This document shows, piece after piece, positions 1-64,000 of a DNA stretch of 64,000 bases. The number at the start of each line of letters is the position of its first letter. Within the stretch, counting starts at the first letter, position 1. The notes beneath the pieces are model-generated. The model saw only the letters and a list, made by a program, of their open reading frames with translations. It was not told where the DNA came from and did no database searches. The DNA comes from a virus (lineage: Duplodnaviria > Caudoviricetes), in IMG/VR virus record IMGVR_UViG_3300033066_002300, positions 1-64,000 of that record. One strand, 5' to 3'. Both the position numbers and the translations under genes were made by a program.

Positions 1-1167
1 TCCAGTTGATTTATTAGCATTTCCAGCTCCTATAAAAGACCTTGAGCCAGATGCTAAATTATAATTACCACCAACAATAGTTGAATATGATGTTATCGCA
101 GAATTTGATTTACCAGCTCCTATTAAAGAGGCATAACCATTAGACATATTAACAGCACCTGCTATAATAGCAGAATAATTACCAAATATTCTATTTACAT
201 TACCAGCTCCAATAAAAGAACCATAATTATTTTCAATTAAATTTTGTGAGCCACCAACAATAGCAGCATATGTACTTGTATTGGCTGTATTTAAAATACC
301 TCCTCCAATAAATGATTTAACTGATTTTAATAGATTAAGTTTACCTCCTGCTATTGCAGAGTATTCTCCTGATACTATATTTTTATATCCTCCTAATATT
401 GAAGAATATAAACCTGATGCAGAATTTCTTAAACCTCCGACAACAACATTATTTAGAGTAAATCCAGAATTTTCTGTACCACCACCAATAAATACACCAC
501 TAGCATTTGCTAAATTTTTATATCCTCCTACTACTGCTGCATAAGAACTTAAAACTCTATTTCCTATTCCACCACCTATTGTAGAAGCATAAGAGTAATG
601 ACCTACTAAATTTAATTTACCTCCTACAATAGATGCGTATGGACTTGTTGCCTGATTATAAAGACCTCCACCAATAAAAGTAAATACTGATGTTGCTGAA
701 TTAGATGCTCCTCCTACTATTGCCGATAATTGACCAGAAGAATTAATGAGATTTTGCTTACCACCTACAATAGATGAATAAGGTCCTCCAGCCTCATTTT
801 TATATCCACCTCCAATAAAGTTATTCACACTAGTGGCAGAATTTATAGTTCCTCCAACAATAGAGAAGTAACTGGATGCTATATTATTAGTTCCATTATT
901 TGCTATAATAGAGCCTAATCCACTTCCATTGGTCCAACCAGTGAAACCACCGCCCCCTCCGCCGCCAGAAATTGAATCTAAGATGGTTTGTAATGGTGTT
1001 GAGCCTGAATAATATGTTGCTGCAGTAACAGTCCCAGAAAGAGCATAAACACCACTACTAGCTATTGTAGTACCAGAGGCATCAATGTTTAATAACTGAC
1101 CTGGAATTAAACCTGTTAAATCGTGGTCAGTTGTTCCAGTAAGGCTGTGTTTCTTTAAGTGAGACAT
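1..1167 (-). CDS. Gly/Ser/Asn-rich repeat protein, adhesin- or fibre-like (runs off left edge; not in ORF track)
   Basis: ATG at 1167 (MSHLKKHSLTG...), open to position 1; ~14-15 aa repeats S/FIVGG..N.A resembling trimeric adhesin/fibre heads; TATTTAT upstream. Confidence 0.75.
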   Translation of the reverse strand, partial: MSHLKKHSLTGTTDHDLTGLIPGQLLNIDASGTTIASSGVYALSGTVTAATYYSGSTPLQTILDSISGGGGGGGFTGWTNGSGLGSIIANNGTNNIASSYFSIVGGTINSATSVNNFIGGGYKNEAGGPYSSIVGGKQNLINSSGQLSAIVGGASNSATSVFTFIGGGLYNQATSPYASIVGGKLNLVGHYSYASTIGGGIGNRVLSSYAAVVGGYKNLANASGVFIGGGTENSGFTLNNVVVGGLRNSASGLYSSILGGYKNIVSGEYSAIAGGKLNLLKSVKSFIGGGILNTANTSTYAAIVGGSQNLIENNYGSFIGAGNVNRIFGNYSAIIAGAVNMSNGYASLIGAGKSNSAITSYSTIVGGNYNLASGSRSFIGAGNANKSTG

Positions 1168-1245
1168 ATTTTTTGTTTTTAATAAATATCCCAACAAACA
1201 TTAAATTCGACTTCTTTTGTTATATTTATTTAAAAATAATCCAAG

Positions 1246-1926
1246 ATGAGAAAAGAAGATTTTACATTGCTGCTAACTGACCTATATAATGCTTATAATC
1301 CTGATTATATTGAGTTCATTCCCAAATTAATTGAGAAATATATTGGCATGGAATATTCTGCTGTTGACATGGTCCTTTTGAAGTATAACCGTAAGTCTGC
1401 CTCATATTATGACCCAAAGAAGGATACTGATGAATATAAGTTGGATTTAATTAAGGAATATTCAAAGGGGAATAGAACTCTTCAAGGATTTACTATAAAA
1501 AATGAAACTAGCCGTCTAAAAGAACAAGAAGAAGAGAAAATAGCACAGGAAAGTAGAAAAATAGAAGAGAATGTTAACAAAAAGCTAGAAGAACTTCAGA
1601 ACTCATTTAGTGGAAAAGAAAAAACTCTTTTAGAAGCTTATGAAAAAAAAATAGAAGAGCTTAATCAAAAACTAGGTGATATTCAACCAATTAAGAGTAG
1701 TCCCTATGATGGAGTGGATATTAAAATAATCTGTAATTATATTGACCATCCATTAAAATTTCCAAATAAGGAATCAATCCTAGGAATGGGAGTAGGCTCA
1801 AGAATTGTAACCACTACTACAGATGGAAGCAAAGTAATTGGTCTTAAGGTAACTGATATAATTTATGACTTAATTTCAGACCTGGATGGTAAACCAATAA
1901 TCGAAATAATGATAGATAGGGAATAA
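1246..1926 (+). CDS. hypothetical protein with central coiled coil
   Basis: 226-aa ORF preceded by TATTTAT at 1223-1229. Confidence 0.7.
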   Translation: MRKEDFTLLLTDLYNAYNPDYIEFIPKLIEKYIGMEYSAVDMVLLKYNRKSASYYDPKKDTDEYKLDLIKEYSKGNRTLQGFTIKNETSRLKEQEEEKIAQESRKIEENVNKKLEELQNSFSGKEKTLLEAYEKKIEELNQKLGDIQPIKSSPYDGVDIKIICNYIDHPLKFPNKESILGMGVGSRIVTTTTDGSKVIGLKVTDIIYDLISDLDGKPIIEIMIDRE

Positions 1927-2343
1927 TTATTCTATGTGTATTTTTTCGCCTGGTTCTTCAGGTGGAAAAACATTAATTTCCCTAAAGGAACGAGCAATTT
2001 CTTGTAATCTATCTCCAATTTCTCCAAGACCTTTGTCAAAGAAACCTGCTCCATGACCATTTCTGCTCAACCAGAAATCATGACCAATTTCACTTTCCTC
2101 TAAGCCATTTAATAAATCTCCAGCCAGTTCCACAAATCTTCTACAATCAGCAACAGCCTTAGAGATGGAATCATCATCAATTTCATGAGTGTCGTATTCA
2201 GAATCAAGCTCACTTGTCCATAAGGCAGCATGCAAATAAGAATGTACAACACTATCTAAGTCTATACCAGCTTCTACATCTGATTCAGATAATATTCCTG
2301 ATAATAGCTTCAATCTTTTCTTATATGACTCTGATAAATTCAT
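1927..2343 (-). CDS. acidic phage protein with HDFWLSRNGHGAGF motif, probable late/virion protein
   Basis: Start re-called to MNLSESYKKRLKLLSGIL; recurrent phage motif; TATTTAT upstream. Confidence 0.6.
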   Translation of the reverse strand: MNLSESYKKRLKLLSGILSESDVEAGIDLDSVVHSYLHAALWTSELDSEYDTHEIDDDSISKAVADCRRFVELAGDLLNGLEESEIGHDFWLSRNGHGAGFFDKGLGEIGDRLQEIARSFREINVFPPEEPGEKIHIE

Positions 2344-2416
2344 CTTGTGTATTTTAATATAAATATAATTAAAAAACATGTATTCTTTTTATATTTATAG
2401 ACAAATTATTAGTAAA

Positions 2417-2629
2417 ATGAAAAGTAAAGTAAAAGACAGTAAGCTAAAAAACGTAGTAGAAGCCTATCAACAACAAGTACAAAAAGCAATAGATGAAATA
2501 AATTCAAGAGATGGCAAATTAAGTACACCAACTAAAAATTATCTTGAGGTTTTAGAAACTAACCTAATTAGGGCTCCTTTTTTATTAGGTTACCTAGAAT
2601 GGCCAGAAGAAAAAAAATCAAAGAAATAG
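2417..2629 (+). CDS. hypothetical protein
   Basis: Start re-called to MKSKVKD, downstream of TATTTAT at 2392-2398. Confidence 0.55.
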   Translation: MKSKVKDSKLKNVVEAYQQQVQKAIDEINSRDGKLSTPTKNYLEVLETNLIRAPFLLGYLEWPEEKKSKK

Positions 2630-2630
2630 G

Positions 2631-3554
2631 TTATTCGCCTACTTTCTTAATCACTGAACCATCTGTATAAAATATAAACCTTGGCCCATGGAAATCCTCA
2701 CTAACATCCTGGCCAAGCAAATTTGTAATCTTACTAACATTTAGACCTTCCTTACAATCATTATCTATGTCAATGATGTGAGATTGAGTTGCTGTTCCGT
2801 CATAATCTACTTGAGTCAATCTATAATAATTCAAGCCAGATTCTGGTTTTGTATCAACATATTTATATTGCTTTGTTTCTAAAGAGGTACCAGCACCTGG
2901 TATTTTTCCTAGTGTGATAAATTCAACCCCATTTATACTTCTTTCTAGCTGAAAGTAATTATTATTAGATTCTGTGGCTGTAGCCCAGGCTAATAAGTTT
3001 TGATTGCAAGCTTGCTTATCACCACTGAAATATAATAACTCTATTGGAAGCGCATTTGTACATCCTATATTAAAATAATCAATATCGTAATAAAAAACAG
3101 ACCCACCTGAACTATTAACAGAAATATCTGTAACTAATCTGAACCTAAATCTGTTAATATTATTAGATAATATATAATTGTAAATATTATTTCTATTACC
3201 AGTATGTCCTACAACTGTGGTCCAACTTGCACCTGCATTAGTTGAATACTCAAAGTACATATAATCATATGTAGCCTCAATATATCCACTAATTGGAAAA
3301 GTAAGAGATAAAATACCTACACAATTTGTGAAACTATACACAGGACTTGTCATTATGATTGTTGACGAATTAGGGTATGGAGTTGTACCAATATTTGTTG
3401 TCAAATAATTTAAGCCTGGCCCATATGTTTGAAGACCTGAGCCATTTGTACATGTCCAAGTTGCAACACTATTAAAAGGTTGATTAATAGGATAAGTTTG
3501 ACTAAATCCAATAAGACTTAGTGTTAACATCAATATAAGTAATAATTTTCTCAT
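2631..3554 (-). CDS. secreted Bacteroidota-type beta-sandwich protein with LPIELLYF domain and T9SS-CTD-like tail
   Basis: Signal peptide; LPIELLYFSG...WATATESNN.YF.LERS.NG...YYRLTQVDYDG domain; C-terminal NLLGQ...KKV. Confidence 0.7.
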   Translation of the reverse strand: MRKLLLILMLTLSLIGFSQTYPINQPFNSVATWTCTNGSGLQTYGPGLNYLTTNIGTTPYPNSSTIIMTSPVYSFTNCVGILSLTFPISGYIEATYDYMYFEYSTNAGASWTTVVGHTGNRNNIYNYILSNNINRFRFRLVTDISVNSSGGSVFYYDIDYFNIGCTNALPIELLYFSGDKQACNQNLLAWATATESNNNYFQLERSINGVEFITLGKIPGAGTSLETKQYKYVDTKPESGLNYYRLTQVDYDGTATQSHIIDIDNDCKEGLNVSKITNLLGQDVSEDFHGPRFIFYTDGSVIKKVGE

Positions 3555-3568
3555 AATTATTTAAACGT

Positions 3569-3599
3569 AAAAAAGGTGAGTTTGGTTATACTCACCTTT
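3569..3599 (-). terminator. intrinsic terminator hairpin
   Basis: aaaggtgag-N10-ctcaccttt inverted repeat with T-run on minus strand. Confidence 0.6.
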
Positions 3600-3635
3600 A
3601 TAAATATAATAGAAAAGTTTAAGAAAACCAACTTT

Positions 3636-4145
3636 TTACTTCGCTAAAATTGCATACATATAATCTTCAATATGTTGACTTCTCGTGCTCGAATAATATA
3701 ATGGTTCATTATACGAAACACTTGCTAAATCTACACTTCTAAAAAGTTGATAATTTTCATCTGTTTCTTTCATGTGATGAATCATCTTTAGTTCTCCAGA
3801 ATCAATCTTTAAAAGCATATCTTCACGAGTTATAAGAGTAGTGTTATGGAATGGCAACTCTTGAATTTGTGTCCAATGAGTAACTTCTACCCATTCTCTG
3901 TCTTTATCTTGCCATTTTTTTGCAAGGTCATTATAATAGCATAATTCTACTGTCCTAGAGACACCGCCTTCAACATATCCAAGAGAATCTTTAGATGATG
4001 GTCTTTCAACTATACATAAATAATTTCCTCCCCAAGCTCCATCTCCACCCCATTTTGGAGTTAACAAATTTACAGAATTCCATTTTTGTGTTGATTTTTC
4101 ATTTAATTCAACAGCGCTACTTTCTAACTTAATTTCTACTTTCAT
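3636..4145 (-). CDS. hypothetical protein (DUF551-like N-terminus)
   Basis: W.SV...P ... VTHW pattern. Confidence 0.55.
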   Translation of the reverse strand: MKVEIKLESSAVELNEKSTQKWNSVNLLTPKWGGDGAWGGNYLCIVERPSSKDSLGYVEGGVSRTVELCYYNDLAKKWQDKDREWVEVTHWTQIQELPFHNTTLITREDMLLKIDSGELKMIHHMKETDENYQLFRSVDLASVSYNEPLYYSSTRSQHIEDYMYAILAK

Positions 4146-4148
4146 ATT

Positions 4149-4463
4149 TTAATCTATTTGATTTCCTTTAGAATCTCTCTTATAAAACTTACTATTCACA
4201 ATGCCTCCCCATGGAGTTGAATCTGGGTTTTTATAATTTGATTCACATTTTTCACCACATTCTATTAAAAAAGCGCCTAGTTTTTTTAATCTTTCAGGTG
4301 TCATTTTAATCTCAATTTTATTTACCAAATTTGTATTAGCAGTTATGTCAATAACCAATTGTGGAATATTCACCTGCTCATTTTCTAATTCTTCCACAAA
4401 GAAATGTATTCCACCACTTCCATGAGAAATTTCAATGCTATTCTCTAATCTAATTTTTTTCAT
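4149..4463 (-). CDS. hypothetical protein
   Basis: ORF packed in minus-strand operon. Confidence 0.6.
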   Translation of the reverse strand: MKKIRLENSIEISHGSGGIHFFVEELENEQVNIPQLVIDITANTNLVNKIEIKMTPERLKKLGAFLIECGEKCESNYKNPDSTPWGGIVNSKFYKRDSKGNQID

Positions 4464-4466
4464 AAT

Positions 4467-4907
4467 TTAATTGTGTTTTATAAATTTTACTTCCTTAGTA
4501 TTATTATCTATTTCTAAATCAGCAGAACAATCTGGACAATTGAAAAGAGTGGGATTTTGTTGGTTTTTTAAAGTACTAAAAACTTTAAAATAAGAAATTC
4601 CTTTCTCTTTTAGTGCTAATAAAAAATTTTCTAATTGTTTAAAATCACTAACAAAAAAAGAAATTGTTTTTGAATAACCTTTCTCTTCAAACATTAATCT
4701 TTCTTCTTTTTTGTATCCACTCCAACTAGAAAAAAAATCATCTTTGACACGACAATCAAAAACCAAAAAAGTATTTACATTATTTAATATTTTTTTAGTT
4801 TCTTCTTCTAAGTATTCTTTTTCAATTTCAGCATTACCACTTAAAATTGTAAAAAATTTATCCAGATTATTATAATAATCTCCATTTTCTATGATAGTAT
4901 ATTCCAT
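4467..4907 (-). CDS. hypothetical protein with C-terminal CPDC
   Basis: ORF in operon. Confidence 0.6.
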   Translation of the reverse strand: MEYTIIENGDYYNNLDKFFTILSGNAEIEKEYLEEETKKILNNVNTFLVFDCRVKDDFFSSWSGYKKEERLMFEEKGYSKTISFFVSDFKQLENFLLALKEKGISYFKVFSTLKNQQNPTLFNCPDCSADLEIDNNTKEVKFIKHN

Positions 4908-4972
4908 ATAATTATTTTTTAAAATATAAGCATCTTTTTTAGAAAAACAAAATTTTATACATATTTATTCAT

Positions 4973-5341
4973 ATGAGTATAAAAAAAGAAAATAAGGAAT
5001 CCAGGATAAACCTTCTTGTCCCTACAGAATTACGAAAAAACTATAAACTCCATTGCCTTAAAAATGATATTGGAATGTCTGAGAGAATCAGAGAACTTAT
5101 AGAAAATGACCTTAATGAAAATGTTAAGCAGAGCATTTACTATGCTGTTTTAACAAAAACATTGTTAATGAAAAAGACCAATCCATTTTCTAGTCAGGAT
5201 ATTCACAAACAATTACATAAGCCAATTTTTCCAGTGACTTTAGAACAAATTGAAGTTGTCTTAGAAGAACTATATGTTCATTCCATTTTGGGACGTTGGG
5301 AACATGAGAATGATGAAATTAAATATGAATTACTTAAATAA
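4973..5341 (+). CDS. ribbon-helix-helix (CopG-like) domain protein with possible winged-helix C-terminus
   Basis: RINLLVPTELRKNYKLHC...MSERIRELIENDL. Confidence 0.6.
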   Translation: MSIKKENKESRINLLVPTELRKNYKLHCLKNDIGMSERIRELIENDLNENVKQSIYYAVLTKTLLMKKTNPFSSQDIHKQLHKPIFPVTLEQIEVVLEELYVHSILGRWEHENDEIKYELLK

Positions 5342-5343
5342 CT

Positions 5344-6138
5344 ATGGCCTACGTTTACATATATTACGACCCAAGAAAGACTCCTATTGAGCCTATATAC
5401 GTTGGTAAGGGTATAGATGACCGTATGTATCATCATGTCAATAAAAAGTGCCATAATCCAATTCTTGAGCGTAAATTAATAAAGATTAAAGAACTTGGCC
5501 TGGAACCAATAATTGAAAAAGTGCAAAATGACCTCTCTGATGAAGATGCTCTGAAAATGGAAATAGAACTCATAGCTAAATATGGTCGAATTGACCTTAA
5601 AACAGGTACTCTTTGTAATTTAACTGAAGGAGGTGAAGGTAGCTCTGGTAGAATTGTTTCAGATGAAACTAAGCAATTATGGAGTGAACAAAGAAAAGGT
5701 AAGAAACAAACTGATGCACAATATGCAGCTAATTGTAATAGGACTATCTCTGAAGAAACTAAGGAAAAGCAGAGAAAAGCAAATAAGGGTCATTCAAGAC
5801 ATACTCCAGAGCAACTAAAAATTTTAAAAGAATTTAATACTGGACGAAAAGCATCACAAGAAACTATAGATAAAATGAGTAAACAAAGAAAAGGTAAACA
5901 AACTCAATCAAGTAACCCTGCTGCTATAAAAGTAAATATTTTTAATTCCACAGGCGATTTAATATATAGTTGTTATGGAAATTTTGAAGTTGTTTGCAAA
6001 GAAAATGGTTTACCTTCCTCAGCTTTAAGTAATTCTTATCTGAATGAAGGCAAACCAATTTATACAAGCAAAATGACTCCTAAAAAAACAATTTCTTTAT
6101 ATGAAAAATTTATAGGTTGGTATGCTATTAAGCAATAA
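5344..6138 (+). CDS. GIY-YIG homing endonuclease with NUMOD3-like repeats
   Basis: YVYIY...YVGKG..R...E..LI...NLTEGGEG; repeated SEETK. Confidence 0.85.
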   Translation: MAYVYIYYDPRKTPIEPIYVGKGIDDRMYHHVNKKCHNPILERKLIKIKELGLEPIIEKVQNDLSDEDALKMEIELIAKYGRIDLKTGTLCNLTEGGEGSSGRIVSDETKQLWSEQRKGKKQTDAQYAANCNRTISEETKEKQRKANKGHSRHTPEQLKILKEFNTGRKASQETIDKMSKQRKGKQTQSSNPAAIKVNIFNSTGDLIYSCYGNFEVVCKENGLPSSALSNSYLNEGKPIYTSKMTPKKTISLYEKFIGWYAIKQ

Positions 6139-7444
6139 CCTCTTTTTTCTGCTCTAAAGAAACTGGCCCACCAGTTTTCAATGACAACTCAAAATTTTCA
6201 TTGATAAAATCTATTACTTCTTGTTCGTTAATGCTATGATGAAACACGATATTAGGACCATGATTATCTAACATTACTGCTGATAAATTACCAAAGCGTT
6301 TTAATCCCGCACTAGTATTTCTCCCGCAGTTGTGCGAACCGCATTCATACTCACGTTGACTTACTACAGGAACCTTAGAACCTGGCTTAATTGGGCAGTG
6401 AAAGTGAACAATACAATTATAGTCATTATGTTCAGAGAAGATAATACGTTGTGATTGACCTCCTACAGATGGCTTAGCACCATAAGCTATAACTGTATCA
6501 TCAGTATCAGTTACAACTCTAACTAAGCCGTTTTTTTCAAGGTCATTAAAGTTGCTCTTACGAATTGATGTTAAGAATTCTTTATCACCAATCTTACAAG
6601 CGAAGTGACCCACAGTTGCTCCATTAAAAGGCTTATAAGCATTGCTGTTAATACAGTAGTTTACAATATTTCTAAGAGAAGAAAATACTAAGTCAGAGTT
6701 CCAAGGAATTGGCGCACCTTCAACAACAGTTGAGCGGGTGAACGTTAAGTGAGCACGGAAGAATGCAATATCAACTAATTGTTTTAAGGCTTCTTCACGG
6801 TCTGTAGTAACATGATATTGAGTCTCTTCAGGAGTAATAATCATGTTTAAGTGAGTTTTTGTATCATTAGCGAGTACAAGATTCACTGAGTTTTTTTTCA
6901 TTAAATCTAAAGCTGCAAGATATTGTTCTCTCTCTGTTGCACCACAAGTTGTCTTGAATGCAATTACAGTAATATCCTTACGTCCTTCACGGATTTGTTT
7001 TAAAAGTTTATTGGCAGGCTCTAAAATCATCTTTTGATTTCCATCTTTAGTTTTAAGACGTTCTTCATATTTACCGCTTTTAGTTTTTATAGGAACTTCA
7101 ATCTTTCCGTGAAACGTTGTAGTTATACGTGTTTCCTCTACAATACTACCATCATAGTCACAAAGAGCTGCATTCATAAAGATAACTTCTGTAGTAAAGT
7201 CATCATGCAATTCTTTTAATTTAGCCTCTACATCTTGATTTGTAACTAAATTCGAATTAGGGTCAGCCATCTTTGTGAGATGTAAATATACATCCATTGT
7301 ATCAAATCTTTCTTTACATAATTCATAAAGACGTTTTGCTGTAGTACCAAATGCTGGCGCAGCTAAGGCTAAGTGGTTTCTTACATGAGAGAATGTGCCT
7401 CCTCCGAAAATATGAACTTTTTTATTTGGGATTTTATTTTCCAT
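6128..7444 (-). CDS. CoaB/Dfp-C-terminal-like domain fused to class II aldolase-like domain
   Basis: GGGT..HV.., NAALCDY, AFKTT, VLAND (CoaB-like); IVHFHCP, CGS, LDNHGP (aldolase II metal site). Confidence 0.6.
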   Translation of the reverse strand: MENKIPNKKVHIFGGGTFSHVRNHLALAAPAFGTTAKRLYELCKERFDTMDVYLHLTKMADPNSNLVTNQDVEAKLKELHDDFTTEVIFMNAALCDYDGSIVEETRITTTFHGKIEVPIKTKSGKYEERLKTKDGNQKMILEPANKLLKQIREGRKDITVIAFKTTCGATEREQYLAALDLMKKNSVNLVLANDTKTHLNMIITPEETQYHVTTDREEALKQLVDIAFFRAHLTFTRSTVVEGAPIPWNSDLVFSSLRNIVNYCINSNAYKPFNGATVGHFACKIGDKEFLTSIRKSNFNDLEKNGLVRVVTDTDDTVIAYGAKPSVGGQSQRIIFSEHNDYNCIVHFHCPIKPGSKVPVVSQREYECGSHNCGRNTSAGLKRFGNLSAVMLDNHGPNIVFHHSINEQEVIDFINENFELSLKTGGPVSLEQKKEVIA

Positions 7445-7453
7445 GATTTCTAT

Positions 7454-7831
7454 TTATTTTAAATTAAGTAATTTTTTTTCTGCAGGCGTTAGTTTAGCTA
7501 AAGCTTTTTTACGAGCCACTGCATCCTTTTCCTCTTTAGCTTCTTTTTTCAATCTTTCTTTATCTGCTTTTTGATGGTCTCTCCACCAAACTTGCATTTC
7601 AAGAGAGTATTTTGTTATTTTGAATTTACTTTTAGTTATTGCAGAACAAAGTTCGGCAACTTTTTTATCAAGATGTTCTTGCTTTAAACCTTTGTTATAA
7701 ATTCTATTGTCATAACCACTACCATAATCTTTTGATAACTTCCCAGTTTTCAATTCATCAAGTAATCCATAAACTTGACTCAAATTTTTTTCCAACTCAG
7801 TTGGATTCATATAACTTCCGTCGCAAGGCAT
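7454..7831 (-). CDS. conserved phage hypothetical protein
   Basis: MPC...LC...WW.DHQKAD..R...ALAKLT..EK..L. Confidence 0.65.
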   Translation of the reverse strand: MPCDGSYMNPTELEKNLSQVYGLLDELKTGKLSKDYGSGYDNRIYNKGLKQEHLDKKVAELCSAITKSKFKITKYSLEMQVWWRDHQKADKERLKKEAKEEKDAVARKKALAKLTPAEKKLLNLK

Positions 7832-7836
7832 GATTT

Positions 7837-8154
7837 CTATTTTTTTAGTTTATTTTTATATTTTTTAAATTCTTCAATTGTTCCACCTTTACATCCTCCA
7901 TGTCCGTCACTTCTAGTTTTCCAAGATAAAAACTCATAGTATTCATCTTGGAGTTTTTTAAGAGCAGGAAATTCTGATTCTTCAACTGCATAAAAATCTA
8001 AGGCAATTAAATTACTGAACTTATATTTGTGATGTAAATTATCAGGGAATTTTTCTTTGCTTTCTTTTAAAGAATAAGTTTTACCATCTTCATTCAAAGA
8101 AAACACTACTCCATCTGAAGGTCTTGCTAAGTATTTTGGAAATCTCGTGTACAT
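7837..8154 (-). CDS. hypothetical protein
   Basis: ORF in operon. Confidence 0.6.
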   Translation of the reverse strand: MYTRFPKYLARPSDGVVFSLNEDGKTYSLKESKEKFPDNLHHKYKFSNLIALDFYAVEESEFPALKKLQDEYYEFLSWKTRSDGHGGCKGGTIEEFKKYKNKLKK

Positions 8155-8337
8155 TTAAATATCTACATCATCCTTAAATTGAAGCATCATTAAAATACCC
8201 CATATTGATAAATAACCAATTGTACAAGTAAATAAATCCCAACCACTTAACATATTATCATTATACATGCCAAAGTGTACAGCTGCTACTACAGCTAATA
8301 TGATAGTTGAAAATATTCTAAAAAGTTTGGTACTCAT
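8155..8337 (-). CDS. small 2-TM membrane protein
   Basis: two hydrophobic stretches. Confidence 0.55.
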   Translation of the reverse strand: MSTKLFRIFSTIILAVVAAVHFGMYNDNMLSGWDLFTCTIGYLSIWGILMMLQFKDDVDI

Positions 8338-8462
8338 GAACGTAATTTAATTAGGTTAAATAATTGTTGAATTTCATTATAATAACATACAAAGACATCT
8401 AAAATATCAATATGTGAAATGCTATCAGGGCATAAGCCAATTAAGTGTAATATTTGTTCCAT
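8334..8462 (-). CDS. small hypothetical protein (42 aa, not in track)
   Basis: MEQILHLIGLCPDS... fills the gap and overlaps the next gene by ATGA. Confidence 0.5.
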   Translation of the reverse strand: MEQILHLIGLCPDSISHIDILDVFVCYYNEIQQLFNLIKLRS

Positions 8463-8463
8463 T

Positions 8464-8829
8464 TTATTTTTTTATAGAATCAAATATAATTTTTTCTTTT
8501 AACAATGACAAATAATAATCCTTAAATTGTAATTCTTTTCTTAGAGAATCTGCCTGAAACTTATACTTATTTATTAAATTGGCAGTATTTTCATTTACTG
8601 CTACTAATACATCTAATGTATCTCCAACTTGATAACGATGATTGGTGTAATACAAAGATTTAGTATGTCCATTAGTTTTTAATTCAACCTCATATTTATG
8701 AGAGTCTTGACCATTTTCAATAATATTAATTTGTGAAACAACAATTTTATCACTGATTTTAGAAGATTCAGTACAAGAAGTTGCAAAAATTGATACGATT
8801 CCGATTAAGATTAAACTGATTTTTTTCAT
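8464..8829 (-). CDS. putative lipoprotein
   Basis: signal peptide with lipobox FATSC. Confidence 0.65.
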   Translation of the reverse strand: MKKISLILIGIVSIFATSCTESSKISDKIVVSQINIIENGQDSHKYEVELKTNGHTKSLYYTNHRYQVGDTLDVLVAVNENTANLINKYKFQADSLRKELQFKDYYLSLLKEKIIFDSIKK

Positions 8830-8851
8830 TTTTTTATTTTTATTTTAATTA

Positions 8852-9280
8852 TTATTTAAACAATGTTGCTGTCATTAAAAAGTGTTCACCTTCTGTTCCA
8901 TCCAAACCTTTATATTCATCTCCATTTACACAAATCGCCTTAAAACTTGGACAGTGAAAGTCGTCAAAATCTAATTGGTCGATTACCTCACCAATATCAG
9001 CCTTTAAAAAGAACCTAGAAGAAGACTGAACAAGAAATGTTATTGTTTTATATTCAACAAGATTTTCAACAGGCGCTTCTTCTGTCTTTAAATCTCCGAA
9101 GTTTATAGAAAAACTTCTAAGTTTAGAGACTAATTCTTTTTTTGACTTCTCATCAAAAGCATAATATTTGTCATCTTTTTTCTTAAGCCAAACTATTCTG
9201 CTGGCAAACTTTTTTAATTCGTCATCCTTGCGTTGCTTATAGCGATAATATAATTGTGCAATTTTTGTTGTATCTATCAT
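8852..9280 (-). CDS. hypothetical protein
   Basis: ORF in operon. Confidence 0.6.
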   Translation of the reverse strand: MIDTTKIAQLYYRYKQRKDDELKKFASRIVWLKKKDDKYYAFDEKSKKELVSKLRSFSINFGDLKTEEAPVENLVEYKTITFLVQSSSRFFLKADIGEVIDQLDFDDFHCPSFKAICVNGDEYKGLDGTEGEHFLMTATLFK

Positions 9281-10305
9281 TATTCTCTAATTAAAGTTTT
9301 TTTATTTTCGCTCTTAGCCTGATGTTGTAAATCAGCAACAGTATCACTTTCATCCATAATTTCAATTTTCAATAACTCTTCAATAATATCTTCAAGAGTT
9401 ACAACTCCAGAGAGAGAATTAAAATCATCATAAACAAAAGCCATGTGTGTTTTCTCCTTAATTAATAATTTCATTAAGGCATCCAATTTCATAGTCTCAG
9501 CAATAGACATAATTTTTTCCTTACGACACATCTCAGATACTGTTTTAGCTAAATCTGTGTCATAATTTAATAAATCTTTTGCAAATAAAATACCTATGAT
9601 ATTATCACGTGTATCTTCATACACTGGAATACGTGAATAATGTTCACTTTTAATTTTTTCTAATATTTCAAAATTTAAAACTGTCTTAGCCTCTAATCTA
9701 AACAATGTTACAACAGGAGTAATCACATCAATAGCTTTTTTCTCTGATAAATCCATAGCTCCAGAAACAATTCGTTGCTCATCAGAATTAATAGTCTCAC
9801 CAACATGCTCTTCCATTATGGCATTTAATTCTTCTTTGTCATAATGTTCTTTTATTTCTTCTCCTAAAATACGGTCTAAAACCATTGAAATAGGTTTCAT
9901 AAGAGGCCATAATAATTTTAAAAATATTTTAACAAGCCAAGTTAATTTAGCAGCAAACTCGAAAGCATATTTTGAAAATAAAGCTTGTGGCAAAATTTCT
10001 GCAAATAAAAATATAGCTGTAGCAGTAACAAAAGCTATAATTACACCTAAATAATTATTTGACTCACTTTCAGGAGCAACTTTATTCATTAAAGTTGTAA
10101 CAACAACATTAATCAATGTATTTGCAAAATTTAAAGTACAGATTAATAGATTTCCATTTTTTCTAATCTCATAAATTTTTTCTGCATCTTTATTTCCTAA
10201 CTTTATCTTTCTCTCAAGATAATTAGTATCAAGCTTAAGTAAGCCTATTGTAAGACCAGAAAATATTGCGGACAGTGCTAATAAAAAAATAATAATTGCT
10301 ATCAT
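9280..10305 (-). CDS. CNNM/DUF21 + CBS-pair membrane protein (CorB/CorC-like Mg2+ transporter)
   Basis: LSAIFSGL, AEILPQ, YSRIPVY, GVVTLEDIIEELL. Confidence 0.9.
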   Translation of the reverse strand: MIAIIIFLLALSAIFSGLTIGLLKLDTNYLERKIKLGNKDAEKIYEIRKNGNLLICTLNFANTLINVVVTTLMNKVAPESESNNYLGVIIAFVTATAIFLFAEILPQALFSKYAFEFAAKLTWLVKIFLKLLWPLMKPISMVLDRILGEEIKEHYDKEELNAIMEEHVGETINSDEQRIVSGAMDLSEKKAIDVITPVVTLFRLEAKTVLNFEILEKIKSEHYSRIPVYEDTRDNIIGILFAKDLLNYDTDLAKTVSEMCRKEKIMSIAETMKLDALMKLLIKEKTHMAFVYDDFNSLSGVVTLEDIIEELLKIEIMDESDTVADLQHQAKSENKKTLIRE

Positions 10306-10311
10306 AACTAT

Positions 10312-10340
10312 TTATACGATAAATTTATAAAATAGTTTCA
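10312..10340 (-). promoter_or_regulatory. ECF-sigma-like promoter TGAAAC-N16-CGTATAA
   Basis: exact spacing; 6 nt before ATG of the CNNM gene. Confidence 0.75.
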
Positions 10341-11170
10341 CCAAAATCCTCTTCCTCTGAAAAAATAGAAAGAATAGGTTCTTCATCAAAGAAAATAACT
10401 CTATCTTTATTTTTAATCTTATTAAAAATAGGGAATTCAATATCTTTAATTACATTTCTCTCTATAACCAAATCAGGATTCTTATGAGCATTATGCAAAG
10501 GAGGAAGAGAAGCTAATTCTTCCGTTGTAAATGGTTTAGAAGTTACAATTCTCTTTACATAAGAGCCTCTCTTATATTTAACTGGAAGGTCATTCCAATT
10601 AACACCTTTTTCATTCATCATTTTATCCTGCATCTGACTACCATTTAAATTTTGAAGGTCTTCATGTGGAAAAAGGCTTTGAGCAAGCATAGAGATACTA
10701 TTTTTAGTTGCATCATTTTCTCTCCATAATAATTGAATAGCGGCATCATGCAATGTAGGTGTTTGATAAATCCTACAATCAAAATTTGCTATCTTATTAT
10801 GATTAGGAAGAAACTCTTTTCTTGTATCATTAAAATATGGAGTTAACTTTCCAGTTAGCTTAGATAATATTTTTTGTTTTTTACCATCATTATAAATAGC
10901 ACTTTTTCTGTCACCAGAATAAAGAATAAGCGTAATTTCATCACTTTGAGTATATCCAACTACAGCATTTGTCTCATGAACAAGCATTTTTGTTGTATCA
11001 ATCATAAGATTACTGAGATTTTCATCAAATGGTCTTTTAAGGCCCTTTGTCCAATTATGAAAATTGTTTCCATCCAGTCTAATAATTACTGGCAGAGTAG
11101 GTATCATTATTTCTGGGGAGAAATTTTTCTCAAGCCACTTGCACCAATCTGATAAATTTTTGAAGTTCAT
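10325..11170 (-). CDS. thg1: tRNA(His) guanylyltransferase Thg1-like protein
   Basis: IIRLDGNNFH, GYTQSDEITL, FDCR, WRENDATKNSISMLAQ, W..LP...KRG. Confidence 0.92.
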   Translation of the reverse strand: MNFKNLSDWCKWLEKNFSPEIMIPTLPVIIRLDGNNFHNWTKGLKRPFDENLSNLMIDTTKMLVHETNAVVGYTQSDEITLILYSGDRKSAIYNDGKKQKILSKLTGKLTPYFNDTRKEFLPNHNKIANFDCRIYQTPTLHDAAIQLLWRENDATKNSISMLAQSLFPHEDLQNLNGSQMQDKMMNEKGVNWNDLPVKYKRGSYVKRIVTSKPFTTEELASLPPLHNAHKNPDLVIERNVIKDIEFPIFNKIKNKDRVIFFDEEPILSIFSEEEDFGETIL

Positions 11171-11174
11171 TAGT

Positions 11175-11936
11175 TTATTGTTTTAATTTCCATTTGTATC
11201 CATATGCTGTTTTAAGCTTTCCGCTTAAACATTCATAAATTTTATTTCTTGCCCCATCTCTTAGCCCTAAAGCTTTTTCTGCCTCTAAAGCAGTTTCAAA
11301 AACTTTAATTACTTTTTCTGTTTTTTTATCTACTTGTTCAATGTTTTTATAAGTAATTTTCATTTGATTTTTTATACGAGGCTTCATAAATTCCTCTTTT
11401 GTATAAGACCAAATTGAATTACCCCAGGTACCGCCTTTTTTTATTGAAGTAGATATATTAGTAGGTTGCTTCAAACCAATATCAACACTTGATATACTTT
11501 CCCACTCTCTAACAAAAACTCCATCTAATGTATACTGATAAACCTTTTTTCTTGCCCATGGTTTAGAAATATTTTTATCAGCAAAATTATTAACTCCCTC
11601 TCCTCCATCTGTCAAATTAGCTAATATACCTGTACCATCATCTATTCTACCAAAAAATTTAATAAACTCCGCTTCTATTTTTATTGCCTCTTCATTTGTC
11701 AAATTTTCATAAATTCTAATATGAATTGGTTCTTCTCCAGTTGCTTTTATTATTTGTTTAATGATATTATTTTTATGAGATTTTTTCTTAAGATTAGAGG
11801 GATATAAATGTGATTTTTCTCTTTTCTTTTTACCTTTGCCTACATAAAAAGGCTGATATTCAAATACATTATCATTAAACGTCCAAATCCCTTCCTTTAA
11901 CTGATTTAAATAAACATAAACGTAGTAGTTTTCCAT
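11175..11936 (-). CDS. GIY-YIG homing endonuclease with NUMOD1-like repeats
   Basis: YYVYVY...FYVGKGK..R...NLTDGGEG; VYQYTLDG; KTAYGYKW. Confidence 0.88.
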   Translation of the reverse strand: MENYYVYVYLNQLKEGIWTFNDNVFEYQPFYVGKGKKKREKSHLYPSNLKKKSHKNNIIKQIIKATGEEPIHIRIYENLTNEEAIKIEAEFIKFFGRIDDGTGILANLTDGGEGVNNFADKNISKPWARKKVYQYTLDGVFVREWESISSVDIGLKQPTNISTSIKKGGTWGNSIWSYTKEEFMKPRIKNQMKITYKNIEQVDKKTEKVIKVFETALEAEKALGLRDGARNKIYECLSGKLKTAYGYKWKLKQ

Positions 11937-11984
11937 AATTATCTTTTTTAGATAAATATGGGAGAAAATTACAAACGCTACATT

Positions 11985-12023
11985 TTAATATTTACACCAT
12001 TCACCAAGATTTTTAAATTCCAT
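11985..12023 (-). pseudogene. orphan 5' stub of thg1 (MEFKNLGEWCKY*)
   Basis: Matches Thg1 N-terminus MNFKNLSDWCKW; lies on the far side of the endonuclease. Confidence 0.8.
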
Positions 12024-12225
12024 TTTTTCTTCTTTCTAATTCTTTTTTCATACCATCAATTTTTTCAGACCACTCCTCATCAGAATCGCACTGAATCTCT
12101 ATAGGATAAACATTAAAATCTCTGTTTAGGTCTGTACTACCAATATAAGCCATTTCACCGCCATTAAATTTCATATCTAATGACATTAATTCATCGCATC
12201 GTTTAGTTGTTTTCTCGTCGGTCAT
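12013..12225 (-). CDS. hypothetical protein
   Basis: ORF in operon. Confidence 0.55.
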   Translation of the reverse strand: MTDEKTTKRCDELMSLDMKFNGGEMAYIGSTDLNRDFNVYPIEIQCDSDEEWSEKIDGMKKELERRKNGI

Positions 12226-12228
12226 AAT

Positions 12229-12828
12229 TTATTTCCAGATATCTTTATTTTTAATAAAATCAACAATATCATCAACAGAATCTATGGCTTGATTTTGAAG
12301 TTTTTCAAAAAGTTCGCCCATTTCCGTTACTTTGATTTCCTTATCTCTAATAGCCTTCAATACCTGCATATAACCATATATTGGAGACATCTTGTTTCTA
12401 AGCTTTGCAATAGGAGTCTCTGTCAATTCAGTGTGTCTAAATGGCTCAATAAACACTTCAAAATTTTCAACTGTATATTCTTCAGGAAATCTATTATAAA
12501 AAATAGAAGTAGAGTTACTTTGCAAGCCTAATGGTAATTCTTTTGGATTTACAGTTTTATGAAAAACCTTAAACCAACGTTTTACATGAACAATAACAAA
12601 ATCTCCATCAACTTGTTTATCTTCACTTCTAAGAAATTTTTGAAGTGATTCTCCACTTATTTCATTATGTTTGATAATAAGATGCTCTCTGTCAATCTTT
12701 GTGTCAATACCGATAATTTCTCCTACTTCTGGAACTTTTGTGCATTCAGTAGTTAATAAATGAACTGCAGGAGGGCTATCATCTCCAGGTTCTTTAAGCC
12801 AATATGAAATTTTTGATTTATCCGACAT
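12229..12828 (-). CDS. hypothetical protein
   Basis: ORF in operon. Confidence 0.6.
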   Translation of the reverse strand: MSDKSKISYWLKEPGDDSPPAVHLLTTECTKVPEVGEIIGIDTKIDREHLIIKHNEISGESLQKFLRSEDKQVDGDFVIVHVKRWFKVFHKTVNPKELPLGLQSNSTSIFYNRFPEEYTVENFEVFIEPFRHTELTETPIAKLRNKMSPIYGYMQVLKAIRDKEIKVTEMGELFEKLQNQAIDSVDDIVDFIKNKDIWK

Positions 12829-13459
12829 TTTCTTCTGGTTTTACAAGTGATTTTAATTTTTCTTCAAGTTCAACTTTAAGTGGAAGATATTTTTCCTTAT
12901 AATAGCTCCATTCAAATTCATCGCAATCCATCATTTCTTCATACAAAGTATTTCCTACTGAGAAATCAACTATTTTTCCATGCTCAATAATTTGAGCTGC
13001 AAACATAAGCATTCTCATAGAATGGAAAATACCTTTCACTCCTTTTGTAATATTTCCATCTCTAATTTTCATCTTACCATTAAACCAACTTGATTGTGAT
13101 TGAGTAAGATTATTCTTAATTAATTTCTTTGCATTTACTTCTCTTGAATAACTAGACTTTTCTTGTAAGATTGCCCACTCTGGAGCAAACACAGCCTCAA
13201 GATTCATGATATCATGTTTCTGCAATGCTTGTTTAAAAACATCTGGTGTATAGACATGCACATTAAGCTTAACTCCATTTAAAGTTAATCTTTTCTCTTC
13301 ATGAGGCAATAATGCGCCAGCTACCATAACAATATCGTAATCAGAGCCTTCATGGGCACTTCCGTATACTTGGGAACCATAAATAAAAATGTCTCTAATT
13401 TTCAATTTATTTATTCCAACTGCCTCAATTAATTCTTCTTTAGTAAAAGGTAGTTTCAT
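12818..13459 (-). CDS. Pol-beta superfamily nucleotidyltransferase
   Basis: YGSQVYG....SDYDIV with helical C-terminal domain. Confidence 0.85.
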   Translation of the reverse strand: MKLPFTKEELIEAVGINKLKIRDIFIYGSQVYGSAHEGSDYDIVMVAGALLPHEEKRLTLNGVKLNVHVYTPDVFKQALQKHDIMNLEAVFAPEWAILQEKSSYSREVNAKKLIKNNLTQSQSSWFNGKMKIRDGNITKGVKGIFHSMRMLMFAAQIIEHGKIVDFSVGNTLYEEMMDCDEFEWSYYKEKYLPLKVELEEKLKSLVKPEENVG

Positions 13460-13464
13460 ATTTT

Positions 13465-13740
13465 TTATCTTTGAGCTTGAAAATCTAATTGAATATGAAA
13501 GGGCTTAGCAATATCTATTTCTATCACTCCAAGCTCTTTACACTTTTTTGTTTGTAAGCACCACTGTTTAAACTTTTTAACATTCGAGTAACCATCAGTA
13601 GGTCTTCTAGTAAATATATTAACACCATCTACTACTAATTGATACTCAGTATACGATGGAGACTTCCTTGTTAAAGGGTCTCTTTGATAACGCATCCTAT
13701 ATACGTTAATAATTGCTTTTGGGTTTTTTAAATTACTCAT
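13465..13740 (-). CDS. hypothetical protein
   Basis: ORF in operon. Confidence 0.55.
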   Translation of the reverse strand: MSNLKNPKAIINVYRMRYQRDPLTRKSPSYTEYQLVVDGVNIFTRRPTDGYSNVKKFKQWCLQTKKCKELGVIEIDIAKPFHIQLDFQAQR

Positions 13741-13752
13741 TTATTATAATTT

Positions 13753-13900
13753 TGGTGAATCGCATGGGAATCGAACCCAATAACTTCCCTATCCTTATAA
13801 CCTATTTGCATTAGTATTAAAAGTATTCAGGTTAACCATTATATTATTGAATATAAGATAGTCAAATGCATTTTTTCTATCAATTCTCAATATGCAACTC
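13753..13900 (-). ncRNA. 148-nt tRNA-like RNA with acceptor stem, T-arm and encoded CCA but expanded middle
   Basis: 5' GAGTTGCA pairs with 3' TGCGATTC-ACCA; T-arm TGGG-TTCGATT-CCCA. Confidence 0.6.
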
Positions 13901-13909
13901 AAATTTTTA

Positions 13910-14051
13910 TGTAGGTCGTCAGGGACTCGAACCCAGATACCTTCTGATTACAGAACGCTATTGAAATACTTGCGTTTATTTCCACCTGTATACAGTGGCG
14001 GGAATTTATACCCTTGCGAAGAATTTCATTTACCTATTCAGCTATCAGCCT
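13910..14051 (-). ncRNA. ~140-nt tRNA-like RNA (3' half resembles tRNA-Thr)
   Basis: T-arm GGG-TTCGAGT-CCC; CTGTAATCAGAAGGT; imperfect acceptor; extra internal hairpins. Confidence 0.5.
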
Positions 14052-14052
14052 A

Positions 14053-14118
14053 TGTGGCAATGCTGGGAGTTCCGCCCAACCTCCTGGACACCTAAGCATC
14101 CTGGAACATACGATTGCC
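14053..14118 (-). ncRNA. 66-nt D-armless tRNA-like RNA
   Basis: GGCAAT/ATTGCC acceptor; GGATGC-TTAG-GTGTCC hairpin; TGGG-CGGAACT-CCCA T-like arm. Confidence 0.45.
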
Positions 14119-14119
14119 A

Positions 14120-14278
14120 TTATCTTTTTTCTTGTTTTACTTTTAGTCTTTTTTCAAATTCACCTGGATGTTTTTTGACTAAATGCATTGCAAGTCCCAT
14201 ATGAGAGAATCTACGATTATGCTTTTTGTCGCATCCTCTTACAGGACAAACAAATCCAACACTTGTATGTTGAGCCAT
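14120..14278 (-). CDS. 52-aa C2H2-type zinc-finger microprotein (not in track)
   Basis: F.CPVRGC-x15-HLVKKH; directly downstream of an ECF-like promoter. Confidence 0.65.
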   Translation of the reverse strand: MAQHTSVGFVCPVRGCDKKHNRRFSHMGLAMHLVKKHPGEFEKRLKVKQEKR

Positions 14279-14294
14279 ATTACCCATTACAAGC

Positions 14295-14323
14295 TTATAC
14301 GTTTTAAAAAGAAAAAGGTTTCA
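14295..14323 (-). promoter_or_regulatory. ECF-sigma-like promoter TGAAAC-N16-CGTATAA
   Basis: exact consensus; heads the Zn-finger/tRNA-like cluster. Confidence 0.75.
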
Positions 14324-14376
14324 TTTTTTTGTTTTTTCTTCCTATTTATTAAAAATGTAATACATGTAATACAAAT

Positions 14377-15339
14377 ATGATAAATTTAGAAAAACATATA
14401 GCCTATTCAAAAAGCCCAGAACTCTTTATGAAAGAATGTTGGTTGTCTTTTAATGCTTTTACTCATCAATTTGAGCATATTAAACCTTTTGATTATCAAA
14501 TAGATTTTATTAATAATATTCATAATAATAATTTTAATGCAATTGTTAAAAGCAGACAAATTCATTTAACGTCAATGATGGAAATATATATTGCTTGGTA
14601 TATATTATTTAACTATAATAAAGTAGTTGCTATTATGTCCCACAATCTTGATTCTGGTAAACGTATCTTAGATAATATAAAAATAATCCTACAAAATTAT
14701 TCTGCAGACGAAATAAAAGACGAAAAAGTTGTAAAAACTTATTTTCATTGGGAAGATGACTTTGTTAAAAACAATAAAACTGAACTTGAATTAACAAATG
14801 GTTGTCGTGTGAAAGTTCTTACTCCATCGTCTAATGCAGGAAGAGGAGAAACTTTAAATATGTTATTTATAGATGAAGCAGCTAATATTAAAGAGTTAGA
14901 ATATATCTGGATGGGCCTCGGAATGTCCTTATCTTATTTAAAAGATAGCAAAGCCATTATTGCTTCTACACCAAAAGACAATTCTTATTTTAATAAATTA
15001 TTTTTAAACACCTATAACAATGAAAATCATTTTAATTACATACGTCTCCATTGGACTATACATCCATTATACAAAAAAGGGATAGAAAAAATTGACAATA
15101 CTTATTATCAATATTCAAGTCCATGGTTTGAAGAAATGTGTAAACATCTCAATTATAATCAAAAAATTATACAACAAGAAATTGAATGTGTGATTAATTA
15201 CGCTGACCAAAATGAAAAGCAAAAAACCTTAAGTTTTAGAATGAGCACTGAACTATATAAAAAATTAGAAATAAAACTTAATGATAAATCAATTTCAGAG
15301 TATATTCGCAACTTAATAGAAAAAGATTTAAATAAATAA
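14377..15339 (+). CDS. terminase large-subunit ATPase-like domain (degenerate Walker A, no nuclease) fused to C-terminal RHH
   Basis: PFDYQ, KSRQIHLTS, GRGET, LFIDEAA, ASTP, LHWTIHP, QQEIEC; tail TLSFRMSTELYKKL...SISEYIRNLIEKDL. Confidence 0.75.
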   Translation: MINLEKHIAYSKSPELFMKECWLSFNAFTHQFEHIKPFDYQIDFINNIHNNNFNAIVKSRQIHLTSMMEIYIAWYILFNYNKVVAIMSHNLDSGKRILDNIKIILQNYSADEIKDEKVVKTYFHWEDDFVKNNKTELELTNGCRVKVLTPSSNAGRGETLNMLFIDEAANIKELEYIWMGLGMSLSYLKDSKAIIASTPKDNSYFNKLFLNTYNNENHFNYIRLHWTIHPLYKKGIEKIDNTYYQYSSPWFEEMCKHLNYNQKIIQQEIECVINYADQNEKQKTLSFRMSTELYKKLEIKLNDKSISEYIRNLIEKDLNK

Positions 15340-15343
15340 TTTC

Positions 15344-16009
15344 ATGGAAGAAAATATTATAATTTACTCTTTGACATGTCCTATAAAAAAAGAGGTAAAG
15401 TATATAGGCGTAACAAGAGAAAGGGTTGGTTTAAAAAAAAGACTTACGCAACATATTTGTGATAGAAATTCTAATATAAATAGAAAAAATAATTGGATAA
15501 GAAATTTATTCAATCAAAATTTAAGACCTATAATAGAGCCTGTTGATGTTGTGCCTTATTCTGAATGGTATATATGGGAATCTTATTACATATCTTTATT
15601 TAGAAGTTGGGGATTTGAACTATATAATATAAATCCAGGAGGGGAAAATCCTCCTGTTTTATATGGTGTTTTAAATCATAATTTTGGTAAAAAATTAAAA
15701 GAAGAGACAAAACAAAAAATCAGCAATACTTTAAAAGGACAGACTATTCCTGATAATGTAAAACAAAAAATAAGCAATTCTCTAAAAGGAAGAACAAAAA
15801 CGTTAGAAACATGCAAAAGAATAAGTATATCAAAAAAAGGTAAAAACGGCAAAGCCATAATATACATAAATATTTTTACAGGAGAAAATATAAAATTCAA
15901 TTCACTATCAGAATCAGCATTAACACTAAAAGTAAATGAGTCTACAATTAGACGCTCTATAAAAAACAACGCTCCAACAAAAAAAGGTTTTTATTGGAAG
16001 TTTCTTTAA
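15344..16009 (+). CDS. GIY-YIG homing endonuclease with NUMOD3 repeats
   Basis: IYSL...YIGVT...RL..H...E...N...GG; EETKQKIS repeats. Confidence 0.85.
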   Translation: MEENIIIYSLTCPIKKEVKYIGVTRERVGLKKRLTQHICDRNSNINRKNNWIRNLFNQNLRPIIEPVDVVPYSEWYIWESYYISLFRSWGFELYNINPGGENPPVLYGVLNHNFGKKLKEETKQKISNTLKGQTIPDNVKQKISNSLKGRTKTLETCKRISISKKGKNGKAIIYINIFTGENIKFNSLSESALTLKVNESTIRRSIKNNAPTKKGFYWKFL

Positions 16010-16905
16010 ACTTTATTTTGAATGTAAGGAGAAATAATTTGAACAATGTCGAAATAAGTTTGAGATATTTTTATTTTGTCTGCTAATATATTTTTATACA
16101 CCAAAGCTTCTGGATTATAAAACAAATAACTTATTATTCCAAAAGAATTTTCATTATCATCTTCAAGGGTATTATCTACTTTGTTTACAATCAATTTAAC
16201 ATCCTTTAAAATGTTATTATTAGCAATTAAATGCTCATTTGCAGATTTCATCAAATCAAAAGAAGTCATATAATTTGCAATTATACATCCGCCATAAAAA
16301 CCTCCATATAATGATATTTCAGAAATTCTTTTATTAACTATTTGGCTATTATTACTTAAATCTAAGCACGAAACAGCAAAAGTATTATTTACAAGCTTTA
16401 TTTCTTGCAAAGTTGATAACAATAAAGTTGTATCTATAAACTTGTTTGTTAAAATGCTTTTTCCTTCATCGCCTTGCATTATAGAATCTACACCTCCATC
16501 AACTAATATGATTGCTTCAATATTTAAATGTGCGATTAGTCGTTGAAAGGCCCTTTTTAATTCTTGTACATAAGTTCTATTAAACATCCAGACTGTTACA
16601 TCTTGGTTTGTTGCTACTTTAAAAAATTGACTCAAATATCCTTCAACAAAATTTTTTGAAGGAGTTTTTATAATATGATTTACACCTATCAAGCAACTAT
16701 CTAAAACTATTGGGTCTGAATGCTCATTAATTATTTTAAAATCTGTATGACTTAAATTTGCAAGATGAGGTTTTTTACCTTGCTTAAGCAAAGTATAATA
16801 AAGCGGTAAGCCACATAACACATCGCTGCCACCTCCAGCTCCAACAATCAAAATATTATTTAGATTTTCAAGCCTCTTATTTATTGGTATAGGTAAATTA
16901 AGCAT
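16006..16905 (-). CDS. DUF1152-family protein
   Basis: GAGGGSDV..GLPLY, ILVDGGVDSIM.GDE. Confidence 0.75.
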   Translation of the reverse strand: MLNLPIPINKRLENLNNILIVGAGGGSDVLCGLPLYYTLLKQGKKPHLANLSHTDFKIINEHSDPIVLDSCLIGVNHIIKTPSKNFVEGYLSQFFKVATNQDVTVWMFNRTYVQELKRAFQRLIAHLNIEAIILVDGGVDSIMQGDEGKSILTNKFIDTTLLLSTLQEIKLVNNTFAVSCLDLSNNSQIVNKRISEISLYGGFYGGCIIANYMTSFDLMKSANEHLIANNNILKDVKLIVNKVDNTLEDDNENSFGIISYLFYNPEALVYKNILADKIKISQTYFDIVQIISPYIQNKV

Positions 16906-16910
16906 AATAA

Positions 16911-17528
16911 TTATTTTTTATGAAATTCTTCTTGACATTCATCAGAACAAAAATGCATAGCAACAGCACCTTCCATGTCAGTATAAAAAGTCCAAAATTT
17001 ATTTTTACATTGTGGGCATTCTACTACAACATCGTCACTTGCCAACAACTCCTTTTTAAGATTTTCTCTGAGCTCAGTTAAAACTTCTCCAAGCCAATTA
17101 GTTCCTGGCCACTTATCTGGAGACATTTTCTTTGCTGTAGCTTCATCAATTCCAATTCCCCATATTGCATCATTAGGAGCAGCTTCCACAAGCAATGTAT
17201 CTCCAGTACTCATTAATGCATGGTGATTATTTGCATTTTGTTTAAACTTTGCATAATTTCCATCATATACAAATTTCTTACAATTTGCTTCCCAAATATC
17301 CTTATTGAATCCTGATACTTCTCTTCCTTTTTGTTTTGCATCTCTTGGCTCTTCACACAATAAAACTTCAGCAGCCTTATCTTTATCCCCAAAAAGCATA
17401 GCCTTAGACCACATCATATAATGTTCTGCAGTCTTATAATAGATATTATCTACATAAAACCCTGAAGCGTGCCACTGAGAAAATGGAGATTTGCTTCTCC
17501 AAAAAAAAGTATATTGTTTATTTTCCAT
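16911..17528 (-). CDS. NADAR (YbiA/RibX-like) ADP-ribose N-glycosidase with C-terminal Zn ribbon
   Basis: FSQW, TAEHYMMWSKA.LFGD, LVEAAP.D.IWGIG, G.NWLG; CPQC...CSDEC; start re-called. Confidence 0.9.
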   Translation of the reverse strand: MENKQYTFFWRSKSPFSQWHASGFYVDNIYYKTAEHYMMWSKAMLFGDKDKAAEVLLCEEPRDAKQKGREVSGFNKDIWEANCKKFVYDGNYAKFKQNANNHHALMSTGDTLLVEAAPNDAIWGIGIDEATAKKMSPDKWPGTNWLGEVLTELRENLKKELLASDDVVVECPQCKNKFWTFYTDMEGAVAMHFCSDECQEEFHKK

Positions 17529-17532
17529 TTTA

Positions 17533-17772
17533 TTATTCATCTTTTGTAGATTCTTGTGCCTCTTCCTTTTTCTCAAAAGCATCCGCCAATTTTTCCACAC
17601 CCATAAATGAAGCAAGCGGACTATTTTTAGTCATAACCTCAAATGACATCTGCATAGAAGGAGTATCATTTTTAACCATTGTACCTAATAGCTCAATAGT
17701 ATCAAAATCTTTTTCTTCATTAAGCTTGATTAGCAATTGCATTAATCGCATATTTCTTTCTGATTCTTCCAT
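17533..17772 (-). CDS. hypothetical protein
   Basis: ORF in operon. Confidence 0.55.
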   Translation of the reverse strand: MEESERNMRLMQLLIKLNEEKDFDTIELLGTMVKNDTPSMQMSFEVMTKNSPLASFMGVEKLADAFEKKEEAQESTKDE

Positions 17773-17773
17773 C

Positions 17774-18121
17774 TTAATTTTTTTCTAAAGGTTTAATTTT
17801 TCTCCAATATTTTCTCCAAAAAGGATAAAGAAAAAACAATATAGCTCCTGTTAAAGCAGCATAAGCACTTGTCATTAAGAAAAAAGTTATCCACAAAAAT
17901 TCTTTAATAGCGAAGAACCAATTTAGCTTCCAATAACAATGAACGTCTGGAGTATCCAGTATTGCTTGTCTTTCTTGCATTCTATCTGCAACTTGCGCAT
18001 GAAGAAATGTAAAAAACACAGCAAGAGAACATACAATCTCTTGATATGTAAAAATTGTAAAAAAGAGCTGTGTAATTAACACAGCTCCTATTACAATTGC
18101 TTCATAATGCCAAGTTTTCAT
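17774..18121 (-). CDS. membrane protein
   Basis: start re-called to MKTWHYE; several TM stretches. Confidence 0.65.
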   Translation of the reverse strand: MKTWHYEAIVIGAVLITQLFFTIFTYQEIVCSLAVFFTFLHAQVADRMQERQAILDTPDVHCYWKLNWFFAIKEFLWITFFLMTSAYAALTGAILFFLYPFWRKYWRKIKPLEKN

Positions 18122-18122
18122 A

Positions 18123-18527
18123 TTAGAAAGGCAAGTCATCATCATCCGATACAGATGAATGGAAAGTCGGATTAGCTGAAGCTGCTGGAGCACCTGTAGA
18201 TGCTGCTGCTGGCGCTGCTGTAGCCGATTTAGATGGTGCTGAAGTTTGAGCTCCAGAACCTTCAATTTTCCAAGCTTCTAAAGTGTTGAAATACTTTACG
18301 CCTTGTGGACCACTCCACTCACGACCTCTTAAGTTAAAGTGAACTTTTAGCTCGCTACCAATTGCATGTTGGTCTAAAATTCCACATTTGTCTTGTGTTA
18401 ATTGAAAAGACACGTGCTGAGGATACGGAGTTGTATGGTCAGTTGTTAATACAAATTCACGCTTTTGAAATTTGTCAGATACTTTCTGTGTATCTTCTTT
18501 TGTTTTTAGGATTCCTGTGATTTCCAT
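18123..18527 (-). CDS. DUF3127 family OB-fold SSB-like protein (Bacteroidota)
   Basis: KREFV...YPQ...F..RGREW...YFN.L.AWKI; acidic DDDDLPF tail. Confidence 0.88.
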   Translation of the reverse strand: MEITGILKTKEDTQKVSDKFQKREFVLTTDHTTPYPQHVSFQLTQDKCGILDQHAIGSELKVHFNLRGREWSGPQGVKYFNTLEAWKIEGSGAQTSAPSKSATAAPAAASTGAPAASANPTFHSSVSDDDDLPF

Positions 18528-18563
18528 TGTTTTGTTGTTTTTGTTTTTATTTGTTTCTGTTTA

Positions 18564-19697
18564 TTAAATTACTATTGAACCTACCTCAGTTTCTTCGTCT
18601 CCTGGCAAGTGGTAGTTCTTATCAGAATCTGCAGCAAGAATAATCATACCATGAGATTCAATTCCTGCAATTGGTCTTGGAGGTAAGTTTAAGATGAAGG
18701 GAAATTTCTTGTTTAAGATTTTATCCTCTGATATTTGATGAGCAATGGCACTTACAACCACTCTCTTGTCTACTCCTGTATTAATCTCAAGTTTATAAAG
18801 CTTATCTTTACCTTGAACTTTTTCTACAGACTCAATTTTACAAATACGAATATCCATCTTCATCAATTCGTCGAATTGAACTGTTTCTTTTATAGGAGCA
18901 AACTTACTCTCTTTTTTTTCTTCTTGTTTCTCTACTTCCATAATATCAATTTTTGTTATGTTTTTATTTTCATCAATTAAAAATGCTTGTGGCCTATTTT
19001 GTAACTGATACCTTACATTTAAGACACTTGCATTCACATAGTGAATTCCATTAATCAGTTCATGTCCAGCATCTTCATGTATGTGCCCAAAAACAACCAA
19101 CTTCAACTGTTGCAATTCCTGAATTCTATCTCTTAAATCTTTGCACCCTACATTTTCACCTCTTAATGTCATATCTAATATTCCATAAGGAGGACCATGT
19201 GTAACCAATATATCAGTATCTTCTGGAATAGCATCCCAATATTTTCTTATGTCTGGTCCACGTTGAACATTGAAAGCCCAACTATGAAACCATGGCTGTC
19301 TTGGTTCTCCATAAATTTTTATTCCTTCTATTTCAACAGAAGAACTTTCAAGATAAATTATATCTTTATGTTGTTCCAAGAGTTCTTTTGCAATCATTCT
19401 TTGTCTTTCAAACAAAAAATCATGATTACCTGCAATTAATATTTTATATTTAGCCTTTATTCCACTAAGCCATTCAAGAAATTGTCTTATTTCAAATTCA
19501 GTACCGTGCATTGATGAATCTCCAGCATGGATAAATAAGTCAATATCACTTGGCAAATAAACACTATGATTATATCCATTAACAATACCTGCAACATGTT
19601 CAAATGTTTCAATATTATCAATTATCTCATCATCTTGAAGCTGATAAATACCTCCATGACGAGAATGAGAATCTGATATTGTTATTACTTTAATCAT
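18564..19697 (-). CDS. calcineurin-like metallophosphoesterase fused to tRNA-binding (Trbp111/MetRS-C/CsaA) domain
   Basis: SDSH, HAGD, AGNHD, THGPP, FGHIHE; DIRICKI...DKLY...NLPPR.IAGIESHGMI. Confidence 0.85.
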   Translation of the reverse strand: MIKVITISDSHSRHGGIYQLQDDEIIDNIETFEHVAGIVNGYNHSVYLPSDIDLFIHAGDSSMHGTEFEIRQFLEWLSGIKAKYKILIAGNHDFLFERQRMIAKELLEQHKDIIYLESSSVEIEGIKIYGEPRQPWFHSWAFNVQRGPDIRKYWDAIPEDTDILVTHGPPYGILDMTLRGENVGCKDLRDRIQELQQLKLVVFGHIHEDAGHELINGIHYVNASVLNVRYQLQNRPQAFLIDENKNITKIDIMEVEKQEEKKESKFAPIKETVQFDELMKMDIRICKIESVEKVQGKDKLYKLEINTGVDKRVVVSAIAHQISEDKILNKKFPFILNLPPRPIAGIESHGMIILAADSDKNYHLPGDEETEVGSIVI

Positions 19698-20376
19698 TTT
19701 TTTTTGTTTCTTGTTCTTTAATCCAAGATAAACACTCTACATATGAACCTGCATAAGTAAAGCTTTTATCTAATAAACCATGAGTTTTAAGAAATACCAA
19801 ATCGTTTATTTTATTTTTTGGATGAATTTGATACTTCTTCAAAATATCTACTTCATATTCATCTATAAAAACAATACATTCTGCTCCACTAACAGCTTCA
19901 ATTGTTGGTAATTCTTTTGCAATGTAATAATAACCTGAGCCTTCTTGTATTTTTTCACATGCTCTGTAACCACTTGAAGATATATGCTCATACTCTTTAT
20001 CACACATTAAGTAAACAGTATCAATATGCTTCTTTCTATCTTCTAAATATCTCATTCTATTAACCTCATAATCAAGGTCAACTCCATTTCTTAATCCTCT
20101 TACTACAACTACTTCAAACCCTTCTTTTTCTTTTGTATAAATATAGTCAGTCAAAAAGCCTGTAAATGTATCTACATTTTTACTTGGAAGATTAAATTTA
20201 ATTGTAGCAACTCTATCAACAGTTGTTTTTTCTTTTTCTGGATTATCTCCTACTAAAATAATAACATTTTTTTCGCCAAATATTCGTTCAGCTTTTTCAA
20301 GAATATTTAAATGTCCAATTGTAAATGGATTAAATGTTCCTGGATATATTGCTATTTTTTTCTTAGAGTTTTCCAT
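19690..20376 (-). CDS. coaD: phosphopantetheine adenylyltransferase
   Basis: AIYPGTFNPFTIGH, VRGLRN..D.DYE, HISSS. Confidence 0.85.
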   Translation of the reverse strand: MENSKKKIAIYPGTFNPFTIGHLNILEKAERIFGEKNVIILVGDNPEKEKTTVDRVATIKFNLPSKNVDTFTGFLTDYIYTKEKEGFEVVVVRGLRNGVDLDYEVNRMRYLEDRKKHIDTVYLMCDKEYEHISSSGYRACEKIQEGSGYYYIAKELPTIEAVSGAECIVFIDEYEVDILKKYQIHPKNKINDLVFLKTHGLLDKSFTYAGSYVECLSWIKEQETKKND

Positions 20377-20377
20377 A

Positions 20378-21133
20378 TTACTTCTTCTTAACGATTTGAA
20401 TTACATTATCAATTGCTCCATAATCTCTAGCCTCTGCAGCAGTCATCCAATAATCTCTATCGCAATCTGCATAAATTTTATCATATTTTTGACCTGTATT
20501 ATCAGCAATAATTTCGTACAATTCTTTCTTTAATAATTTAATTTGATTTGCTGTGATTTCAATATCAGATGCTTGACCTTCTGCTCCACCAAGAGGTTGA
20601 TGTTGCATTAATCTTGAGTGTTTTAAAGCTGAACGTTTGCCTTTTGTTCCTGAAGTTGCCAATACAAATCCCATAGATGCTGCCATACCAGTTACAGTTG
20701 TTGCTACATCTGGTCTAATTAAATTCATTGTATCATAAATCGCAAGACCATCATAAACACTTCCCCCAGGAGTATTTAAATAAATCGTAGCATCTTTCTT
20801 AGGGTCTGCAGATTCCAAAAATAAAAGTTGAGCGATAATAATATTTGCTACTTGTGAATCTATTCCCATTCCAAGAAATATAATTCTATCCATCATCAAA
20901 CGACTGAATACATCTACTTGAGCTACATTCATTTGTCTTTCTTCCATAATATAAGGAGTCATTCCAACTGGCATTTGCATTTGAGGCATTACACCAATCA
21001 TACTTGTAATAATAGGTACTCTATTTTGCATATATACATTATTGTATTTAGCATAACCTTCTAAGGTTAGTCTATTCATACCCAAATGTTTTACTGCATA
21101 ATTTTGAAATTCTTTGCTGCTGTCTTGTTTCAT
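20378..21133 (-). CDS. clpP: ATP-dependent Clp protease proteolytic subunit
   Basis: DVFSRLMMDRIIFLG, YLNTPGGSV, GMAASMG, MQHQP, DRDYWM. Confidence 0.96.
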   Translation of the reverse strand: MKQDSSKEFQNYAVKHLGMNRLTLEGYAKYNNVYMQNRVPIITSMIGVMPQMQMPVGMTPYIMEERQMNVAQVDVFSRLMMDRIIFLGMGIDSQVANIIIAQLLFLESADPKKDATIYLNTPGGSVYDGLAIYDTMNLIRPDVATTVTGMAASMGFVLATSGTKGKRSALKHSRLMQHQPLGGAEGQASDIEITANQIKLLKKELYEIIADNTGQKYDKIYADCDRDYWMTAAEARDYGAIDNVIQIVKKK

Positions 21134-21142
21134 AAACGGTTT

Positions 21143-21367
21143 TTATTTTATTGTTACTTTTTTTATTTCTTCATCCCAAATGATTTCCTCTGCTTCACAA
21201 GAAATGTGATGCTTTATACCTACACCTTCTATCTCATCCTTAGTAGAATAAGTAGGCACTTCAATAACTATATCGGAAGCGAGGTGCTCAATACCATCAA
21301 TTAAAACTCTCCAGTATAAAAAGTCATCATCGACTGCTGTATTATAGCGTATTTTTACATTAAACAT
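21143..21367 (-). CDS. hypothetical protein
   Basis: ORF downstream of a host-type promoter. Confidence 0.6.
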   Translation of the reverse strand: MFNVKIRYNTAVDDDFLYWRVLIDGIEHLASDIVIEVPTYSTKDEIEGVGIKHHISCEAEEIIWDEEIKKVTIK

Positions 21368-21383
21368 AAATTGTATATTTTGT

Positions 21384-22082
21384 TTAGCAAATATACGAAT
21401 TTATTTCATTCTGCAAATTTTTTCTTGCTTTTTTTTCTATTTTTTTAAATTCTTTTGTTAGATAAATTTTCTTTGAATTTAAAAAATGTTCTAACACCTT
21501 GATTCTGCCCTCTTTATATTCTTTATCAGAATACATACTATATTCCTTACGTACTCCATCTTTATACCAGTCATAAGTAGATTGATGCCTAGTACCAAGA
21601 ATTTCTAAATCAAAATCAACTAAATATCTAACATCTTGATTATTTTCTAACATTGTTTGAGAAAAATCACTACCATGCTTTGTAGCTAAAATAGCCATTG
21701 CAATTGTAGCACATTCAAGCGTCTTTAATTTATAATTGTTCTTCTGAATAATTGTAAAAACTTTATTTAAAAAATACATAGAACTTTGGTATTCATTATC
21801 TCTTTTTTTAGGATTATAAATAATATCATGATAGATAGCAGCAACAAACATTTCATCAGGCTTAGCCAAGAGATGCTTATGAGAATCCCACATACTAATA
21901 ACTCCATATAAATGATGCATAGTATGATAGTGTCTGGATTTATCAGAATAACATTCAACCACATCTTTAAAGAGATTGTCAATTACTCTTTTAGATTTAA
22001 CATATTTTGACATAACATCAAAAAAAAGTTCATATACATATTGTATATGAATCTCTTTATATTTATTTTTTTTATTTTCCAT
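21384..22082 (-). CDS. HD-superfamily metal-dependent phosphohydrolase
   Basis: RHYHT..H, YHDIIY, NEYQS, D.DL.ILG, VRKEY. Confidence 0.85.
   Translation of the reverse strand: MENKKNKYKEIHIQYVYELFFDVMSKYVKSKRVIDNLFKDVVECYSDKSRHYHTMHHLYGVISMWDSHKHLLAKPDEMFVAAIYHDIIYNPKKRDNEYQSSMYFLNKVFTIIQKNNYKLKTLECATIAMAILATKHGSDFSQTMLENNQDVRYLVDFDLEILGTRHQSTYDWYKDGVRKEYSMYSDKEYKEGRIKVLEHFLNSKKIYLTKEFKKIEKKARKNLQNEINSYIC
21388..21417 (-). promoter_or_regulatory. Bacteroidota housekeeping-type promoter TTTG-N18-TATATTTG
   Basis: matches -33/-7 consensus. Confidence 0.5.
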
Positions 22083-22782
22083 AATCTTGATTAATTAAAA
22101 TTAAATCTTTTTCATAAAGTTTATGAAGCTGTTTAGCATGCTCAATTTGTGAATTAAAAATTGGAATTGGATTTTTATCCTTATCTAAAATTAATTTACC
22201 ATCATTATTCATCTTATAATTTTGACTTAAAACTCCAAATGTCATATGCAATCCGAAGAAAGGCTTTACTAAACCTATCTCAGCTCGGATTGCATGGAGT
22301 TCTTCTCTAAATTTATGGTCAACAATTAACCACCAATGGTAAGTATGAGAAACTTTTTGAATTTTTCCTTCTGCTAATTCTTCATCGGTTAATATTCTTG
22401 GAATATCATTTTTCCAATTAGAATCTAAATCATAAAAAGGCCTTAAATTAAATGTTACTTCAATTTTTTTACCATTCCATTTTTCTTTAAGAGCATTCCA
22501 TTTCGCTTCTTTTTCTTCTAAAGTTCCATTTTCACCATCAATTTTGCCTAAAGCATCATTTATAAAAGTAACATGAGCCCCACGTACAGTGCTAAGTAAT
22601 TCAAGATTAAATCTAGTTTTATAAAACCATCTATAATATCTTTCTACTTCTCCATCAAAAACAACCATTGCAACTCTTTTCCAAGAAGATTGCAATTCTT
22701 GTTTTCTAGTTCTATGTTCTGGTTCAAACTCGATTTTACCTTTTAAAGTAATAGTAAATATTTCTTTTCTATTTTCAGACAT
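22072..22782 (-). CDS. 2H phosphoesterase-like protein
   Basis: two HxT motifs: GAHVTFI and GLHMTFG. Confidence 0.65.
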   Translation of the reverse strand: MSENRKEIFTITLKGKIEFEPEHRTRKQELQSSWKRVAMVVFDGEVERYYRWFYKTRFNLELLSTVRGAHVTFINDALGKIDGENGTLEEKEAKWNALKEKWNGKKIEVTFNLRPFYDLDSNWKNDIPRILTDEELAEGKIQKVSHTYHWWLIVDHKFREELHAIRAEIGLVKPFFGLHMTFGVLSQNYKMNNDGKLILDKDKNPIPIFNSQIEHAKQLHKLYEKDLILINQDYGK

Positions 22783-22788
22783 AGAAAA

Positions 22789-23229
22789 TTAAGCAGTGAT
22801 TTTACCAAGTTCTTCTTTAACGATTGTTGATACTAATTTTCCATCAGCCTTACCATCGTATTTTGCTTTAAAACCGCTCATAACCTTACCCATTTCAGCA
22901 GGAGTCTTTGCTCCAGTTTCAGAAATAACTTCAGCTACAGCTACTCTAACTTGTTCCTCAGACATTTGTTGTGGTAAATAAGAATCTACTACGCCCAATT
23001 CTTCTTTAGCCTCTGCAGAATCTGTTTTTTCAATTACTTCAGCAATACCCTTACGAACTGATTTTAATACAGCCATAATTTCCTTATCTCCAACTTGTGG
23101 ATTACCAGGTTTTTGTTCTTCAGCTGTAATAGCAGCCTTAATTACACCTAACAAGTTTTTTTTAACTGTTTCTTTAGCTTTAAATGCAGCAATATAATCT
23201 GCATTAATTTTTTCTTTTAAATTTTCCAC
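22789..23229 (-). CDS. yqeY: GatB/YqeY domain protein
   Basis: LKEKI..D...AFKAK, YLPQQMSEE, MGKVM, GKADGKLVS. Confidence 0.9.
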   Translation of the reverse strand: MENLKEKINADYIAAFKAKETVKKNLLGVIKAAITAEEQKPGNPQVGDKEIMAVLKSVRKGIAEVIEKTDSAEAKEELGVVDSYLPQQMSEEQVRVAVAEVISETGAKTPAEMGKVMSGFKAKYDGKADGKLVSTIVKEELGKITA

Positions 23230-23264
23230 GTTTTTATTTTTTAGTTTTACAAATTTACAATTTT

Positions 23265-23501
23265 TTATTCATCATTCCAACACTGACATCCAGTTTCATC
23301 TTGAAAACAAGATTTACAAGAACTAGCAATAATTTCAATTACTCGTCTTTTCTCTTCTGAATTCAAATTAGGTACCAGTTCGTCCATTTTTTGCCACACA
23401 TATGAATAATCTTTTTTAGCCTGTTCTTTTGTAATAGAAGAAGGCATTTTTTCATAATGCGGCAGCTTTCGTTTCTGAGTATTGACCTTTTTGTTAATCA
23501 T
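23265..23501 (-). CDS. hypothetical protein with Cys-rich C-terminus
   Basis: CKSC...CQCWNDE. Confidence 0.55.
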   Translation of the reverse strand: MINKKVNTQKRKLPHYEKMPSSITKEQAKKDYSYVWQKMDELVPNLNSEEKRRVIEIIASSCKSCFQDETGCQCWNDE

Positions 23502-24136
23502 TTTTTTAATGTTTGAAAACCTTTTTCTATATTACTTAAATATAGACGCATATCCATTGGTTCATACTCTTTAACAAAGAAAAGCTTTTGTTTATTTGTG
23601 AGCTTATAAAAACTTTCATCTATATTATGAATAACATACATATTATCAATAATTAAAGCACCAAATGCATTTTTACCTCTAAGTGTCAACTTATACACAT
23701 TTACTTTAATTGAATCTTCAGATGTGTATTTTTTATAATAATTAATAAGTTTTTTACAACTATCAATTTCAGCTCCAATATTCATTAATTCGATTTTACT
23801 GGAAACTATTAAAGAATCATCCGTTTTTTCGCCTAATTCTTTCATAGTATTATTAATTTCTGTCATATCTTTAATTATATCTGTAAAAACTTTAATAGAT
23901 TTTTCGCTTAATTTTATATGATTTTCACATATTCTACTTTCATTAAAGCTATCTATTAAAGTAAAGGACACCATTTGATATGATGATGAATCATGTAATG
24001 TTTTAAATAAAAATTTTTCTGTTTGTGATAAAACACTGTTTTTTTGTTTTTCTTTAGCACTCATTTCACTTTCTTGACTTTTACAAGCACTTAAACTTAA
24101 ACTAATAATTGTAATTAATAATGTTATTTTTTTCAT
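23498..24136 (-). CDS. putative lipoprotein
   Basis: lipobox LSAC; RGKNAFGA motif. Confidence 0.65.
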   Translation of the reverse strand: MKKITLLITIISLSLSACKSQESEMSAKEKQKNSVLSQTEKFLFKTLHDSSSYQMVSFTLIDSFNESRICENHIKLSEKSIKVFTDIIKDMTEINNTMKELGEKTDDSLIVSSKIELMNIGAEIDSCKKLINYYKKYTSEDSIKVNVYKLTLRGKNAFGALIIDNMYVIHNIDESFYKLTNKQKLFFVKEYEPMDMRLYLSNIEKGFQTLKK

Positions 24137-24167
24137 TTTCGGTTTTATTTTTAATTATTATACAATT

Positions 24168-24196
24168 TTATACGAAAAATTCATAAAAAAGTTTCA
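24168..24196 (-). promoter_or_regulatory. ECF-sigma-like promoter TGAAAC-N16-CGTATAA
   Basis: exact consensus. Confidence 0.75.
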
Positions 24197-24243
24197 ATTT
24201 TTATTTTTTCTTTCTATTTATAAATGTACAAACAAATTATAAC

Positions 24244-24414
24244 ATGTCAAAACAAAAAGAAGAAACAATTACAATTAGAATTGATACAGTCTTAAAAGAA
24301 AAATATAAAAAATTCTGCGATGAAAATGGTCTTTCTCTTTCTAAAAGAATTAGAATGTTTATAGAAACTGAATTAAAACAAAATTTTAAAAAAGTAAAAA
24401 ATGATTGTAAATAA
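24244..24414 (+). CDS. small ribbon-helix-helix protein (56 aa, not in track)
   Basis: TITIRIDTVLKEKYKKFCDENGLSLSKRIRMFIE; TATTTAT upstream. Confidence 0.7.
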   Translation: MSKQKEETITIRIDTVLKEKYKKFCDENGLSLSKRIRMFIETELKQNFKKVKNDCK

Positions 24415-25354
24415 GATTATAACTATTACCATTAGTTCTAAAACACTTTCTTATTATAAAAGTATAGGCTATAGAGTTGTGTGTAATGATATAATTTTAA
24501 TTCCTTATCAAGATTTACCAAAAGGTAGTGCTATAAAAATAGACTATGAATGTGATTTGTGCAAATCTATATACAACATTAAATATTATAATTACATTAT
24601 AAATGTAAATAAAAACAATGGAATGTCAATTTGCAAAAAATGCTCTGAGCTAAAAAAAGAAAAAACGGTATTAGAAAAATATGGAGTTAAAAATATTTCA
24701 CAAGCAAAAGAAATTAAAACAAAAAAGGAAGAAACTTTTTTGAAAAATTTTAAAGTTAAAAATATTTTTCAAAACAAATCTTTTATTGAGCAAAAACTAT
24801 TAGAAAAATTCAATGTAATTAATCCATCGCAATTAAATTGGGTTCAAGACAAAATAAAACAAACAAATTTAGAAAAATTTGGAGTTGAATACTCACTTCA
24901 AAGCAAAGAAGTTAAAGAAAGAAGCAAGAGTACCAATTTATTAAAATATGGCACAGAATATTCTTGCCAAAGTAATATTATAAAAGAAAAAATATTAAAT
25001 ACAAAAATAAGAAATGGCAATGCGATAGACCCTGTTTTTTTATCTGAATTTAACATTTATAGAAAAGAAGTAGATAATATTACTAAAAAATCTAAAAAAG
25101 AATTATTTAATAATTGGAATGGATATGACTTTTATGATAATGAATATATTAAAGAAAATTTAAATTTACATTACAATTCTCCTATATATCCTACAATTGA
25201 CCATAAAAAAAGTATTTATTACGGATTCCAAAATAATATTCCCGCTAAAGAAATAGGAAATCTATCAAATTTATGCATTACTAAACGTCAAATTAATATT
25301 AAGAAAAACAAAAAAACAGAAATAGAATTTCTATCAAATTATCCATTTTGCTAA
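24401..25354 (+). CDS. HNH-type homing endonuclease with KYGV repeats and Zn fingers
   Basis: CDLC..CKKC; T.LEK[YF]GV repeats; TIDHKKS...NL.ITKR.IN..K. Confidence 0.75.
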   Translation: MIVNKIITITISSKTLSYYKSIGYRVVCNDIILIPYQDLPKGSAIKIDYECDLCKSIYNIKYYNYIINVNKNNGMSICKKCSELKKEKTVLEKYGVKNISQAKEIKTKKEETFLKNFKVKNIFQNKSFIEQKLLEKFNVINPSQLNWVQDKIKQTNLEKFGVEYSLQSKEVKERSKSTNLLKYGTEYSCQSNIIKEKILNTKIRNGNAIDPVFLSEFNIYRKEVDNITKKSKKELFNNWNGYDFYDNEYIKENLNLHYNSPIYPTIDHKKSIYYGFQNNIPAKEIGNLSNLCITKRQINIKKNKKTEIEFLSNYPFC

Positions 25355-26332
25355 TTCTCCATCTATTTTAAACATCAAATCCCTTTCATCTATCGGCTTA
25401 GCTAAAATATGTTTCTTAAAGTACATATAAAACTTGTGTGAAGCTATTCCATGCAATGTCTTATAATCCTCCTCAAAAACCCATCTTCCTGCAGCCGTAT
25501 CAATAAATCCACGAGACCCAATAGAAGGAGTAAAAATATCTAAATGGTATATTGTCTTAACAAAAGTATCTTTCTTAATCTTTTCAAGTGTGAATATTGT
25601 TAACCCCAATGGCATTTTAATAACATTATCAAGCATCTTATCGAGATTAATTTTGAGTTTATTTTGAACTGTTGATGCTTTTTCTACTTTCAAAATAACT
25701 TCATCATGTGAAATAAACACAAAGTCTTCTTCAACAAAGTTTAATTCTTTTTTCAAGTGCTCAACTAATTTTAATGTTTGAACATGCTGAAATGTTTGAA
25801 GTCTCTTTGGGTTTGTATTTCCAAAAACTATTTGTCTAAAAGACTTTGATTTAACAAGACACTCATGAATATTAAATCTTGAACACAAATCCTCCCAGTC
25901 TGTACCCAATTCATCTTCTCCAGGATTTTGAAACATCTTTAAAGCACTGTAATTCGCACTCTTAAAGTCAAGAGAAACTAAGTATTGATGAGGCTCTACA
26001 GAGTTTATCAATGTCTTTGTCTCAAGTTTTTGAGTAGGTAATGGCGCCGACAATAAATTTGCATAAGCATTTGTTGATAGAATATAATCCTTTAAAGTAT
26101 CTAAACATTTTTTTTTATACTCTCTAACTGATTTATAACCATTCTTTTCAACGAATTCTTCTAAGCTTAAATACAAAGATAAGTTTGCAGTAAGTTTATT
26201 TGAGTATTCCTTAGATTGTTTAAGAGTATCAATATAATATTCGAACTCAGATTCTACAGGAATAGTCACTTTAAAAAGTTTAGTAAACTCTTCAATATCA
26301 TTTATTCTTTTATTACTAACGTTTGTTTCCAT
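25334..26332 (-). CDS. hypothetical protein with PolA-like palm motifs
   Basis: LVSLDFKSANY (motif A-like) and ISHDEVIL (motif C-like). Confidence 0.45.
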   Translation of the reverse strand: METNVSNKRINDIEEFTKLFKVTIPVESEFEYYIDTLKQSKEYSNKLTANLSLYLSLEEFVEKNGYKSVREYKKKCLDTLKDYILSTNAYANLLSAPLPTQKLETKTLINSVEPHQYLVSLDFKSANYSALKMFQNPGEDELGTDWEDLCSRFNIHECLVKSKSFRQIVFGNTNPKRLQTFQHVQTLKLVEHLKKELNFVEEDFVFISHDEVILKVEKASTVQNKLKINLDKMLDNVIKMPLGLTIFTLEKIKKDTFVKTIYHLDIFTPSIGSRGFIDTAAGRWVFEEDYKTLHGIASHKFYMYFKKHILAKPIDERDLMFKIDGELAKWII

Positions 26333-26333
26333 T

Positions 26334-28049
26334 TTAATTAATTATTTCAAATCCTAATTTTTTAAATAGCTCTTTCAAGCCCACACCTTCTTTCCATTCA
26401 GATACAGGAGTAATATTAATAGCTGCTAATGTATCTTGCCACATTACAATATCAAACTTAATTGGCTCCTGCCAATCTGCGCCTGCCATTATAGTGATAG
26501 AATCTCTATTCCAAGCTAAAACTGAAAATTTATCAATATTCACCTTACATGCAATACCAGTTCTAGCATGTTTAGTTTTAGGCCATCTATTACTATTCCA
26601 AACAAGTCCTGACATTAAAAAGCTTGGGGCATCTTTTTCAAGAATTTCAACAAAATCATGGTCTTGATATTCACACATTTTATCTACAATAGCTTTTGTG
26701 ATAAAGTCTTGTAATTCCGATTTTTCTCCAAATGCTTTAACAATAAAAGGATTAGTTTCTTCAGAATTAACAATAACGCTGTTGAAATGTGCTTTTTCCA
26801 ATAAACTCATAACTCCACTTTGTTGACGATAAAATGTTTTTCTAATTTTAACAAGTAAATTATGAATATATCTTTGAGTTACCTCTTCTGGTAAATCAGA
26901 TGTTTTAAAAGACTCCTTCATTTCTTTTAATAATTCATCTGATGTATCAAATAAGTCTTGTAAAGAAACTTCTCCTCTTCTAATTTTTAATAGTTCAGGA
27001 GCATCAGGTCTTCTAATATTAATCCCTTTGCCCTCTGCTATTTCTTTACCTATCATAATAAGACGCATAAAATGCATCATATTTTTACCATCAATTTTTT
27101 GTCCATGTCCTTGAATTTCTACCCATCTATTTTCATTTCTTTTTTCAAGCCACTCTTGATATTTTTTATAATCATCACAATGTTTTCTATAAGAATCTTT
27201 ATTGTAAGATAAATTACAAAGTGAATTTTTTCTTTCTTCTAAAGGAATATTAGATAATCTAATATCATTTGAATCTTCAAAAGCAATACCTTTATAACCA
27301 AGACCCATTGTAAATCCATTCTCCTTTCTCAGCTTTTTATAAGCCTCACGCTCTTCAAAATCTATAAGCTCAGAAAAACAATTGTGAGCTTCAGCATCGT
27401 AGTATAAAGCGAATAAATCTCTGCAATGACTAACAGATGTTAAAGCACAAAATTTTTGTTCAAGGTTATGTTTATCAAGCCAATAAGCAGCAGGTATAGA
27501 ATCGTAACCTTGAGGGATATAACAAAAGTCAATTGGAGTTTTCTTTGTTACTCTCTGAACTTCCCAATTCATCATTTTCTCTAAACCTTCTGCTTTTGTA
27601 CGCTGTTGTTTAGCATATCCATAAAAAGCATTTTCACATACTTTAGTAACGAATTTTTCTTTATCTTGTAAAAGAATTTGAAAAGCTGGATGTTTAATTA
27701 AAATACAATCTGACGGAGAATAAAGCAACTCTAAAACAGTTGGATTTCCCTTTCTTAAAAGCTCTAAAAATCTACGGATTTCATAACCCATGTAGTCTTT
27801 ATGAATTTTCAGCTGTTCTTTATATTCCATACCAAGAATATCATCTTCAGGCAAAATATATACAAAGGCACGGTCAATATCACTTGTAGGAGTATTAGTT
27901 CCATACGCTTGACTACCAGTTATTGTTTCAAATAAAATATAACCATTATTTTTTAAATAATGATATCTTTCTAAATTTGCTAATTGTTCCTGCTCTTGTT
28001 TTTGAGCAAGTTCATCAAGGTCTTTTTGTATTAATTCTTTTTCTGACAT
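26334..28049 (-). CDS. Pol-beta superfamily nucleotidyltransferase (YcgL/Nuc-transf-like) with C-terminal extension
   Basis: GSQAYGTNTPTSDID, KGNPTVLELL, DGKNMMH..RL, LL.IRRGE; start re-called to MSEKEL. Confidence 0.85.
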   Translation of the reverse strand: MSEKELIQKDLDELAQKQEQEQLANLERYHYLKNNGYILFETITGSQAYGTNTPTSDIDRAFVYILPEDDILGMEYKEQLKIHKDYMGYEIRRFLELLRKGNPTVLELLYSPSDCILIKHPAFQILLQDKEKFVTKVCENAFYGYAKQQRTKAEGLEKMMNWEVQRVTKKTPIDFCYIPQGYDSIPAAYWLDKHNLEQKFCALTSVSHCRDLFALYYDAEAHNCFSELIDFEEREAYKKLRKENGFTMGLGYKGIAFEDSNDIRLSNIPLEERKNSLCNLSYNKDSYRKHCDDYKKYQEWLEKRNENRWVEIQGHGQKIDGKNMMHFMRLIMIGKEIAEGKGINIRRPDAPELLKIRRGEVSLQDLFDTSDELLKEMKESFKTSDLPEEVTQRYIHNLLVKIRKTFYRQQSGVMSLLEKAHFNSVIVNSEETNPFIVKAFGEKSELQDFITKAIVDKMCEYQDHDFVEILEKDAPSFLMSGLVWNSNRWPKTKHARTGIACKVNIDKFSVLAWNRDSITIMAGADWQEPIKFDIVMWQDTLAAINITPVSEWKEGVGLKELFKKLGFEIIN

Positions 28050-28055
28050 GTTTTT

Positions 28056-28084
28056 ATATACGTTTTTTTTTAAAAAAGGTTTCA
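28056..28084 (-). promoter_or_regulatory. ECF-sigma-like promoter TGAAAC-N16-CGTATAT
   Basis: 6 nt before ATG at 28049. Confidence 0.75.
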
Positions 28085-28117
28085 AAAAAAAGAGAGGTAG
28101 TAGCTCCTCTCTTTTTT
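28084..28117. terminator. intrinsic terminator hairpin
   Basis: A-run-agagagg-N8-cctctct-T-run. Confidence 0.7.
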
Positions 28118-28125
28118 AATTTAAA

Positions 28126-29535
28126 TTAATCGTAATTTTTATTCCATCCGCTACCTGACGACTTTCTTCTTTCTGAAAAATCATCATCATTTGGATTATA
28201 GACTTTAGCTGAGTCATTCTCATAATCTTCATCCTCTGAACTTGAATTACTATTGAAGCCCATTCTTCCGCCAGTTCCTCCTGTCAATTTATCGCTTAAG
28301 TAATTAGAGCTACGTATTTTTTCATCGCTTTTGATTTTACCTTCTAATGACTCAATTATACTTTCTAAGGTAATTTTCTTTTTCAATAAATTCATGCTGA
28401 ATTTAAGCATTTTAATACTACTGTGTATATTTGCTCCTGTTGCTCTTGAATCTTTGAATATTTTTACAACTTTAGCATCTGTGAAAATTTTAGCTTCTTC
28501 ACTTGTAGTTTCTAATCCAAATCCATATTTTAAAGACTTTAAAATAATTTGTCTTATGTTTTCTAAAGTTAAATCATCAAATGATAAAGACCTATCAAAA
28601 CGTCCTGGTCTTTGAGCTGCCAAGTCTAATAAATCTACTGAGTTAGTTGTTGCAATAATTCCAACATTTGGCCCTAACTTATCTGTACCATCCATTACAT
28701 CTAAAAAGTCTTGTAATTTTTCTGGGTGTACACCTTTAGTTCTGGAACCTAAAGATAAATCAATATCATCATAGATAAGAATTGAAGGGGCTAATAACTT
28801 AGCTAATTGTACTTTTTCTTTAATCATTGAACAAACTGGAGTTTTAATAACTGTAACACCCATTTTATTCAAAATATTTGCTAAAACTAATGTAGATTCT
28901 GTTTTTCCTGTTCCTGGACTACCTGCCATTAAGAATCTCATTAATATACCTTCTTGTTTAAAAGCCTCAACATACATTTTCAAGTCTTCAATCATAAACT
29001 TAGGTAAATGTATATCATTAAAATTACGTTCTTCAATTGGTTTTTTATCCCACTCAATTTCATCTCTTTCCATTGAGAAATAACTACCTTTTAAATCACT
29101 AACTTGAACTGCATGCCCCCAAACTTTATCATAAAATGCCTCAGCATCTACAAATGTTTTTTTACTTGATGACATGTAAAAATAAAATTGTACTTCATTT
29201 TGTTGTTTAAATACATCAAACAAAAGATTTACAGTCATGTCCTGAAATTGTACAAGGACATTTTTTTGTCCATAGCCTTCATAGAGATTTACATTTTCTT
29301 TAAATTCATTATCTCGAAGAAATCCAATCACTTTCAGTCCATGTTTTTCTTGCATTTCTGGACTCTCGATGAGAATATTAAAATAATCAGAGAATATTTT
29401 AAAAATTGGTCGATTTAATGTATAATCGAATGAGAATTTAGCTTGATACTTATTCGTAGCTATTTCTGGTTGTTTAGTCAGAACAATAGTTTCTATTTTC
29501 TGCTCTTTTTCTAGTTTAGTTTGTCGTTTTGCCAT
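28126..29535 (-). CDS. AAA+ ATPase
   Basis: GSPGTGKT, LIYDDID, ATTN..D.A.QRPGRFD. Confidence 0.9.
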   Translation of the reverse strand: MAKRQTKLEKEQKIETIVLTKQPEIATNKYQAKFSFDYTLNRPIFKIFSDYFNILIESPEMQEKHGLKVIGFLRDNEFKENVNLYEGYGQKNVLVQFQDMTVNLLFDVFKQQNEVQFYFYMSSSKKTFVDAEAFYDKVWGHAVQVSDLKGSYFSMERDEIEWDKKPIEERNFNDIHLPKFMIEDLKMYVEAFKQEGILMRFLMAGSPGTGKTESTLVLANILNKMGVTVIKTPVCSMIKEKVQLAKLLAPSILIYDDIDLSLGSRTKGVHPEKLQDFLDVMDGTDKLGPNVGIIATTNSVDLLDLAAQRPGRFDRSLSFDDLTLENIRQIILKSLKYGFGLETTSEEAKIFTDAKVVKIFKDSRATGANIHSSIKMLKFSMNLLKKKITLESIIESLEGKIKSDEKIRSSNYLSDKLTGGTGGRMGFNSNSSSEDEDYENDSAKVYNPNDDDFSERRKSSGSGWNKNYD

Positions 29536-29594
29536 ACAATTGCTTTAGTATGATACGAAAATAAAACTTTTATATCAAAGAAACAATAGAGTTA

Positions 29595-30203
29595 TTAACT
29601 TTTTTTTTCTGAATCATCTTTTTTTTTGTTAAAACCATATACTGCAGGCATAACTTTATTATAACCTTCAATAAAGGTTTTTAATTCAGGAGATTCATTC
29701 ATTACATCTTTCATTATTTCTGTATCAACTGCTTCAGTAATACCATTAGTCATAATCTTTGCCATCTTTTCTTCATAATCTTCATCATTTGGGTCTGGTT
29801 GTCTCATTTCCCAATAATTAGGCATCATTGCTATTGCTGTTTTATATTCCTCTGAGTCTGGCTCTGGTCCTTCCATAACTGCTATAATAAATTCTTCAGG
29901 AGGTAAATACTTATGTGCTTCTACATAATGAATAATCATCATGGGAGATGCATAATATACACCTTCATTTGAAACTACTCTAATTTCATTAGAACTATGT
30001 TCATTTTCATCGCAAAAATGACAACTTTGCCAGCCTTTTGTTTGAAACATCCTAAAGTTAGAAAAATTTTTTAATTTATCTAAAAAACCTTCAGGAGTTT
30101 CTCCAACCTCAAAAGGCTGGTCTTCTTGTAACCATCCTACATTTAATTCTTTCTTAGAATGATGACGATAGTTGTATGAGGTTAAATCTTTATAATAACT
30201 CAT
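29595..30203 (-). CDS. conserved hypothetical protein
   Basis: Y.DL..Y, NVGWL, C..C, Y.SP.MI.HYV..H.YLPP.EF. Confidence 0.7.
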   Translation of the reverse strand: MSYYKDLTSYNYRHHSKKELNVGWLQEDQPFEVGETPEGFLDKLKNFSNFRMFQTKGWQSCHFCDENEHSSNEIRVVSNEGVYYASPMMIIHYVEAHKYLPPEEFIIAVMEGPEPDSEEYKTAIAMMPNYWEMRQPDPNDEDYEEKMAKIMTNGITEAVDTEIMKDVMNESPELKTFIEGYNKVMPAVYGFNKKKDDSEKKS

Positions 30204-30206
30204 TTT

Positions 30207-31907
30207 TTATTTTTTATTTAACAACCATACTTTACCTTCTTCTAATAATATTAAACCTGAATTAGTATTTTTAATTACAGACTCAGTAGATACAAGGTCA
30301 CAATCCATTTGAGATACTTCAGAAAAGTCTTGTGTTCTTATGATTGAAATTTTATTATCTCGTGGTATAAATACAAATCCTTCTCCATCAGGATTTTTTC
30401 TAAATGCAAAATTTGAAAATCCTTCTATTTCATCCCCAGAAATATTCAATTTCATTTTTTCTATTTTAAATAATTTATATTTCATCTCAGAGTTTTCTCT
30501 GTATTGAACAATACCAATATTTTTATCCTGATAAAGGTCATTAATTCGTATAGGAGAATTTAAAACTGCTATTTCTTTACCTGCTTCATTATAAAAAATA
30601 TTTTGACCTCCGCCAGAATTATACATTAAGCCATTATTTTTTTGAAACCCTTTACCATAAACATTGATTGCGCTTATTTTTATATTTGAAGTTATCGTTT
30701 CATCTATAAAAATTTTATACATTCTATCTTCTTCAACAATCAATAAAATATCTTCAAATTGTTTTTCAATATATTTATCTGCAAACTTAAAATTAAGTTT
30801 TGTAGTTTTTCCTTTTCCATTATAAACATAAAGTTCATTACCTTTTTTTAATAAAATATTTTTATGTCCTACATAAACTTTATCATAATCCTTTTTAAGT
30901 ATAATATCAGTCATTGTAACATAACCTTTATTTCTTGCATTAAATAATTTAAACTCATTTTTTGTTTCTACAATTAAATGATTGTCAGATGTCAGCACTC
31001 TCTTTAAGTCATCTCCATCAAAAACATTAGTTATAATTAAATCCCCTTTATCATATTTAACAACATTAGAAGGTTTATTTATAGCCATTACAACTAGATT
31101 TGGATTGACATCTGTTAAGGACAATAAAAACCTTTCGCCACGTAAATAATAACGCTCAAATTGTCCCATAAAATTTTTATCTTGTATAGGCTCATAGCAT
31201 TTAGGATGTTTAAGGTCTGAATCACTTACAAAAATAGGTATCTTGTGTATCATTCTATCTGAAATCTTCAAATACTTCTTATGAATACCCTTAAATGGAT
31301 GTGTAAAAGAAAGCATATTAAATGCAAGAATAGATAATGCAAAAAAATCACTATTTTTATCTATTTTTCCTTGATATAAATAATCTCTAATTTCATCCAT
31401 CATTCTACCTGAATGTACATTCCCAGGAGTTTGATATGAGTCCGTATCAATTAATTTAATATCACCTGAATTATTCATCATAATATTAAAGCAATTTAAA
31501 TCTCCAATTACAATATTTAAATCATGAGCATATTTAATAGCTTTTATTAATTGCTCAATTATTTTTAGTTTAGACTTTTTATCTATACTGTGAGATTGAC
31601 AAAAAGATTTTACGTAAATATTACTTAATGGATAAAAGTCACTATTAAGATATTCCATAGTAAAACCTATTACTCTTGATTTTGAATCAAAAAGTAATTC
31701 CTGAGGAGCGATAAATAAATTTTTATCCAACTTTTTTATAAAGTCAAATTTTTCCTTAGTAATAGGAATAATACCATCATGATAAATTTTTGCAACTGTA
31801 TTTGAATTTAATTCATAAACAACACCTTCACCTCCCCGTGCTATCTCACGATTTAAATCAATTTTATATTTTGCACCAGCGTAATTAACTACATTTAAAT
31901 AAGCCAT
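30207..31907 (-). CDS. Ser/Thr protein kinase of the TerY-P triad type
   Basis: ARGGEGVVY, VAKIY, GDLN..NI, IDTDSYQ, D.FAL, THPFKG. Confidence 0.88.
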   Translation of the reverse strand: MAYLNVVNYAGAKYKIDLNREIARGGEGVVYELNSNTVAKIYHDGIIPITKEKFDFIKKLDKNLFIAPQELLFDSKSRVIGFTMEYLNSDFYPLSNIYVKSFCQSHSIDKKSKLKIIEQLIKAIKYAHDLNIVIGDLNCFNIMMNNSGDIKLIDTDSYQTPGNVHSGRMMDEIRDYLYQGKIDKNSDFFALSILAFNMLSFTHPFKGIHKKYLKISDRMIHKIPIFVSDSDLKHPKCYEPIQDKNFMGQFERYYLRGERFLLSLTDVNPNLVVMAINKPSNVVKYDKGDLIITNVFDGDDLKRVLTSDNHLIVETKNEFKLFNARNKGYVTMTDIILKKDYDKVYVGHKNILLKKGNELYVYNGKGKTTKLNFKFADKYIEKQFEDILLIVEEDRMYKIFIDETITSNIKISAINVYGKGFQKNNGLMYNSGGGQNIFYNEAGKEIAVLNSPIRINDLYQDKNIGIVQYRENSEMKYKLFKIEKMKLNISGDEIEGFSNFAFRKNPDGEGFVFIPRDNKISIIRTQDFSEVSQMDCDLVSTESVIKNTNSGLILLEEGKVWLLNKK

Positions 31908-31920
31908 TTATTTTATTTTT

Positions 31921-32082
31921 TTAATTTAAGTCTTTCCAATTATCAACATATGGAGGTCTAACACCAAAATGTATTATTTTTACGTTAATTTGATGTTTAT
32001 CACATATTCTGCATGTACGTTCTATTTGTTCGTGATATCACCATATATGTATATTACGTATTAAGAATTTTAAAAATCTCAT
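31921..32082 (-). pseudogene. 54-codon small ORF with an internal TGA
   Basis: MRFLKFLIRNIHIW*YHEQIERTCRICDKHQ...; TGA at 32038-32040. Confidence 0.5.
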
Positions 32083-32086
32083 AATA

Positions 32087-32251
32087 TCAATCTTTTAATT
32101 TTAAACTATAAATATAAAATCCTGTACCAATACACAAACAAATAAATCCAATATTTAATTGAACTTCCGTATTTGTAAATAACATTCTTAGTCCCATCAA
32201 AATAATAGCAATTAATAACATAGTTATGGTAAATTTGTCAATTTTTTTCAT
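32087..32251 (-). CDS. small 2-TM membrane protein (not in track)
   Basis: MKKIDKFTITMLLIAIILMG... Confidence 0.55.
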   Translation of the reverse strand: MKKIDKFTITMLLIAIILMGLRMLFTNTEVQLNIGFICLCIGTGFYIYSLKLKD

Positions 32252-32290
32252 AATTTAATAATTATGTTTTTATTTTTAATTTGGCTACTG

Positions 32291-32368
32291 GTACTAACAC
32301 AACCCTTGCTCAATTTGCGAATTACATAACTGCTAAACAAACTAAGCAAGGCTCGATAACGTTAGCAG
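32291..32368 (+). repeat. attC-like recombination site 1
   Basis: gtacTAAC...ccttgct...agcaagg...GTTagcag imperfect palindrome. Confidence 0.65.
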
Positions 32369-32373
32369 TAATA

Positions 32374-33144
32374 CTACATTTGTTCTCCGAATAAACTATT
32401 TTGTTCATAACCTTTTTCTTTTCTTTTTTCCTCCCCTTTTTCAGAAACAAATCTATCAGTAGCAATTTGATAATAATTTTCATCTATTTCAAAACCTACA
32501 AATTTTCTATTTGATTTTAAACAAGCAACGCCAGTACTTCCACTTCCCATAAATGGGTCTAAAACAACATCATTTTCTTTGCTTGAATTTTCAATAAGTA
32601 TTTTCATCAATTCGATAGGTTTTTCGCTTGGATGTTGTTTGTTTTTTACATTTGGTATATTTAAAACGCTGCGAGTTCCACAATTATTTATCTTATTAGC
32701 TTTCCCTTTATAAGCAAATATTATATATTCGTGACTATCCATGTAATACATATTTGTTATGCAATTATCTTTTGCCCAAATAAGAGTTTTAAATACATTA
32801 AACTTCGCTTTTTCTAATTCGTTTAACATTTCCTTTAAGCACTTATTATTAGTCATAACGTAAAAATGACCACCATCTTTTAAAACATTATAACATAAAG
32901 GTAGCCATTCTGAAAATTTAATATCATTAAACTCAAAGCCTCCGTTACCATTTATAAATTTATCTTCTTTTAACATTCCGCCAGTCCCTCCGCTATTACC
33001 TCTTTTAGTTGTTTTATATGGTGGGTCGGTAACTATTAAATCAATACTGTCGCTTTCTACTCCTTTAAGTAATTCAACACTGTTCCCTTGTTTTGTATTT
33101 ATCATATTTTTAATTTTTTCAAAATTATTTTTGCCATCGCTCAT
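32374..33144 (-). CDS. site-specific DNA methyltransferase (N6-A/N4-C, beta class)
   Basis: VTDPPY, HPSEKP, VLDPFMGSGSTG, GFEID. Confidence 0.93.
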   Translation of the reverse strand: MSDGKNNFEKIKNMINTKQGNSVELLKGVESDSIDLIVTDPPYKTTKRGNSGGTGGMLKEDKFINGNGGFEFNDIKFSEWLPLCYNVLKDGGHFYVMTNNKCLKEMLNELEKAKFNVFKTLIWAKDNCITNMYYMDSHEYIIFAYKGKANKINNCGTRSVLNIPNVKNKQHPSEKPIELMKILIENSSKENDVVLDPFMGSGSTGVACLKSNRKFVGFEIDENYYQIATDRFVSEKGEEKRKEKGYEQNSLFGEQM

Positions 33145-33200
33145 TTTTAAATTCTTTTTAGTTTGTACTTCTAATTAAGTTTTGTGGTATAAATCCCTAC

Positions 33201-33258
33201 TACCTGTAACAGCACCTATGCGGCATTAAAACGACCGCCAATCTGCAAAACGTTATAC
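33201..33258 (+). repeat. attC-like recombination site 2
   Basis: ctgTAAC-agcaccta-tgcgg...ccgc...tgc-aaaac-GTTatac; shares arms with site 3. Confidence 0.7.
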
Positions 33259-33265
33259 GCAAGCA

Positions 33266-34000
33266 CTACATTTCGTTTCCAAAGAGAGTTTGCGGTTCAA
33301 AATTTTTATTAAAATCTGCCCTCCTTTTCATTTTTTCAAAATGATTTGGGTCTTTCTCAATCGCTATAAATTGTCGGTTGTTCTTTAAGCAACTTTCAAT
33401 TATAGTTCCGCTTCCACCAAAGGGGTCAATACAAATATCATTTATATTACTGCTGTTTAAAATTAAGTGGTCATATAGTTCAACAGGTTTTTCTGACGGA
33501 TGTATTTTATTACCCCTTATTCCTTTTATACTTATCAATGCTGTGCTTCCCATATTGTTTATTTTTCTCGCTCCGCCTTTTCTGAATAAAACAATAAACT
33601 CAACATTCTGCATATAATATCCAAGCGGTGTGTGCATACCCTTATCCCAAACCAAAATATTTAGAACTTTAAACCCCACCTTTTCTCCATCTGATATTAT
33701 TTGTGATAAATTTTTCTGATTACTCATACAATAAAAGTGGGTACTGTTTTTCATAACTCTAAATAATTCATCCATCCATCTGTAAAAGGGTGGTATTTCA
33801 AACATAATGCCGCTTTCTTTTTCTTCTCTTGTAATGGTGTTCATTTCTAATTTCTTTTTTAAAGTATCAATTTGCAATTGAGCATGTTCAATTAAAAAAG
33901 CATTACGCTCCATATTAATTCTCATTTCAAGCTCTGCTTGATAGTTGAGTTTAAGTTCTTCCCAAATTTTTAATTCTTTTAAATCATCGTATCTACACAT
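33266..34000 (-). CDS. chimeric or truncated beta-class DNA methyltransferase lacking DPPY
   Basis: HPSEKP, IDPFGGSGT and AIEKD present; N-terminal ~60 aa is an unrelated coiled coil. Confidence 0.75.
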   Translation of the reverse strand: MCRYDDLKELKIWEELKLNYQAELEMRINMERNAFLIEHAQLQIDTLKKKLEMNTITREEKESGIMFEIPPFYRWMDELFRVMKNSTHFYCMSNQKNLSQIISDGEKVGFKVLNILVWDKGMHTPLGYYMQNVEFIVLFRKGGARKINNMGSTALISIKGIRGNKIHPSEKPVELYDHLILNSSNINDICIDPFGGSGTIIESCLKNNRQFIAIEKDPNHFEKMKRRADFNKNFEPQTLFGNEM

Positions 34001-34018
34001 ATTTTTTAAATTTATTTG

Positions 34019-34375
34019 TTATTCTCTATTATCTGACCAATGTGGTAAAGGGCAAAATCTACCAGTTTTTTTTGGTTCACCATCTTTTAATTGCGGACAT
34101 TTTGAATGATTACACTCGCCATCAGCTCCACTCTGACAAGAAACTAATTCATTTTCATCTTTAAATTCATCATACTTTAAATTAAGCGTTAACTCATTAG
34201 CACTTTGAGCGTCATTATCAGTATGCGCTAATGTTAAGTTTTTAAACTTACCAATACCATCAATAATAGTCCATTCATTCTCATCAAGAGTATTATTAGC
34301 TTTAATATGTAAATTAATCCAATCCGTTAGATGCTTGTAAATAGCATTATTATCTTTTTTGTTTTCTTGTGACAT
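34019..34375 (-). CDS. hypothetical protein with Cys/His-rich C-terminus
   Basis: C....DGEC.H..CPQ..D.EP...GR.CPL. Confidence 0.6.
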   Translation of the reverse strand: MSQENKKDNNAIYKHLTDWINLHIKANNTLDENEWTIIDGIGKFKNLTLAHTDNDAQSANELTLNLKYDEFKDENELVSCQSGADGECNHSKCPQLKDGEPKKTGRFCPLPHWSDNRE

Positions 34376-34456
34376 AATTTATTTATTGCTTTTTACAATT
34401 GTTTTTAATTCATCATTAAAGTCTATAATTACTTATCTATGAGTTTTTCCTCACAA

Positions 34457-34488
34457 CAAAGATATTCATAAATTTTGACACTTACAAA
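34457..34488 (-). promoter_or_regulatory. Bacteroidota housekeeping-type promoter TTTG-N20-TATCTTTG
   Basis: matches -33/-7 consensus. Confidence 0.6.
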
Positions 34489-34590
34489 TTGTTTTTTTTA
34501 TTAAGTCAGTATATTTCAACTTAACAATTAAATTTCTAATAAATCTATTACAATTTGGTCGTTTGACAATTAATTTTTATATTTCATATT

Positions 34591-34755
34591 ATGAAAGAAG
34601 AAGAAAAAAAAGAAAAAACACATATTAGTATTGTATTAGACCCAGAAATACTACAAAAGTTAGAAGATGGAAATTACAATAAATCTAAACTTATTGATTC
34701 TTTATTGGTAAAATACTTTAAAAAAAGAGAAAAAATCAATAATTCAAAAAAATAA
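34591..34755 (+). CDS. small RHH protein (54 aa, not in track)
   Basis: HISIVLDPEILQKLE...NKSKLIDSLL. Confidence 0.6.
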   Translation: MKEEEKKEKTHISIVLDPEILQKLEDGNYNKSKLIDSLLVKYFKKREKINNSKK

Positions 34756-34845
34756 TCATACTGATAATCAGTATTTTATATAATAAAAGTCGCCTAAAAG
34801 AGATTTTTATTTTTTATCTCATATTTATAATAAACAATAAAAAAC

Positions 34846-35022
34846 ATGGGAAGAAAAAAAATTACAACAGAAAAGAAGAAGCAAAAGTTATCTATAACCA
34901 TTTCTTTGAACAATGCTCAAAAGCTAAATGAGCTTGAATTTACCAATAAGTCTAAATTAATTAATTGGCTATTAAGAGAACATTTTGGACTTAACCAGGA
35001 AGGAGGTCAAAATGAAAACTAA
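34846..35022 (+). CDS. small RHH protein (58 aa, not in track)
   Basis: KLSITISLNNAQKL...NKSKLINWLL; TATTTAT upstream. Confidence 0.6.
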   Translation: MGRKKITTEKKKQKLSITISLNNAQKLNELEFTNKSKLINWLLREHFGLNQEGGQNEN

Positions 35023-35395
35023 AAAATTGACCACCACAATTAACAGCAGATGTATCTATAAAAGCAAAAAGCTATCATTGCATACAAAAAACATCTTATA
35101 CAAAGTAGTTACAGATATTATCTGCGGAAATGAGGAACCAAGTTTCTTATATATGCAAGCAAATATATTTACTGTATGGCCAGAAGATATTGTTTGGAAT
35201 GCAATAGATGAATTGTTATCTAATGATATTATGTACATTGACTTCAATGATGAAGACGAAGAATTAGAGGAAGATGAATATCAAATGGAAGAATTAGTAT
35301 TCAATCCAGAATTTCTTGAGAAGATATATCCATCATTCGGTTCATGCCCTTGCTGCAATCCTGCGCCAGTTAATTTTAATGTAAACTATAATTAA
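35012..35395 (+). CDS. acidic hypothetical protein
   Basis: ATG 35012 after GGAGG; CPCC tail. Confidence 0.55.
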   Translation: MKTKKLTTTINSRCIYKSKKLSLHTKNILYKVVTDIICGNEEPSFLYMQANIFTVWPEDIVWNAIDELLSNDIMYIDFNDEDEELEEDEYQMEELVFNPEFLEKIYPSFGSCPCCNPAPVNFNVNYN

Positions 35396-35397
35396 TT

Positions 35398-36324
35398 ATG
35401 TCAAAACTAAAAAAGCATAATATTTTTTTAGAAGAAATTAAACTGCACCATCCTGAGTTAAAAGTTTTAGGAACCTACATTAATAGTCAAACAAAAATAT
35501 TGTTGGAAGATAATTTTGGAATACAATATCTATTTAGACCAAATGATTTGCTTAAAGGTTCAAAACCATCTATAAATTCATCTGTCAATAAAAATTTAGC
35601 TTTTAAAATTAAAGCGGAACAAATACATGGCGAAAAAACATATGATTATAGTCAAGTAAATTATATTACAAATAGAGATAAAGTAAAAATTGTATGTAAT
35701 AAATGTAATTTAGCATTTCTTCAAAGACCAACCAGACACTTATCTGGAGATGGATGTCCTCAATGTGGATTTGTTAAATCACAAATATCAAATCAACAAA
35801 TATTAAATCAAAGAGCAATTAGTATTGTTAAAGATATCTTTTTAAAGCATAACAATAAAATAAATTGTGATAAACTTTTATACAAAGGAAATAAAGCAAA
35901 AGCCATTTTTGGATGTAATGTGAAACCAGAACATGGTTATTGGATGGCAACACCTAATGATATATTAGATGGTTGCGGATGTCCATTATGCAATTCTTCT
36001 AAAGGAGAATTAGAAGTAGAATCAATACTTATAGAAAAAAATATTTTTTTTATAAAAAATAAAACTTTTACTGGATGTAAGCATAAGAGCTTATTGAAAT
36101 TTGATTTTTATTTACCAAAATATAATATCTGTATAGAATATGACGGTTTACAACATTTCAAACCGATTTCATTTTTTGGTGGAAATGAGCAATTAAAAGA
36201 GAACAAAAAAAGAGATAAAATAAAAAACAAATTCTGCAAGAATAATGGTATATTCTTAATAAGAATACCTTATACAGAATTTAATGAAATAAGATATATT
36301 TTAAGCTCATTATTAAATTTATGA
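35398..36324 (+). CDS. homing-type endonuclease (Zn-finger repeats + Vsr/DUF559-like PD-(D/E)XK domain)
   Basis: YDYS.V.Y, GCP.C repeats; SKGE, FDFYLP, IEYDG.QH, D..KN.FC, LIRIPY. Confidence 0.85.
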   Translation: MSKLKKHNIFLEEIKLHHPELKVLGTYINSQTKILLEDNFGIQYLFRPNDLLKGSKPSINSSVNKNLAFKIKAEQIHGEKTYDYSQVNYITNRDKVKIVCNKCNLAFLQRPTRHLSGDGCPQCGFVKSQISNQQILNQRAISIVKDIFLKHNNKINCDKLLYKGNKAKAIFGCNVKPEHGYWMATPNDILDGCGCPLCNSSKGELEVESILIEKNIFFIKNKTFTGCKHKSLLKFDFYLPKYNICIEYDGLQHFKPISFFGGNEQLKENKKRDKIKNKFCKNNGIFLIRIPYTEFNEIRYILSSLLNL

Positions 36325-36393
36325 AGCAATTTCTTTTGCATCATTTATTGTATATTTTTTGCCTGCGTAATTAACGGCGCTAATTGTTCCCAT
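36319..36393 (-). pseudogene. orphan 5' stub of the kinase gene (MGTISAVNYAGKKYTINDAKEIAS*)
   Basis: Matches kinase N-terminus MAYLNVVNYAGAKYKIDLNREIAR; its stop overlaps the endonuclease 3' end. Confidence 0.8.
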
Positions 36394-36394
36394 A

Positions 36395-36526
36395 TTAATT
36401 TTCGTATGAAGAAGTTTTACTTATTCTAATAAAGATAGGACCTATTACTCTAATATAATTGTGGTAAAAGTCGTCTTTAATTAACCATAAACTATTTGAT
36501 TTTACATTTCTAACTATCTTGAACAT
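36395..36526 (-). CDS. small hypothetical protein (43 aa, not in track)
   Basis: MFKIVRNVKSN... fills the gap between PP2C and the kinase stub. Confidence 0.45.
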   Translation of the reverse strand: MFKIVRNVKSNSLWLIKDDFYHNYIRVIGPIFIRISKTSSYEN

Positions 36527-37298
36527 TATCCCCTAACTTTATTCTAATCAAGCTTAAATCATCTTTGTTTGTCATACAATACTTACTATTCATGAGATTA
36601 TATTTTTTTTCAAGCATAATCTCATGACCTAAAAAAAGTTCATCCTTAACAAAGTAGTCAACAGGGTTAACTACATCTTCTGGCTTCTTTGGTTCTCTAA
36701 ACTTTGTAAATGTATCTAAGCCATCGCTGGCGATTGTAATGTTTGTAACATCTTCAAAATAATGTTTCTCTGGCTGTGCTGCATACCACAATTCAAAATC
36801 ATTGTAATTTTGAATAAAATCCAAGTTATAAGAAATATAATTTGGTCTATTTTCAGAGTTGTCTAAATGAGCAAATTTTGTATTCTTAATAAACCCTTCA
36901 GTATCATCCACTCTAAAATAACCATCTCCAAATGCAGCCACCATACAATTTTGAGCACCTTTATCTAAAACGCAAACAATCATTGTAGACAATAACTCGT
37001 CTGTTTTTAAATTAAGTAGTTGTTTTGTCTCATAGACTTTTCTTGCCATTTGAAATGTTAAGAACTTAAGATTTTTCTCTATGCCATCTTCAGTTTTATC
37101 CAAAATATGTTCAAGTTTATCTGTAACATCGTTAAATGCTTTTTTAAACAAAGCAGATGCAAAGTGAGAATCTTTGCCAGATGAACAGCCATCAAATACA
37201 CAAGCATATAGGTAATTACTCATATCCTTATATACCAATGAATCCTCTGCATAATTTTTATGCTCTACACCTCTTCTTAATAACGTTTTAATAATCAT
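36510..37298 (-). CDS. PP2C-family protein phosphatase (TerY-P triad)
   Basis: G..H...ED, VFDGCSSG, FGDG, IASDG, DD.S; start re-called to MIIKT. Confidence 0.85.
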   Translation of the reverse strand: MIIKTLLRRGVEHKNYAEDSLVYKDMSNYLYACVFDGCSSGKDSHFASALFKKAFNDVTDKLEHILDKTEDGIEKNLKFLTFQMARKVYETKQLLNLKTDELLSTMIVCVLDKGAQNCMVAAFGDGYFRVDDTEGFIKNTKFAHLDNSENRPNYISYNLDFIQNYNDFELWYAAQPEKHYFEDVTNITIASDGLDTFTKFREPKKPEDVVNPVDYFVKDELFLGHEIMLEKKYNLMNSKYCMTNKDDLSLIRIKLGDNVQDS

Positions 37299-37308
37299 AT
37301 TATTTTTT

Positions 37309-37662
37309 TTAATGAAAACCAGGAGAAGCAATCAAATCCCAACAAATTAAATTATTAAGAATTATTTCTCTTATTCTTCTATCTTCTTCTAACTCTTTTT
37401 GTCGCTCTCTAATTGTATATTCTTCGCATCTTCTTTTTAAAAGACTGGCTCCGCCTAATAAATCGCTTAAAAAGAAGTAAATGTCTGGAATTTTTTTCTC
37501 GACATTTCTAACGGCTTTATTAACCGAACTAAGCTCGCTTAAATAGGGAGAAACAGTTTTATATCCTGTAATTATTTGTGAATGCTCAATAACTTTATTA
37601 CAGACATATTCTTGCCTAATTCTAAGCCTCCAATGTAATTTTATTGCCTTAATCAATTTCAT
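37309..37662 (-). CDS. hypothetical protein
   Basis: ORF in operon. Confidence 0.55.
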   Translation of the reverse strand: MKLIKAIKLHWRLRIRQEYVCNKVIEHSQIITGYKTVSPYLSELSSVNKAVRNVEKKIPDIYFFLSDLLGGASLLKRRCEEYTIRERQKELEEDRRIREIILNNLICWDLIASPGFH

Positions 37663-37937
37663 TATAATCCCATTTCATTTCCACAATCATCATATTTGAA
37701 CATTGTAATATACATACAATAATCAACATTTTTTTTTGTTGTAGTACCAATAGATACATTATTAAAAACAGTAGATAATTCCACAAGCCAATGTAATGAT
37801 ATACCTATATCTTCAGATGTTTTCTTATGAACTAATAATTGAATCATTGATAGTGTTTCTATAATTTCAATTCTTCCATGATGGTCAATAAACTCATCTA
37901 TTATTTTCTGCTGTTTTTCTGTCATTGTGGCAAACAA
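37662..37937 (-). CDS. hypothetical protein
   Basis: ORF in operon. Confidence 0.5.
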   Translation of the reverse strand: MFATMTEKQQKIIDEFIDHHGRIEIIETLSMIQLLVHKKTSEDIGISLHWLVELSTVFNNVSIGTTTKKNVDYCMYITMFKYDDCGNEMGL

Positions 37938-37966
37938 AAAAGGAGAGGCACTTTACCTCCCCTTTT
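37936..37966 (-). terminator. intrinsic terminator hairpin
   Basis: aaaaggagagg-N7-cctcccctttt. Confidence 0.55.
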
Positions 37967-37984
37967 ATTTAAAATTAATATCAA

Positions 37985-38704
37985 TTAGAAATTTGGTGCT
38001 GAGAAATTTCCTCCAGTAGATACAGTTGTAATAGAAGAAGAAATGAATGTAATCATTTTTCTAATTTCATCAGCTGTATGACCAACAGTAGCTAAACACT
38101 CAATTCCCATATCTTTTTGAGCAGCTTCAAACTCAGAAGCTTCATTACCGATACCAAATAATATAGAATTAAAGCTTGCAATATTTCTTTCTTCTTGTAA
38201 TAAATTCATGATTTTACCTTTAACAACTGCTGGGTCTCCATCTTCATTATTTTGACCATCAGTTAAGATGAACAATAAAGTTTTAGAATTAACACCTGCA
38301 TTTTCTAAAGATTCACGATAATCAAGAGCATTTTGTAATGCTACATCAGTAGCCTTATAAAGAGCTGTTGTACCTCCAATTCTTTGTGTAATATCAATTG
38401 GCTGAACTTCTGATAATGGTTTGAATCCATGTACAATATTAATATTGTTATTAAATTCAATCATTGATACGAAAATTTTATCAGCAGCATGAGATTTTTG
38501 CATACGGTCAACAAATTCATTAAAGGCCTTATTTAAATCTCCTGCATATCTATTTACAGAAGTTGAAGTATCAATTAAAAAAACAACATTGATTGTTTCT
38601 TCAACTTGTACATCATTTGGATTATAATTACCAAAATTGTAGTTATAGTCTACGTCAGTATTTAAACTACTTGTGTCTTGTGTGGTTGATGTGTCCTGTG
38701 ACAT
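37985..38704 (-). CDS. terY: TerY-like von Willebrand A domain protein
   Basis: MIDAS FLIDTSTSV, GGTTALY, ILTDG.NN, FGIG. Confidence 0.8.
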   Translation of the reverse strand: MSQDTSTTQDTSSLNTDVDYNYNFGNYNPNDVQVEETINVVFLIDTSTSVNRYAGDLNKAFNEFVDRMQKSHAADKIFVSMIEFNNNINIVHGFKPLSEVQPIDITQRIGGTTALYKATDVALQNALDYRESLENAGVNSKTLLFILTDGQNNEDGDPAVVKGKIMNLLQEERNIASFNSILFGIGNEASEFEAAQKDMGIECLATVGHTADEIRKMITFISSSITTVSTGGNFSAPNF

Positions 38705-38730
38705 AATTATATAAGTTTATTGGTTTCTAT

Positions 38731-39579
38731 TTATGCTACTGCATGTGATGGTGCTAACTTAACTTGAGTAGAAGTTGCAAATCTTACTCCTGCAGCTTTT
38801 GCTTTATCGTAAATAGGCTGAGCCAATTTTTCGAATGTTAAAGACGGATTGCTTGGGTCTGGCCCACCTGGAACACTTGACATACAGTCTTCTAAAACAA
38901 TGATTTTTTGAGCTAACTCTGGTTTAAACTCTAAAGCTTGAGCTAAAGTTGTAGCTACACAGTGAGATTTAGCTTGTCCTGCTAAATATACATTTTGATA
39001 CTCTGCTAAAGTTTTCAATAAGTTCATGTTTACTCCTGTTTCTGGGAACGCCGCAAGTGGAACTTGAGCTTGAAATGCTCCAAAGTGTTCTGTTAAAGGA
39101 TTTGTACCTTTAGTTACAAATTGACAATTTTTTCCTGTTCTTGAATATTGTCTAATTGCTTGAAACACTGTTTCTTCAATTGCTGCTCCTGGAGAACCAA
39201 TTAAGCAGTGGTGAGGCCAAATTACGTGAACGAATTTTCCTTCTGTTTCTAACGTTTTTAAATAGTCAATTACAATTTTTGGAGATACGAATTTCGCAAC
39301 CCATTTTCCATCTGTTACATCTTTAGCAGAAATAACTGTATATGGAGCTGGAGAATTTCCATCTTTATCTTTCCAAAAAGATGGATGAGCAATATCATTC
39401 TCAAGATGAGAATCTAATGTTGCGACCATATAATCAATATTATCAACATTGTCTAAAATAAACTTTGCAGTTCTTTGACAGTCTTCTACTGAACCTTGTA
39501 CAAATAAGGCTCCGTTTGGATTACAGAAATCGTGTTGTACATCAATAAGAAGTAAGGCGTTTTTTTTCTTGTTATTCAT
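38731..39579 (-). CDS. pncA: nicotinamidase / isochorismatase-family cysteine hydrolase
   Basis: IDVQHDFC..GAL.V, DSH, WP.HC..G, KG, AKSHCV. Confidence 0.85.
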   Translation of the reverse strand: MNNKKKNALLLIDVQHDFCNPNGALFVQGSVEDCQRTAKFILDNVDNIDYMVATLDSHLENDIAHPSFWKDKDGNSPAPYTVISAKDVTDGKWVAKFVSPKIVIDYLKTLETEGKFVHVIWPHHCLIGSPGAAIEETVFQAIRQYSRTGKNCQFVTKGTNPLTEHFGAFQAQVPLAAFPETGVNMNLLKTLAEYQNVYLAGQAKSHCVATTLAQALEFKPELAQKIIVLEDCMSSVPGGPDPSNPSLTFEKLAQPIYDKAKAAGVRFATSTQVKLAPSHAVA

Positions 39580-39582
39580 AAT

Positions 39583-40623
39583 TTATAGTTTTGATTGTTT
39601 AACTCTTTTTGATTTATTCTTTGAAACAAAGTTATCACTTTTTCTTAGACTTTCCAAATTTTCTTTATCTTTTTCTGATAAATTTTCTGGAAGTACAATA
39701 TTTGCAATAACCATTAAATGTCCAAACCCATTTCTACCAGATGGCATTCCTTTACCTTCAATTTTAAAAATTTTTCCTACAGGAGTTTTTTCAGGGACAT
39801 CAAATGTGACATTACCAGATAAGGTAGGAACTTCTACATTAACTCCAAACAGTGCATCTACAAATGAAAGTTCAAGATTATAAATTAAATTATCTCCATG
39901 TCTTTCTAAATCTTTATGTTTTACTTGCTGAACAACAATTACTAATGCTCCAGGAATTCCTTTAGGAGAATGTGAATCATGACCTCTTCCTGGAACTTCT
40001 CTTTCCCATCCATCATAAACTCCTGATGGAAATACAATTTCTAATTCTGTTTTTTCTAGCAATAGTCTATGGCCTTTACATTTTTCACACACTTCCATAA
40101 CAAATTCGCCACTTCCATTACAATGACCACATTGAGTTTCTATAGTTCTAAAAGGACCAAACTGAATATGTTGTCTGCCAGAGCCATGACATGATTGACA
40201 CTGACTAAAAGAGGTTCCATTTTTTGAGCCATTACCATTACAAGAATCACATTTACACTTTCTTTCAAATTGTATCTTTTTAGATACGCCAGAAAACATC
40301 TCCTCTAAAGTCAAAGGTACATATACTATTGCTACTTGACCAACGGCATTGTAAACTCTTTGATTAAAAAAAGCTTCTCTAAAAGCATCATGAATATTTT
40401 GAGCTTCAAAAGAATTACCTCTTGAGTCATATGCTGCTCTCTTGTCTGGTTTTGACAAAACCTCATAAGCTTCTGCTACTTCTTGAAATTTAGATTGTGC
40501 AGCTTCATCATTTGGGTTTTTATCAGGATGATATTTTTTAGAAAGATTTCTAAAAGCTTTTTTAATTTCTTCTTCAGTAGCTGTTTTTTCTACTCCTAAT
40601 ATTGCATAATAATCTTTTGACAT
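39583..40623 (-). CDS. dnaJ: DnaJ chaperone
   Basis: J domain HPDKN; four CxxCxGxG repeats. Confidence 0.95.
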   Translation of the reverse strand: MSKDYYAILGVEKTATEEEIKKAFRNLSKKYHPDKNPNDEAAQSKFQEVAEAYEVLSKPDKRAAYDSRGNSFEAQNIHDAFREAFFNQRVYNAVGQVAIVYVPLTLEEMFSGVSKKIQFERKCKCDSCNGNGSKNGTSFSQCQSCHGSGRQHIQFGPFRTIETQCGHCNGSGEFVMEVCEKCKGHRLLLEKTELEIVFPSGVYDGWEREVPGRGHDSHSPKGIPGALVIVVQQVKHKDLERHGDNLIYNLELSFVDALFGVNVEVPTLSGNVTFDVPEKTPVGKIFKIEGKGMPSGRNGFGHLMVIANIVLPENLSEKDKENLESLRKSDNFVSKNKSKRVKQSKL

Positions 40624-40626
40624 TTT

Positions 40627-41319
40627 TTATTTTCTATTTTTAAACTTAATATTAATTGTTTCTACAAATAACGAAAATGCTATTGCCATATAAATGTAAC
40701 CTTTTGGCACTTCTATATGAACGGCATCTAATATTAAAAACAAACCAATCATCATTATAAATGAAAGAGCAAGTACCTTAAGGGATTTATGTTTGTCTAA
40801 AAATACACCGATTTTTTTTGCAAAAACCAACATAACTAAAGAAGAGATTATTATTGATAATATCATCACCATCATATCTTTGCTCAAGCCTACAGCAGTT
40901 AAAATAGAATCAAATGAAAATATGATATTTATAAAGCACATTTCAAGTATAACTCCAATAAATGTAGCCTTCTTTTTAGCTTCTTTAGTAACTTGACCTG
41001 TTTCTGTATGAGAAAACATTTCCATAGTACTCTTATACATTAAAAACAATCCACCTCCAAATAGTATTAAATCTTTTATTGACATTTCAATCCCCTCTAT
41101 TGAAAATAAAGGGATTTCTAATCTTAATAGTAAACTAATACAGAATAAAAAACCAATTCGTATAATTACTGAAAAAATCATACCTATATTAATAGATTTT
41201 TTTCGTTCTTCTCCTGGAAGTTTATCTGCAGCAATTAACATAAAAATCACGTTGTCAATTCCTAAGATTATTTCTAAGAATGTTAAGGTCAAAAAACCTA
41301 ATATTAAACTTGTGCTCAT
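40627..41319 (-). CDS. terC: TerC family membrane protein
   Basis: LEIILGIDN, FSFDSILTAVG, PKGYIY.AIAFS..VE. Confidence 0.92.
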   Translation of the reverse strand: MSTSLILGFLTLTFLEIILGIDNVIFMLIAADKLPGEERKKSINIGMIFSVIIRIGFLFCISLLLRLEIPLFSIEGIEMSIKDLILFGGGLFLMYKSTMEMFSHTETGQVTKEAKKKATFIGVILEMCFINIIFSFDSILTAVGLSKDMMVMILSIIISSLVMLVFAKKIGVFLDKHKSLKVLALSFIMMIGLFLILDAVHIEVPKGYIYMAIAFSLFVETINIKFKNRK

Positions 41320-41323
41320 ACTT

Positions 41324-42721
41324 TTAAAAAAAATTATAAAATTTTTGGTCTTCTTTTTTATTCGTTAAACTTTGTTCTGATTTTATTTTTATACGCCCAT
41401 GAGGTAATACATATATTCCTGTTAATTTGCCCCCGCTTGCGCATCCTGTATCAATTGCTATTTTATTTTTAAATCTTGATACTTCTGAAGTAACAATATG
41501 TCCAAATATATGTAATCTTTGTACATCACTTGATTGTTTTTTCATAAATTCAAGTATTTCATCAAATTCATAAATAAATTGAGCAAAACTATCAAAATCA
41601 CGTGTTTTAGGATATTTAAAATCCCTCATGCTTCTTAGTGCTGTAGCGCTAAGTTTGCCGATAAATTTATCATCACATGGAGCATGAGTTACTAAAAAAT
41701 CTCTATGAACATAAAACTCTCTCATAGATTCTACAACAGAAAAGAATTTATTTCTTAATTCTTCATTAGCTTTGAATAAATCAATAGATTGAAAATACTC
41801 TTTTTTCATTATATCAGAGATAGATGTCCCTGGCAATAAGTTTTTCAATACACGATAAACAAAACTCTCATGATTTCCTATTGTCATAATAAACACTCCA
41901 ATGTTTGCATATGCAATTTCAATTACCTTAGCTATATCTCTACCTTTATCTACTAAATCTCCAACAAGTAAAATTTTTTTACCATTAGGATGTGTAACCT
42001 TCAAGTCTGAATCTATTATAAAACCTTCACCTTTTATAAGGCTAATAAATTCATCATAACAACCGTGTATATCTCCAATTATAAAATAATCCGAACAGTC
42101 TCCTTCTAAAATAGATTGCTGATATTTATTAATATCTGTTACTTCTACTTTTATCCCATAAAAACTATTGTATTCAAAAATATTATAAATTGAATCATAT
42201 AATTTTGTAGGCATACCTCCTGATGTTACTCTTTTCATCGCTTTTAACTGAAAAGGCAGAGGATTTTTATATTCCAATCTATTATCAAAATCAAAAGTAA
42301 TAGCTGAAATTTTATAATGCACTTCTTCCGCTAAGACAATTACTTTTTCCCTAAACTCTGGATTTAAAGAATTATAATCTATAATAATAAAATCAGAGCC
42401 AATAGAGTAAGATGCTAATGCTTTTATTTTAGCAAATAAAAGTTCTTCAGCTTTATCTTTAACACGCTCAAAGTCCAATGAATCTTTTTCTATAGCATAG
42501 CCTCCTAATAATTCAAAAGCTATATTATCATAAGATATAATTGGAGTTTTTATTCTTTTTTTTGAGCCAAGACAAGATTCTCTTAATTTATTTGCGAGAA
42601 ACTGAGAAAACAAACTTTTTGAAGCACCATCAGGCCCAACTAACATAATAATAGTATGAAGTTCAAAAGATAAGTCTTGACTTTCTTTTGTTTTTTTCAT
42701 TGTTTGTTTCGTTTCTTCCAC
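41324..42721 (-). CDS. Pnkp-like kinase (degenerate P-loop) + metallophosphoesterase fusion
   Basis: LVGPDGASKS; IGDIHGC, VGDLVDKG, GNHE, FGH, IDTGC..GG.LT. Confidence 0.8.
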   Translation of the reverse strand: MEETKQTMKKTKESQDLSFELHTIIMLVGPDGASKSLFSQFLANKLRESCLGSKKRIKTPIISYDNIAFELLGGYAIEKDSLDFERVKDKAEELLFAKIKALASYSIGSDFIIIDYNSLNPEFREKVIVLAEEVHYKISAITFDFDNRLEYKNPLPFQLKAMKRVTSGGMPTKLYDSIYNIFEYNSFYGIKVEVTDINKYQQSILEGDCSDYFIIGDIHGCYDEFISLIKGEGFIIDSDLKVTHPNGKKILLVGDLVDKGRDIAKVIEIAYANIGVFIMTIGNHESFVYRVLKNLLPGTSISDIMKKEYFQSIDLFKANEELRNKFFSVVESMREFYVHRDFLVTHAPCDDKFIGKLSATALRSMRDFKYPKTRDFDSFAQFIYEFDEILEFMKKQSSDVQRLHIFGHIVTSEVSRFKNKIAIDTGCASGGKLTGIYVLPHGRIKIKSEQSLTNKKEDQKFYNFF

Positions 42722-42727
42722 ATTAAA

Positions 42728-42756
42728 TTATACGAATAATTTAAAAAAAAGTTTCT
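42728..42756 (-). promoter_or_regulatory. ECF-sigma-like promoter AGAAAC-N16-CGTATAA
   Basis: exact spacing. Confidence 0.72.
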
Positions 42757-43100
42757 TATTTTTCTAATTCTTTAAAAATAACTTGTCCATCATTCTCTGT
42801 ATAAACGATAACAGTATCTTTAAATAAAGTAGACTTAGGACTTAAACCTTCTGGAATAATACCATATTTAATCTTATCTGAATCAGTAATTTCTCTTAAG
42901 TGTTTTAAAACTTTTTTTACTTTAGCCTCAGATAAATTAAATCCTACTTTACAAGCAGTCATTAAACTATTAATAACTTCTATTTTACCTTTTATAGTAT
43001 CAGTTTGTTTTTTAGCTTGTAATTCTGCTTTTTCTTTTTGCAATTCGACCCATCTCTTTTCAGTGGCAGAACTTTTGAATGTTGTTGTTTTTGTTGACAT
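42756..43100 (-). CDS. hypothetical protein
   Basis: ORF in operon. Confidence 0.6.
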   Translation of the reverse strand: MSTKTTTFKSSATEKRWVELQKEKAELQAKKQTDTIKGKIEVINSLMTACKVGFNLSEAKVKKVLKHLREITDSDKIKYGIIPEGLSPKSTLFKDTVIVYTENDGQVIFKELEK

Positions 43101-43101
43101 A

Positions 43102-43650
43102 TTAGAACATTGTTTTTAAGATACGTGCTATATTTTTTGCATCATCTATTCCACGATGCGGAGTTCCTTCGAACTCTAGCCTTAAATAGTTTAAGGCTGT
43201 AGATACACCTAAATCACTTTTTAAGCTATGTTTTAATGTAAATAAAGGTTTGAGATTATAGTGGTCTCTTCCCATCGGATAATCAACTTTATTTAATTTA
43301 CAATCTTTTTCAATTTGAAGTAAGTCATATTTACCCCAACTTGCCCATAATCTTCTGTCTGATTTAAATTTGGTTTTAAGTATTTTACAAGCTTCTTCAA
43401 AGCTAACTCCTTTTTCATCAACCATTTCTTGTGTTATAGTTGTAAGCTCTGTGCAAAACTCACTAATTGTTGAAGTTTGAGGTTTTACAATAATAGAATC
43501 AGTTTCAATAACTTCCTTTGTAGTAAAATCTACAACTGCTATACCAATTTCTATAATCTCACTTACCATACCCTCAGGAGGATTACCTCTCCAACATGTA
43601 GCCTCTAAATCTATAACTAAAATTGCATCTCTTATTTGATTTTTTCCCAT
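43102..43650 (-). CDS. DEDDh 3'-5' exonuclease (ERI-1/KapD-like)
   Basis: IDLEATCW, EIIEIG, CTELT.I, WG.YD, HRGIDDA.N. Confidence 0.9.
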   Translation of the reverse strand: MGKNQIRDAILVIDLEATCWRGNPPEGMVSEIIEIGIAVVDFTTKEVIETDSIIVKPQTSTISEFCTELTTITQEMVDEKGVSFEEACKILKTKFKSDRRLWASWGKYDLLQIEKDCKLNKVDYPMGRDHYNLKPLFTLKHSLKSDLGVSTALNYLRLEFEGTPHRGIDDAKNIARILKTMF

Positions 43651-43685
43651 AAATTATTTTTTATAGGACAAAGATACAAAAAAAA

Positions 43686-44225
43686 TTAGAAAGTTATATA
43701 TTTTTTTGGAACAATATCAGTTAAATATACTCCATTTTCTGAAATATAAAATTTAAAACCTTCATCTTGCATTTTCATTGCATCAATTTTTAATAAAATA
43801 GGTTTTCCTCTTCTTGCTCCTACTATGGTTGCTGTTTCAATGTCTTTACTTAAATGTACATGATGACGTTTCATTGGTTTTAAACCAACTTTCTTTATTC
43901 CTTCAATTGCTTCTTTAACTGTTCCATGATATAAAACTGGAGGAGCCGCTATTTCTTTAAATGTCAATTCTACTTCTGTAGTATGACCTTGATTAGCTCT
44001 AATTTGTGAGCCATCTTCAGAAATAGCAAATCTCTGTTTATCTGAATCCACAACAACTTGTTTAAGGTCATCAATAGTAAATTCTATTTCTGTTTTAGCT
44101 TTCTCTATAAGAACACTTATATCTGTCCAGCCATTTTTGTCTAATATAATGCCTATCTTTTCTGGTTTATGTCTTAGCCAATATGATAAAGCTTTGCTAA
44201 GTTTTACTTGTTTATCTTTTTCCAT
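43686..44225 (-). CDS. kptA: RNA 2'-phosphotransferase KptA/Tpt1
   Basis: LSY.LRH.P, DKQRF, IRANQGH, LYHGT, RHHVHLS, N.VYLT. Confidence 0.95.
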   Translation of the reverse strand: MEKDKQVKLSKALSYWLRHKPEKIGIILDKNGWTDISVLIEKAKTEIEFTIDDLKQVVVDSDKQRFAISEDGSQIRANQGHTTEVELTFKEIAAPPVLYHGTVKEAIEGIKKVGLKPMKRHHVHLSKDIETATIVGARRGKPILLKIDAMKMQDEGFKFYISENGVYLTDIVPKKYITF

Positions 44226-44226
44226 T

Positions 44227-45051
44227 TTAATTTTTTAAAAATTGTTCATTTTCTTTTTCATATTTTTTTAAAGGCAAATCATTCGGGTCATTTGCAAAAG
44301 GATTTTCAATCTCACTTGAAATAATTTCTATTCCTCCAATGATAAAAAACAACATCATTACAAGAAAAACTGAAAATACTCCCAACTCAAAAAATAAGCC
44401 AAAAGGTAATGATAATAAGTAAATAAAAACAGATAGTTTAACATGTAAAGCATAAGAAGTTGGTATTGGAGTATTTTTTATCCTTTCTAAAGAACAAAAA
44501 TATTCAATAAACTCAGAAACTTTCTTTTCTAAGTTACCATAATTTGGACTGGCATTATATTCTTCAAAAAATAAATCACCTATTTTTTCACAATGTTTAA
44601 GAAACCTTTCTTTATGAAATAAACTATCTTTTTCATTTTCAGACGCAACATATCCAAATACACTTGAATTTATTCTCCTAAGAGAATGCAATAATTCAGT
44701 TCTCTTTGTGATGTTTTTAGTTTTAATTTTAATATATAATAAATTTGAATGAAATGATGAGAATAACTTTCTAGCCTCCCACCATCTGTCATAAGATGTA
44801 TTTGTTCTAAAAACCAATAATAAACCAATAACCATACCAACTAAACTATGTAAATTACTTGGTATAGTTTGCTTAGTTAAACCCGCATATTTTGTTAACT
44901 CATACACTAAAAGCATAATCAATCCAGTGATTAATGTTCTTCTTAATAAGTTATATAAATATAACTTTGGTTGAGTAAATAATAAAAGAAACCACCCATT
45001 AGGTGATTCCTTTGATTTAAGCCATTCTATATATTTATTTTTATCGAACAT
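44227..45051 (-). CDS. bestrophin-family ion channel
   Basis: LLVFRTNTSYDRWWEAR, ERI..TP.P..Y, EIENPF..D.NDLP. Confidence 0.92.
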   Translation of the reverse strand: MFDKNKYIEWLKSKESPNGWFLLLFTQPKLYLYNLLRRTLITGLIMLLVYELTKYAGLTKQTIPSNLHSLVGMVIGLLLVFRTNTSYDRWWEARKLFSSFHSNLLYIKIKTKNITKRTELLHSLRRINSSVFGYVASENEKDSLFHKERFLKHCEKIGDLFFEEYNASPNYGNLEKKVSEFIEYFCSLERIKNTPIPTSYALHVKLSVFIYLLSLPFGLFFELGVFSVFLVMMLFFIIGGIEIISSEIENPFANDPNDLPLKKYEKENEQFLKN

Positions 45052-45604
45052 TGTTTTCTTTTAATTTCTTAACAACATCTTTTACAACTTGTTTTCTGGA
45101 TTTTTTACCTATGCCAATTAATGTTTCATATGGTATTTCATTTTCATGTAAAAAATCCTTTACTCGTTTATCAACTTTTTTGGCGCCTTTTAAATCTTGA
45201 TAGCGGCCTTCTTTTTCATAAGGAATAGAAGGGTCTCTTTCAATATAATACATTAAATTTGTATAAGAATTATATTCTTTAAGTATTAAAGCTTTTAAGT
45301 GAGGACATTCTGATTTATCATAAATTGCTGATAGCAAAATAGGAGAATCAGTAATAATAACATCAACTTCATCTTTCATGGTAAATAATTGAAATTGTTG
45401 TTTACCAAATATATAAATTTGACTTTGAATTACTTTTAAAGCTTGTTCTCTAAGCTTTTTCTTAATATACTCAGCAGAAATATCACAAGAATAAAATTTA
45501 CGTTTTATTTTAGCTACTAATTCGTGAGTAATAATTGATTTGCCGACACCAGGACCTCCAATTAAATTTACAACAATGGCTTCTTTCTTTTTAACTTTTT
45601 TCAT
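45041..45604 (-). CDS. P-loop kinase/ATPase (NadR/AAA_28-like)
   Basis: NLIGGPGVGKS, ITDSPILL, GRYQ. Confidence 0.75.
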   Translation of the reverse strand: MKKVKKKEAIVVNLIGGPGVGKSIITHELVAKIKRKFYSCDISAEYIKKKLREQALKVIQSQIYIFGKQQFQLFTMKDEVDVIITDSPILLSAIYDKSECPHLKALILKEYNSYTNLMYYIERDPSIPYEKEGRYQDLKGAKKVDKRVKDFLHENEIPYETLIGIGKKSRKQVVKDVVKKLKENNVR

Positions 45605-45607
45605 AAT

Positions 45608-46030
45608 TTATTTCTTTTTTTTATTTATTAAATCTCTTATTTCTGCAGCTTTTTCATAGGCTTCTTCTGCAACTGCCTTTTCTCTCAAAATATGTAAATC
45701 TTCTATTTTTATATTAGATTTATCTTCTGATATCTTTTTAAGCATCTCAATTTGAGAGCTTGGTAAAACTGCAGAAATAGCAGATAAGTCATAAGTTGTT
45801 CCGATATCAATTAAAATATAAGGAACTTTATATCTTTTTATTTTTCCTTCTATTGTTTCAGAAGAATATTTAGTAGAAAATACAATCGCTTGTTCTCCAA
45901 GATATTCTAATTCTTGTGAAAACTTAGAAAAAATAAAAGCCTTAAGAGTAGCAATTAAAGCCTTATTTTTTTCATTGGTCTCATCACTACATATAATAAA
46001 AAGAAACGTTTTTTTATTAGTAGTGGTCAT
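45608..46030 (-). CDS. protein with C-terminal UvrB/C motif
   Basis: AVAEEAYEKAAEIRDLI. Confidence 0.65.
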   Translation of the reverse strand: MTTTNKKTFLFIICSDETNEKNKALIATLKAFIFSKFSQELEYLGEQAIVFSTKYSSETIEGKIKRYKVPYILIDIGTTYDLSAISAVLPSSQIEMLKKISEDKSNIKIEDLHILREKAVAEEAYEKAAEIRDLINKKKK

Positions 46031-46784
46031 AAACGTATTGTCCTTTTTCTGTTAATTCTTTTATTTTAATATCTTTTGCGAGATTTAAATTACTAAATTC
46101 AGGCATACCAGTAAGTTCTATTAAAATAAGTTCTTGTAACTCTTTTGGAGTAGAATATGTAAAATCTATACTTGGTAGTTCTACTTCCATAGTAATAATT
46201 CTTAAACCTTGATAAACATCAATTTCAAACTTTAAGCCTTTAAACTCAATTACAAAGCGTGTTTTTTCAATTAACTTATAATCTTGTTTTTTGTCAATTA
46301 CATTGTTTTTTATCGCTTCAAAATCTTCTCTTTTTATTTCAACTTCTCCTTCGGCGCAAACACCTGCACTTATATATTTTTTTATAGTTTTATGAAATTT
46401 AATACCTTTTGCATCAGTAGATACTCTGTATCTTTCCCAAACTCCATCATTAAGAAAATAATATTGTTCAATATTAATTAATGTGTGTTTTTTCTTCTTT
46501 AAATATAGTATGGGCAAATTCTTTAGTAAGAATTTTCTCTCTATTTCTAATTTAAAATCAATAGGTTTTTCTACTTCTTTTTTAATTTCAGAATTTTCTA
46601 AATTTTGTGTCTGAATTGGCTCTGCCTCTGTGTTTTGTGTTTTTATATCCATAATTTTATCTCTATATTTTTGGTACTCATCATCATTTTGTATTGGATG
46701 TCCGAAGTATTCTTCCATCAATAAAAATTCTTCCATTGTTGGGAGTTCTTCTAACTCAAATTCTTCTATTCTATTAGAATTCAT
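46017..46784 (-). CDS. CYTH-domain triphosphate tunnel enzyme
   Basis: EIERKFL, I.Q.Y, KTRF, EIDVY, EVEL. Confidence 0.85.
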   Translation of the reverse strand: MNSNRIEEFELEELPTMEEFLLMEEYFGHPIQNDDEYQKYRDKIMDIKTQNTEAEPIQTQNLENSEIKKEVEKPIDFKLEIERKFLLKNLPILYLKKKKHTLINIEQYYFLNDGVWERYRVSTDAKGIKFHKTIKKYISAGVCAEGEVEIKREDFEAIKNNVIDKKQDYKLIEKTRFVIEFKGLKFEIDVYQGLRIITMEVELPSIDFTYSTPKELQELILIELTGMPEFSNLNLAKDIKIKELTEKGQYVYDHY

Positions 46785-46786
46785 TC

Positions 46787-48361
46787 TTAATTCTTATTAA
46801 AATTAATCTTTTGAACTTTAGCTATTCTTTCTACCTCTATTTTTATCATACTATTTTTAATAGAATTTACAGTTAAAGATTCCATTGTTGAAAATGCTAC
46901 TCCATTTTTTTCATAACTAAAAATTTCACTTAACTTCTTCGGAACATTGGAACTATTAGTATTAGCTTCTATATCAGATGTTTGAATTTGACAAGGATGC
47001 TCATAGCCACAAGCATGAGTTATAGCTAATATATCCTTTCTAAGAGTCTTAACGAATTTAGCTACACGTTGACTTTTGTATTCAACATTATATAAGTGTT
47101 GATTTTTATTTGTTGCAATTAATGTAGGACATTTACCTGTATGACACTGCTGCGCTTGAATACAACCTTGAGAAAGTAAAATTTCTCTTGCCATATTAAT
47201 CATATCAGCACCTAAGGCAAATGCTTTTATTGCTTCAGCAGGTAAACCTAATTTTCCTGATGCGATAAAAGTAATTCTATCAGTTAAATTAGCAATTTGG
47301 AATATTTTATACACATTTGAAAAAGCTACTTCAAAAGGTAAGCTTACATGGTCTGCAAATGCTGCAGGTGCTGCGCCTGTTCCACCTTCACCCCCATCAA
47401 TTGTTATAAAATCAGGACCATAACTATATTCTCTCATATAGAAAGCTAAATCAGCCCAAAACTTACTTTCTCCAACTGCTGACTTTATTCCTACAGGTAA
47501 TCCTGTTTTTTCTGCTATTTCTTCAATAAAATTAATTAATGATTTTATATCAGAAAAAGCTGTATGATAACCTGGAGATATAGATGCTTCTCCTGCTTTA
47601 ATTTTACGTATAGCAGCAATTTCAGGAGTTACTTTCTCAGCAGGTAAAATACCTCCCTTTCCAGGTTTAGCGCCTTGAGAAAGCTTAATTTCAATCATTT
47701 TAATTTTAGGATTTAATTGTGTTAATTTAATTAACTCATCCATTGAAAATTTTCCTTTTTCATCTCTACAACCATAATAAGCTGTACCTATTTGAAAAAC
47801 TACATCAGCACCTTTTTGATGATAAGGAGACATTCCTCCTTCTCCTGTGTTATGATAACACCCCGCAATTGCTGCACCCCTATTGTTAGATTCAGTTGCT
47901 CCAGAACCAAGAGCCCCATAACTCATCGCTGAAATATTTATCACAGATGTTGGATGATATGGTTTTAATCTTTTATTATATGCTCCAATTATTTTGGCAC
48001 AAGGTAAAAAATCAGGATATAACTCATTTATATGATTCTCTGTTTTGAATGGAAATGCAGCATGTTTAATAAAAAAATGACCATCTTTTTTAAAATCTGC
48101 ATCAGAACCAAAACCTTGCATATTATTTTCATCTTTAGATGAGGCATAAATATATGCTCTTTGAACTCTATTAAAAGGAGCTTCTTCTCTATTATTTGCA
48201 ACCCAATATTGTCTTAATTCAGGTCCTATTTTTTCAAATAGAAATCTGATATGACCAATCACTGGAAAATTTGTAAGTATAACATGTTTTTTTTGGATAA
48301 ATCGGTCATGTATAAATAATCCGACCAATAAAACTGAAAGAATAATTAATGTTGTCATCAT
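46787..48361 (-). CDS. FMN-binding glutamate synthase family protein
   Basis: SAMSYGAL, NTGEGG, EIKLSQGAKPGKGG, DGGEGGTGAAP, CIQAQQCHTGKCP. Confidence 0.93.
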   Translation of the reverse strand: MMTTLIILSVLLVGLFIHDRFIQKKHVILTNFPVIGHIRFLFEKIGPELRQYWVANNREEAPFNRVQRAYIYASSKDENNMQGFGSDADFKKDGHFFIKHAAFPFKTENHINELYPDFLPCAKIIGAYNKRLKPYHPTSVINISAMSYGALGSGATESNNRGAAIAGCYHNTGEGGMSPYHQKGADVVFQIGTAYYGCRDEKGKFSMDELIKLTQLNPKIKMIEIKLSQGAKPGKGGILPAEKVTPEIAAIRKIKAGEASISPGYHTAFSDIKSLINFIEEIAEKTGLPVGIKSAVGESKFWADLAFYMREYSYGPDFITIDGGEGGTGAAPAAFADHVSLPFEVAFSNVYKIFQIANLTDRITFIASGKLGLPAEAIKAFALGADMINMAREILLSQGCIQAQQCHTGKCPTLIATNKNQHLYNVEYKSQRVAKFVKTLRKDILAITHACGYEHPCQIQTSDIEANTNSSNVPKKLSEIFSYEKNGVAFSTMESLTVNSIKNSMIKIEVERIAKVQKINFNKN

Positions 48362-48367
48362 ATTATC

Positions 48368-48396
48368 TTATACGTTTTTTAATTAAAAAAGTTGCA
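48368..48396 (-). promoter_or_regulatory. ECF-sigma-like promoter TGCAAC-N16-CGTATAA
   Basis: exact spacing; 6 nt before ATG. Confidence 0.72.
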
Positions 48397-48398
48397 GA

Positions 48399-49922
48399 TT
48401 ATTCTGCAACTTTTTTAACTTTTTCAAGCAAATTACTTATTCTTAACAAAGATTCTTTCTTTCCTAATATCTCCATTGTTTCAGGCAAATGAGGGCCAGG
48501 CATTCCTCCAGTAAGAGCCATTCTTAAGTCTGGAAGTACTTTGCCAATTTTAATACCAAGAACATTACAAAACTCTTCTAAATCTTTCTTAATTTGTATA
48601 GCATTAAATTCACGTGATTCATTACTATATAAATCAATAAATGCTCCAATTACATCATTAAATTCAGTAGAGTTTTTTAAAACCACATCTTCTTTTAATA
48701 TAACTGATTCAAAGAAATAAGATACTGATGCATATAAATCTTTAGCAAACACACATCTTTCTTTGGCAATATCAACTATATCTTTCCACATATCAGCGTT
48801 ATAATTATCATAACGAGTTAAGTGTGGCCAAATATATTTATTCCAAAGTAATGCTCGTTCTCTATTTCTCATATAATGAGCATTAAAACTATTTAATTTA
48901 ACAATATCAAAAATTGCCCCTGAATTATTTACTCTTTCAAGACTAAAAGCTGAAATTAATTCATTCATAGTCATAAATTCTCTGTTATCTCCAGGATTCC
49001 AACCAAGAAGTGCTAAATAATTAATAAAAGCATCTGGTTCATATCCAAGGTCTTTAAATCCAAGAACATCTACAGTTTCACCTTTGTCATCTACATAATT
49101 ACACGCAAGAGGGAATACAGTGAACCCATATTCTTTCATTTTACGCTTACTCAATTTCTTCTTATCAGGCCCAAGAACTAATGGCATATGACAAAACTCT
49201 GGCTTTTCCCATCCAAATGCATCATATAACATAATATGTAAAGGAGTTGAAGATACCCACTCATCACCTCTAATAACATGAGTAATTTCCATTAAATGGT
49301 CATCTACAACATTCGCCAAATGATATGCAGCCATTCCATCCGACTTAAATAAAACCTTATCGTCAAGATTGTTTGAATCAAATGAAATTGCTCCCTTTAC
49401 ATAATCTGTGAAATTTACTGTTGTATTTCTTGGCACATTGAACCTAATTACATGAGGATGACCTGCATCTAGTAAAGACTTTACATCTTCCGCAGACATA
49501 GTAAATGAATTCTTCATACTCATTCTACTAAAACTATTGTAACCAGTCTTAGCTCCAGATGCCTTAGCAATTGAATTCATTCTTTCAAGTTCTTCAGAAG
49601 TATCAAAAGCATAATAAGCATGTCCTTTTGAAATAAGCAATTCTGCATAACTACGATATTCTCTTTCACTTTGTCTAAATTCAGCAGTTCCATCTGGTTT
49701 AATACCAATATCAGGTCTCATACCAAGCCAAGTAAGTGCATCAATTACATATTGTTCAGCACCTTCTACAAATCTTGTTTTATCCGTATCCTCAATACGA
49801 ATAACAAATTCTCCACCATGTTTTTTGGCGAATAGATAATTAAACAAAGCTGTTCTTAAATTACCAGCTGTTGCAAAGCCAGTTGGGCTTGGAGCAATAC
49901 GTGTTCTTACTTTTTTATTCAT
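48399..49922 (-). CDS. gltX: glutamate--tRNA ligase
   Basis: RTRIAPSPTG (HIGH degenerate TAGN), RIEDTD, VVDDHLM.ITHVIRG, KLSKR. Confidence 0.95.
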   Translation of the reverse strand: MNKKVRTRIAPSPTGFATAGNLRTALFNYLFAKKHGGEFVIRIEDTDKTRFVEGAEQYVIDALTWLGMRPDIGIKPDGTAEFRQSEREYRSYAELLISKGHAYYAFDTSEELERMNSIAKASGAKTGYNSFSRMSMKNSFTMSAEDVKSLLDAGHPHVIRFNVPRNTTVNFTDYVKGAISFDSNNLDDKVLFKSDGMAAYHLANVVDDHLMEITHVIRGDEWVSSTPLHIMLYDAFGWEKPEFCHMPLVLGPDKKKLSKRKMKEYGFTVFPLACNYVDDKGETVDVLGFKDLGYEPDAFINYLALLGWNPGDNREFMTMNELISAFSLERVNNSGAIFDIVKLNSFNAHYMRNRERALLWNKYIWPHLTRYDNYNADMWKDIVDIAKERCVFAKDLYASVSYFFESVILKEDVVLKNSTEFNDVIGAFIDLYSNESREFNAIQIKKDLEEFCNVLGIKIGKVLPDLRMALTGGMPGPHLPETMEILGKKESLLRISNLLEKVKKVAE

Positions 49923-49931
49923 AATAATGAA

Positions 49932-49960
49932 TTATACGAAAATGTAAGAATAAAGTTTCT
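49932..49960 (-). promoter_or_regulatory. ECF-sigma-like promoter AGAAAC-N16-CGTATAA
   Basis: exact spacing; upstream of gltX. Confidence 0.72.
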
Positions 49961-49969
49961 CTATTACAT

Positions 49970-50158
49970 TCATTTTTTATTTTTTACAACAATTTTTAAT
50001 GTAATCCACGTTATTAAAGGAAATATTACTAAAGACAAAAAATATCCAAAAAAACTATTGTCACAAATTAAATTTAAAAATGTAAAACTAAACATTACTA
50101 TTAAAATTAAATAAAGTTTAGCTTTATTTAATTCTGACATTCTTACTTTCTTGTTCAT
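49970..50158 (-). CDS. small membrane protein
   Basis: two TM stretches. Confidence 0.5.
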   Translation of the reverse strand: MNKKVRMSELNKAKLYLILIVMFSFTFLNLICDNSFFGYFLSLVIFPLITWITLKIVVKNKK

Positions 50159-50170
50159 AATTCTTTATAA

Positions 50171-50434
50171 TTATTTTATTGTATCTCCTATATTATAAAT
50201 TTCCCCAAGAGAATCTGACATTACAGAACTATTAGGAAAATCATGTAAATTTCCAAGAGCATCTCTAAGAGTTGTGCTCCACCAAAATGTCATTTTTCTT
50301 TTGTAATACATAGTAGTTGGTTTTTGCATAGCAGCAAATTCCAACCTTGTTTTTTTTGTTTGATAATCTTGATGCCAAAAAAATACAACATGTGCAAACA
50401 ATAAAAAAATTAATATAAAACCTAATTTTCTCAT
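50171..50434 (-). CDS. hypothetical protein with N-terminal anchor
   Basis: ORF in operon. Confidence 0.55.
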   Translation of the reverse strand: MRKLGFILIFLLFAHVVFFWHQDYQTKKTRLEFAAMQKPTTMYYKRKMTFWWSTTLRDALGNLHDFPNSSVMSDSLGEIYNIGDTIK

Positions 50435-50671
50435 TTAATTATAAATTTTAAAATCAAACGTAACACCTAAGAGCATTCGCTCTCCAACTTTTTTATTTAT
50501 TCTTTTTTTAAGCCACCAACCTAAAGTCTTATGATACCATACTGGTACTTTTACATTAAAAGAAAAACCTCCAGCATGAACTTCTGAAATATAGACATGC
50601 TCTATGAAGACAGATAAATTCTCCACAAATTCTATAATTTTTTTTGCTGTATCTAATTTATTATCTGGCAT
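50435..50671 (-). CDS. hypothetical protein
   Basis: ORF in operon. Confidence 0.55.
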   Translation of the reverse strand: MPDNKLDTAKKIIEFVENLSVFIEHVYISEVHAGGFSFNVKVPVWYHKTLGWWLKKRINKKVGERMLLGVTFDFKIYN

Positions 50672-51221
50672 TATTTTTTTCTTTTAATGCTTCAACATAA
50701 TCTTTTGACTCCTTTAAACCCATTCCTGTTGCATCTTTATACGTTTTTACAGCCATTAACAAATGCCCTTCATTGATATGTTTCATCAACTCTTTATCAA
50801 GTTCTTTATTACTTTTAAAAGCTCCCTTAGAAGTCTCAGCAATAGAAAGAGGATTTTTTGCTGCTAATCCATCTACATAGTCTTTGGATTCTTTTAAACT
50901 AAGTCCAGTTTCATCTTTATAAAACTTAACAGCTTGTAACAATTGTTTATCAGCAACTAACTCTAATATTCTTTTATCAATTTCTTTAGAGTTCTTAGTT
51001 TTATTCTTCGAATTTGTAGTTATTTGAGTAGCACTAACATTAATCTTTATCTTAGAAAACTCTTTTTCAAATAAGATAGTTTTTTCTTTGTTTAATATAT
51101 GATTGGTTTTAGTTTTTTTCCATTGTGGATTAGAACCACCAAGTCTATAATAACTAATTCCTCTTACATTAACAGTTACTTTATTTCTGTTATTTACAGC
51201 TTCATTTTTTAATACTATCAT
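50661..51221 (-). CDS. protein with two ribosomal L7/L12 C-terminal-like repeats
   Basis: AVK.YKD.TG[LM][SG]LKESKDYV[DE] twice. Confidence 0.75.
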   Translation of the reverse strand: MIVLKNEAVNNRNKVTVNVRGISYYRLGGSNPQWKKTKTNHILNKEKTILFEKEFSKIKINVSATQITTNSKNKTKNSKEIDKRILELVADKQLLQAVKFYKDETGLSLKESKDYVDGLAAKNPLSIAETSKGAFKSNKELDKELMKHINEGHLLMAVKTYKDATGMGLKESKDYVEALKEKNNAR

Positions 51222-51552
51222 ACTCTTTTAATTTATTTTCAATTATTTCAAAAACTTCTTTTGGTTCCAACTTGCTGCCAAATTCTCTTGAAGACCCTCC
51301 GATAATATCGGAACCACCCCAGCCATTTTGCATAGTTAATCCTTCTTTAGAATTCAAAGATACAAAAAAATCTTTAATTGGGAAAGGAATATATCTACTT
51401 TTTTTTCCGAGTGAATAAACATAATTCCCATCAGGTCTCTTAGCAACAACAGATAAGAAAGCATCCATTGTGCCTGTTGAAAATAAAGCATATCTTGCAG
51501 AACTTCCTCCAATTTCATTTACAACTTTAAAGGTTGGCATTAATTCTGATGT
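51202..51552 (-). pseudogene. C-terminal part of the DHH-like phosphoesterase split by the cassette
   Basis: TSELMPTFK...GWGGSDIIGGS continues in frame from RHEILF once 51553-51963 is removed. Confidence 0.75.
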
Positions 51553-51963
51553 TAGCAGCAAGTTTTTAAACTTTTTCTACCACCGCACAATTTTCAATAA
51601 TAACATCCCTTAAATGCTTTGCCCCTTCAATTCTATTTTTATGAGATTGAATTTCTTTATCAAAAAACATATTGTCAATATCTTCATTGTTTGGCATTTG
51701 TGATTTTAAATATTCATCCATCGCTTCAAAAACATTTTTGCGATATTTTCCAATTACATAATAAAAATCACCTAATTTATCTTCTAATATTTTTTCTTTT
51801 AAAGTCATATTAGGTTGTTTATTACTCTCTGTAATCATTGTTCTTGTTATTTCCATTTTTTATATTTTTAGTTATTAATTCCTACGCTCAAAAAGTTTAA
51901 AAACCAGACTGCTAACAGCACCTAAATCGCAACTCCGCTACGCAGCGTTTAGTTGCAAACCGT
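51551..51963. mobile_element. 411-bp integron-like gene cassette inserted at a GT dinucleotide
   Basis: left end GTTAGCAG; right end CTGCTAAC-hairpin-cGT; circularisation rebuilds an attC-like palindrome. Confidence 0.8.
51566..51856 (-). CDS. cassette-borne hypothetical protein
   Basis: 96 aa; AMDEY and GAKHLRD phage-type motifs. Confidence 0.65.
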   Translation of the reverse strand: MEITRTMITESNKQPNMTLKEKILEDKLGDFYYVIGKYRKNVFEAMDEYLKSQMPNNEDIDNMFFDKEIQSHKNRIEGAKHLRDVIIENCAVVEKV

Positions 51964-52578
51964 AAAAAGAATTTCATGTCTTGTATCTAAAGCTATTTCA
52001 CCTCCCAATCCCATTATGTATTGATTTATTCTAGCACATACACTTTCAATGCAAGCTAACATAGCTTGAGCATCTGCATTTGATAACACACCAGTTTTTC
52101 TCATATTTGTATACGGTTCAAATATCCAATTATGCTGCGCTAATAATTTTTCGTCAAGGCTCATGGGAAATGCTCCACCTGTAATATCTAATCTTGAATC
52201 AAGTGCTAATAGCCTGTTAAATGAAGGATTACTATTAACTCCTTCAAACATATGATAATTATCTAAAATAAAAACCGCAAGACAAGTGTCTTGGTCACAA
52301 TCATTTATATATACATTTGCAAAAGGTTTATCATCTTTTCTAAATGATTTATATAACCCTCCTTTAATTGCCATATATACTTGGTCTGCTGTAGACATTG
52401 TGGCCTCACGCACAACCTCATGATGATGGTCGAAATTTATGTGTTTAGTAGCTTCAGAAAAATTGGGAGCTCCTACTACATAACCGTCTAAGGCGATTGA
52501 AAGTTCTGGACTATTTTCCAAAAATTCTTGCCAAGAAAGACTTTTTCTGGGTTCTGCTATTAAGTTTATTGTTTTCAT
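51949..52578 (-). pseudogene. N-terminal part of DHH-like phosphoesterase (interrupted)
   Basis: IALDG, NFDHH, NDCDQD; last residues VCN* come from the cassette. Confidence 0.7.
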
Positions 52579-52912
52579 CTTCTAGTTTTTCTAAATCATT
52601 CAACATAATTTGTCTGTTTTCTTCCACTTCTTTTTTCAACAATCTTAAATAATCAGCATATTGTTTTTCGCTAACAACAACTCCATTCATACCATATCTG
52701 TTTTTAAGTAATTTTGTAGAACCATCTTTATCTATAAAAATTACAAAAGGAGACTCAGCAATAGGCTTCATAGATGTTGTTAATGATGTAATATCAATAT
52801 CTTTAAATTCCTTTTTGTACTGAGACCTCGGCACCTCATTTCTATGAATTACTAAACAAGATTGAATATTTCTCTCGTATTTTTTTTTAATTTCAGCTTC
52901 GAATTGATTCAT
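52511..52912 (-). CDS. hypothetical protein
   Basis: LLKNRYG; KKSFLARIFGK tail. Confidence 0.55.
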   Translation of the reverse strand: MNQFEAEIKKKYERNIQSCLVIHRNEVPRSQYKKEFKDIDITSLTTSMKPIAESPFVIFIDKDGSTKLLKNRYGMNGVVVSEKQYADYLRLLKKEVEENRQIMLNDLEKLEDENNKLNSRTQKKSFLARIFGK

Positions 52913-53220
52913 TTTTTACTTTTTAAAACTTTAATTTCTATTTTATCAAAATCTATTTTGCTATTTCTAATTTTTACAATCCACTTTTGTAAATCTAAAT
53001 TATTAATTTTAATTGTTGTTTTATGCTTTTTGTTAAATAAATGACAGATAGTATGAAAATCTTCTGCCATTTTTTTCTTATTAAAATCAGCATCATCTAA
53101 TTGAGAAGGAGCTTGATTTAGTGAAAGAAGAAAATAAAAAAAACACACAGGCTCCCCAGTATCTTTCGACAATGAAAGACTTTCATAAATATTAAGCACA
53201 TCTTCAAGACAAATATACAT
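52909..53220 (-). CDS. hypothetical protein
   Basis: ORF in operon. Confidence 0.5.
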   Translation of the reverse strand: MYICLEDVLNIYESLSLSKDTGEPVCFFYFLLSLNQAPSQLDDADFNKKKMAEDFHTICHLFNKKHKTTIKINNLDLQKWIVKIRNSKIDFDKIEIKVLKSKK

Positions 53221-53230
53221 ATATCAATTT

Positions 53231-53641
53231 TTACAATGTACTTAAATGTCCAGTGATTTTATCAATATCTTCAGAGTAATTAGGCCCAATACTTATACAA
53301 GTCTTTGTAGGACCATCAAATTCAGTTCTGCCAGCATCTGTAATCATTTCTGCTGTTAACCCCTGTTTCTTTGCTTCTTGAAAAAGTTCTATCAATTCTT
53401 TTTCACTATTAACCTTGAGAGCAATTTTAGTTCTTCCTGTATCAAGCCAATTCATTTGCTCATCAGTTAATTCAAAACAAATCTTTTTACCTTGTCTTTG
53501 TCTTGTCACAAAAGATTCTGCACTATGGGCTCCTTGAGCAACATATTTTCCAGTTCTAATTTTTTCTCCCTTCTTGTTTTTTAAATCTACTCTAAGAACA
53601 ATAACCATCTTGGTTTCCTTATTATTTTCCTTTTTGCCCAT
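53231..53641 (-). CDS. pth2: peptidyl-tRNA hydrolase, Pth2 type
   Basis: KMVIV.R.DL, GK.VAQGAH, KIALKV, DAGRTEF, T.TC..IGP. Confidence 0.92.
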   Translation of the reverse strand: MGKKENNKETKMVIVLRVDLKNKKGEKIRTGKYVAQGAHSAESFVTRQRQGKKICFELTDEQMNWLDTGRTKIALKVNSEKELIELFQEAKKQGLTAEMITDAGRTEFDGPTKTCISIGPNYSEDIDKITGHLSTL

Positions 53642-54035
53642 TTTTTTTCTTTATCTGAGATTTAACAACTGGAGTAATTTTATTTTTTTCTAAAACATTT
53701 TTAGCTTCAGGCCCACGCTTCTTATCTTTAATTTTGGTTTCCCAACTTTTATTCTTTCTTACTATAGCCTCTAATAATTCATTAGCATTAATACCAAATC
53801 CATCAACAATAGAAATAACATTTTGAATAGTATCTGCAGCCTCATCTCTTATTTCATTTCTAATTGATTCTAATGTATCTCCAGCTTTCAGAACTTTTCG
53901 ACCATTTGTTTTATTTACTTCTTTAGCAAGTTCACCAACTTCTTCAGTTAATTTACCTAAACGTTCTGCAGCAGAAGCAGGGTCAATTTTATTTAACCTC
54001 TTGATGTTTGAAAATATTTTATTGAATTTTTCCAT
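53622..54035 (-). CDS. MazG-like NTP pyrophosphatase
   Basis: KLTEEVGELA...DEAADTI. Confidence 0.8.
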   Translation of the reverse strand: MEKFNKIFSNIKRLNKIDPASAAERLGKLTEEVGELAKEVNKTNGRKVLKAGDTLESIRNEIRDEAADTIQNVISIVDGFGINANELLEAIVRKNKSWETKIKDKKRGPEAKNVLEKNKITPVVKSQIKKKNGQKGK

Positions 54036-54043
54036 AATGTTTA

Positions 54044-54073
54044 CAAAGATATAATTTTTTAATTAATTACAAA
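54044..54073 (-). promoter_or_regulatory. Bacteroidota housekeeping-type promoter TTTG-N18-TATCTTTG
   Basis: matches -33/-7 consensus. Confidence 0.55.
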
Positions 54074-54080
54074 ATTTTTT

Positions 54081-55205
54081 TTATACATCCTTAACTACAA
54101 CCAATTGATGACACTCGGTCAAATCTGGCAATTCCATTTTTCTTGAATATCTTTCAATAATTGTTTTTTTAACTTGTTCTTTTTCGTCTCTCTTAGAATT
54201 TCTATTAATAGCTTCTTCCACAGAACAATCTACATAGACAATTTTAATTTTAGCATCATATATACGAGCAATATCAATAATAGTAGCTCTTTGCTGAGCA
54301 GTCATATTAGTTGCATTCCAAAGAACATCTTGTTTTTTTCTCATATGCTCCCTTAAAATTTCTTTAGCTCTTTGAGCTACAGTTCCTTGCCCATCTTTAT
54401 CATCCCATTTAATTTTAAGTTCTTTTCTAATTTTATCTAATTCAATTACAGAACCAGTCCAATTTTTTTTTATCCAAGTATTTTTACCACTACCAGGAAG
54501 ACCACACATAACTACAAACCAACCTCCTTGAGGCTCGAAAATTTCTTTGCCAGGATAACCCCCATTTTTAAAGTAATGTAATCTAGCCCAATCGCTTGTA
54601 AACTCATAAGGTTTATTTAAACAACCAAGTTCTTCAGCACGTTCTTTGAATAATTCTATTTTAAACAAACATTCCTCAAGGTCATTACAAATTCTTCCAC
54701 GGAAGTCGCATTCTGCAAATGCAATCAACTCAGATAAATTACAATGCAAAGAAGTTTTTATAATAGACATTTCAGGGTCTTCCTTATCTTCATTCCAGAT
54801 TGGTAAACCATGATAACGAATAAGTTTTGCTATTTGTTCTCTTTGCTCATATGAAAAACTCTTCCACATAAGGTCTCTAAACATTGGCTCACCATATTTT
54901 GCATGTTTAGGAGATATCCAGTCTTTAGATTCTTCATCAAACTCAGTAGTAATAGGTTTAGCAATATCATGAAAAATACCAGTATAAATAAGACGCTCTT
55001 GAGCATCCGAAGAAAAATTTTCTTTTATCTTTTCGACTTCAGAAACAACCATATTAGTATGTATATAAACAGAGCCCTCCTTGTGATGAATTTCACTTTG
55101 AGGGGTCTCTTTCATATGCTCGAAGATGTCCAATACCTCTTGATTAAAATTATGATATGTTTCTATTTTTTTCAATTTACCAATCAGTTTTTTTGGCCAT
55201 TTCAC
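54081..55205 (-). CDS. HD phosphohydrolase + P-loop polynucleotide kinase (RNA-repair type)
   Basis: PQ...HH.EG.V..HT, FHDIAKP, D..GR; MCGLPGSGKNT, WNATN. Confidence 0.85.
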   Translation of the reverse strand: MKWPKKLIGKLKKIETYHNFNQEVLDIFEHMKETPQSEIHHKEGSVYIHTNMVVSEVEKIKENFSSDAQERLIYTGIFHDIAKPITTEFDEESKDWISPKHAKYGEPMFRDLMWKSFSYEQREQIAKLIRYHGLPIWNEDKEDPEMSIIKTSLHCNLSELIAFAECDFRGRICNDLEECLFKIELFKERAEELGCLNKPYEFTSDWARLHYFKNGGYPGKEIFEPQGGWFVVMCGLPGSGKNTWIKKNWTGSVIELDKIRKELKIKWDDKDGQGTVAQRAKEILREHMRKKQDVLWNATNMTAQQRATIIDIARIYDAKIKIVYVDCSVEEAINRNSKRDEKEQVKKTIIERYSRKMELPDLTECHQLVVVKDV

Positions 55206-55830
55206 GTTTCAAACTTGCTATTATTTTATCAATAATTACTTTGTTTTTAACTTCATATGGATTAGACATATCATTATAATCTTTAATCAGATTAGCCACC
55301 TCTGTATCAACTGAATTTTTCCAATTTTCGTATGCCTTATTAGTCATTGCTGGCTTTCCAACTCCTCCATATACCATATTAAAACTCGCACTACCCATAG
55401 TACCAGTATTACTAAAATATGTTATTTCATTAAGCGGTATTTGTACTTGACCATCTATCCAATAAACTTTTGCCAATGTTTCACCATTCTTATACCATGA
55501 ACCATATTCTTTTGTTTTTAAAATAATTGTTATATTTTTTTTTACAGGAGTTGTTTCAATTTCATACTTATATTTACCATCTTTACATGATATAGTAATC
55601 GTTATTTCTCGTTTATCAACTATACCCTTGCCAATTACCTTGCCTGTTTCAGCGTCTTTCATTTGAATTACATCATTAGCTGATTTAAACTCAGTAGCGA
55701 AGAAGCTAAGAGCGTTACTATATAAATTAACTTTATTTATTGTAGAATCTACTTTTACAACTTCTGATACTACCTGACTAAATGATGATACTTTTATAAG
55801 TATCAATAAAATTAAAACTATTTTTTTCAT
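55177..55830 (-). CDS. DUF4468-like secreted protein
   Basis: signal peptide; FKSANDVIQ.KD...G..I.KG, KDGKYKY. Confidence 0.65.
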   Translation of the reverse strand: MKKIVLILLILIKVSSFSQVVSEVVKVDSTINKVNLYSNALSFFATEFKSANDVIQMKDAETGKVIGKGIVDKREITITISCKDGKYKYEIETTPVKKNITIILKTKEYGSWYKNGETLAKVYWIDGQVQIPLNEITYFSNTGTMGSASFNMVYGGVGKPAMTNKAYENWKNSVDTEVANLIKDYNDMSNPYEVKNKVIIDKIIASLKREMAKKTDW

Positions 55831-55846
55831 ATTATATTTTATTTAT

Positions 55847-55875
55847 TTAAACGCAAATATAATAAAAAAGTTTCA
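55847..55875 (-). promoter_or_regulatory. ECF-like promoter variant TGAAAC-N16-CGTTTAA overlapping TATATTTG
   Basis: exact spacing. Confidence 0.55.
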
Positions 55876-55915
55876 TTTTAAATCGTCTTCTCAATAATTT
55901 GTACTATTTATTTAT

Positions 55916-56566
55916 ATGGAGAATAAATTATACGGAATAATATATTTGTTAAAAAACAAATTAAATGGTAAATGCTATGTTGGACAAACAATCAAAACAT
56001 TAGAAGAAAGAATTTATAGACATAAATATAAATCTGATAATAAAAAAATGCCAATCTCTTCTGCTATTAAAAAATATAAATTTGAAAATTTTGAAAGTAC
56101 TGTGTTAAAAGAGTGTTTTTCTCAAGAAGAATTAGATACATCTGAAATATATTTTGTAAACTCACTAAACACTTGGGCTCCTAATGGTTATAATTTAAGA
56201 GCTGGCAAAGGAAGAGGCGCTTTATCAGAAGAAACTAAACGAAAAATTGGACTTGGAAACAAAGGCAAAAAAGCTTCAGATGAGACTAAAAAAAAGTTAT
56301 CTGAAGCTCATAAAGGATTTAAAGTTTCAGAAATAACTAAAAAAAAATTAAGCATTATAAACAAAGGGAAAAAACCTCATATAAATACTAATATTGGAGC
56401 ATCCTTAAAGAATTCGAAACATTACATCTTAATAAATCCGCAAGGTGAATTAATAAATGTTTTTAATATGAAAAAATTTTGTAAAGAAAATAATTTACAA
56501 AATTCAAACATGAGCAGTCTTGTTAGAGGAAAAATTAAATCATATAAAGGCTATCGAATGCCCTAA
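55916..56566 (+). CDS. GIY-YIG homing endonuclease with NUMOD3 repeats
   Basis: GIIY...NGKCYVGQT...R..H; GYNL; SEETKRKI repeats. Confidence 0.9.
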   Translation: MENKLYGIIYLLKNKLNGKCYVGQTIKTLEERIYRHKYKSDNKKMPISSAIKKYKFENFESTVLKECFSQEELDTSEIYFVNSLNTWAPNGYNLRAGKGRGALSEETKRKIGLGNKGKKASDETKKKLSEAHKGFKVSEITKKKLSIINKGKKPHINTNIGASLKNSKHYILINPQGELINVFNMKKFCKENNLQNSNMSSLVRGKIKSYKGYRMP

Positions 56567-57055
56567 TTATATTTCAGAGTGTAATTTCCAGAACTGTCTT
56601 ATATTTTTCAAGATTTTACCAAGTCTGTTTTCTCCCACTCCATCACACACACCATAAGTAATATCGCCCCAGTGATTTGTTTCCTCGATATATTTGTTTC
56701 CTGTTTCAAGCAATTTCTCTCTCAATTCCGTATTTCTATAGAATTTATCGAAAATGCAAGATGACATTACATCATATTTTACTTCTTTCCAATCTGCTCT
56801 AAAGTATTCAGTTTTTTCTAATGCCCTACCTGCTTTCATTGCTACTTTTGGCTCCATCGTGGTAAACTCCTTGCGTTTCTCCATATCAAGAGTCTTTGCA
56901 GACTGATATGCAGCTTCAGTTGATGAATATAATAATCCATCAAACCAAACAGGGCAAACATGAAAATTGCTCATCCATCTATATTCTCCAAAGAGACCTT
57001 TAATATTGTTCTCATCATGAACAACATAATCTCTCCATTTACCAAATACAATCAT
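56567..57055 (-). CDS. NADAR family protein (second type)
   Basis: SNF, STEAAYQSAK, KF, L.TG, E.NHWGD..YG, G.N.LG. Confidence 0.9.
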   Translation of the reverse strand: MIVFGKWRDYVVHDENNIKGLFGEYRWMSNFHVCPVWFDGLLYSSTEAAYQSAKTLDMEKRKEFTTMEPKVAMKAGRALEKTEYFRADWKEVKYDVMSSCIFDKFYRNTELREKLLETGNKYIEETNHWGDITYGVCDGVGENRLGKILKNIRQFWKLHSEI

Positions 57056-57061
57056 AGTTTG

Positions 57062-57090
57062 TTATACGTAAAATTTATTTTTAAGTTTCT
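57062..57090 (-). promoter_or_regulatory. ECF-sigma-like promoter AGAAAC-N16-CGTATAA
   Basis: 6 nt before NADAR ATG. Confidence 0.7.
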
Positions 57091-57421
57091 TTAAAAAATT
57101 AAAAATTTTTTGTATTAAGTTTTCTTTATTTGTTTTTTTCTTACTGGTTTCCCACAATTCCTTTGTTGAAATAGGATTACATATAAAGGCTATTACATCA
57201 ACTCTCTTATCATTCTTAATAGTCAATGCTGCCTCTACACTTTTAATCTTATACACCTTATCCTCATAACGAAATGTATCTCCTGGCTCAAAGTTAGCAA
57301 GGAAATCAGAATCATACAATATATCTGTCATCGCAGTCTTGCCACGATTATGTATATTATGTATTGAAGTTATTTTAAGATTTTTGTGATGCATTATAAA
57401 CATTAGCAAGCCATTGCTCAA
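57062..57421 (-). CDS. hypothetical protein
   Basis: ORF in operon. Confidence 0.5.
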   Translation of the reverse strand: MSNGLLMFIMHHKNLKITSIHNIHNRGKTAMTDILYDSDFLANFEPGDTFRYEDKVYKIKSVEAALTIKNDKRVDVIAFICNPISTKELWETSKKKTNKENLIQKIFNFLKKLKNKFYV

Positions 57422-58424
57422 ATGTTATGGTATTCTTTTGTAAAAATTCTATTGCACGCTTATTTTTTTCCTTTGCCCAAGCCTGTTCAACTTCTGTTCT
57501 TTCCGCAAAACTCTTGGCATCACTCTTACCAATTATAGGATAAATTATTTCTTTTATAGAATCCATAATCGTATAATTAGCAAATTCATATTCTCCATTT
57601 GGCAATTTCTTGTAGCTCGGCATTATCTTATCTTCATCTGAAAGAATTTGCATAAATCTGTCAGTGATAGATTTCATGTAAATTTCATATTCCTTATGTA
57701 GAGTAATTTTATTAGCCTCTTGCATAAACTCTCTAACAAGTTCACGTTTAATCTTTTTTGCTGTTTGTCCTGCTGGCTTAAAGCAACTACCAACAATAAC
57801 ACCATCTGTTAATTTCAATTGCTCAGCAACATTCTTAGAATTAACACCAGCTCCAACAATCAATGGGTGCTCCTTAGCCATAGTTCTAAAAGCCTTTATC
57901 TTTTCAATAGGAGTTTCCTTTCCAGTTCCAGAACCAGTAACAACAACTGCATGAGTTCTACGTAAGGCATCTTCCATATCCTGAGGAAGACTCCAAGGAG
58001 TTTCTGGCTCATAATACTTAGGCCAAACACCACCCAACACTTTTATGTCTGGATGCAAAAACTTTTGCAACAAATAATCAGCTTCATCAATAGCAGGAGC
58101 ATTTTTATACTTACCTGCAACATAATCTAATTGAATGAAGTCACATCCAAATTCATGAGCCAATTTAAAAGCTTCTTTATAATCATTAGGCAATACATTT
58201 ATCCCTATTGACAACTTTGTTTCATTGCTGAAATAATTAGGATAAGCTTCAAATAAAGCTCTAATATCCTCAACTCCACCATGATAATTTTCAATAATAA
58301 CTCCATCCAAGCCTTCCTCTTCAAGAATTTTTATCTCTTCCATAGCACGAGCTATTCGTTCACCATTTGTCTCATCTGGAGACAAGTGAATCATACCGAT
58401 TATTACTTTCCTTTTAAAATCCAT
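57375..58424 (-). CDS. btpA: BtpA/SgcQ-family TIM-barrel protein with C-terminal extension
   Basis: IIGMIHL, G.DGVIIEN, GINVL.N, VVTGSGTG, VGAGV, DGVIVGS.FK. Confidence 0.85.
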   Translation of the reverse strand: MDFKRKVIIGMIHLSPDETNGERIARAMEEIKILEEEGLDGVIIENYHGGVEDIRALFEAYPNYFSNETKLSIGINVLPNDYKEAFKLAHEFGCDFIQLDYVAGKYKNAPAIDEADYLLQKFLHPDIKVLGGVWPKYYEPETPWSLPQDMEDALRRTHAVVVTGSGTGKETPIEKIKAFRTMAKEHPLIVGAGVNSKNVAEQLKLTDGVIVGSCFKPAGQTAKKIKRELVREFMQEANKITLHKEYEIYMKSITDRFMQILSDEDKIMPSYKKLPNGEYEFANYTIMDSIKEIIYPIIGKSDAKSFAERTEVEQAWAKEKNKRAIEFLQKNTITFEQWLANVYNASQKS

Positions 58425-58440
58425 TTTGCAAATATATGAA

Positions 58441-59187
58441 TTATTGTTGAATTAACTTAAAAAAATCTCTTTCGAATACAATATTAGTTGGAATCTCGAA
58501 TTCGGAAAAGAAAGAGGCCATTTCCTTTGCAGTATAAAAGTTTAGATTAGTTTCTCTGCAATTATATGGCACCAAAAACTCTTTTTCTGGCATAGACAAT
58601 GCAAAATCATAAAACTCCTTAATCTGTTTCTTAATCTCTTCTTCAGGAATGCTTGGATGTTTTTTTATTCTTAAATCTTTTGTTACAATAGCATAACACT
58701 GTCCTTGATAGCCTCTTGAGAATCCATATTTTAAACCCCAATTTTGATTGCATATTTTAGCAAATCCCTTTCCATGTCTTCCTTCTGGATTTGTTCCAAC
58801 CAAAACAATTTGGTTTTTTTTAAGTTGGGTGATACTGCCAATATAAGTTCTGTACTTTGGCAACTTATCCTCAATTATATTTTTTATTATGGTTGCATGA
58901 CAAGCCTGCGGAGCACAATAGCACACCAAATTAATATCATGACCATTTTTAGCAATTTTCCAAATTCGGTTAAGCTCAGAACAAATTTTCTCATCTTTTT
59001 GAGCTATTTTTTCTGTAATATACTTATAAAAACTTTGAAGTGATTCTTCTCTCGATTTACTAATAAACTCAGCCTTCGTTTCCTTCATGAAGACACTTGT
59101 ATATGGATTACCCAATACAGAACCTCGACCAACATAAATATCATTTTTTGTTGGTGTATGAGTTTTTTTATTTACAACGGTAATCAT
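58441..59187 (-). CDS. DUF4326 domain fused to a macro-like phage domain
   Basis: YVGRGS.LGNPY, L.C.CAP..CHA; then V.GTN.EGRHG.G.A, GQCYAI.T. Confidence 0.7.
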   Translation of the reverse strand: MITVVNKKTHTPTKNDIYVGRGSVLGNPYTSVFMKETKAEFISKSREESLQSFYKYITEKIAQKDEKICSELNRIWKIAKNGHDINLVCYCAPQACHATIIKNIIEDKLPKYRTYIGSITQLKKNQIVLVGTNPEGRHGKGFAKICNQNWGLKYGFSRGYQGQCYAIVTKDLRIKKHPSIPEEEIKKQIKEFYDFALSMPEKEFLVPYNCRETNLNFYTAKEMASFFSEFEIPTNIVFERDFFKLIQQ

Positions 59188-60275
59188 TCTTTTATCTTAC
59201 GAGAACCATCAGGATTAATATGTTTAAATTCATATGGTTCATCGACAAATTCAGGCAACCAATTTCCACCACTATATTCTTCGCAATCTATTTTTCTAGT
59301 AGTATCCCATCTAATAACCACACAATCTTCTTGACCTTCTAATAGAGTATGTAAATTTGAATGTAATGCAAGAACACCATATTCTCCTTTATAATAAACT
59401 GTTCTACCAATATCCTCATATCCAAAAATGGTTTTACTCATTTTTTCAACATATTTTTTTTGTTCCTCTTCTTGTTGTTTTTTTAACAAATACTCATATC
59501 CATACCACTTATATTTTTCGCAATCAATCAAGGCACCTGGAGTCCAATTCTCTGTCCAATGCTCATCTGTTTTAACATGTCCTTCTCGGACAACTTTAAA
59601 CAATGTATTAAACTCATTACTTTGAACTGGGATAATACCACTATTCGAAGCTCCTCCATCAATTCCATTGACAACAAAACCTTCAGAAGCAGGTAAACCA
59701 GTTATTAAATCTATACCTCCAAGTAAACCCGAAGTCTTTGTACTCTCTTCCCATGTCATTCCGAGATTAATTTTAAACCAATCTTGAAGTAACTTATTTT
59801 CATTAATATCTGCCCTATAAAATTCTTTTAATGGAACCTTTATTTCGATTGTAGGTACAACTGGAAAATCTAACATTCCTGCATAAAAACACACTTCTTC
59901 CCATGGAAGCCAAACACCTTTATCTCTTACTCCAAACATATAAAAGAAAGACTCAAGTTTTGTATATCGTATAGAATGAGTGGCATACATATTTTCACCA
60001 AAAATTTCTAAATCTCCTAAGTCATTTTTAAATAACTGCCATCTATCAATCAAAGGCTTATCCCAGGGATGAGCAGAGGACGAAGTATGAGAACGTGCAA
60101 ATACACCGTATTTATTAAAACAATTATTTTGACCATCTAATTTTTCAGACAATCTTAGAGCTCTCATATCAGCAAAAACCTTAACATAACCATCTGGCAT
60201 AAAACGGTCATCAGAAGTAGTTCCAAGACTTATCTGAGCATGAAGTGAGCGACCATATTTTTGCGATTCATTCAT
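59184..60275 (-). CDS. ATP-dependent RNA ligase family protein
   Basis: KY.R..H...S.G.TSDD, EKLDG.N, ARSH, FGEN, EG.V, K.VR..HV.TD.HW. Confidence 0.88.
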   Translation of the reverse strand: MNESQKYGRSLHAQISLGTTSDDRFMPDGYVKVFADMRALRLSEKLDGQNNCFNKYGVFARSHTSSSAHPWDKPLIDRWQLFKNDLGDLEIFGENMYATHSIRYTKLESFFYMFGVRDKGVWLPWEEVCFYAGMLDFPVVPTIEIKVPLKEFYRADINENKLLQDWFKINLGMTWEESTKTSGLLGGIDLITGLPASEGFVVNGIDGGASNSGIIPVQSNEFNTLFKVVREGHVKTDEHWTENWTPGALIDCEKYKWYGYEYLLKKQQEEEQKKYVEKMSKTIFGYEDIGRTVYYKGEYGVLALHSNLHTLLEGQEDCVVIRWDTTRKIDCEEYSGGNWLPEFVDEPYEFKHINPDGSRKIKE

Positions 60276-60284
60276 TATAATTTC

Positions 60285-60313
60285 TTATACGTTTTTTTTA
60301 AAAAAAGGTTTGC
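60285..60313 (-). promoter_or_regulatory. ECF-sigma-like promoter GCAAAC-N16-CGTATAA
   Basis: exact spacing; upstream of RNA ligase. Confidence 0.7.
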
Positions 60314-61110
60314 TATAATCCTTCCTCTATTTTTTTAGCTTTTCTAATATAACCTTCTTTTTCAAAAGGTTCAATAAATACCACTCTAGGTATTGTTCTG
60401 CCTTCTCCAGTCCATCTATGTGCATAATGACCACATACAGCAAAGCCTTCTGTTCTTATACTTGTTATATTCCATTTTGTACTTACTATCGTTAACGGAA
60501 ACTTAAAGTCGTTTAATACTTTACCTGTTTTTTTTGTGCCATATACTTTACCAGGCGCTACATATTCTTCTTGAACATCTGCTAAGAAGAAAAAACTTAA
60601 TAATTTATATACACTCTCTTCTATCTGTTTAACATCATCATGTTCAAAGTGTTCACACAATTCTCCTGTATTTCTATTGAGATAATACATAATCCACTTC
60701 ATATGACCAGTCCCAGCTTTTTTGTCAATATGTTCATATTTGAGATGAAAAAAGTGAATAATATCATCTTGAAATAAAACTCTCATACAAACATTATCAG
60801 GCAATATAAATGTAACTTTTTGATTTTTTACATTCTTAAAATAAGTCCAATCATAATGATTATCTTTTTTCTTAACTTTAAGATATTCCAAGTTATTAAC
60901 AACAGAATCTGTAATAACATAAGGTTTTTGATTTTGACTATGCAATAAAGAATATAAAGAATGAATTTTACTTGAAATTTCTGTTTCTATACCCTTATCT
61001 TCTTTTTCCAATAATTCATTCCACTCTGTTTTATGAGTAGCTTCAATTATTTCTAGCCAGACTTTCTCATCTGTCAAAAAACGATATGCTATGTGATTTT
61101 TAATTACCAT
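60313..61110 (-). CDS. conserved phage protein (V.GH...W.G.GR...I.PF.K.G C-terminal motif)
   Basis: ORF and recurrent phage motif. Confidence 0.65.
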   Translation of the reverse strand: MVIKNHIAYRFLTDEKVWLEIIEATHKTEWNELLEKEDKGIETEISSKIHSLYSLLHSQNQKPYVITDSVVNNLEYLKVKKKDNHYDWTYFKNVKNQKVTFILPDNVCMRVLFQDDIIHFFHLKYEHIDKKAGTGHMKWIMYYLNRNTGELCEHFEHDDVKQIEESVYKLLSFFFLADVQEEYVAPGKVYGTKKTGKVLNDFKFPLTIVSTKWNITSIRTEGFAVCGHYAHRWTGEGRTIPRVVFIEPFEKEGYIRKAKKIEEGL

Positions 61111-61112
61111 TT

Positions 61113-61382
61113 TTATTTTCTTTTTACGTGTTCTCTTGTTGCTAATATGTTTTTAATTAAATCAAGATATTCACTTCTCTGTTTCTGTTCTTCTCTAAAT
61201 TCAGTAAACTCTTCTTTTCGTTTTTTACCACCATATAAATCAGCCATTAATTCACCACAACACTCACAAGTATTTTGAGAAATAAAATTAAAATTTCTTT
61301 TACGCTCTGCCTTATAAAACGCAAGAAGATTTTTTGTATTTATCTTTTCAAGTTCTTCTTGTGTTTTTGTTTTAATTTGCAT
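61113..61382 (-). CDS. hypothetical protein
   Basis: CECCGE; L.TREHV tail. Confidence 0.6.
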   Translation of the reverse strand: MQIKTKTQEELEKINTKNLLAFYKAERKRNFNFISQNTCECCGELMADLYGGKKRKEEFTEFREEQKQRSEYLDLIKNILATREHVKRK

Positions 61383-61722
61383 CTTCTAAATCTAAATGAA
61401 ATTGATGTAATATTCTATGAAATATTGGTCCTGCTAAACAAGCAACACTTGTTAAAAAAGCAACACCACTATATATGGCATATATTGATGAAAATATTTT
61501 ACCTCCATCTGTAGTTGCCTTATCTACTGGACCCATGCCTGTTAGAGTCATTGATGCATTCACTAAGGCATCTACCCAAGAAAGATTTAAATAATATTTA
61601 TACCCTATCATGCCAATTAATAAAGATACTAAAAGCAGCAGTGTAGATATTAGAAGATTAAAAATTATACGTTTAAAAAACTTCTGATTATCAAAACCTT
61701 TTTGTTTAACTTTAACTAACAT
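61372..61722 (-). CDS. small 2-TM potassium-channel-like protein
   Basis: WVDAL.NASMTLTGMGP pore-helix/filter-like motif between TMs. Confidence 0.75.
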   Translation of the reverse strand: MLVKVKQKGFDNQKFFKRIIFNLLISTLLLLVSLLIGMIGYKYYLNLSWVDALVNASMTLTGMGPVDKATTDGGKIFSSIYAIYSGVAFLTSVACLAGPIFHRILHQFHLDLEDAN

Positions 61723-61723
61723 T

Positions 61724-62041
61724 TTAAATTAACAGTTTTAAAAGTTCCTCATTTTCAAATCTTCTCTTGTCAAAAATTTCAACACCATTTTTTCGTGCAG
61801 TAACATACCAAATATCTGAGATAAAAACCTCATAAAAATTCCCATTTATTGTAGTACTTAACCAATCTTCTGACGTTTTTTCTACAGTTTTTACTGGAAA
61901 AAATTTTAGCCAAAAATCTGGTAAAAAATCTCTTCTAAATTCTTCTTTTGAATTTATTGGTACTTGAAATTTATGAAGAGTAAAACCATATTCTTGTTTT
62001 AACACATCCCATAATTCTTTTTCTGTGTCTACTTTTTTCAT
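61724..62041 (-). CDS. hypothetical protein
   Basis: ORF in operon. Confidence 0.55.
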   Translation of the reverse strand: MKKVDTEKELWDVLKQEYGFTLHKFQVPINSKEEFRRDFLPDFWLKFFPVKTVEKTSEDWLSTTINGNFYEVFISDIWYVTARKNGVEIFDKRRFENEELLKLLI

Positions 62042-62043
62042 CT

Positions 62044-62391
62044 CTATCTTATTTTAAAACTTATACCGATTGATGCTATATTTTTTACTGCAGTTACCTG
62101 TTCTCTTATTATAAAACTCATTCTTTTATTAATATAAAATTTTGTTTTAAAATCATATTGCATTCCAGCAGCTAAATTATCATCTAAATTTTGATATTTA
62201 AAGTCTTTTCTATTGAAATTTACATTCATCGCAACAGAAAAAACTCTATTATATTTAACATATAATAAATTTTGAATTTTTACTTTTGGCTTATAATGAA
62301 AGTTATTGTTTACTTTGTGTGTGGTATCAATAAAAAGCCTTTGCGATTTACATGATAATGATACCAACATAAAAAATAAAACCAATCTCAT
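62044..62391 (-). CDS. putative secreted or outer-membrane beta-rich protein
   Basis: signal/lipobox LSC; alternating beta pattern. Confidence 0.5.
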   Translation of the reverse strand: MRLVLFFMLVSLSCKSQRLFIDTTHKVNNNFHYKPKVKIQNLLYVKYNRVFSVAMNVNFNRKDFKYQNLDDNLAAGMQYDFKTKFYINKRMSFIIREQVTAVKNIASIGISFKIR

Positions 62392-63542
62392 TATACAAGT
62401 TTTATAAAATCTCTCTTACCTACTTTAATAATTATACCTGGAGTAGCCTTATGAATACCTTCAATCAATACCCCTTGTTCCATTCCTTCTGAATTTAAAA
62501 TTTTAACAGCATTAGAAGAAATTAAACGTCTTGCCTCATTTTTGCTACAATTACGAACTTTAGTTACAATTTCTACAGTATTAACACTAATACTTCCATC
62601 TTCATTTGGAGCTACTGAAATCTCAGCAATAGATTCTGGAAGTGCCTTATTCTGAATAACACTTTCAAAATGCTCAAGAGATTGCATTGCGTCTTTATAA
62701 CCCCATATTTTATCAGTAATAACAAGAGCCAATCTCTTTTTTTGTTGCATTGGCTCTTTCATATTAATCTCGTCATCCAAAAAAATAGGCCACCATTCTT
62801 TCATTAAATCATCTGATATTGACATTACCTTTCCAAAAACATCTGTTGGAGTATCATTAATGAAAATACAATTATCAAAACTTTTACTCATCTTACGGCC
62901 ATCAGTACCATTAATAATTGGCATAAGAATACATTTCTCTGGTTCTTGACCTTTAATTCTTTGCATATCTCTTGAAATAGCAAAGTTAAACAATTGGTCT
63001 GTGCCTCCTACCTCTATATCTGATTCAAGAACTACAGAGTCATATCCTTGTAAAATTGGCACAACCAATTCATGCATACCAATTGGATTATTTGCTTCTA
63101 TTCTCTTCTGAAATGAATCACGAGAAAGTAATTGGGTTGTTGTAAATTTAGATAGAATATTTGTCATCATAATAGCATTCATGCAAGAAAACCACTCTCC
63201 ATTACGATGAATTATAATATTTTTAAAATTAGGGTGTGAGGAATCTGGATTATCAAATATTCTTGCAATTTGTTCCGTTATGCTATTCGCATTTATTTCA
63301 GTCTCTTCTGATGTTAATATAGGACGCATTGTATCTTTTCCAGACGGGTCTCCAAGTTGAGCTGTAAAATTTCCTAAAACAATATCTATATGATGTCCTT
63401 CATTCCATAATTTTTTTACAAGCATTAACGGAATAAGATGACCTAAATGGAGTTTGTCTGATGTAGGGTCGATTCCAAATTTAATCTTAAGTTTTTTGCT
63501 AAAGTCTATAACTGCATCATTTGGGAAAATAGTATATTTCAT
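62391..63542 (-). CDS. tyrS: tyrosine--tRNA ligase
   Basis: GIDPTS..LHLGH, GDPSGK, LQGYD, GGTDQLFN, KMSKS; S4-like tail. Confidence 0.96.
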   Translation of the reverse strand: MKYTIFPNDAVIDFSKKLKIKFGIDPTSDKLHLGHLIPLMLVKKLWNEGHHIDIVLGNFTAQLGDPSGKDTMRPILTSEETEINANSITEQIARIFDNPDSSHPNFKNIIIHRNGEWFSCMNAIMMTNILSKFTTTQLLSRDSFQKRIEANNPIGMHELVVPILQGYDSVVLESDIEVGGTDQLFNFAISRDMQRIKGQEPEKCILMPIINGTDGRKMSKSFDNCIFINDTPTDVFGKVMSISDDLMKEWWPIFLDDEINMKEPMQQKKRLALVITDKIWGYKDAMQSLEHFESVIQNKALPESIAEISVAPNEDGSISVNTVEIVTKVRNCSKNEARRLISSNAVKILNSEGMEQGVLIEGIHKATPGIIIKVGKRDFIKLV

Positions 63543-63548
63543 ATATTT

Positions 63549-63577
63549 TTATACGTTAATTTACATAAAAAGTTACA
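63549..63577 (-). promoter_or_regulatory. ECF-sigma-like promoter TGTAAC-N16-CGTATAA
   Basis: 6 nt before tyrS ATG. Confidence 0.72.
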
Positions 63578-63635
63578 TCAAAAGAACACTCACTGCACAA
63601 TTTTGATTTTTTTATTATATTTATAATAAAAAAAC

Positions 63636-64000
63636 ATGAATTGGAGCCAAAAAGATGAAAATTTTCTAAAAAAACACTATCCTATAATGGATAATAAAAC
63701 TCTTTCTATAAAACTAAATAGAACTGAAATTAGTTTAAGGCACAAAGCTAAGCAGCTTGGTATAAAAAAAACCAAAGAGTATATTGAAAATTACAAAAAA
63801 AATCCAGCCATAAAATATAACTATATAGATATTTCTTTTGAAGAAATTAAAAATATTGCTCTTAATTATAAAACAAAAACAGAATTTTCGTTAGGCAATA
63901 AAAAAATTTATCAAAAAGCTAAACGTCTTGGTAAAAATAAATTTAATGAAATTTGTTCTCATATGTTTGACCAACACTTTAGTTTGCCTCAGTTAATATT
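63636..64000 (+). CDS. probable homing-endonuclease-type protein, N-terminus (truncated by window)
   Basis: MNWSQKDENFLKKHY Myb-like start; A..YKTK.EF...Y..A repeat; TATTTAT upstream. Confidence 0.55.
   Translation, partial: MNWSQKDENFLKKHYPIMDNKTLSIKLNRTEISLRHKAKQLGIKKTKEYIENYKKNPAIKYNYIDISFEEIKNIALNYKTKTEFSLGNKKIYQKAKRLGKNKFNEICSHMFDQHFSLPQLI

Follow-up and report, generated by a model that had tools for sequence, protein, structure and literature searches.

A putative homing endonuclease cassette with a replacement gene start in the thg1 genes of dsDNA phages

The DNA analysed was a stretch of 64,000 nt of a Caudoviricetes virus (IMG/VR record IMGVR_UViG_3300033066_002300, positions 1 to 64,000; hereafter the window). 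It very probably carries a cassette with a free-standing GIY-YIG homing endonuclease gene, inserted in thg1 after nucleotide 34 and bringing its own start codon and re-spelled codons 1–11, and this cassette would spread by homing and presumably protect its carrier by recoding. The working thg1 gene is a hybrid of a cassette-borne start and the resident gene body, and the resident 5′ end persists upstream as an untethered stub that is stop-closed by the cassette leader. As the 3′ end of the cassette supplies a new start codon and re-spelled thg1 codons 1–11, neither an intron nor an intein is needed. To our knowledge, homing endonucleases have been thought to enter coding sequence safely only in introns or inteins, or by splitting genes into halves that reassemble. 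The thg1 cassette would be a third, well-replicated route in phages, and insertion 11 codons into a conserved gene would cost the host nothing, as the element brings along a replacement gene start.

Structure of the thg1 locus in the window

The features of the locus, all on the minus strand, are listed below. The cassette boundaries were drawn from comparison of the window with the endonuclease-free locus L134, a junction alignment of multiple loci, the right boundary in the pair L205/L211 and contigs X2 and X3.

12225-12013, minus strand: 70-aa gene upstream of thg1; its last 11 nt are shared with the native start of thg1 (the stub)
12023-11985, minus strand: stub ORF of 12 codons, MEFKNLGEWCKY then a stop
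11990..12023, minus strand: native thg1 nt 1–34 (codons 1–11 plus T), now a dead stub; 33/34 nt match the L134 start, and the end point is common to eight type-1 loci
11989-11137, minus strand: inserted cassette of 853 nt, running from the leader through the endonuclease gene and linker to the replacement copy of thg1 nt 1–34
11937..11989, minus strand: cassette leader, conserved in eight loci
11936-11175, minus strand: gene for a free-standing GIY-YIG homing endonuclease of 253 aa that has NUMOD-type modules for DNA binding, assigned from Pfam domains, catalytic residues, codon pattern and structural model
11174-11171, minus strand: linker of 4 nt, from the endonuclease stop to the new ATG of thg1
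11170-11137, minus strand: cassette-borne replacement thg1 start, a new ATG plus recoded codons 2–11, with Gly7 changed to Ser (GGT to TCA)
11170-10325, minus strand: working thg1 (tRNA-His guanylyltransferase family), 281 aa, PF04446 (E 5e-25), starting MNFKNLSDWCKW

The original prediction had described an unannotated 12-codon stub that lies upstream of the GIY-YIG gene and overlaps the end of the previous gene, with thg1 starting 4 nt past the endonuclease stop. Both features are present as described, and the stub, from its ATG on, shares 11 nt with the end of the 70-aa gene. The stub ORF is closed by an in-frame TAA (11987-11985) in the cassette leader, and the spacer between it and the GIY-YIG gene is 48 nt. 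Invasion of thg1 near codon 12 had also been proposed; the location inside thg1 stands, but the junction is now placed after nt 34, i.e. codon 11 plus one base. The stub and the working start have 8/12 residues and 23/34 nt in common, and the replacement start (11170-11137) reads in frame into the resident body. The thg1 gene is one ORF with no coding gap.

The possibility that the endonuclease is housed in a group I intron or an intein was rejected, as the ORF is flanked by only 48 nt and 4 nt, leaving no room for an intron, the stub is stop-closed and thg1 has its own ATG. An Rfam search of positions 9000-13500 identified no intron or other RNA at the locus, the single sRNA match (E 0.19) being at chance level, and the absence of an intron that had been predicted is thus upheld.

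The leader includes a conserved 17-mer (11968-11952) and an A-rich stretch before the endonuclease ATG. The 17-mer was not repeated beyond chance within the window, and a search of IMG/VR with the exact pattern returned 80 matches, of which only that in the L005 contig was real. A role for the 17-mer as an I-TevI-like autorepression operator was considered, as it resembles thg1 nt 46–66 by eye, and was set aside, since no such similarity is seen in type-2 thg1 genes despite conservation of the leader, and since the window holds no excess of the 17-mer. A scan for sigma-70 promoters and terminators found 19 sites where 16.4 were expected.

Occupied and empty sites among phage genomes

Endonuclease-free relatives were expected to have thg1 directly after the 70-aa gene, and this arrangement was found in L133/L134 and L135, where the flanking genes share ~83% nt identity with those in the window and thg1 begins MEFKNLGDW or MVFKNLGDW. 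Homologues of the 70-aa gene (86–90% identity) are directly followed by an intact thg1 with the same 11-nt overlap. The first 34 nt of thg1 in L134 match the stub of the window at 33/34 positions and the working start at 23/34, which supports the proposal that the endonuclease supplies a diverged duplicate of the gene start. As this near-identity is to the start of a real thg1 gene that overlaps the 70-aa gene exactly as the stub does, the stub is not a chance ORF. Only 2 differences were found in the 33 nt following position 34, and identity is ~85% over the thg1 body and 83% in the flanking genes. No co-conversion tract past nt 34 was visible between the window and L134.

In a second pair, the carrier L049 and the endonuclease-free L001 are syntenic on both sides at 77–79% identity, and the match to L001 was 28/34 for the stub and 22/34 for the equivalent of the working copy. 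In both pairs, the native terminal segment is therefore nearer to the relative's gene than is the inserted copy. A third pair, the carrier L205 and the endonuclease-free L211, share 100% identity over the 51 nt of linker plus recoded start, stopping exactly at the junction, with ~80% identity in the gene body. L211 looks like an endonuclease-deletion derivative that has kept the recoded start.

The same design was found at 15 loci, and the phage genomes that share it number at least 15. Directly upstream of thg1 lie all nine endonuclease homologues of 54–83% identity whose contigs were examined, and also five IMG/VR loci, in unrelated neighbourhoods, and the carrier loci span two thg1 clades that are only ~33% identical. 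Homologous stubs with the same end point were identified in 11 other endonuclease-bearing loci, and type-1 and canonical type-2 thg1 agree in the homologous position at which the stub breaks off. The locus in the window is not a one-off; its architecture is a constant trait of an endonuclease lineage specific to thg1. A clear stub is lacking at three loci (L051 is doubtful, L052 retains only 6 codons and L164 has a truncated endonuclease), and L154 has two nested stubs. The junction between the endonuclease gene and thg1 differs among loci, and may be an overlap, 1–4 nt, or ~45 nt with a promoter-like motif. Beyond these loci, a nucleotide search of annotated phages found nothing more than distant Bacillus phage thg1 fragments, the flanking genes (199-aa protein, CNNM) had no relatives in IMG/VR, and a metagenome scan with the endonuclease alignment recovered only distant endonucleases of ≤50% identity.

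As the working copy is recoded, a self-similarity scan of the thg1 start against its own upstream DNA was too insensitive, and a scan for the native start motif was used instead. Nine carriers had the motif upstream, within the stub, and a working copy that lacked it. L042 had it only in the working copy, and five carriers had no match. No second copy of the motif was detected in any of 103 endonuclease-free thg1 loci (0/103), and one observation named in the original prediction as speaking against it, namely the same duplication in endonuclease-free relatives, was thus not made.

The constant association with thg1, in 15/15 loci, together with start/stop overlaps in several loci that suggest translational coupling, could also indicate that the GIY-YIG protein is a functional partner of Thg1 (e.g. 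a tRNA or nucleic-acid repair nuclease) kept adjacent by selection, with the stub as an unrelated rearrangement scar. However, ~100 of the ~118 sampled thg1 loci carry no endonuclease, close relatives differ in its presence or absence at the same site, and the protein has NUMOD DNA-binding modules of the homing-endonuclease type. Furthermore, the stub accompanies the endonuclease and was never found without it in the 103 free loci, although three carriers lack a clear stub. A functional partnership is accordingly very improbable. Gene callers will mis-annotate the stubs and the N-termini of genes invaded in this way, and a short stub ahead of an endonuclease gene offers a means of locating the target site.

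Recoding, mobility and the proposed mechanism

The xGD motif near the start of Thg1 is intact in 1/15 working copies, 9/12 stubs and 59/78 endonuclease-free alleles (Fisher p = 6e-7, the loci not being phylogenetically independent). It has been lost, through Ser or another change, in 14/15 working copies compared with 19/78 free alleles. Loss of the motif in working copies fits immunity by recoding, with the recoded start presumably resistant to cleavage, though the association could also reflect hitch-hiking of a cassette-borne polymorphism. The exception is L042, in which an intact endonuclease lies beside a native-type LGD working copy.

L042 is also consistent with an alternative account of this structure, by which one-sided (illegitimate) repair of a break left the stub and duplicate behind as debris. 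Cleavage would then fall at another place in thg1 or in its flanks, much as Seg enzymes cut at a distance, and the Gly-to-Ser change would be a hitch-hiking marker without a role in immunity. In T4, one-sided illegitimate repair is known to occur at microhomologies, and free-standing enzymes are known to cleave at distal sites (PMC2988022), and the nested stub of L154 resembles an imprecise event. However, a single junction in 12 loci across two thg1 clades that are ~33% identical would be hard to obtain via independent illegitimate events, and the strongly conserved Gly-Asp codons are replaced by TCA or another change in 14/15 working copies despite heavy divergence at synonymous sites of the endonuclease. 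An origin of the stub and duplicate as repair debris is therefore considered unlikely.

Three endonuclease-free loci (L140, L141 and L151) have LSS at the motif, like the working copy of L136, and no cassette remnant was found upstream of thg1 in them.

Presence of the endonuclease is scattered on the thg1 tree, where the starred branches force at least four changes and three carrier/free sister pairs are seen, the tree being poorly resolved at depth with bootstrap not settled. At third codon positions, the endonuclease is less diverged than the adjacent thg1 in 28/28 pairs (0.42 versus 0.55), and endonucleases from across the two thg1 clades are 52–60% identical, where the Thg1 proteins are 29–36% identical. 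Differences between stubs at the three codon positions (0.23/0.13/0.48) fall mainly at third positions, like those between live starts (0.19/0.11/0.40), and the stubs were thus coding until recently. A 6.9-kb contig from a biofilm run differs from the window at 76 positions, at least 36 of them within 10900-11024 and at most 40 over the other 1,076 nt, a span that takes in the thg1 5′ end, the endonuclease gene and stub, and the last part of the 70-aa gene. In this metagenome contig, the cassette is nearly unchanged beside a thg1 body that is ~29% diverged. The break point in contig X3 is bounded only, between 11025 and ~11150.

These comparisons bear on whether a single ancient insertion has been inherited vertically with thg1, the endonuclease being immobile or domesticated and the patchy distribution arising from repeated precise loss via the 34-nt direct repeats. 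Such repeats could mediate loss, L211 has the appearance of a deletion derivative, and the identities of endonuclease and thg1 are correlated among type-1 loci (Spearman 0.57). Yet the stub in the window matches the live allele of a relative that is 16% diverged elsewhere at 33/34 positions, the substitution pattern in stubs is of coding type, and third codon positions show the endonuclease to be younger than thg1 in every pair. The higher identity of the endonucleases across clades that are only ~33% identical, and the nearly unchanged cassette in a diverged background, also argue against strictly vertical descent, making it quite improbable.

If the cassette moves by homing, its targets would be endonuclease-free alleles of thg1, which the endonuclease would cut at or close to the conserved codons for Leu-Gly-Asp / (Trp-Cys or Arg-Met)-Lys, a short way upstream of the junction. 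Repair from a co-infecting endonuclease-bearing genome would copy in the cassette, with the native 5′ end (plus any upstream synteny) as left homology and the thg1 body as right homology. The carrier would then be without a full target, since the stub misses the right half of the site and the left half in the working copy is recoded, mostly by Gly to Ser. Later deletion of the endonuclease could leave the recoded, presumably immune, start behind.

More tentatively, the stub may itself be a working part of the element, serving as a portable left homology arm and possibly, near the leader, as a binding site for its own enzyme, so that the element would be gene-addressed rather than locus-addressed. 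The recoded start would then both confer immunity and steer repair to the stub, and L211, perhaps also L010, would be immune survivors of endonuclease loss. Were this so, homing into thg1 of genomes without synteny would be possible, and the xGD polymorphism of phage thg1 would be a record of an arms race with the element. The element has crossed between thg1 clades of ~33% identity. The loci form a natural series of empty sites, fresh, decayed and nested stubs, and an endonuclease-free allele with a recoded start, in two host-gene clades, providing a test system for target choice, carrier protection and decay of such elements.

Relationship to known elements and features of the endonuclease

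Gene hybrids created by mobile ORFs (mORFs) are found in fungal mitochondria, as in atp6-ORF360 of Allomyces macrogynus (Paquin, Laforest and Lang 1994, as cited in PMC3630166) and in atp6, atp9, cox2 and nad3 of Glomus (PMC3630166). As in the thg1 cassette, a diverged copy of the target's terminal segment comes with the endonuclease ORF, this copy is expressed and the native end is left as a stub, without an intron, and the native end is nearer to the genes of relatives than is the inserted copy (PMC3630166). However, mORFs replace the 3′ (C-terminal) end of mitochondrial genes, whereas the thg1 cassette replaces the 5′ end and start codon in dsDNA phages and supplies a stop for the stub. In addition, all records of the thg1 cassette concern a single target, in two clades of the gene that are deeply diverged. 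The thg1 cassette works like an mORF but, being in a phage record and replacing a 5′ end, is not a member of that group.

The MobA/gene 60 cassette of T4-like phages (Bonocora et al. 2011, as cited in bioRxiv 10.1101/2022.08.31.505936) is, as described in the latter source, likewise inside a conserved coding region, with a diverged insert-encoded target homologue (homR), a self-protection device for the carrier and many independent insertions. There, however, the enzyme is an HNH nickase, the gene is split into two expressed polypeptides, 55–75 nt of the host gene are deleted and a 50-nt translational bypass protects the carrier, according to the account in that source (bioRxiv 10.1101/2022.08.31.505936). 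The thg1 cassette, in contrast, encodes a GIY-YIG enzyme and deletes nothing, thg1 stays undivided behind its new start, and any protection of the carrier would come from recoded codons. By analogy, the thg1 cassette may be regarded as the 5′ mirror image of the fungal mORF hybrids and a simpler relative of the MobA cassette.

The T4 Seg and Mob genes that undergo intronless homing (SegB, SegF, SegG, MobE) resemble it in being free-standing GIY-YIG genes, patchily distributed among related phages, that use double-strand-break repair with flank co-conversion, but they are intergenic and cut a neighbouring gene, with no interruption of coding sequence and no replacement gene end (PMC2988022, PMC2330249, PMC2790892). 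In the genes split by endonucleases, nrdA/mobE of Aeh1 and gene 43 of phage 25, the endonuclease is inside coding sequence without an intron (PMC2988022). There, both halves are expressed and must reassemble, whereas the upstream thg1 fragment of 11 codons is discarded and replaced by the cassette copy.

The 253-aa endonuclease includes a GIY-YIG domain (PF22945, 37.9 bits, cut-off 27) and a NUMOD1 module (PF07453, 24.8 bits, cut-off 22.8), and a further match to the I-HmuI NUMOD-like family is under its cut-off at 17.4 bits. Among 59 homologues, Y7, Y31, G33, G35, H43, E88 and N107 are invariant and R39 is conserved in at least 90%. Differences at the three codon positions are 0.19/0.14/0.42, and the gene is under purifying selection. 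Catalytic-domain residues, separate NUMOD modules with a linker, and a presence/absence polymorphism of the site with signs of lateral spread are thus all found, as in free-standing GIY-YIG homing endonucleases. A sequence search of the PDB gave one marginal GIY-YIG match (E 0.8). Foldseek searches with the complete two-domain model had weak E-values, as had the top fold matches to GIY-YIG nucleases, which include 1mk0/1ln0 (I-TevI; target TM-score 0.55 to the catalytic domain). Unlike I-TevI of the T4 td intron, the thg1 endonuclease is not intron-encoded, and the two are similar in sequence at the family level only. However, both have a GIY-YIG catalytic domain at the N-terminus, followed by a flexible linker and, towards the C-terminus, DNA-binding modules, the model of the thg1 enzyme predicting a catalytic part like the I-TevI/UvrC folds, a low-confidence linker at residues 114–121 and a C-terminal part like the DNA-binding region of I-HmuI (1u3e).

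The thg1 locus and its endonuclease-free relatives

The window is AT-rich, derives from a 96 kb IMG/VR virus record and was found to be similar to large phages of freshwater, riverine, biofilm and wastewater metagenomes. The genes around thg1 are arranged as follows, in minus-strand order.

12828-12229, minus: 199-aa gene
12225-12013, minus: 70-aa gene
12023-11985, minus: 12-codon ORF (the stub), its ATG overlapping the end of the 70-aa gene by 11 nt
between the 12-codon ORF and the GIY-YIG gene, minus: 48-nt spacer
11936-11175, minus: GIY-YIG/NUMOD endonuclease gene, 253 aa
between the endonuclease gene and thg1, minus: 4-nt linker
11170-10325, minus: thg1
following thg1, minus: CNNM/CBS gene

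The 12-codon ORF MEFKNLGEWCKY shares 8 of 12 residues and 23 of 34 nt with the thg1 start MNFKNLSDWCKW. The original prediction was that the endonuclease invaded thg1 near codon 12 without an intron and supplied a diverged duplicate start; its description of the stub overlapping the 70-aa gene end, the 4-nt gap and the intact thg1 was correct.

Two homologues of the 70-aa protein (86% and 90% identity) were found and, as had been anticipated for endonuclease-free relatives, thg1 directly follows the 70-aa gene in their contigs (L133/L134 and L135), with an identical 11-nt overlap and no endonuclease gene. Nucleotides 1-34 of the L134 thg1 are identical to the window stub at 33 of 34 positions and to the start of the working copy at only 23 of 34, and the stub therefore represents the resident thg1 start. 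There are 2 differences in the next 33 nt, and the remainder of thg1 is ~85% identical and the flanking genes 83%. This comparison shows that an 853-nt segment (11989-11137) was inserted after nt 34 of thg1, its last 34 nt being a foreign, re-spelled version of thg1 nt 1-34 that supplies a new ATG. In a second filled and empty pair, L049 and L001, both sides are syntenic (77-79% nt identity), and the start in the endonuclease-free L001 matches the L049 stub at 28/34 nt and the working copy at 22/34 nt. The duplication was absent from 103 endonuclease-free loci, in none of which a native-motif scan detected a second native start motif. The stub and the inserted cassette are real, and the mechanism originally proposed is essentially right, with cleavage specificity and immunity as its presumptive parts.

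The gene neighbourhood of thg1 differs in almost every related large phage, and in 25 other loci (L001-L025) the 5 kb on either side of thg1 contained no gene that flanks it in the window. The thg1 gene itself seems to be shuffled between genomic contexts.

Recurrence of the endonuclease upstream of thg1

The N-terminal half of the endonuclease is assigned to a Pfam GIY-YIG family (over the curated cut-off), and NUMOD1 was also matched. Across 59 homologues, the catalytic residues Tyr, Tyr, His, Glu and Asn do not vary and the catalytic Arg is present in at least 90%; the gene is under purifying selection. The AlphaFold model (mean pLDDT 89) has two parts with a disordered linker between them, and the best fold matches, with E-values that were weak for the whole model, were to GIY-YIG nucleases (among them the catalytic domains of I-TevI and UvrC) and to the portion of I-HmuI that binds DNA.

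The case for endonuclease invasion of thg1 is stronger and broader than could be seen from the window sequence alone. About 200 homologues of the endonuclease were identified, and all nine of those 54-83% identical for which contigs were fetched are encoded directly upstream of thg1, as is the endonuclease at five IMG/VR loci; one homologue with 38% identity is not. Neighbouring genes vary from one such carrier locus to another. In the eight carriers with window-like (type 1) thg1, which starts M-x-F-x-x-L-G-D-W-C-K-W, the stub ends at the identical base. A homologous leader comes next, which has an in-frame stop at every one of these loci except one, and then a conserved 17-mer and the ATG of the endonuclease gene. 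Members of this endonuclease clade also precede canonical phage (type 2) thg1, which starts ...L-G-D-R-M-K-x-Y-E and encodes proteins only 29-36% identical to type 1. A stub is found upstream there too, and in L136, L154, L160 and L205 its end comes immediately behind the homologous Lys codon; the L052 remnant has 6 codons and the L051 stub is doubtful. The native-motif scan located the motif upstream in the stub but not in the working copy in nine carriers, and in the working copy only in L042, with no match in five carriers.

Junctions on the thg1 side of the endonuclease gene
New ATG within the endonuclease's last codons: L048, L049, L051, L052, L136, L154, L160, L164
New ATG 1-4 nt past the endonuclease stop, or overlapping: window, L005, L045, L050
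23-nt spacer: L205
~45-nt spacer with phage promoter-like motif: L042, L043

In L164 (1155-1517), no more than the C-terminal half of an endonuclease was detectable upstream of thg1, whose ATG still lies within the last endonuclease codons, and this is probably a decaying copy. A promoter-like motif, TGTAAC, ~17-25 nt, CGTATA(A/G), recurs before many genes of these phages and was seen upstream of thg1 or the stub in L008-L010, L005, L042, L043 and L048; the conserved element of the endonuclease leader differs from it.

Proposed target site and immunity, and evidence for mobility

Immediately before the junction, the codons specify L-G-D followed by W-C-K or R-M-K, the N-terminal motif that is best conserved in phage Thg1. 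An intact Gly-Asp pair was seen in 59 of 78 non-redundant endonuclease-free alleles and 9 of 12 stubs, and in only 1 of 15 endonuclease-adjacent working copies, L042 being the exception (Fisher p = 6e-7, for loci that are not independent). In most of the altered working copies Ser replaces Gly, which in the window involves three base changes; in the rest it is Asp that differs. A site spanning the junction would be expected to give this pattern, with the left half-site alone retained in the stub, and the right half-site plus a recoded left half in the working copy. The pattern could also reflect hitch-hiking of a cassette-borne variant. A target site at the junction, with immunity by recoding, is the reading we infer. 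The endonuclease-free allele L010 (5001-5040), sister of the carrier L005, has Ser-Glu for Gly-Asp with the Ser codon AGT rather than TCA, and may have become resistant independently.

Carriers are scattered in the thg1 tree, where the well-supported branches require a minimum of four gains or losses, though deep nodes are unresolved, and three carriers have endonuclease-free sisters. Third-position difference is 0.42 for the endonuclease and 0.55 for the adjacent thg1, the endonuclease value being lower in 28/28 pairs, and in comparisons between the two thg1 clades the endonucleases are 52-60% identical, against about 33% for thg1. Differences between stubs by codon position (0.23/0.13/0.48) are mostly at third positions, as in live thg1 starts (0.19/0.11/0.40), indicating coding constraint until recently and renewal by fresh insertions. 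The stubs of L005 and L042 are two that have decayed.

A 6.9-kb contig from a biofilm run spans window 10869-12100 with 76 differences, at least 36 of which lie in 10900-11024, in the thg1 body (29% divergence). No more than 40 (3.7% or less) fall in the other 1,076 nt, which cover the thg1 5' end, endonuclease, stub and 70-aa gene end, and farther upstream most of the 70-aa gene gives way to 1,076 other bases. A 980-nt contig from a second run covers window 11128-12107 with 12 differences. The comparison uses contigs, and the point at which identity breaks is only bounded.

The carrier L205 and the endonuclease-free L211 (1440-1545 in each) share 51 nt of post-endonuclease linker and recoded start with 100% identity, which stops exactly at the junction, the gene body being ~80% identical. 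In L211, the segment is joined to the upstream gene end at a short AAATAA repeat. L211 appears to have lost the stub and endonuclease by deletion, leaving behind a presumably immune allele. In L154 (640-770), two nested stubs precede one endonuclease gene, the outer with 13 codons and a stop and the inner a partial L-G-D-R-M copy adjoining the leader, as expected from two successive invasions, of which they would be a fossil record.

Known systems and other elements in this phage

Our literature search found nothing linking thg1 to homing endonucleases and no description of 5'-end replacement in phages. Of the systems described so far, the following come nearest. Fungal mitochondrial mORFs, in the statements of PMC3630166 that cite Paquin et al. 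1994, carry a C-terminal segment of foreign origin for atp6, atp9, cox2 or nad3, and the native gene end remains as a stub. For the MobA element of T4-like phages, bioRxiv 10.1101/2022.08.31.505936, with reference to Bonocora et al. 2011, describes both an insert-encoded homologue of the target region and a bypass sequence that shields the carrier. The review PMC2988022 treats T4 'intronless homing' along with one-sided illegitimate repair and genes split by endonucleases. The thg1 element acts like a mORF but reversed to the 5' end, and is a member of neither the mORF nor the MobA family.

A second GIY-YIG gene in the window (5344-6138, plus strand; 264 aa), convergent with a 438-aa gene, encodes a product 38% identical to the thg1-linked endonuclease over the catalytic domain. 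A 24-codon ORF (36319-36393, minus strand) matches the start of a 566-aa kinase-like gene (30207-31907, minus strand) at 12/24 residues by eye, and lies 4.4 kb upstream of it. The island between them (31908-36318) contains two genes resembling DNA methyltransferases, small ORFs and an endonuclease-like ORF of 308 aa (35398-36324, plus strand). The arrangement resembles a second duplicated gene start in this phage.

Follow-up and report, generated by a model that had tools for sequence, protein, structure and literature searches.

A probable integron-like gene cassette array with methyltransferase cargo in a phage genome

Integrons are regarded as bacterial devices, and the hallmark insertion of their integrase, IntI, reads the extrahelical bases of the folded attC site. 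Small gene modules between inverted sites are also known from the pdif/dif modules of Acinetobacter plasmids and from IMEX elements, in which movement is of the Xer type; dif-type sites are 28-bp duplexes with a 6-bp spacer. The virulent Polaribacter phage P12002L, which has no integrase, was published as a CALIN with methyltransferase cargo (Qi et al. 2023, PMC9892861). Of the six phage sites tested with IntI1, only P12002L_attC1 was not recombined; attC2, which looks different, was recombined (PMC9892861). That paper treated the sites as ordinary attC and did not describe a Xer-type recombinase, the mirrored orientation, or the breadth of the family (PMC9892861). Orphan anti-restriction DNA methyltransferases of phages have also been described (Murphy et al. 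2013, as cited in PMC9892861). A literature search, which was not exhaustive, found no description of the system reported here beyond that of Qi et al. 2023 (PMC9892861).

This study analyzed a stretch of 64,000 nucleotides, here called the window, which comprises positions 1-64,000 of the 96-kb record IMGVR_UViG_3300033066_002300 (31% complete). The region described below is, with good confidence, a short array of mobile gene cassettes, decayed in part, that belongs to an integron-like system of phages whose hosts are probably Bacteroidota; Bacteroidota are likewise the presumed hosts of the phages that carry the same YAAC...GTTA site family. The array lies in a 4.4-kb island (31908..36393) inserted in the 5' end of a kinase gene. 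The island was missing from two phage relatives obtained from a protein collection (L094 and L095), in which the kinase follows the PP2C-like gene directly or with one 98-aa ORF between them, and window positions 36399-36326 matched the initial 22 codons of the L094 kinase with 90.5% identity. Searches of viral_contigs with the kinase and the AAA protein returned no phage relatives, the phage collection held no close DNA relative of the array region, and scanning the window for tRNAs and Rfam families gave no matches.

We searched the 96-kb genome with a covariance model, R1, built from 24 sites that all came from other contigs and included no window sequence. The results revealed that three attC-like hairpins, sites 1, 2, and 3, were within the top four matches and that every one lay on the minus strand, the same strand as the cassette ORFs. 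The third-ranked match was one AT-rich hairpin that was not among the sites of the earlier note. The model also matched a probable bidirectional terminator (G000 86439-86511). Site 1 (32289..32370, minus strand; 34.9 bits, E 1.6e-4) has plus-strand TAAC at 32295-32298 and GTT at 32361-32363, and on the minus strand it reads TACTGCTAAC | G, an imperfect palindrome, and GTTAGTACC. Its hairpin and GTTA side belong to the downstream 54-aa gene and its TAAC side belongs to the methyltransferase gene MTase1; the crossover would fall on the plus strand between G32361 and T32362. Site 2 (33201..33261, minus strand; 29.4 bits, E 2.2e-3) has TAAC at 33207-33210, GTT at 33252-33254, and a putative crossover between G33252 and T33253. 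It carries the family loop TCGTTTTAAT between degenerate arms that pair at only approximately 8/12 positions, and it resembles sites in L049/L050 and P12002L_attC1. Site 3 (51907-51971, minus strand; 23.7 bits, E 0.03) reads GTA (TAC at the cleaved box), whereas sites 1 and 2 read GTT. Integron attC sites have outer boxes RYYYAAC...GTTRRRY with invariant AAC/GTT and imperfect inner repeats around a variable centre, over approximately 57-141 nt in total; sites 1 and 2 read TAAC...GTTA, and the RYYY/RRRY flanks fit only partly (GTTAGCA).

The earlier note had proposed attC-like cassette sites at these positions, and this core reading was upheld. An 891-nt interval separates the GTTs of sites 1 and 2, the distance from ORF stop to GTT at the three sites is 13, 14, and 15 nt, and sites 2 and 3 have in common the exact 12-mer TAACAGCACCTA and TGCAAA[AC]CGT. 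Its CGCTCA leader motif is present at 33138 but overlaps the start codon of MTase1 and occurs five times on the plus strand of the window, which leaves it a weak signal. The folding of both strands that it had recommended bore out one site in part: for site 1, the minus strand folded significantly more stably than its shuffles (z -4.2), unlike the plus strand (z -1.0), and for site 2 neither strand outdid its shuffles (z about 0). The hairpins at the sites have no T-run.

The YAAC...GTTA hairpin family is large and includes the published P12002L CALIN. AAC and GTT were invariant in the R1 alignment (24/24 sites), and the stems, 11-20 bp long, covary, with between-box length classes of approximately 46, 59, 85, and 122 nt. 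The two arms match in length; one strand has G.T pairs and the other A.C mismatches. No extrahelical (bulged) bases were seen in the folded family sites, in which the sole asymmetry was a spacer of 5 nt versus 2 nt beside the outer boxes. RNAalifold on a MAFFT alignment yielded no consensus because stem register differs from one site class to another; the structure was named by hand and its pairs were counted. In this named structure, 77.7% of the pairs formed, compared with 67.7% in shuffles (0/500 shuffles reached 77.7%), and compensatory changes occurred at 13 pairs. The three window sites are thus members of a conserved, covarying site family. Generic AAC...GTT hairpin scans, based on constrained folding energy and on spanning-pair counts, produced as many matches in shuffled genomes and missed true sites in P12002L. 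Structure alone therefore proves nothing in such an AT-rich genome; the family model was used because the generic scans were unhelpful, and the significance of the sites rests on comparison. P12002L belongs to the same site family: six R1 matches flank its N6_N4 methyltransferases, and the P12002L_attC1 loop TCGTTTTAATG is the same as that of window site 2. In the one published test of a site of this family, IntI1 gave no recombinants with P12002L_attC1, the closest site in the literature (PMC9892861).

The array carries one complete methyltransferase cassette. The 891-nt MTase1 cassette (32362..33252, minus strand) has borders defined by the conserved flanks in other contigs and by contig breakpoints, and on the sense strand it comprises the site 2 hairpin, the GTTACAGGTAG leader, the ORF, and the 3' end TATTACTGCTAA. 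MTase1 (32374..33144, minus strand) is a complete 256-aa beta-class N6A/N4C DNA methyltransferase that matches the full PF01555 profile (3.9e-43); VTDPPY at residues 38-43 and DPFMGSGST at residues 196-204 are in the beta-class order, with DPPY N-terminal and DPFMGSGST C-terminal. The 891-bp unit with a complete beta-class enzyme, and with it the claim that methyltransferases are the cargo, was thereby confirmed. Homologues with 50-64% identity occurred in 36 viral loci. MTase1 stands alone, with no partner endonuclease nearby, and it may reasonably be supposed to shield the DNA of the phage against restriction by the host. A conserved leader (GTAGTAGGGATTTATACCACAAAAC..., 33145..33206, minus strand) separates the GTTA box from the start codon, and the motif GTAGTAGGGATTTATACCACAAAAC preceded methyltransferase genes of differing sequence in 37 viral and 7 MAG contigs. 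Reading the leader by eye for a Bacteroidota -33/-7 promoter gave no convincing match. The loci were collected through methyltransferase homology and the leader motif, so the prominence of methyltransferases as cargo is biased.

The remainder of the array is decayed. The second methyltransferase said to abut site 2 does adjoin it, but the gene is a 5'-truncated remnant without DPPY. This ORF, MTase2 (33266..34000, minus strand), has 38% identity to MTase1 from residue ~63. Its N-terminal ~62 aa are unrelated, the first ~65 methyltransferase residues, including DPPY, are missing, and homology ends near 33853; motif I is the only motif present, and the PF01555 match begins at profile position 32. 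Judged from this sequence, MTase2 appears to be a dead remnant. A joint 33853->33013 found in three runs suggests that intact relatives of MTase2 exist elsewhere. Behind site 1, a 54-aa hydrophobic ORF (32087..32251, minus strand) forms the third cassette of the array and has no recognisable 3' site; an R1 search of 31908-32086, at the downstream end of this cassette, returned no match. A short AAC..GTTAGACC stretch at ~31935-31965 was considered as the cassette end and was rejected for want of an R1 match. Because no 3' end could be recognised for the 54-aa ORF cassette and the 5' end of the MTase2 cassette is lost, the array as a whole may now be immobile.

We compared the cassette borders among contigs. 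In 37 viral contigs, homology began directly past the upstream YAAC and stopped at ...TACTGCTAAC, which was followed by G, A, or T. The ends of individual cassettes are complementary in a cassette-specific manner, as in GTTAGCAGTA / TACTGCTAAC, GTTAGGTT / AACCTAAC, GTTATGCGTAGTGG / CCATTACGCATAAC, and GTTATGTGGC / GCCACATAAC; those of the MTase1 cassette are mixed (GTTACAGG and CTGCTAAC). The outer arms of the sites are hybrids of neighbouring cassettes, which accords with the reading previously given to their mismatches. The hairpin and the ORF that lies downstream of it are inherited together, and the unit extends on the sense strand from just past one AAC to the next AAC. Some ORFs start within the hairpin loop and read through GTTA, which places the crossover at the 5' AAC. 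The check proposed for the flanking sites thus came out in favour of the earlier note, including its placement of the borders at GTT: homologous methyltransferases elsewhere keep their flanks, their neighbours differ, and homology between contigs breaks exactly at AAC/GTT.

Public metagenomes revealed the same pattern for MTase1 itself, whose cassette sits beside other sequence there. In contigs 99-100% identical to MTase1, the match started at 32360/32361 after 2-26 unlike letters (four studies); contigs of four studies started or stopped matching at 32360-32363. In one contig, the site 1 hairpin (32267-32363) was followed by 481 unlike letters, and many contigs started at 33251/33252. Because Logan contigs break at repeats, these breakpoints show different neighbours but do not reveal how the joint was made chemically. 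MTase1 was covered in runs X3 and X8, in which the phage genes flanking the array had little or no contig cover, a coverage hole that is no proof of a phage-free cassette. The phage itself is present in the samples of runs X15 and X16.

A solo cassette of the same family, 411 nt long and consisting of site 3 and a 96-aa ORF, occurs at 51552..51962 (minus strand; R1 23.7 bits). It interrupts a phage gene at TTA|C, which is not a standard site, and its ends, GTTAGCAG and CTGCTAAC, are complementary. When its flanks were joined by eye, they formed one continuous frame (...HEILFT+SELMPTFKVV...), and the gene that it splits has no homology to the cassette. The contribution of this locus is the exact MTase1 cassette beside other neighbours in public runs and, in the same genome, a cassette that splits a gene.

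Elsewhere, such arrays end at a Xer-type tyrosine recombinase of 266-278 aa, as observed in 7/7 loci examined. In L086, L088, L089, L091, and L092, the recombinase gene directly follows the last cassette on the same strand; in both L109 and L112, five family sites precede the recombinase and none follow it. The cassette genes read toward the recombinase, and the recombinase end of the arrays has a hairpin-less, attI-like junction, TAAC|TATTATATATA. The array recombinase contains PF13495 (N-terminal) and PF00589, aligns continuously with XerA, and, compared with VchIntIA, is missing approximately 48 residues at the IntI-specific insertion. It scores ~150-158 bits with TIGR02249, against a cut-off of 265, and is also below the cut-off of NF011946. 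Standard tools need the IntI-specific domain and would therefore miss the system, and metagenomes contain >7,500 homologues at E<1e-20. PF00589 had no match anywhere in the 96-kb record. The array had previously been called integrase-free and CALIN-like; the search agrees with the first term, but absence cannot be asserted at 31% completeness. Under the CALIN definition of at least two sites <4 kb apart, sites 1 and 2 lie 891 nt apart with no tyrosine recombinase in the incomplete 96-kb record, but the sites depart from integron attC in their want of extrahelical bases and in their position relative to the ORF, and the array is probably not a canonical CALIN. The organization is integron-like without being that of a classical integron.

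Along the sense strand, each cassette begins with C and G, continues with the imperfect hairpin, GTTAnnnnnn, the leader, and a single ORF, and closes with nnnnnnTAA; neighbouring cassettes are joined at AA|C, equivalent to G|TT on the plus strand of the window. These observations suggest a mechanism in which a tyrosine recombinase would bind the folded single strand and cut AA|C 5' of the hairpin; the array recombinase probably performs this cutting, and the ORF-sense strand is the likely reactive strand. As in integrons, cassettes would leave the array in circular form and integrate elsewhere at further sites, and the circular junction of an excised cassette is predicted to read ...TACTGCTAA|CGTTTTGCAG.... 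The enzyme would be supplied in trans because none was found in the 96-kb record. The long conserved leaders and 3' ends could also support exchange through homologous recombination.

We weighed three other explanations. Under the first, the hairpins would be products of chance or plain terminators and the common 12-mer a coincidence. Site 2 has no significant fold, and generic AAC...GTT hairpins are equally common in shuffled sequence; nevertheless, the family model placed the three sites in its top four, flanks are conserved across dozens of contigs, and contig breakpoints coincide with the sites. The R1 ranking, conserved flanks, and breakpoints refute this explanation, to which we give next to no credence. 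It is very improbable, although slightly less so, that the sites are canonical integron attC sites of a true CALIN served by a classical IntI of the host. The AAC/GTT boxes, imperfect inverted repeats, variable centre, and length of 50-140 nt would fit, HattCI called P12002L_attC1 an attC, and the adjacent recombinase has the PF13495 N-terminal domain and sub-threshold matches to integron-integrase models. However, the adjacent recombinases are short of VchIntIA by ~48 residues and continuous with XerA, their TIGR02249 scores are below 265, no bulged bases were seen between arms of equal length, and the ORFs lie on the strand opposite to canonical cassettes. IntI1 also failed to recombine P12002L_attC1, and complete integrons are rare in Bacteroidetes.

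The last alternative is unlikely: the hairpins and flanks would be regulatory modules, combining a terminator with a promoter or 5' UTR, that accompany phage methyltransferase genes, and ordinary homologous recombination between the conserved leaders and 3' ends would swap the genes without a dedicated site-specific recombinase. Leaders of 60-90 nt that are >90% conserved before methyltransferases only 25-50% identical would be expected of it, as would hairpins in a terminator-like position between same-strand genes, and the R1 match to a probable bidirectional terminator is consistent with it. Against these points, homology ends at one dinucleotide with no fading, the complementary ends are specific to each cassette, the hairpins have no T-run, the 51.9-kb cassette entered a coding sequence without homology to it, and a tyrosine recombinase ends the arrays in all seven loci. 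We lean, with some reserve, toward a separate, self-contained cassette-shuffling system, either a sister lineage of integrons or a convergent invention. Its recombinase would be short, Xer-type, and devoid of the IntI insertion, its sites would have no extrahelical bases, and its genes and leader would lie on the reactive strand; phages would use it to trade anti-restriction methyltransferases and small accessory genes, and recombinase-less phages would be serviced in trans at co-infection.

If the recombinase moves the cassettes, folded-strand recombination is independent of the IntI insertion, which bears on the origin of integrons from Xer, and phages own a dedicated gene-exchange platform that pits methyltransferases against restriction systems. 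MTase1 resembles orphan phage methyltransferases in being a stand-alone beta-class N6A/N4C enzyme, but it is packaged as a site-specific mobile cassette. With pdif modules, the site family shares small gene modules between inverted sites and Xer-type tyrosine recombinases; by contrast, a 40-120 nt hairpin lies between its two boxes, implying that the substrate is a folded single strand, and its recombinase is dedicated and encoded beside the array. The likeness to integrons, sedentary chromosomal ones included, comprises one gene per cassette, a folded imperfect-palindrome AAC/GTT site with crossover at G|TT, outer arms that are hybrids within arrays, cassette ends that complement each other as they would in a circle, a recombinase at the array end, secondary-site insertion, and an attI-like junction. 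Unlike in integrons, the family recombinase is Xer-like and has no IntI insertion, the sites have no extrahelical bases, the outer boxes pair over 10-14 nt, some ORFs begin within the site loop, and the system occurs mainly in phage contigs. The cassette genes lie on the AA|C strand with their own conserved leader rather than a Pc promoter, an arrangement mirrored relative to canonical attC, which lies 3' of the ORF on the sense strand.

The virus record (95.9 kb, IMG/VR; the window is its first 64 kb) had a G+C content of 29.7% and an estimated completeness of 31%, and nearly all of its genes were encoded on the minus strand. Three minus-strand genes lay in succession: MTase2 (33266-34000; PF01555, 3.7e-26), MTase1 (32374-33144; PF01555, 3.9e-43), and ORF54 (32087-32251), which encodes a hydrophobic 54-aa product. 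The spacers between them measured 121 and 122 nt, respectively. MTase1 was complete, with DPPY preceding DPFMGSGST in the beta-class order, and the TAAC and GTT landmarks, the GTT spacing of 891 nt, and the stop codon-to-GTT distance of 13-15 nt were all reproduced as given in the earlier note. Site 2 (33201-33261) and site 3 (51907-51971) shared the exact 12-mer TAACAGCACCTA, which occurred only at these two places in 96 kb. Elsewhere in the record, a plus-strand motif TTATACG-N(about 14-16)-AAAGTTTCA was found at 14295, 24168, 28047, 42728, 48359, 49932, 55847, 60276, and 63540; on the gene strand it reads TGAAAC...CGTATAA, immediately 5' of minus-strand start codons, and is likely a phage promoter class. 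High-G+C 50-nt windows with tRNA-like sequence (e.g., GGTTCGAA...) clustered beyond the window, over about 70-95 kb (the record's final third), probably a dense tRNA gene region.

The hairpins themselves were examined by folding both strands. On the minus strand, G.T pairing let site 1 (32289-32370) fold better than expected (z -4.2), which it did not do on the plus strand. Site 2 equaled its shuffles, and generic AAC...GTT hairpins were no commoner than in shuffled sequence; folding by itself was therefore weak evidence for the sites. We then aligned 24 diverse sites, leaving out those of the window. The structure named by hand was paired at 77.7% in this alignment, compared with 67.7% after shuffling and 33-58% after sliding, and 13 of its pairs exhibited compensatory changes. 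R1, a covariance model built from this alignment, was run unfiltered across the whole 96 kb and matched site 1 (34.9 bits), site 2 (29.4), and site 3 (23.7), all three on the minus strand. It also matched a near-perfect, AT-rich 21-bp hairpin with AAC and GTTAG on its flanks at 86439-86511, beyond the window (L098:2640-2712; 24.1 bits). This hairpin, situated between convergent genes, probably acts as a bidirectional terminator and not as a cassette site.

The earlier note had proposed checking whether MTase homologues carry the same flanks beside different neighbors. The three window spacers were searched against 36 viral loci encoding MTase1 homologues, and short matches were obtained immediately 5' of the start codon and immediately 3' of the stop codon. 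A leader motif search revealed the same architecture in 37 viral and 7 MAG contigs, and the refuting outcome named in the note was not observed. The common sense-strand order was xxxYAAC | G(K)TT, then an imperfect palindrome, the leader (N)GTTAGCAGTAGTACGGATTTAAACCACAAATG..., ATG and the methyltransferase, ...LFGxxM*, and TATTACTGCTAAC | N. Similarity started directly after the upstream YAAC, irrespective of the preceding sequence, and stopped at CTGCTAAC, the following base being G, A, or T. The 5' GTTAGCAGTA of the methyltransferase cassette was the exact reverse complement of its 3' TACTGCTAAC, and cassettes with other genes possessed complementary pairs of their own (GTTAGGTT / AACCTAAC; GTTATGCGTAGTGG / CCATTACGCATAAC; GTTATGTGGC / GCCACATAAC; GTTATGCCCA / TGGGCATAAC). 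Such ends are expected if each cassette can close into a circle, its two termini then pairing as the outer stem of a single hairpin. At their 3' ends the methyltransferase ORFs contain AAAAAAGAAAAGAAAAAGGTT (a Lys/Glu-rich tail preceding LFGxxM*; window 32400-32440); this sequence and the polypyrimidine run AACCTTTTTCTTTTCTTTTTT of the common leader (L010, L041, and other contigs) are reverse complements, giving a second long inverted repeat at the cassette ends.

In a site class of approximately 137 nt, the downstream ORF begins within the hairpin loop and continues through GTTA, which places the exchange point at the AAC 5' of the hairpin (G|TT on the window plus strand). This agrees with the cassette boundary at GTT originally proposed and delimits the MTase1 cassette as 32362-33252. 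In the long sites of L015:4688-4823, L054:2787-2924, L073:8674-8811, and L092, the ORF starting inside the loop is a methyltransferase, and the 3' arm together with the GTTA box supplies its first ~20 codons (..P.L.I.DVSG..); the recombination site thus doubles as coding sequence. Solo ~137-nt sites of this family were also present in 13 of 151 genomes sampled across Bacteroidota, the phylum to which a Chitinophagaceae MAG belongs. Those in L100, L102-L105, L107, and L108 were chromosomal and intergenic, with complementary outer boxes (e.g., CTGCTAAC...GTTAGCAG). The L100 loop repeats ACCACAAATG-N6-CGGAGAAC, a motif of the methyltransferase cassette leader, which could be a binding site for an accessory protein.

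Parts of the stretch were contained in sequencing runs from nine studies of river, sludge, wastewater, and freshwater samples, and Logan contigs of four runs were aligned to it. In contigs 99-100% identical to MTase1, the match began at 32360 or 32361 and was preceded by 2, 23, or 26 unlike letters; in one further contig, 481 unlike letters came after the site 1 hairpin (32267-32363). At 33251/33252 many short contigs began, and the loose ends just before this point differed in hairpin sequence. Being contigs, these data point to mobility of the MTase1 cassette through its differing neighbors and do not display the recombination event. In three runs a joint led from 33853 back to 33013 across 30 intervening letters, suggesting that intact MTase2 relatives exist and placing the truncation of the window copy near 33853.

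Two of the three cassettes in the array were damaged. The second methyltransferase, listed in the earlier note as abutting the second site, did match PF01555 but is a remnant lacking the first ~65 residues and DPPY, and no 3' site was recognizable for the ORF54 cassette. The array lies within a composite island (31908-36393) in the 5' end of a protein-kinase gene; the island also carries plus-strand endonuclease-like genes (DUF4379/DUF2726 at 35398-36324). In two relatives without the island (L094 and L095; kinases 82% and 65% identical), the kinase follows a PP2C-like gene directly or after one 98-aa ORF, indicating that the whole 4.4 kb is an insertion. Upstream, a 22-codon kinase stub remains (36393-36326), with 90.5% identity to the beginning of the kinase in a relative; in the intact kinase the start is recoded. 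At 51552-51962, a 411-nt unit had the same anatomy as the MTase1 cassette, and joining its flanks by reading merged two neighboring ORFs into one frame (...HEILFT|SELMPTFKVV...).

No tyrosine recombinase was found in the ~96-kb record (31% complete by estimate) or in several cassette-bearing virus records each estimated to be 100% complete; that this phage has no integrase is an inference. In five other phage contigs, a tyrosine recombinase of 266-278 aa begins 34-55 nt past the array's final ...YAAC on the same strand, and five R1 sites lay upstream of each of two further homologues (76-kb and 242-kb contigs), with none on the downstream side. The junction at the recombinase gene (L086:1140-1191, L088, L089, L091, L092, L109, and L112) was AT-rich, without a hairpin, and read TAAC|TATTATATATA or nearly so, making this stretch a candidate for an attI-like site. 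Homologues of this recombinase are very numerous and carry the JGI name XerD. The best family matches of the enzyme were XerA, XerD, XerC, and the integron integrase, every one under its cut-off.

CALINs have been reported in virulent phages, including Polaribacter phage P12002L, whose example encodes two methyltransferases (Qi et al. 2023, PMC9892861); complete integrons are rare in Bacteroidetes according to IntegronFinder 2.0. Our literature search found no paper on a Xer-type recombinase or a mirrored layout of these arrays. The same site family surrounds the P12002L methyltransferase genes, and P12002L_attC1, the sole site of six that IntI1 failed to recombine (PMC9892861), shares its loop with window site 2. 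The cassette array described in the earlier note was confirmed, and its interpretation largely held, with the methyltransferases presumably serving in anti-restriction; identity with a true integron or CALIN did not hold, given the mirrored layout and a recombinase elsewhere without the IntI insertion. This recombinase aligned with XerA end to end and with VchIntIA in two pieces, ~48 residues being absent at the IntI-specific insertion. The system is an integron-like variant, not a true integron or CALIN.

Follow-up and report, generated by a model that had tools for sequence, protein, structure and literature searches.

A segment of 411 nt at positions 51551..51961 (minus strand) of the window, the 64,000-nt stretch of the phage record IMGVR_UViG_3300033066_002300 analysed here, is a true gene cassette that splits a phage gene. 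It is very probably a mobile cassette of an integron-like system of Bacteroidota and their phages, inserted by a recombinase into a DHH/DHHA1-like gene at a non-standard site. The family of folded sites to which it belongs is common in Bacteroidota genomes and phage contigs; what is particular to this locus is that the insertion lies in the middle of a gene, at a domain boundary. The locus is a clear example, from nature, of cassette capture by a phage outside a standard site.

The 5' part of the interrupted gene (51962..52578, minus strand) contains codons 1-205 plus two bases and, judged from the structure model of the intact homologue P0001, would encode the DHH-like domain and the linker, together with the opening strand of the second domain. 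The 3' part (51202..51550, minus strand; codons 206-321) would encode the DHHA1-like domain minus that strand. As present in the window, the 5' ORF (51949-52578, minus strand) specifies 209 amino acids ending in ...RHEILFTVCN*, with its stop at 51949 within the cassette. The 3' ORF (51202-51561, minus strand) starts either at a TTG at 51561, inside the cassette end, or at an ATG at 51540, which gives a product of 112 amino acids. Re-reading of the sequence confirmed the description of both ORFs in an earlier note on this DNA. As that note had claimed, removal of the segment restored a continuous frame: deletion of 51551-51961 (411 = 3 x 137 nt) left a single ORF of 321 codons with no internal stop, reading ...RHEILFTSELMPTFK... 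across the junction. A length divisible by three and the restoration of the frame on precise removal would also be seen if the segment were an intron, or an element resembling an intein, that is spliced out at the RNA or protein level, in which case the gene would not really be broken. This is extremely improbable, as a stop occurs in frame four codons inside the cassette, which carries an ORF of its own, and the cassette unit is also found between genes in arrays. A scan of positions 50500-53000 against Rfam at E 10 gave chance-level matches only and no intron family. Group I introns follow an exon-terminal U and end in G, and group II introns begin with the 5' consensus GUGYG; the cassette boundaries fit neither.

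The intact gene was found in two related phage contigs (L002 and L003), with 89-90% protein identity and conserved gene order. Alignment of both contigs with the window at the DNA level showed a clean gap of 411 nt exactly at the position of the cassette, that is, an empty site at the junction. Two empty sites were thus found in related genomes. The insertion is not accompanied by a target duplication. The search with the joined protein that the earlier note recommended returned homologues that are uninterrupted single genes: the proteins of the two syntenic relatives have 321 (P0001) and 314 (P0002) amino acids, the homologue in the distant phage LR745208.1 is one ORF of 306 amino acids, and approximately 240 homologues are single proteins of roughly 250-335 amino acids. 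No homologue was present in the large site-bearing phages G006, G018, G031, G032 and G033. No other record of the exact 209-amino acid product was found, and no close relative of the 5' half was found in IMG/VR. The two halves of the gene are as well conserved as the genes of the relatives (88-90% amino acid identity, dN/dS 0.04-0.08). The timing of the event, and whether the split protein would still work, are matters of inference. The cassette ORF and the 3' fragment share the orientation of the operon and are therefore likely to be part of its transcript.

An independent contig of the same phage from another sample (L006) confirmed the right junction and the 3' half of the gene, and the gene caller reported a 112-amino acid product for the 3' part in this contig. 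L006 starts within the hairpin, which means that assemblers do break there, and this lends something to the suspicion that the junctions are an assembly artefact joining two populations. We give this explanation almost no weight, because the junction in L006 comes from a separate sample, both junctions lie exactly where the cassette family predicts them, and a chimera would not yield a 411-nt unit with matched end boxes.

The interrupted gene had been described as a DHH-like phosphoesterase. This description was supported at the level of the fold only, and found no counterpart among sequence families, as the protein matched no Pfam family (including DHH), no PHROG family and no PDB sequence, and a protein atlas returned hypothetical clusters only, with DUF6687 at 0.93. 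The structure model of P0001 (pLDDT 93) shows a predicted first domain extending to about residue 188 and a strand at residues 202-206, and the cut falls just past the inter-domain linker. Nearly all of the best ~40 Foldseek matches listed belong to the DHH/DHHA1 superfamily, including NrnA, TM1595, RecJ, Cdc45, family II pyrophosphatase and the C-Ala domain of AlaRS, but they were weak (E 1.5e-3, TM 0.3). Residues D50-H51-H52 and D93/D95/D97 are invariant; DHH/DHHA1 phosphoesterases are characterised by a two-domain fold with DHH and DxD metal motifs. The modelled fold thus suggests a DHH-like protein.

Read in the direction of the gene (minus strand), the cassette consists of a folded site, a common leader, a 96-codon ORF and a terminal 8-nt box. 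The attC-like folded recombination site (51909..51961, minus strand) consists of a spacer, left and right inner arms enclosing a GC-rich loop stem, and an outer box, GTTAGCAG (51909-51916, minus strand), whose partner lies at the opposite end of the cassette. The leader between site and ORF (51857..51908, minus strand) includes the left arm of an extended inverted repeat (51890-51904). It is followed by the ORF (51566..51856, minus strand; 96 amino acids) and the right end of the cassette (51551..51576, minus strand), where the right arm of the repeat (51562-51576) overlaps the ORF stop. The terminal box CTGCTAAC (51551-51558, minus strand) ends with the conserved AAC at the crossover. The two boxes are complementary at 8/8 nt. 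The 8-bp outer repeat seen earlier is therefore present, and the full complementarity between the ends is longer than had been claimed, spanning 27 nt with one 3/4-nt loop-out. The sole ambiguity in the position of the cassette is a 2-nt 'AC' common to the target (TTTTTAC) and the cassette end (GCTAAC), so that 51552-51962 or 51553-51963 would serve equally well as boundaries; on the plus strand, this corresponds to the GT...GT bounds previously described.

The cassette site resembles those of three other contigs (L234, L189 and L201), save for a few substitutions and a short indel in the loop. Direct-repeat and short-pattern searches detected no second copy of its exact hairpin in the window or in the 95.9-kb contig. 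The leader of the cassette also stands before an unrelated ORF of 162 amino acids in L101, and related leaders were found in many phage cassettes. The 96-amino acid ORF showed no match to Pfam, PHROG families or the GenBank phage collection.

A covariance model of the sites, as suggested in the earlier note, was built (R1). It gave 57.5 bits for the cassette site, which is a member of the training set. The training set excluded a second site of the family in the window (33199..33260, minus strand), located between two DNA methyltransferase genes, and R1 found this independent site with 36.5 bits and an E-value of 6.6e-7. A scan for the site architecture detected 2 sites in the genome, compared to 0-1 in 20 shuffles. 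Given these two results, the complementarity of the cassette's ends is far beyond chance. A third site (32290..32368, minus strand), which belongs to a variant subfamily with the spacer GTTAT, comes after the methyltransferase ORF 32374-33144, and the box CTGCTAAC stands ahead of it. The methyltransferases beside the window sites match PF01555. R1 was built from short phage-type sites and, when applied to 151 Bacteroidota genomes, missed even the known sites of a Flavobacterium chromosome (G001), making that survey uninformative. A survey of 400 Bacteroidota genomes with a one-mismatch pattern gave counts modestly above a reversed-pattern control, with clear multi-hit arrays in a few genomes. 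As about 70 chance matches to a 17-mer were expected in the genome collection, matches outside the Bacteroidota that had no right-hand box were discarded.

The hairpin family recurs at gene boundaries, as had been anticipated, in the window, in >100 phage contigs and in bacterial arrays, and both conserved boxes are present in 168/246 fetched loci. The consensus fold of 23 sites, including that of the window, combines an outer stem of 5 bp, a bulge of 4 nt on one side only and an inner stem in which a mismatch is conserved, and is accompanied by covarying pairs (for example AU10/UA8/CG4/GC1 at one position). As in integrons, the hairpin of the site is imperfect, its outer (R) and inner (L) boxes are paired and the conserved crossover triplet is AAC/GTT; the junction falls at ...AAC both in the window and in arrays. 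Moreover, the 5 nt that follow the outer box of one site show complementarity to the 5 nt preceding the AAC box of the next, with a mean of 3.59/5 in bacteria and 2.94/5 in phages, compared to 1.7 in same-site controls. The site lies ahead of the ORF in the window, L004 and L005, so that the classical polarity of an ORF followed by its attC site is not seen. The opposite orientation of the ORF remarked on earlier is therefore real, and is the rule for phage-borne cassettes: phage loci with the site before the ORF outnumber classical ones by 77:8 and 87:3, while in bacterial loci the classical order prevails over the reverse by 65:6 and 50:13.

Among phage contigs, the more stable fold is that of the sense strand of the site in 104 cases and that of the complementary strand in 14 (p 6e-18); bacteria show no such bias (42 against 36). 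This preference, together with the occurrence of one leader in unrelated cassettes and the absence of a recombinase from most site-bearing phages, is what one would expect if the sites were mainly transcription or RNA hairpins (a terminator plus leader, as in T4-like phages) and the segment had entered the gene by homologous or illegitimate recombination with no dedicated recombinase. With only 2 nt in common between the cassette ends and the target gene, the event cannot be put down to homologous recombination. Its crossover falls at the conserved AAC, just as it does in arrays, and the complementarity between the boxes of consecutive sites holds in phage arrays too. We thus regard this alternative as improbable, though the least so of those weighed here; an RNA role could coexist with recombination.

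The cassette is mobile. The sole homologue of its 96-amino acid ORF (P0122, 86% identity) occurs in two other arrays (L004 and L005), where it follows one and the same upstream site but precedes different downstream cassettes. The paired boxes co-varied, being GTTAGCAG/CTGCTAAC here and GTTAGTAG/CTACTAAC in L004, a compensatory change. In L005, a site of the variant subfamily (spacer GTTAT) comes after the homologue. Several observations count against insertion of an array cassette by a recombinase, among them the lack of a recombinase gene in the sequenced fragment and the negative searches for a circle junction and a same-strain empty allele, both described below. In addition, the site joined to the ORF in the window differs from that joined to P0122 in L004 and L005, which calls for an unexplained exchange of sites; and the target triplet is TAC, not AAC. 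Nevertheless, the insertion, the empty sites and the recurrence of the cassette in two other arrays sustain the earlier proposal of an integron-like cassette, and single-gene homologues, empty sites in relatives and a hairpin recurring at gene boundaries are the opposite of what that proposal had set beforehand as its refutation. Its further suggestion, that excision acts as a reversible switch for the host gene, is unsupported: one complete site is left after insertion, and exact searches of IMG/VR and JGI metagenomes found no circle junction, same-strain empty allele, left junction or array copy of the exact site.

A tyrosine recombinase is linked to the arrays. In the Flavobacterium chromosome G001, a recombinase of 350 amino acids directly adjoins 36 sites spread over 38 kb; one is found beside an array also in G002, and in the phage G031 six sites are followed by the recombinase. 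In 13 loci a homologue is located no more than a few kb from sites, and its side relative to site polarity never changes. The best-scoring model for this protein was XerA (NF040815, 228.7 bits), and its score on the IntI model TIGR02249 was 214, under the cut-off of 265. The alignment of the G001 recombinase with VchIntIA (2a3v) extends to either side of the IntI-specific region, where 17 residues replace 59, and the IntI-specific additional domain around patch III is absent. By sequence, the array-linked recombinase is XerA/IntI-like, and because it has no IntI-specific domain we describe the system as integron-like and not as a canonical integron. A linked IntI-like tyrosine recombinase, for which the earlier note advised looking, therefore exists beside the arrays, but in a form without the domain specific to IntI. 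The statement that no integrase lies in the window proved correct and extends to the whole 95.9-kb fragment, in which no recombinase gene was found (the record is 31% complete by CheckV, and a genome of about 300 kb is expected); 26/30 site-bearing phage records likewise had none.

The exact position of the insertion, 3' of TTAC, the TAAC at the end of the element, the hairpin near one end and the absence of a target duplication are also features of an IS200/IS605 (PATE-like) hairpin-ended single-strand transposon, whose HUH Y1 transposase inserts 3' of TTAC/TAAC with no duplication. Y1_Tnp (PF01797) was detected in none of G001 (complete, 36 sites), the phage records G014, G031 and G032, or the present fragment (G000), while 6/14 known genomes used as a control were positive, and it is a tyrosine recombinase that adjoins the arrays instead. 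Each unit has a single hairpin rather than hairpins near both ends, and the paired-box logic of consecutive sites suits circular cassettes. A transposon of this kind is thus very improbable.

For insertion by a recombinase, the assignment of enzyme and mechanism rests on analogy. The cassette would have left an array as an excised circle, which would bring its terminal 8-nt box into pairing with the outer box of its own site. The site, folded as a single strand, would then have been recombined by a site-specific Xer/IntI-like tyrosine recombinase of the kind adjoining arrays, which would have come from the host or from the two thirds of the phage left unsequenced. Crossover would have occurred between the conserved AAC of the folded site and the TAC in codon 205 of the phage gene with no duplication, as when an integron cassette enters a secondary (attG-type) site. 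More speculatively, and in our estimation with the balance tilted against it, Bacteroidota phages may run their own integron-like branch, with a short Xer-like recombinase that has no IntI domain and with reversed cassettes, in which the site ahead of the gene on the sense strand may double as an RNA hairpin. Entry would occur at minimal 'AC' sites even within conserved genes; here the cut would fall at a domain boundary, with the enzyme surviving as two polypeptides.

In the prevailing view, integrons are devices by which bacteria capture genes, and the IntI integrase is what defines them. The locus offers a before-and-after picture, in which a filled site can be set beside two empty ones and beside the cassette as it occurs in other arrays. 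It shows that a hairpin-cassette system related to integrons operates in Bacteroidota phages and that ordinary phage genes can take up such cassettes at minimal sites. An array recombinase without the domain thought essential for recombining folded sites bears on the origin of integrons. The findings also suggest that phage accessory genes moving as cassettes form a large pool that has escaped annotation, with methyltransferases and many unknown small ORFs among them. The junction provides a defined assay substrate, with one site, one target and several candidate enzymes.

We found no published description of this Bacteroidota/phage cassette system in the literature, and compared it with four known ones. 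PeSL of T4-type phages are mobile promoter/stem-loop cassettes, and their shuffling is ascribed to recombination between repeats. Like the present cassettes, they occupy plastic genome regions and consist of small phage genes with conserved stem-loops and leader-like sequences on either side; here, in contrast, the crossover occurs at one fixed base and without homology to the target. A study with canonical attC models identified 17 clusters of attC sites without an integrase (CALINs) in 10,705 phage genomes; virulent as well as temperate phages were among the carriers, one being Polaribacter phage P12002L with its methyltransferase genes (Qi et al., 2023; PMC9892861). The window likewise has attC-like sites, no integrase and methyltransferase cargo (32.3-34.0 kb), but no Bacteroidota-wide family, linked Xer-like recombinase or interrupted gene was reported in that study.

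Integrons consist of arrays of small genes with imperfect-hairpin attC sites, paired boxes, an AAC/GTT crossover and a terminal tyrosine recombinase gene (PMC12614218, PMC8618304, PMC9024848). The known types compared were sedentary chromosomal integrons with uniform attC sites and the 'inverted integrase' type (PMC12614218, PMC8618304, PMC9024848); surveys with IntegronFinder detected almost no complete integrons in Bacteroidetes (PMC9024848). The present system shares with integrons the arrays, the paired outer and inner boxes, the AAC/GTT crossover, the recombinase at the array end and a cassette end box complementary to the cassette's own site, and in the Flavobacterium arrays each ORF is followed by its own site, as in classical cassettes. 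The differences lie in the enzyme, which is XerA-like with 17 residues in place of the 59-residue specific region of IntI (VchIntIA), in the site, where a one-sided 4-nt bulge and a conserved mismatch replace the symmetric unpaired spacer and extrahelical bases, and in the phage cassettes, where the direction of the ORF relative to the site is reversed.

Integron cassettes are also known to enter secondary (attG) sites (Loot et al., 2024, Nat Microbiol 9:228; cited by both PMC12901181 and PMC12614218). Such events, as described there, involve a single cassette outside an array, a minimally similar site, no duplication and a crossover at G|T of the core. The window cassette is likewise a single cassette outside an array, with no duplication and an empty site in relatives. 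Compared to the events so described, the target here is a phage gene, the cassette belongs to an Xer-like Bacteroidota/phage system, and the data are natural and not from an assay.

Deletion in silico of the 411-nt segment at window positions 51551-51961 produced a single frame of 321 codons with no internal stops, which reads ...RHEILFTSELMPTFK..., as the earlier note had proposed. All genes of the split locus lie on the minus strand: the 5' ORF of the split gene (51949-52578; 209 aa, ending ...RHEILFTVCN), the cassette ORF (51566-51856; 96 aa) and the 3' ORF of the split gene (51202-51561), which starts with TTG, the ATG at 51540 being an alternative with a 112-aa product. A database search found 244 homologues of the 5' half; among the matches listed, these are single proteins of ~250-335 aa encoded by phages, CPR bacteria and DPANN archaea, and a distant phage (LR745208.1) encodes both halves in one 306-aa ORF. 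Uninterrupted homologues were thus present as anticipated. The closest, P0001 (321 aa, 89% identity) and P0002 (314 aa, 90% identity), are found on contigs of related phages with the gene order of the window (HD/kinase, MazG-like, PTH2, split gene, L12-like gene, GluRS), and alignment of the DNA of both contigs with the window showed a clean 411-nt gap exactly at the junction. The alignment also bore out the absence of target duplication, as only 'AC' is common to the target TTTTTAC and the cassette end GCTAAC. Insertion of an integron-like cassette into the middle of this phage gene is a real, well-documented natural event. When the 3' ORF is read from the TTG at 51561 (positions 51550-51561), the cassette end box encodes M-L-L-T directly before SELM. 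The likeness of these residues to the severed I-L-F-T strand may be due to chance.

The intact homologue was modelled with a pLDDT of 93. The best PDB matches of the model were nearly all members of the DHH/DHHA1 superfamily, including NrnA, TM1595, RecJ and family II pyrophosphatases, but were weak (E 1.5e-3, TM ~0.3), as would be anticipated for a protein with two mobile domains. Residues D50-H51-H52 and D93/D95/D97 are invariant. The DHH-like identity suggested earlier is supported only at the level of the fold. In the model, the junction after residue 205 is predicted to fall within residues 202-206, the strand that opens the second domain, directly past the linker. Each half, compared with the relatives, shows the degree of conservation seen between the two relatives themselves (88-90% identity, dN/dS 0.04-0.08), and no decay of either half was seen in comparison with the two relatives' genes. 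This pattern would indicate either a recent insertion or continued function of the protein in two pieces.

In the direction of the gene, the cassette comprises a hairpin site whose final element is the box GTTAGCAG (site at 51961 to 51909), a leader of 52 nt (51857-51908), the 96-codon ORF and a terminal box CTGCTAAC (51558 to 51551), all on the minus strand. The two cassette ends are complementary over 27 nt with one small loop-out. This imperfect inverted repeat (51551-51576 and 51890-51916) includes the end boxes, though the outer stem needs only 8 nt, and is retained in the copies on two short contigs, L004 and L005. These contigs carry P0122 (86% identity), the single homologue of the cassette ORF among 5.8 billion proteins. 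The same site lies upstream of P0122 in both, downstream sites and genes differ, and the boxes are altered in step, to GTTAGTAG and CTACTAAC. The unit of site, leader, ORF and end box therefore occurs in three contexts. Judged from sequence, this unit is a mobile cassette, with the predicted cut at the base after AAC. The ORF is attached to different site subfamilies in the window (51909-51961) and in L004/L005 (L004:15-105), which implies site exchange or independent cassette origin. Unrelated cassettes (window 51857-51908; the bacterial locus L101:75-140; many phage loci) have in common a leader TTTTGAGCG-W-AGGAATTA, followed by an A/T-rich stretch before the ATG; this leader could be a promoter or translation leader that forms part of the site module and not of the gene.

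We used the left box of the L004 sites as a 17-mer query, for which ~70 chance matches are expected in the genome collection. Species genomes, mostly of Bacteroidota, yielded over 120 matching loci, and IMG/VR more than 120 matching contigs, and a conserved right box was present 30-200 nt downstream in 168 of the 246 loci. The consensus fold of 23 short sites, the window's site included (RNAalifold), has an outer stem of 5 bp (TAACG with TGTTA), a 4-nt bulge on one side only, an inner stem in which a mismatch is conserved, and a variable stem that covaries (for example AU10/UA8/CG4/GC1). A covariance model built from this alignment detected a second, independent site in the window (33202-33260, E 6.6e-7), confirming that the hairpin family recurs, and an architecture scan, in which shuffles give 0-1 matches, found a third (32295-32363). 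Both bound DNA methyltransferase genes. At 32290-34000, two such genes (PF01555) occupy successive cassettes whose sites belong to this family, forming a small array without an integrase in the window's phage. A left-box variant, ...GCTAC in place of ...GCTAA, was seen in ~20 sampled Bacteroidota genomes, of which G297 has four copies in a stretch of 3.5 kb; the variant is probably another subfamily of these sites.

Were cassettes circles cut at AAC, the sequence that follows a site's outer box would be expected to be complementary to that preceding the AAC box of the following site. The mean pairing was 3.59/5 in bacterial arrays (perfect in 13 of 27) and 2.94/5 in phage arrays (perfect in 12 of 48), against 1.7/5 in same-site controls; the predicted pairing is present in arrays.

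Flanking ORFs in bacterial loci are opposite to the strand reading AAC-spacer-site (65:6 and 50:13), which is the 'ORF then attC' layout of classical integrons. In phage loci they lie on that strand (77:8 and 87:3), so that the non-classical orientation noticed for the window's cassette ORF is the rule for phage-borne cassettes. In phage loci (L127-L246) the sense strand of the site is the more stably folded of the two (104:14, p 6e-18), by ~5.5 kcal/mol, whereas bacterial sites (L007-L126) show no strand bias. Median site length is 91 nt in phages and 126 nt in bacteria. The strand bias suggests that phage sites may have an added role at the RNA level, as hairpins.

A complete Flavobacterium chromosome (G001) carries a 350-aa tyrosine recombinase gene (2399.1-2399.9 kb) directly followed by 36 sites of 129-133 nt on one strand over 38 kb; G002 has the same layout. 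By tblastn, 13 of the fetched loci had recombinase homologues a few kb or less from sites, on a constant side relative to site polarity. The 170-kb phage record G031 has six sites across 20 kb and then the recombinase (93.4-116.5 kb), and in the complete 310-kb phage G032 site and recombinase are 2 kb apart (185.9-188.2 kb). In both, the recombinase is downstream of the sites and co-oriented with them, and these are platforms carried by phages. Phage and bacterial recombinases are 42% identical. The recombinase passes NF040815, the XerA/'integron integrase' model (228.7, cut-off 220), but fails the IntI model (214, cut-off 265), and on alignment to VchIntIA has 17 residues in place of the 59-residue IntI-specific region. 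The linked tyrosine recombinase that had been expected does adjoin the sites, but is not a canonical integron integrase; the attC-type system proposed earlier is thus integron-like in layout. No tyrosine recombinase was found in the window's 95.9-kb contig (record ~31% complete), in agreement with the integrase-less window first described, nor in 26 of 30 phage records with sites, and action in trans is therefore likely. Insertion of the segment by an IS200/IS605-type mechanism is argued against, since no Y1 transposase was found in G001, G014, G031, G032 or the window's fragment.

Following insertion, one full site remains, the right junction being the AAC box alone. Exact searches of IMG/VR and JGI metagenomes detected neither an empty allele of the same strain, nor a circle, nor an array copy of the window's site, and the proposal that excision acts as a reversible switch is unsupported. 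An independent 18-kb contig of the same phage (L006, SRR32380195; L006:1-90) starts within the site's hairpin loop. Assemblies thus break there, through population heterogeneity or a drop in coverage at the hairpin, and the start point hints at heterogeneity at most.

The literature searched contained neither the box motifs in a cassette context nor a description of a Xer-like cassette system of Bacteroidota phages. In IntegronFinder surveys, as presented in PMC9024848, the only entries for Bacteroidetes are In0 elements and one complete integron. According to Qi et al., 2023 (PMC9892861), a small number of attC clusters lacking an integrase occur in phages, among them a Polaribacter phage that carries methyltransferases. 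Classical integrons are known to insert cassettes at secondary sites (attG) as well (Loot et al., 2024, as cited in PMC12901181 and PMC12614218).
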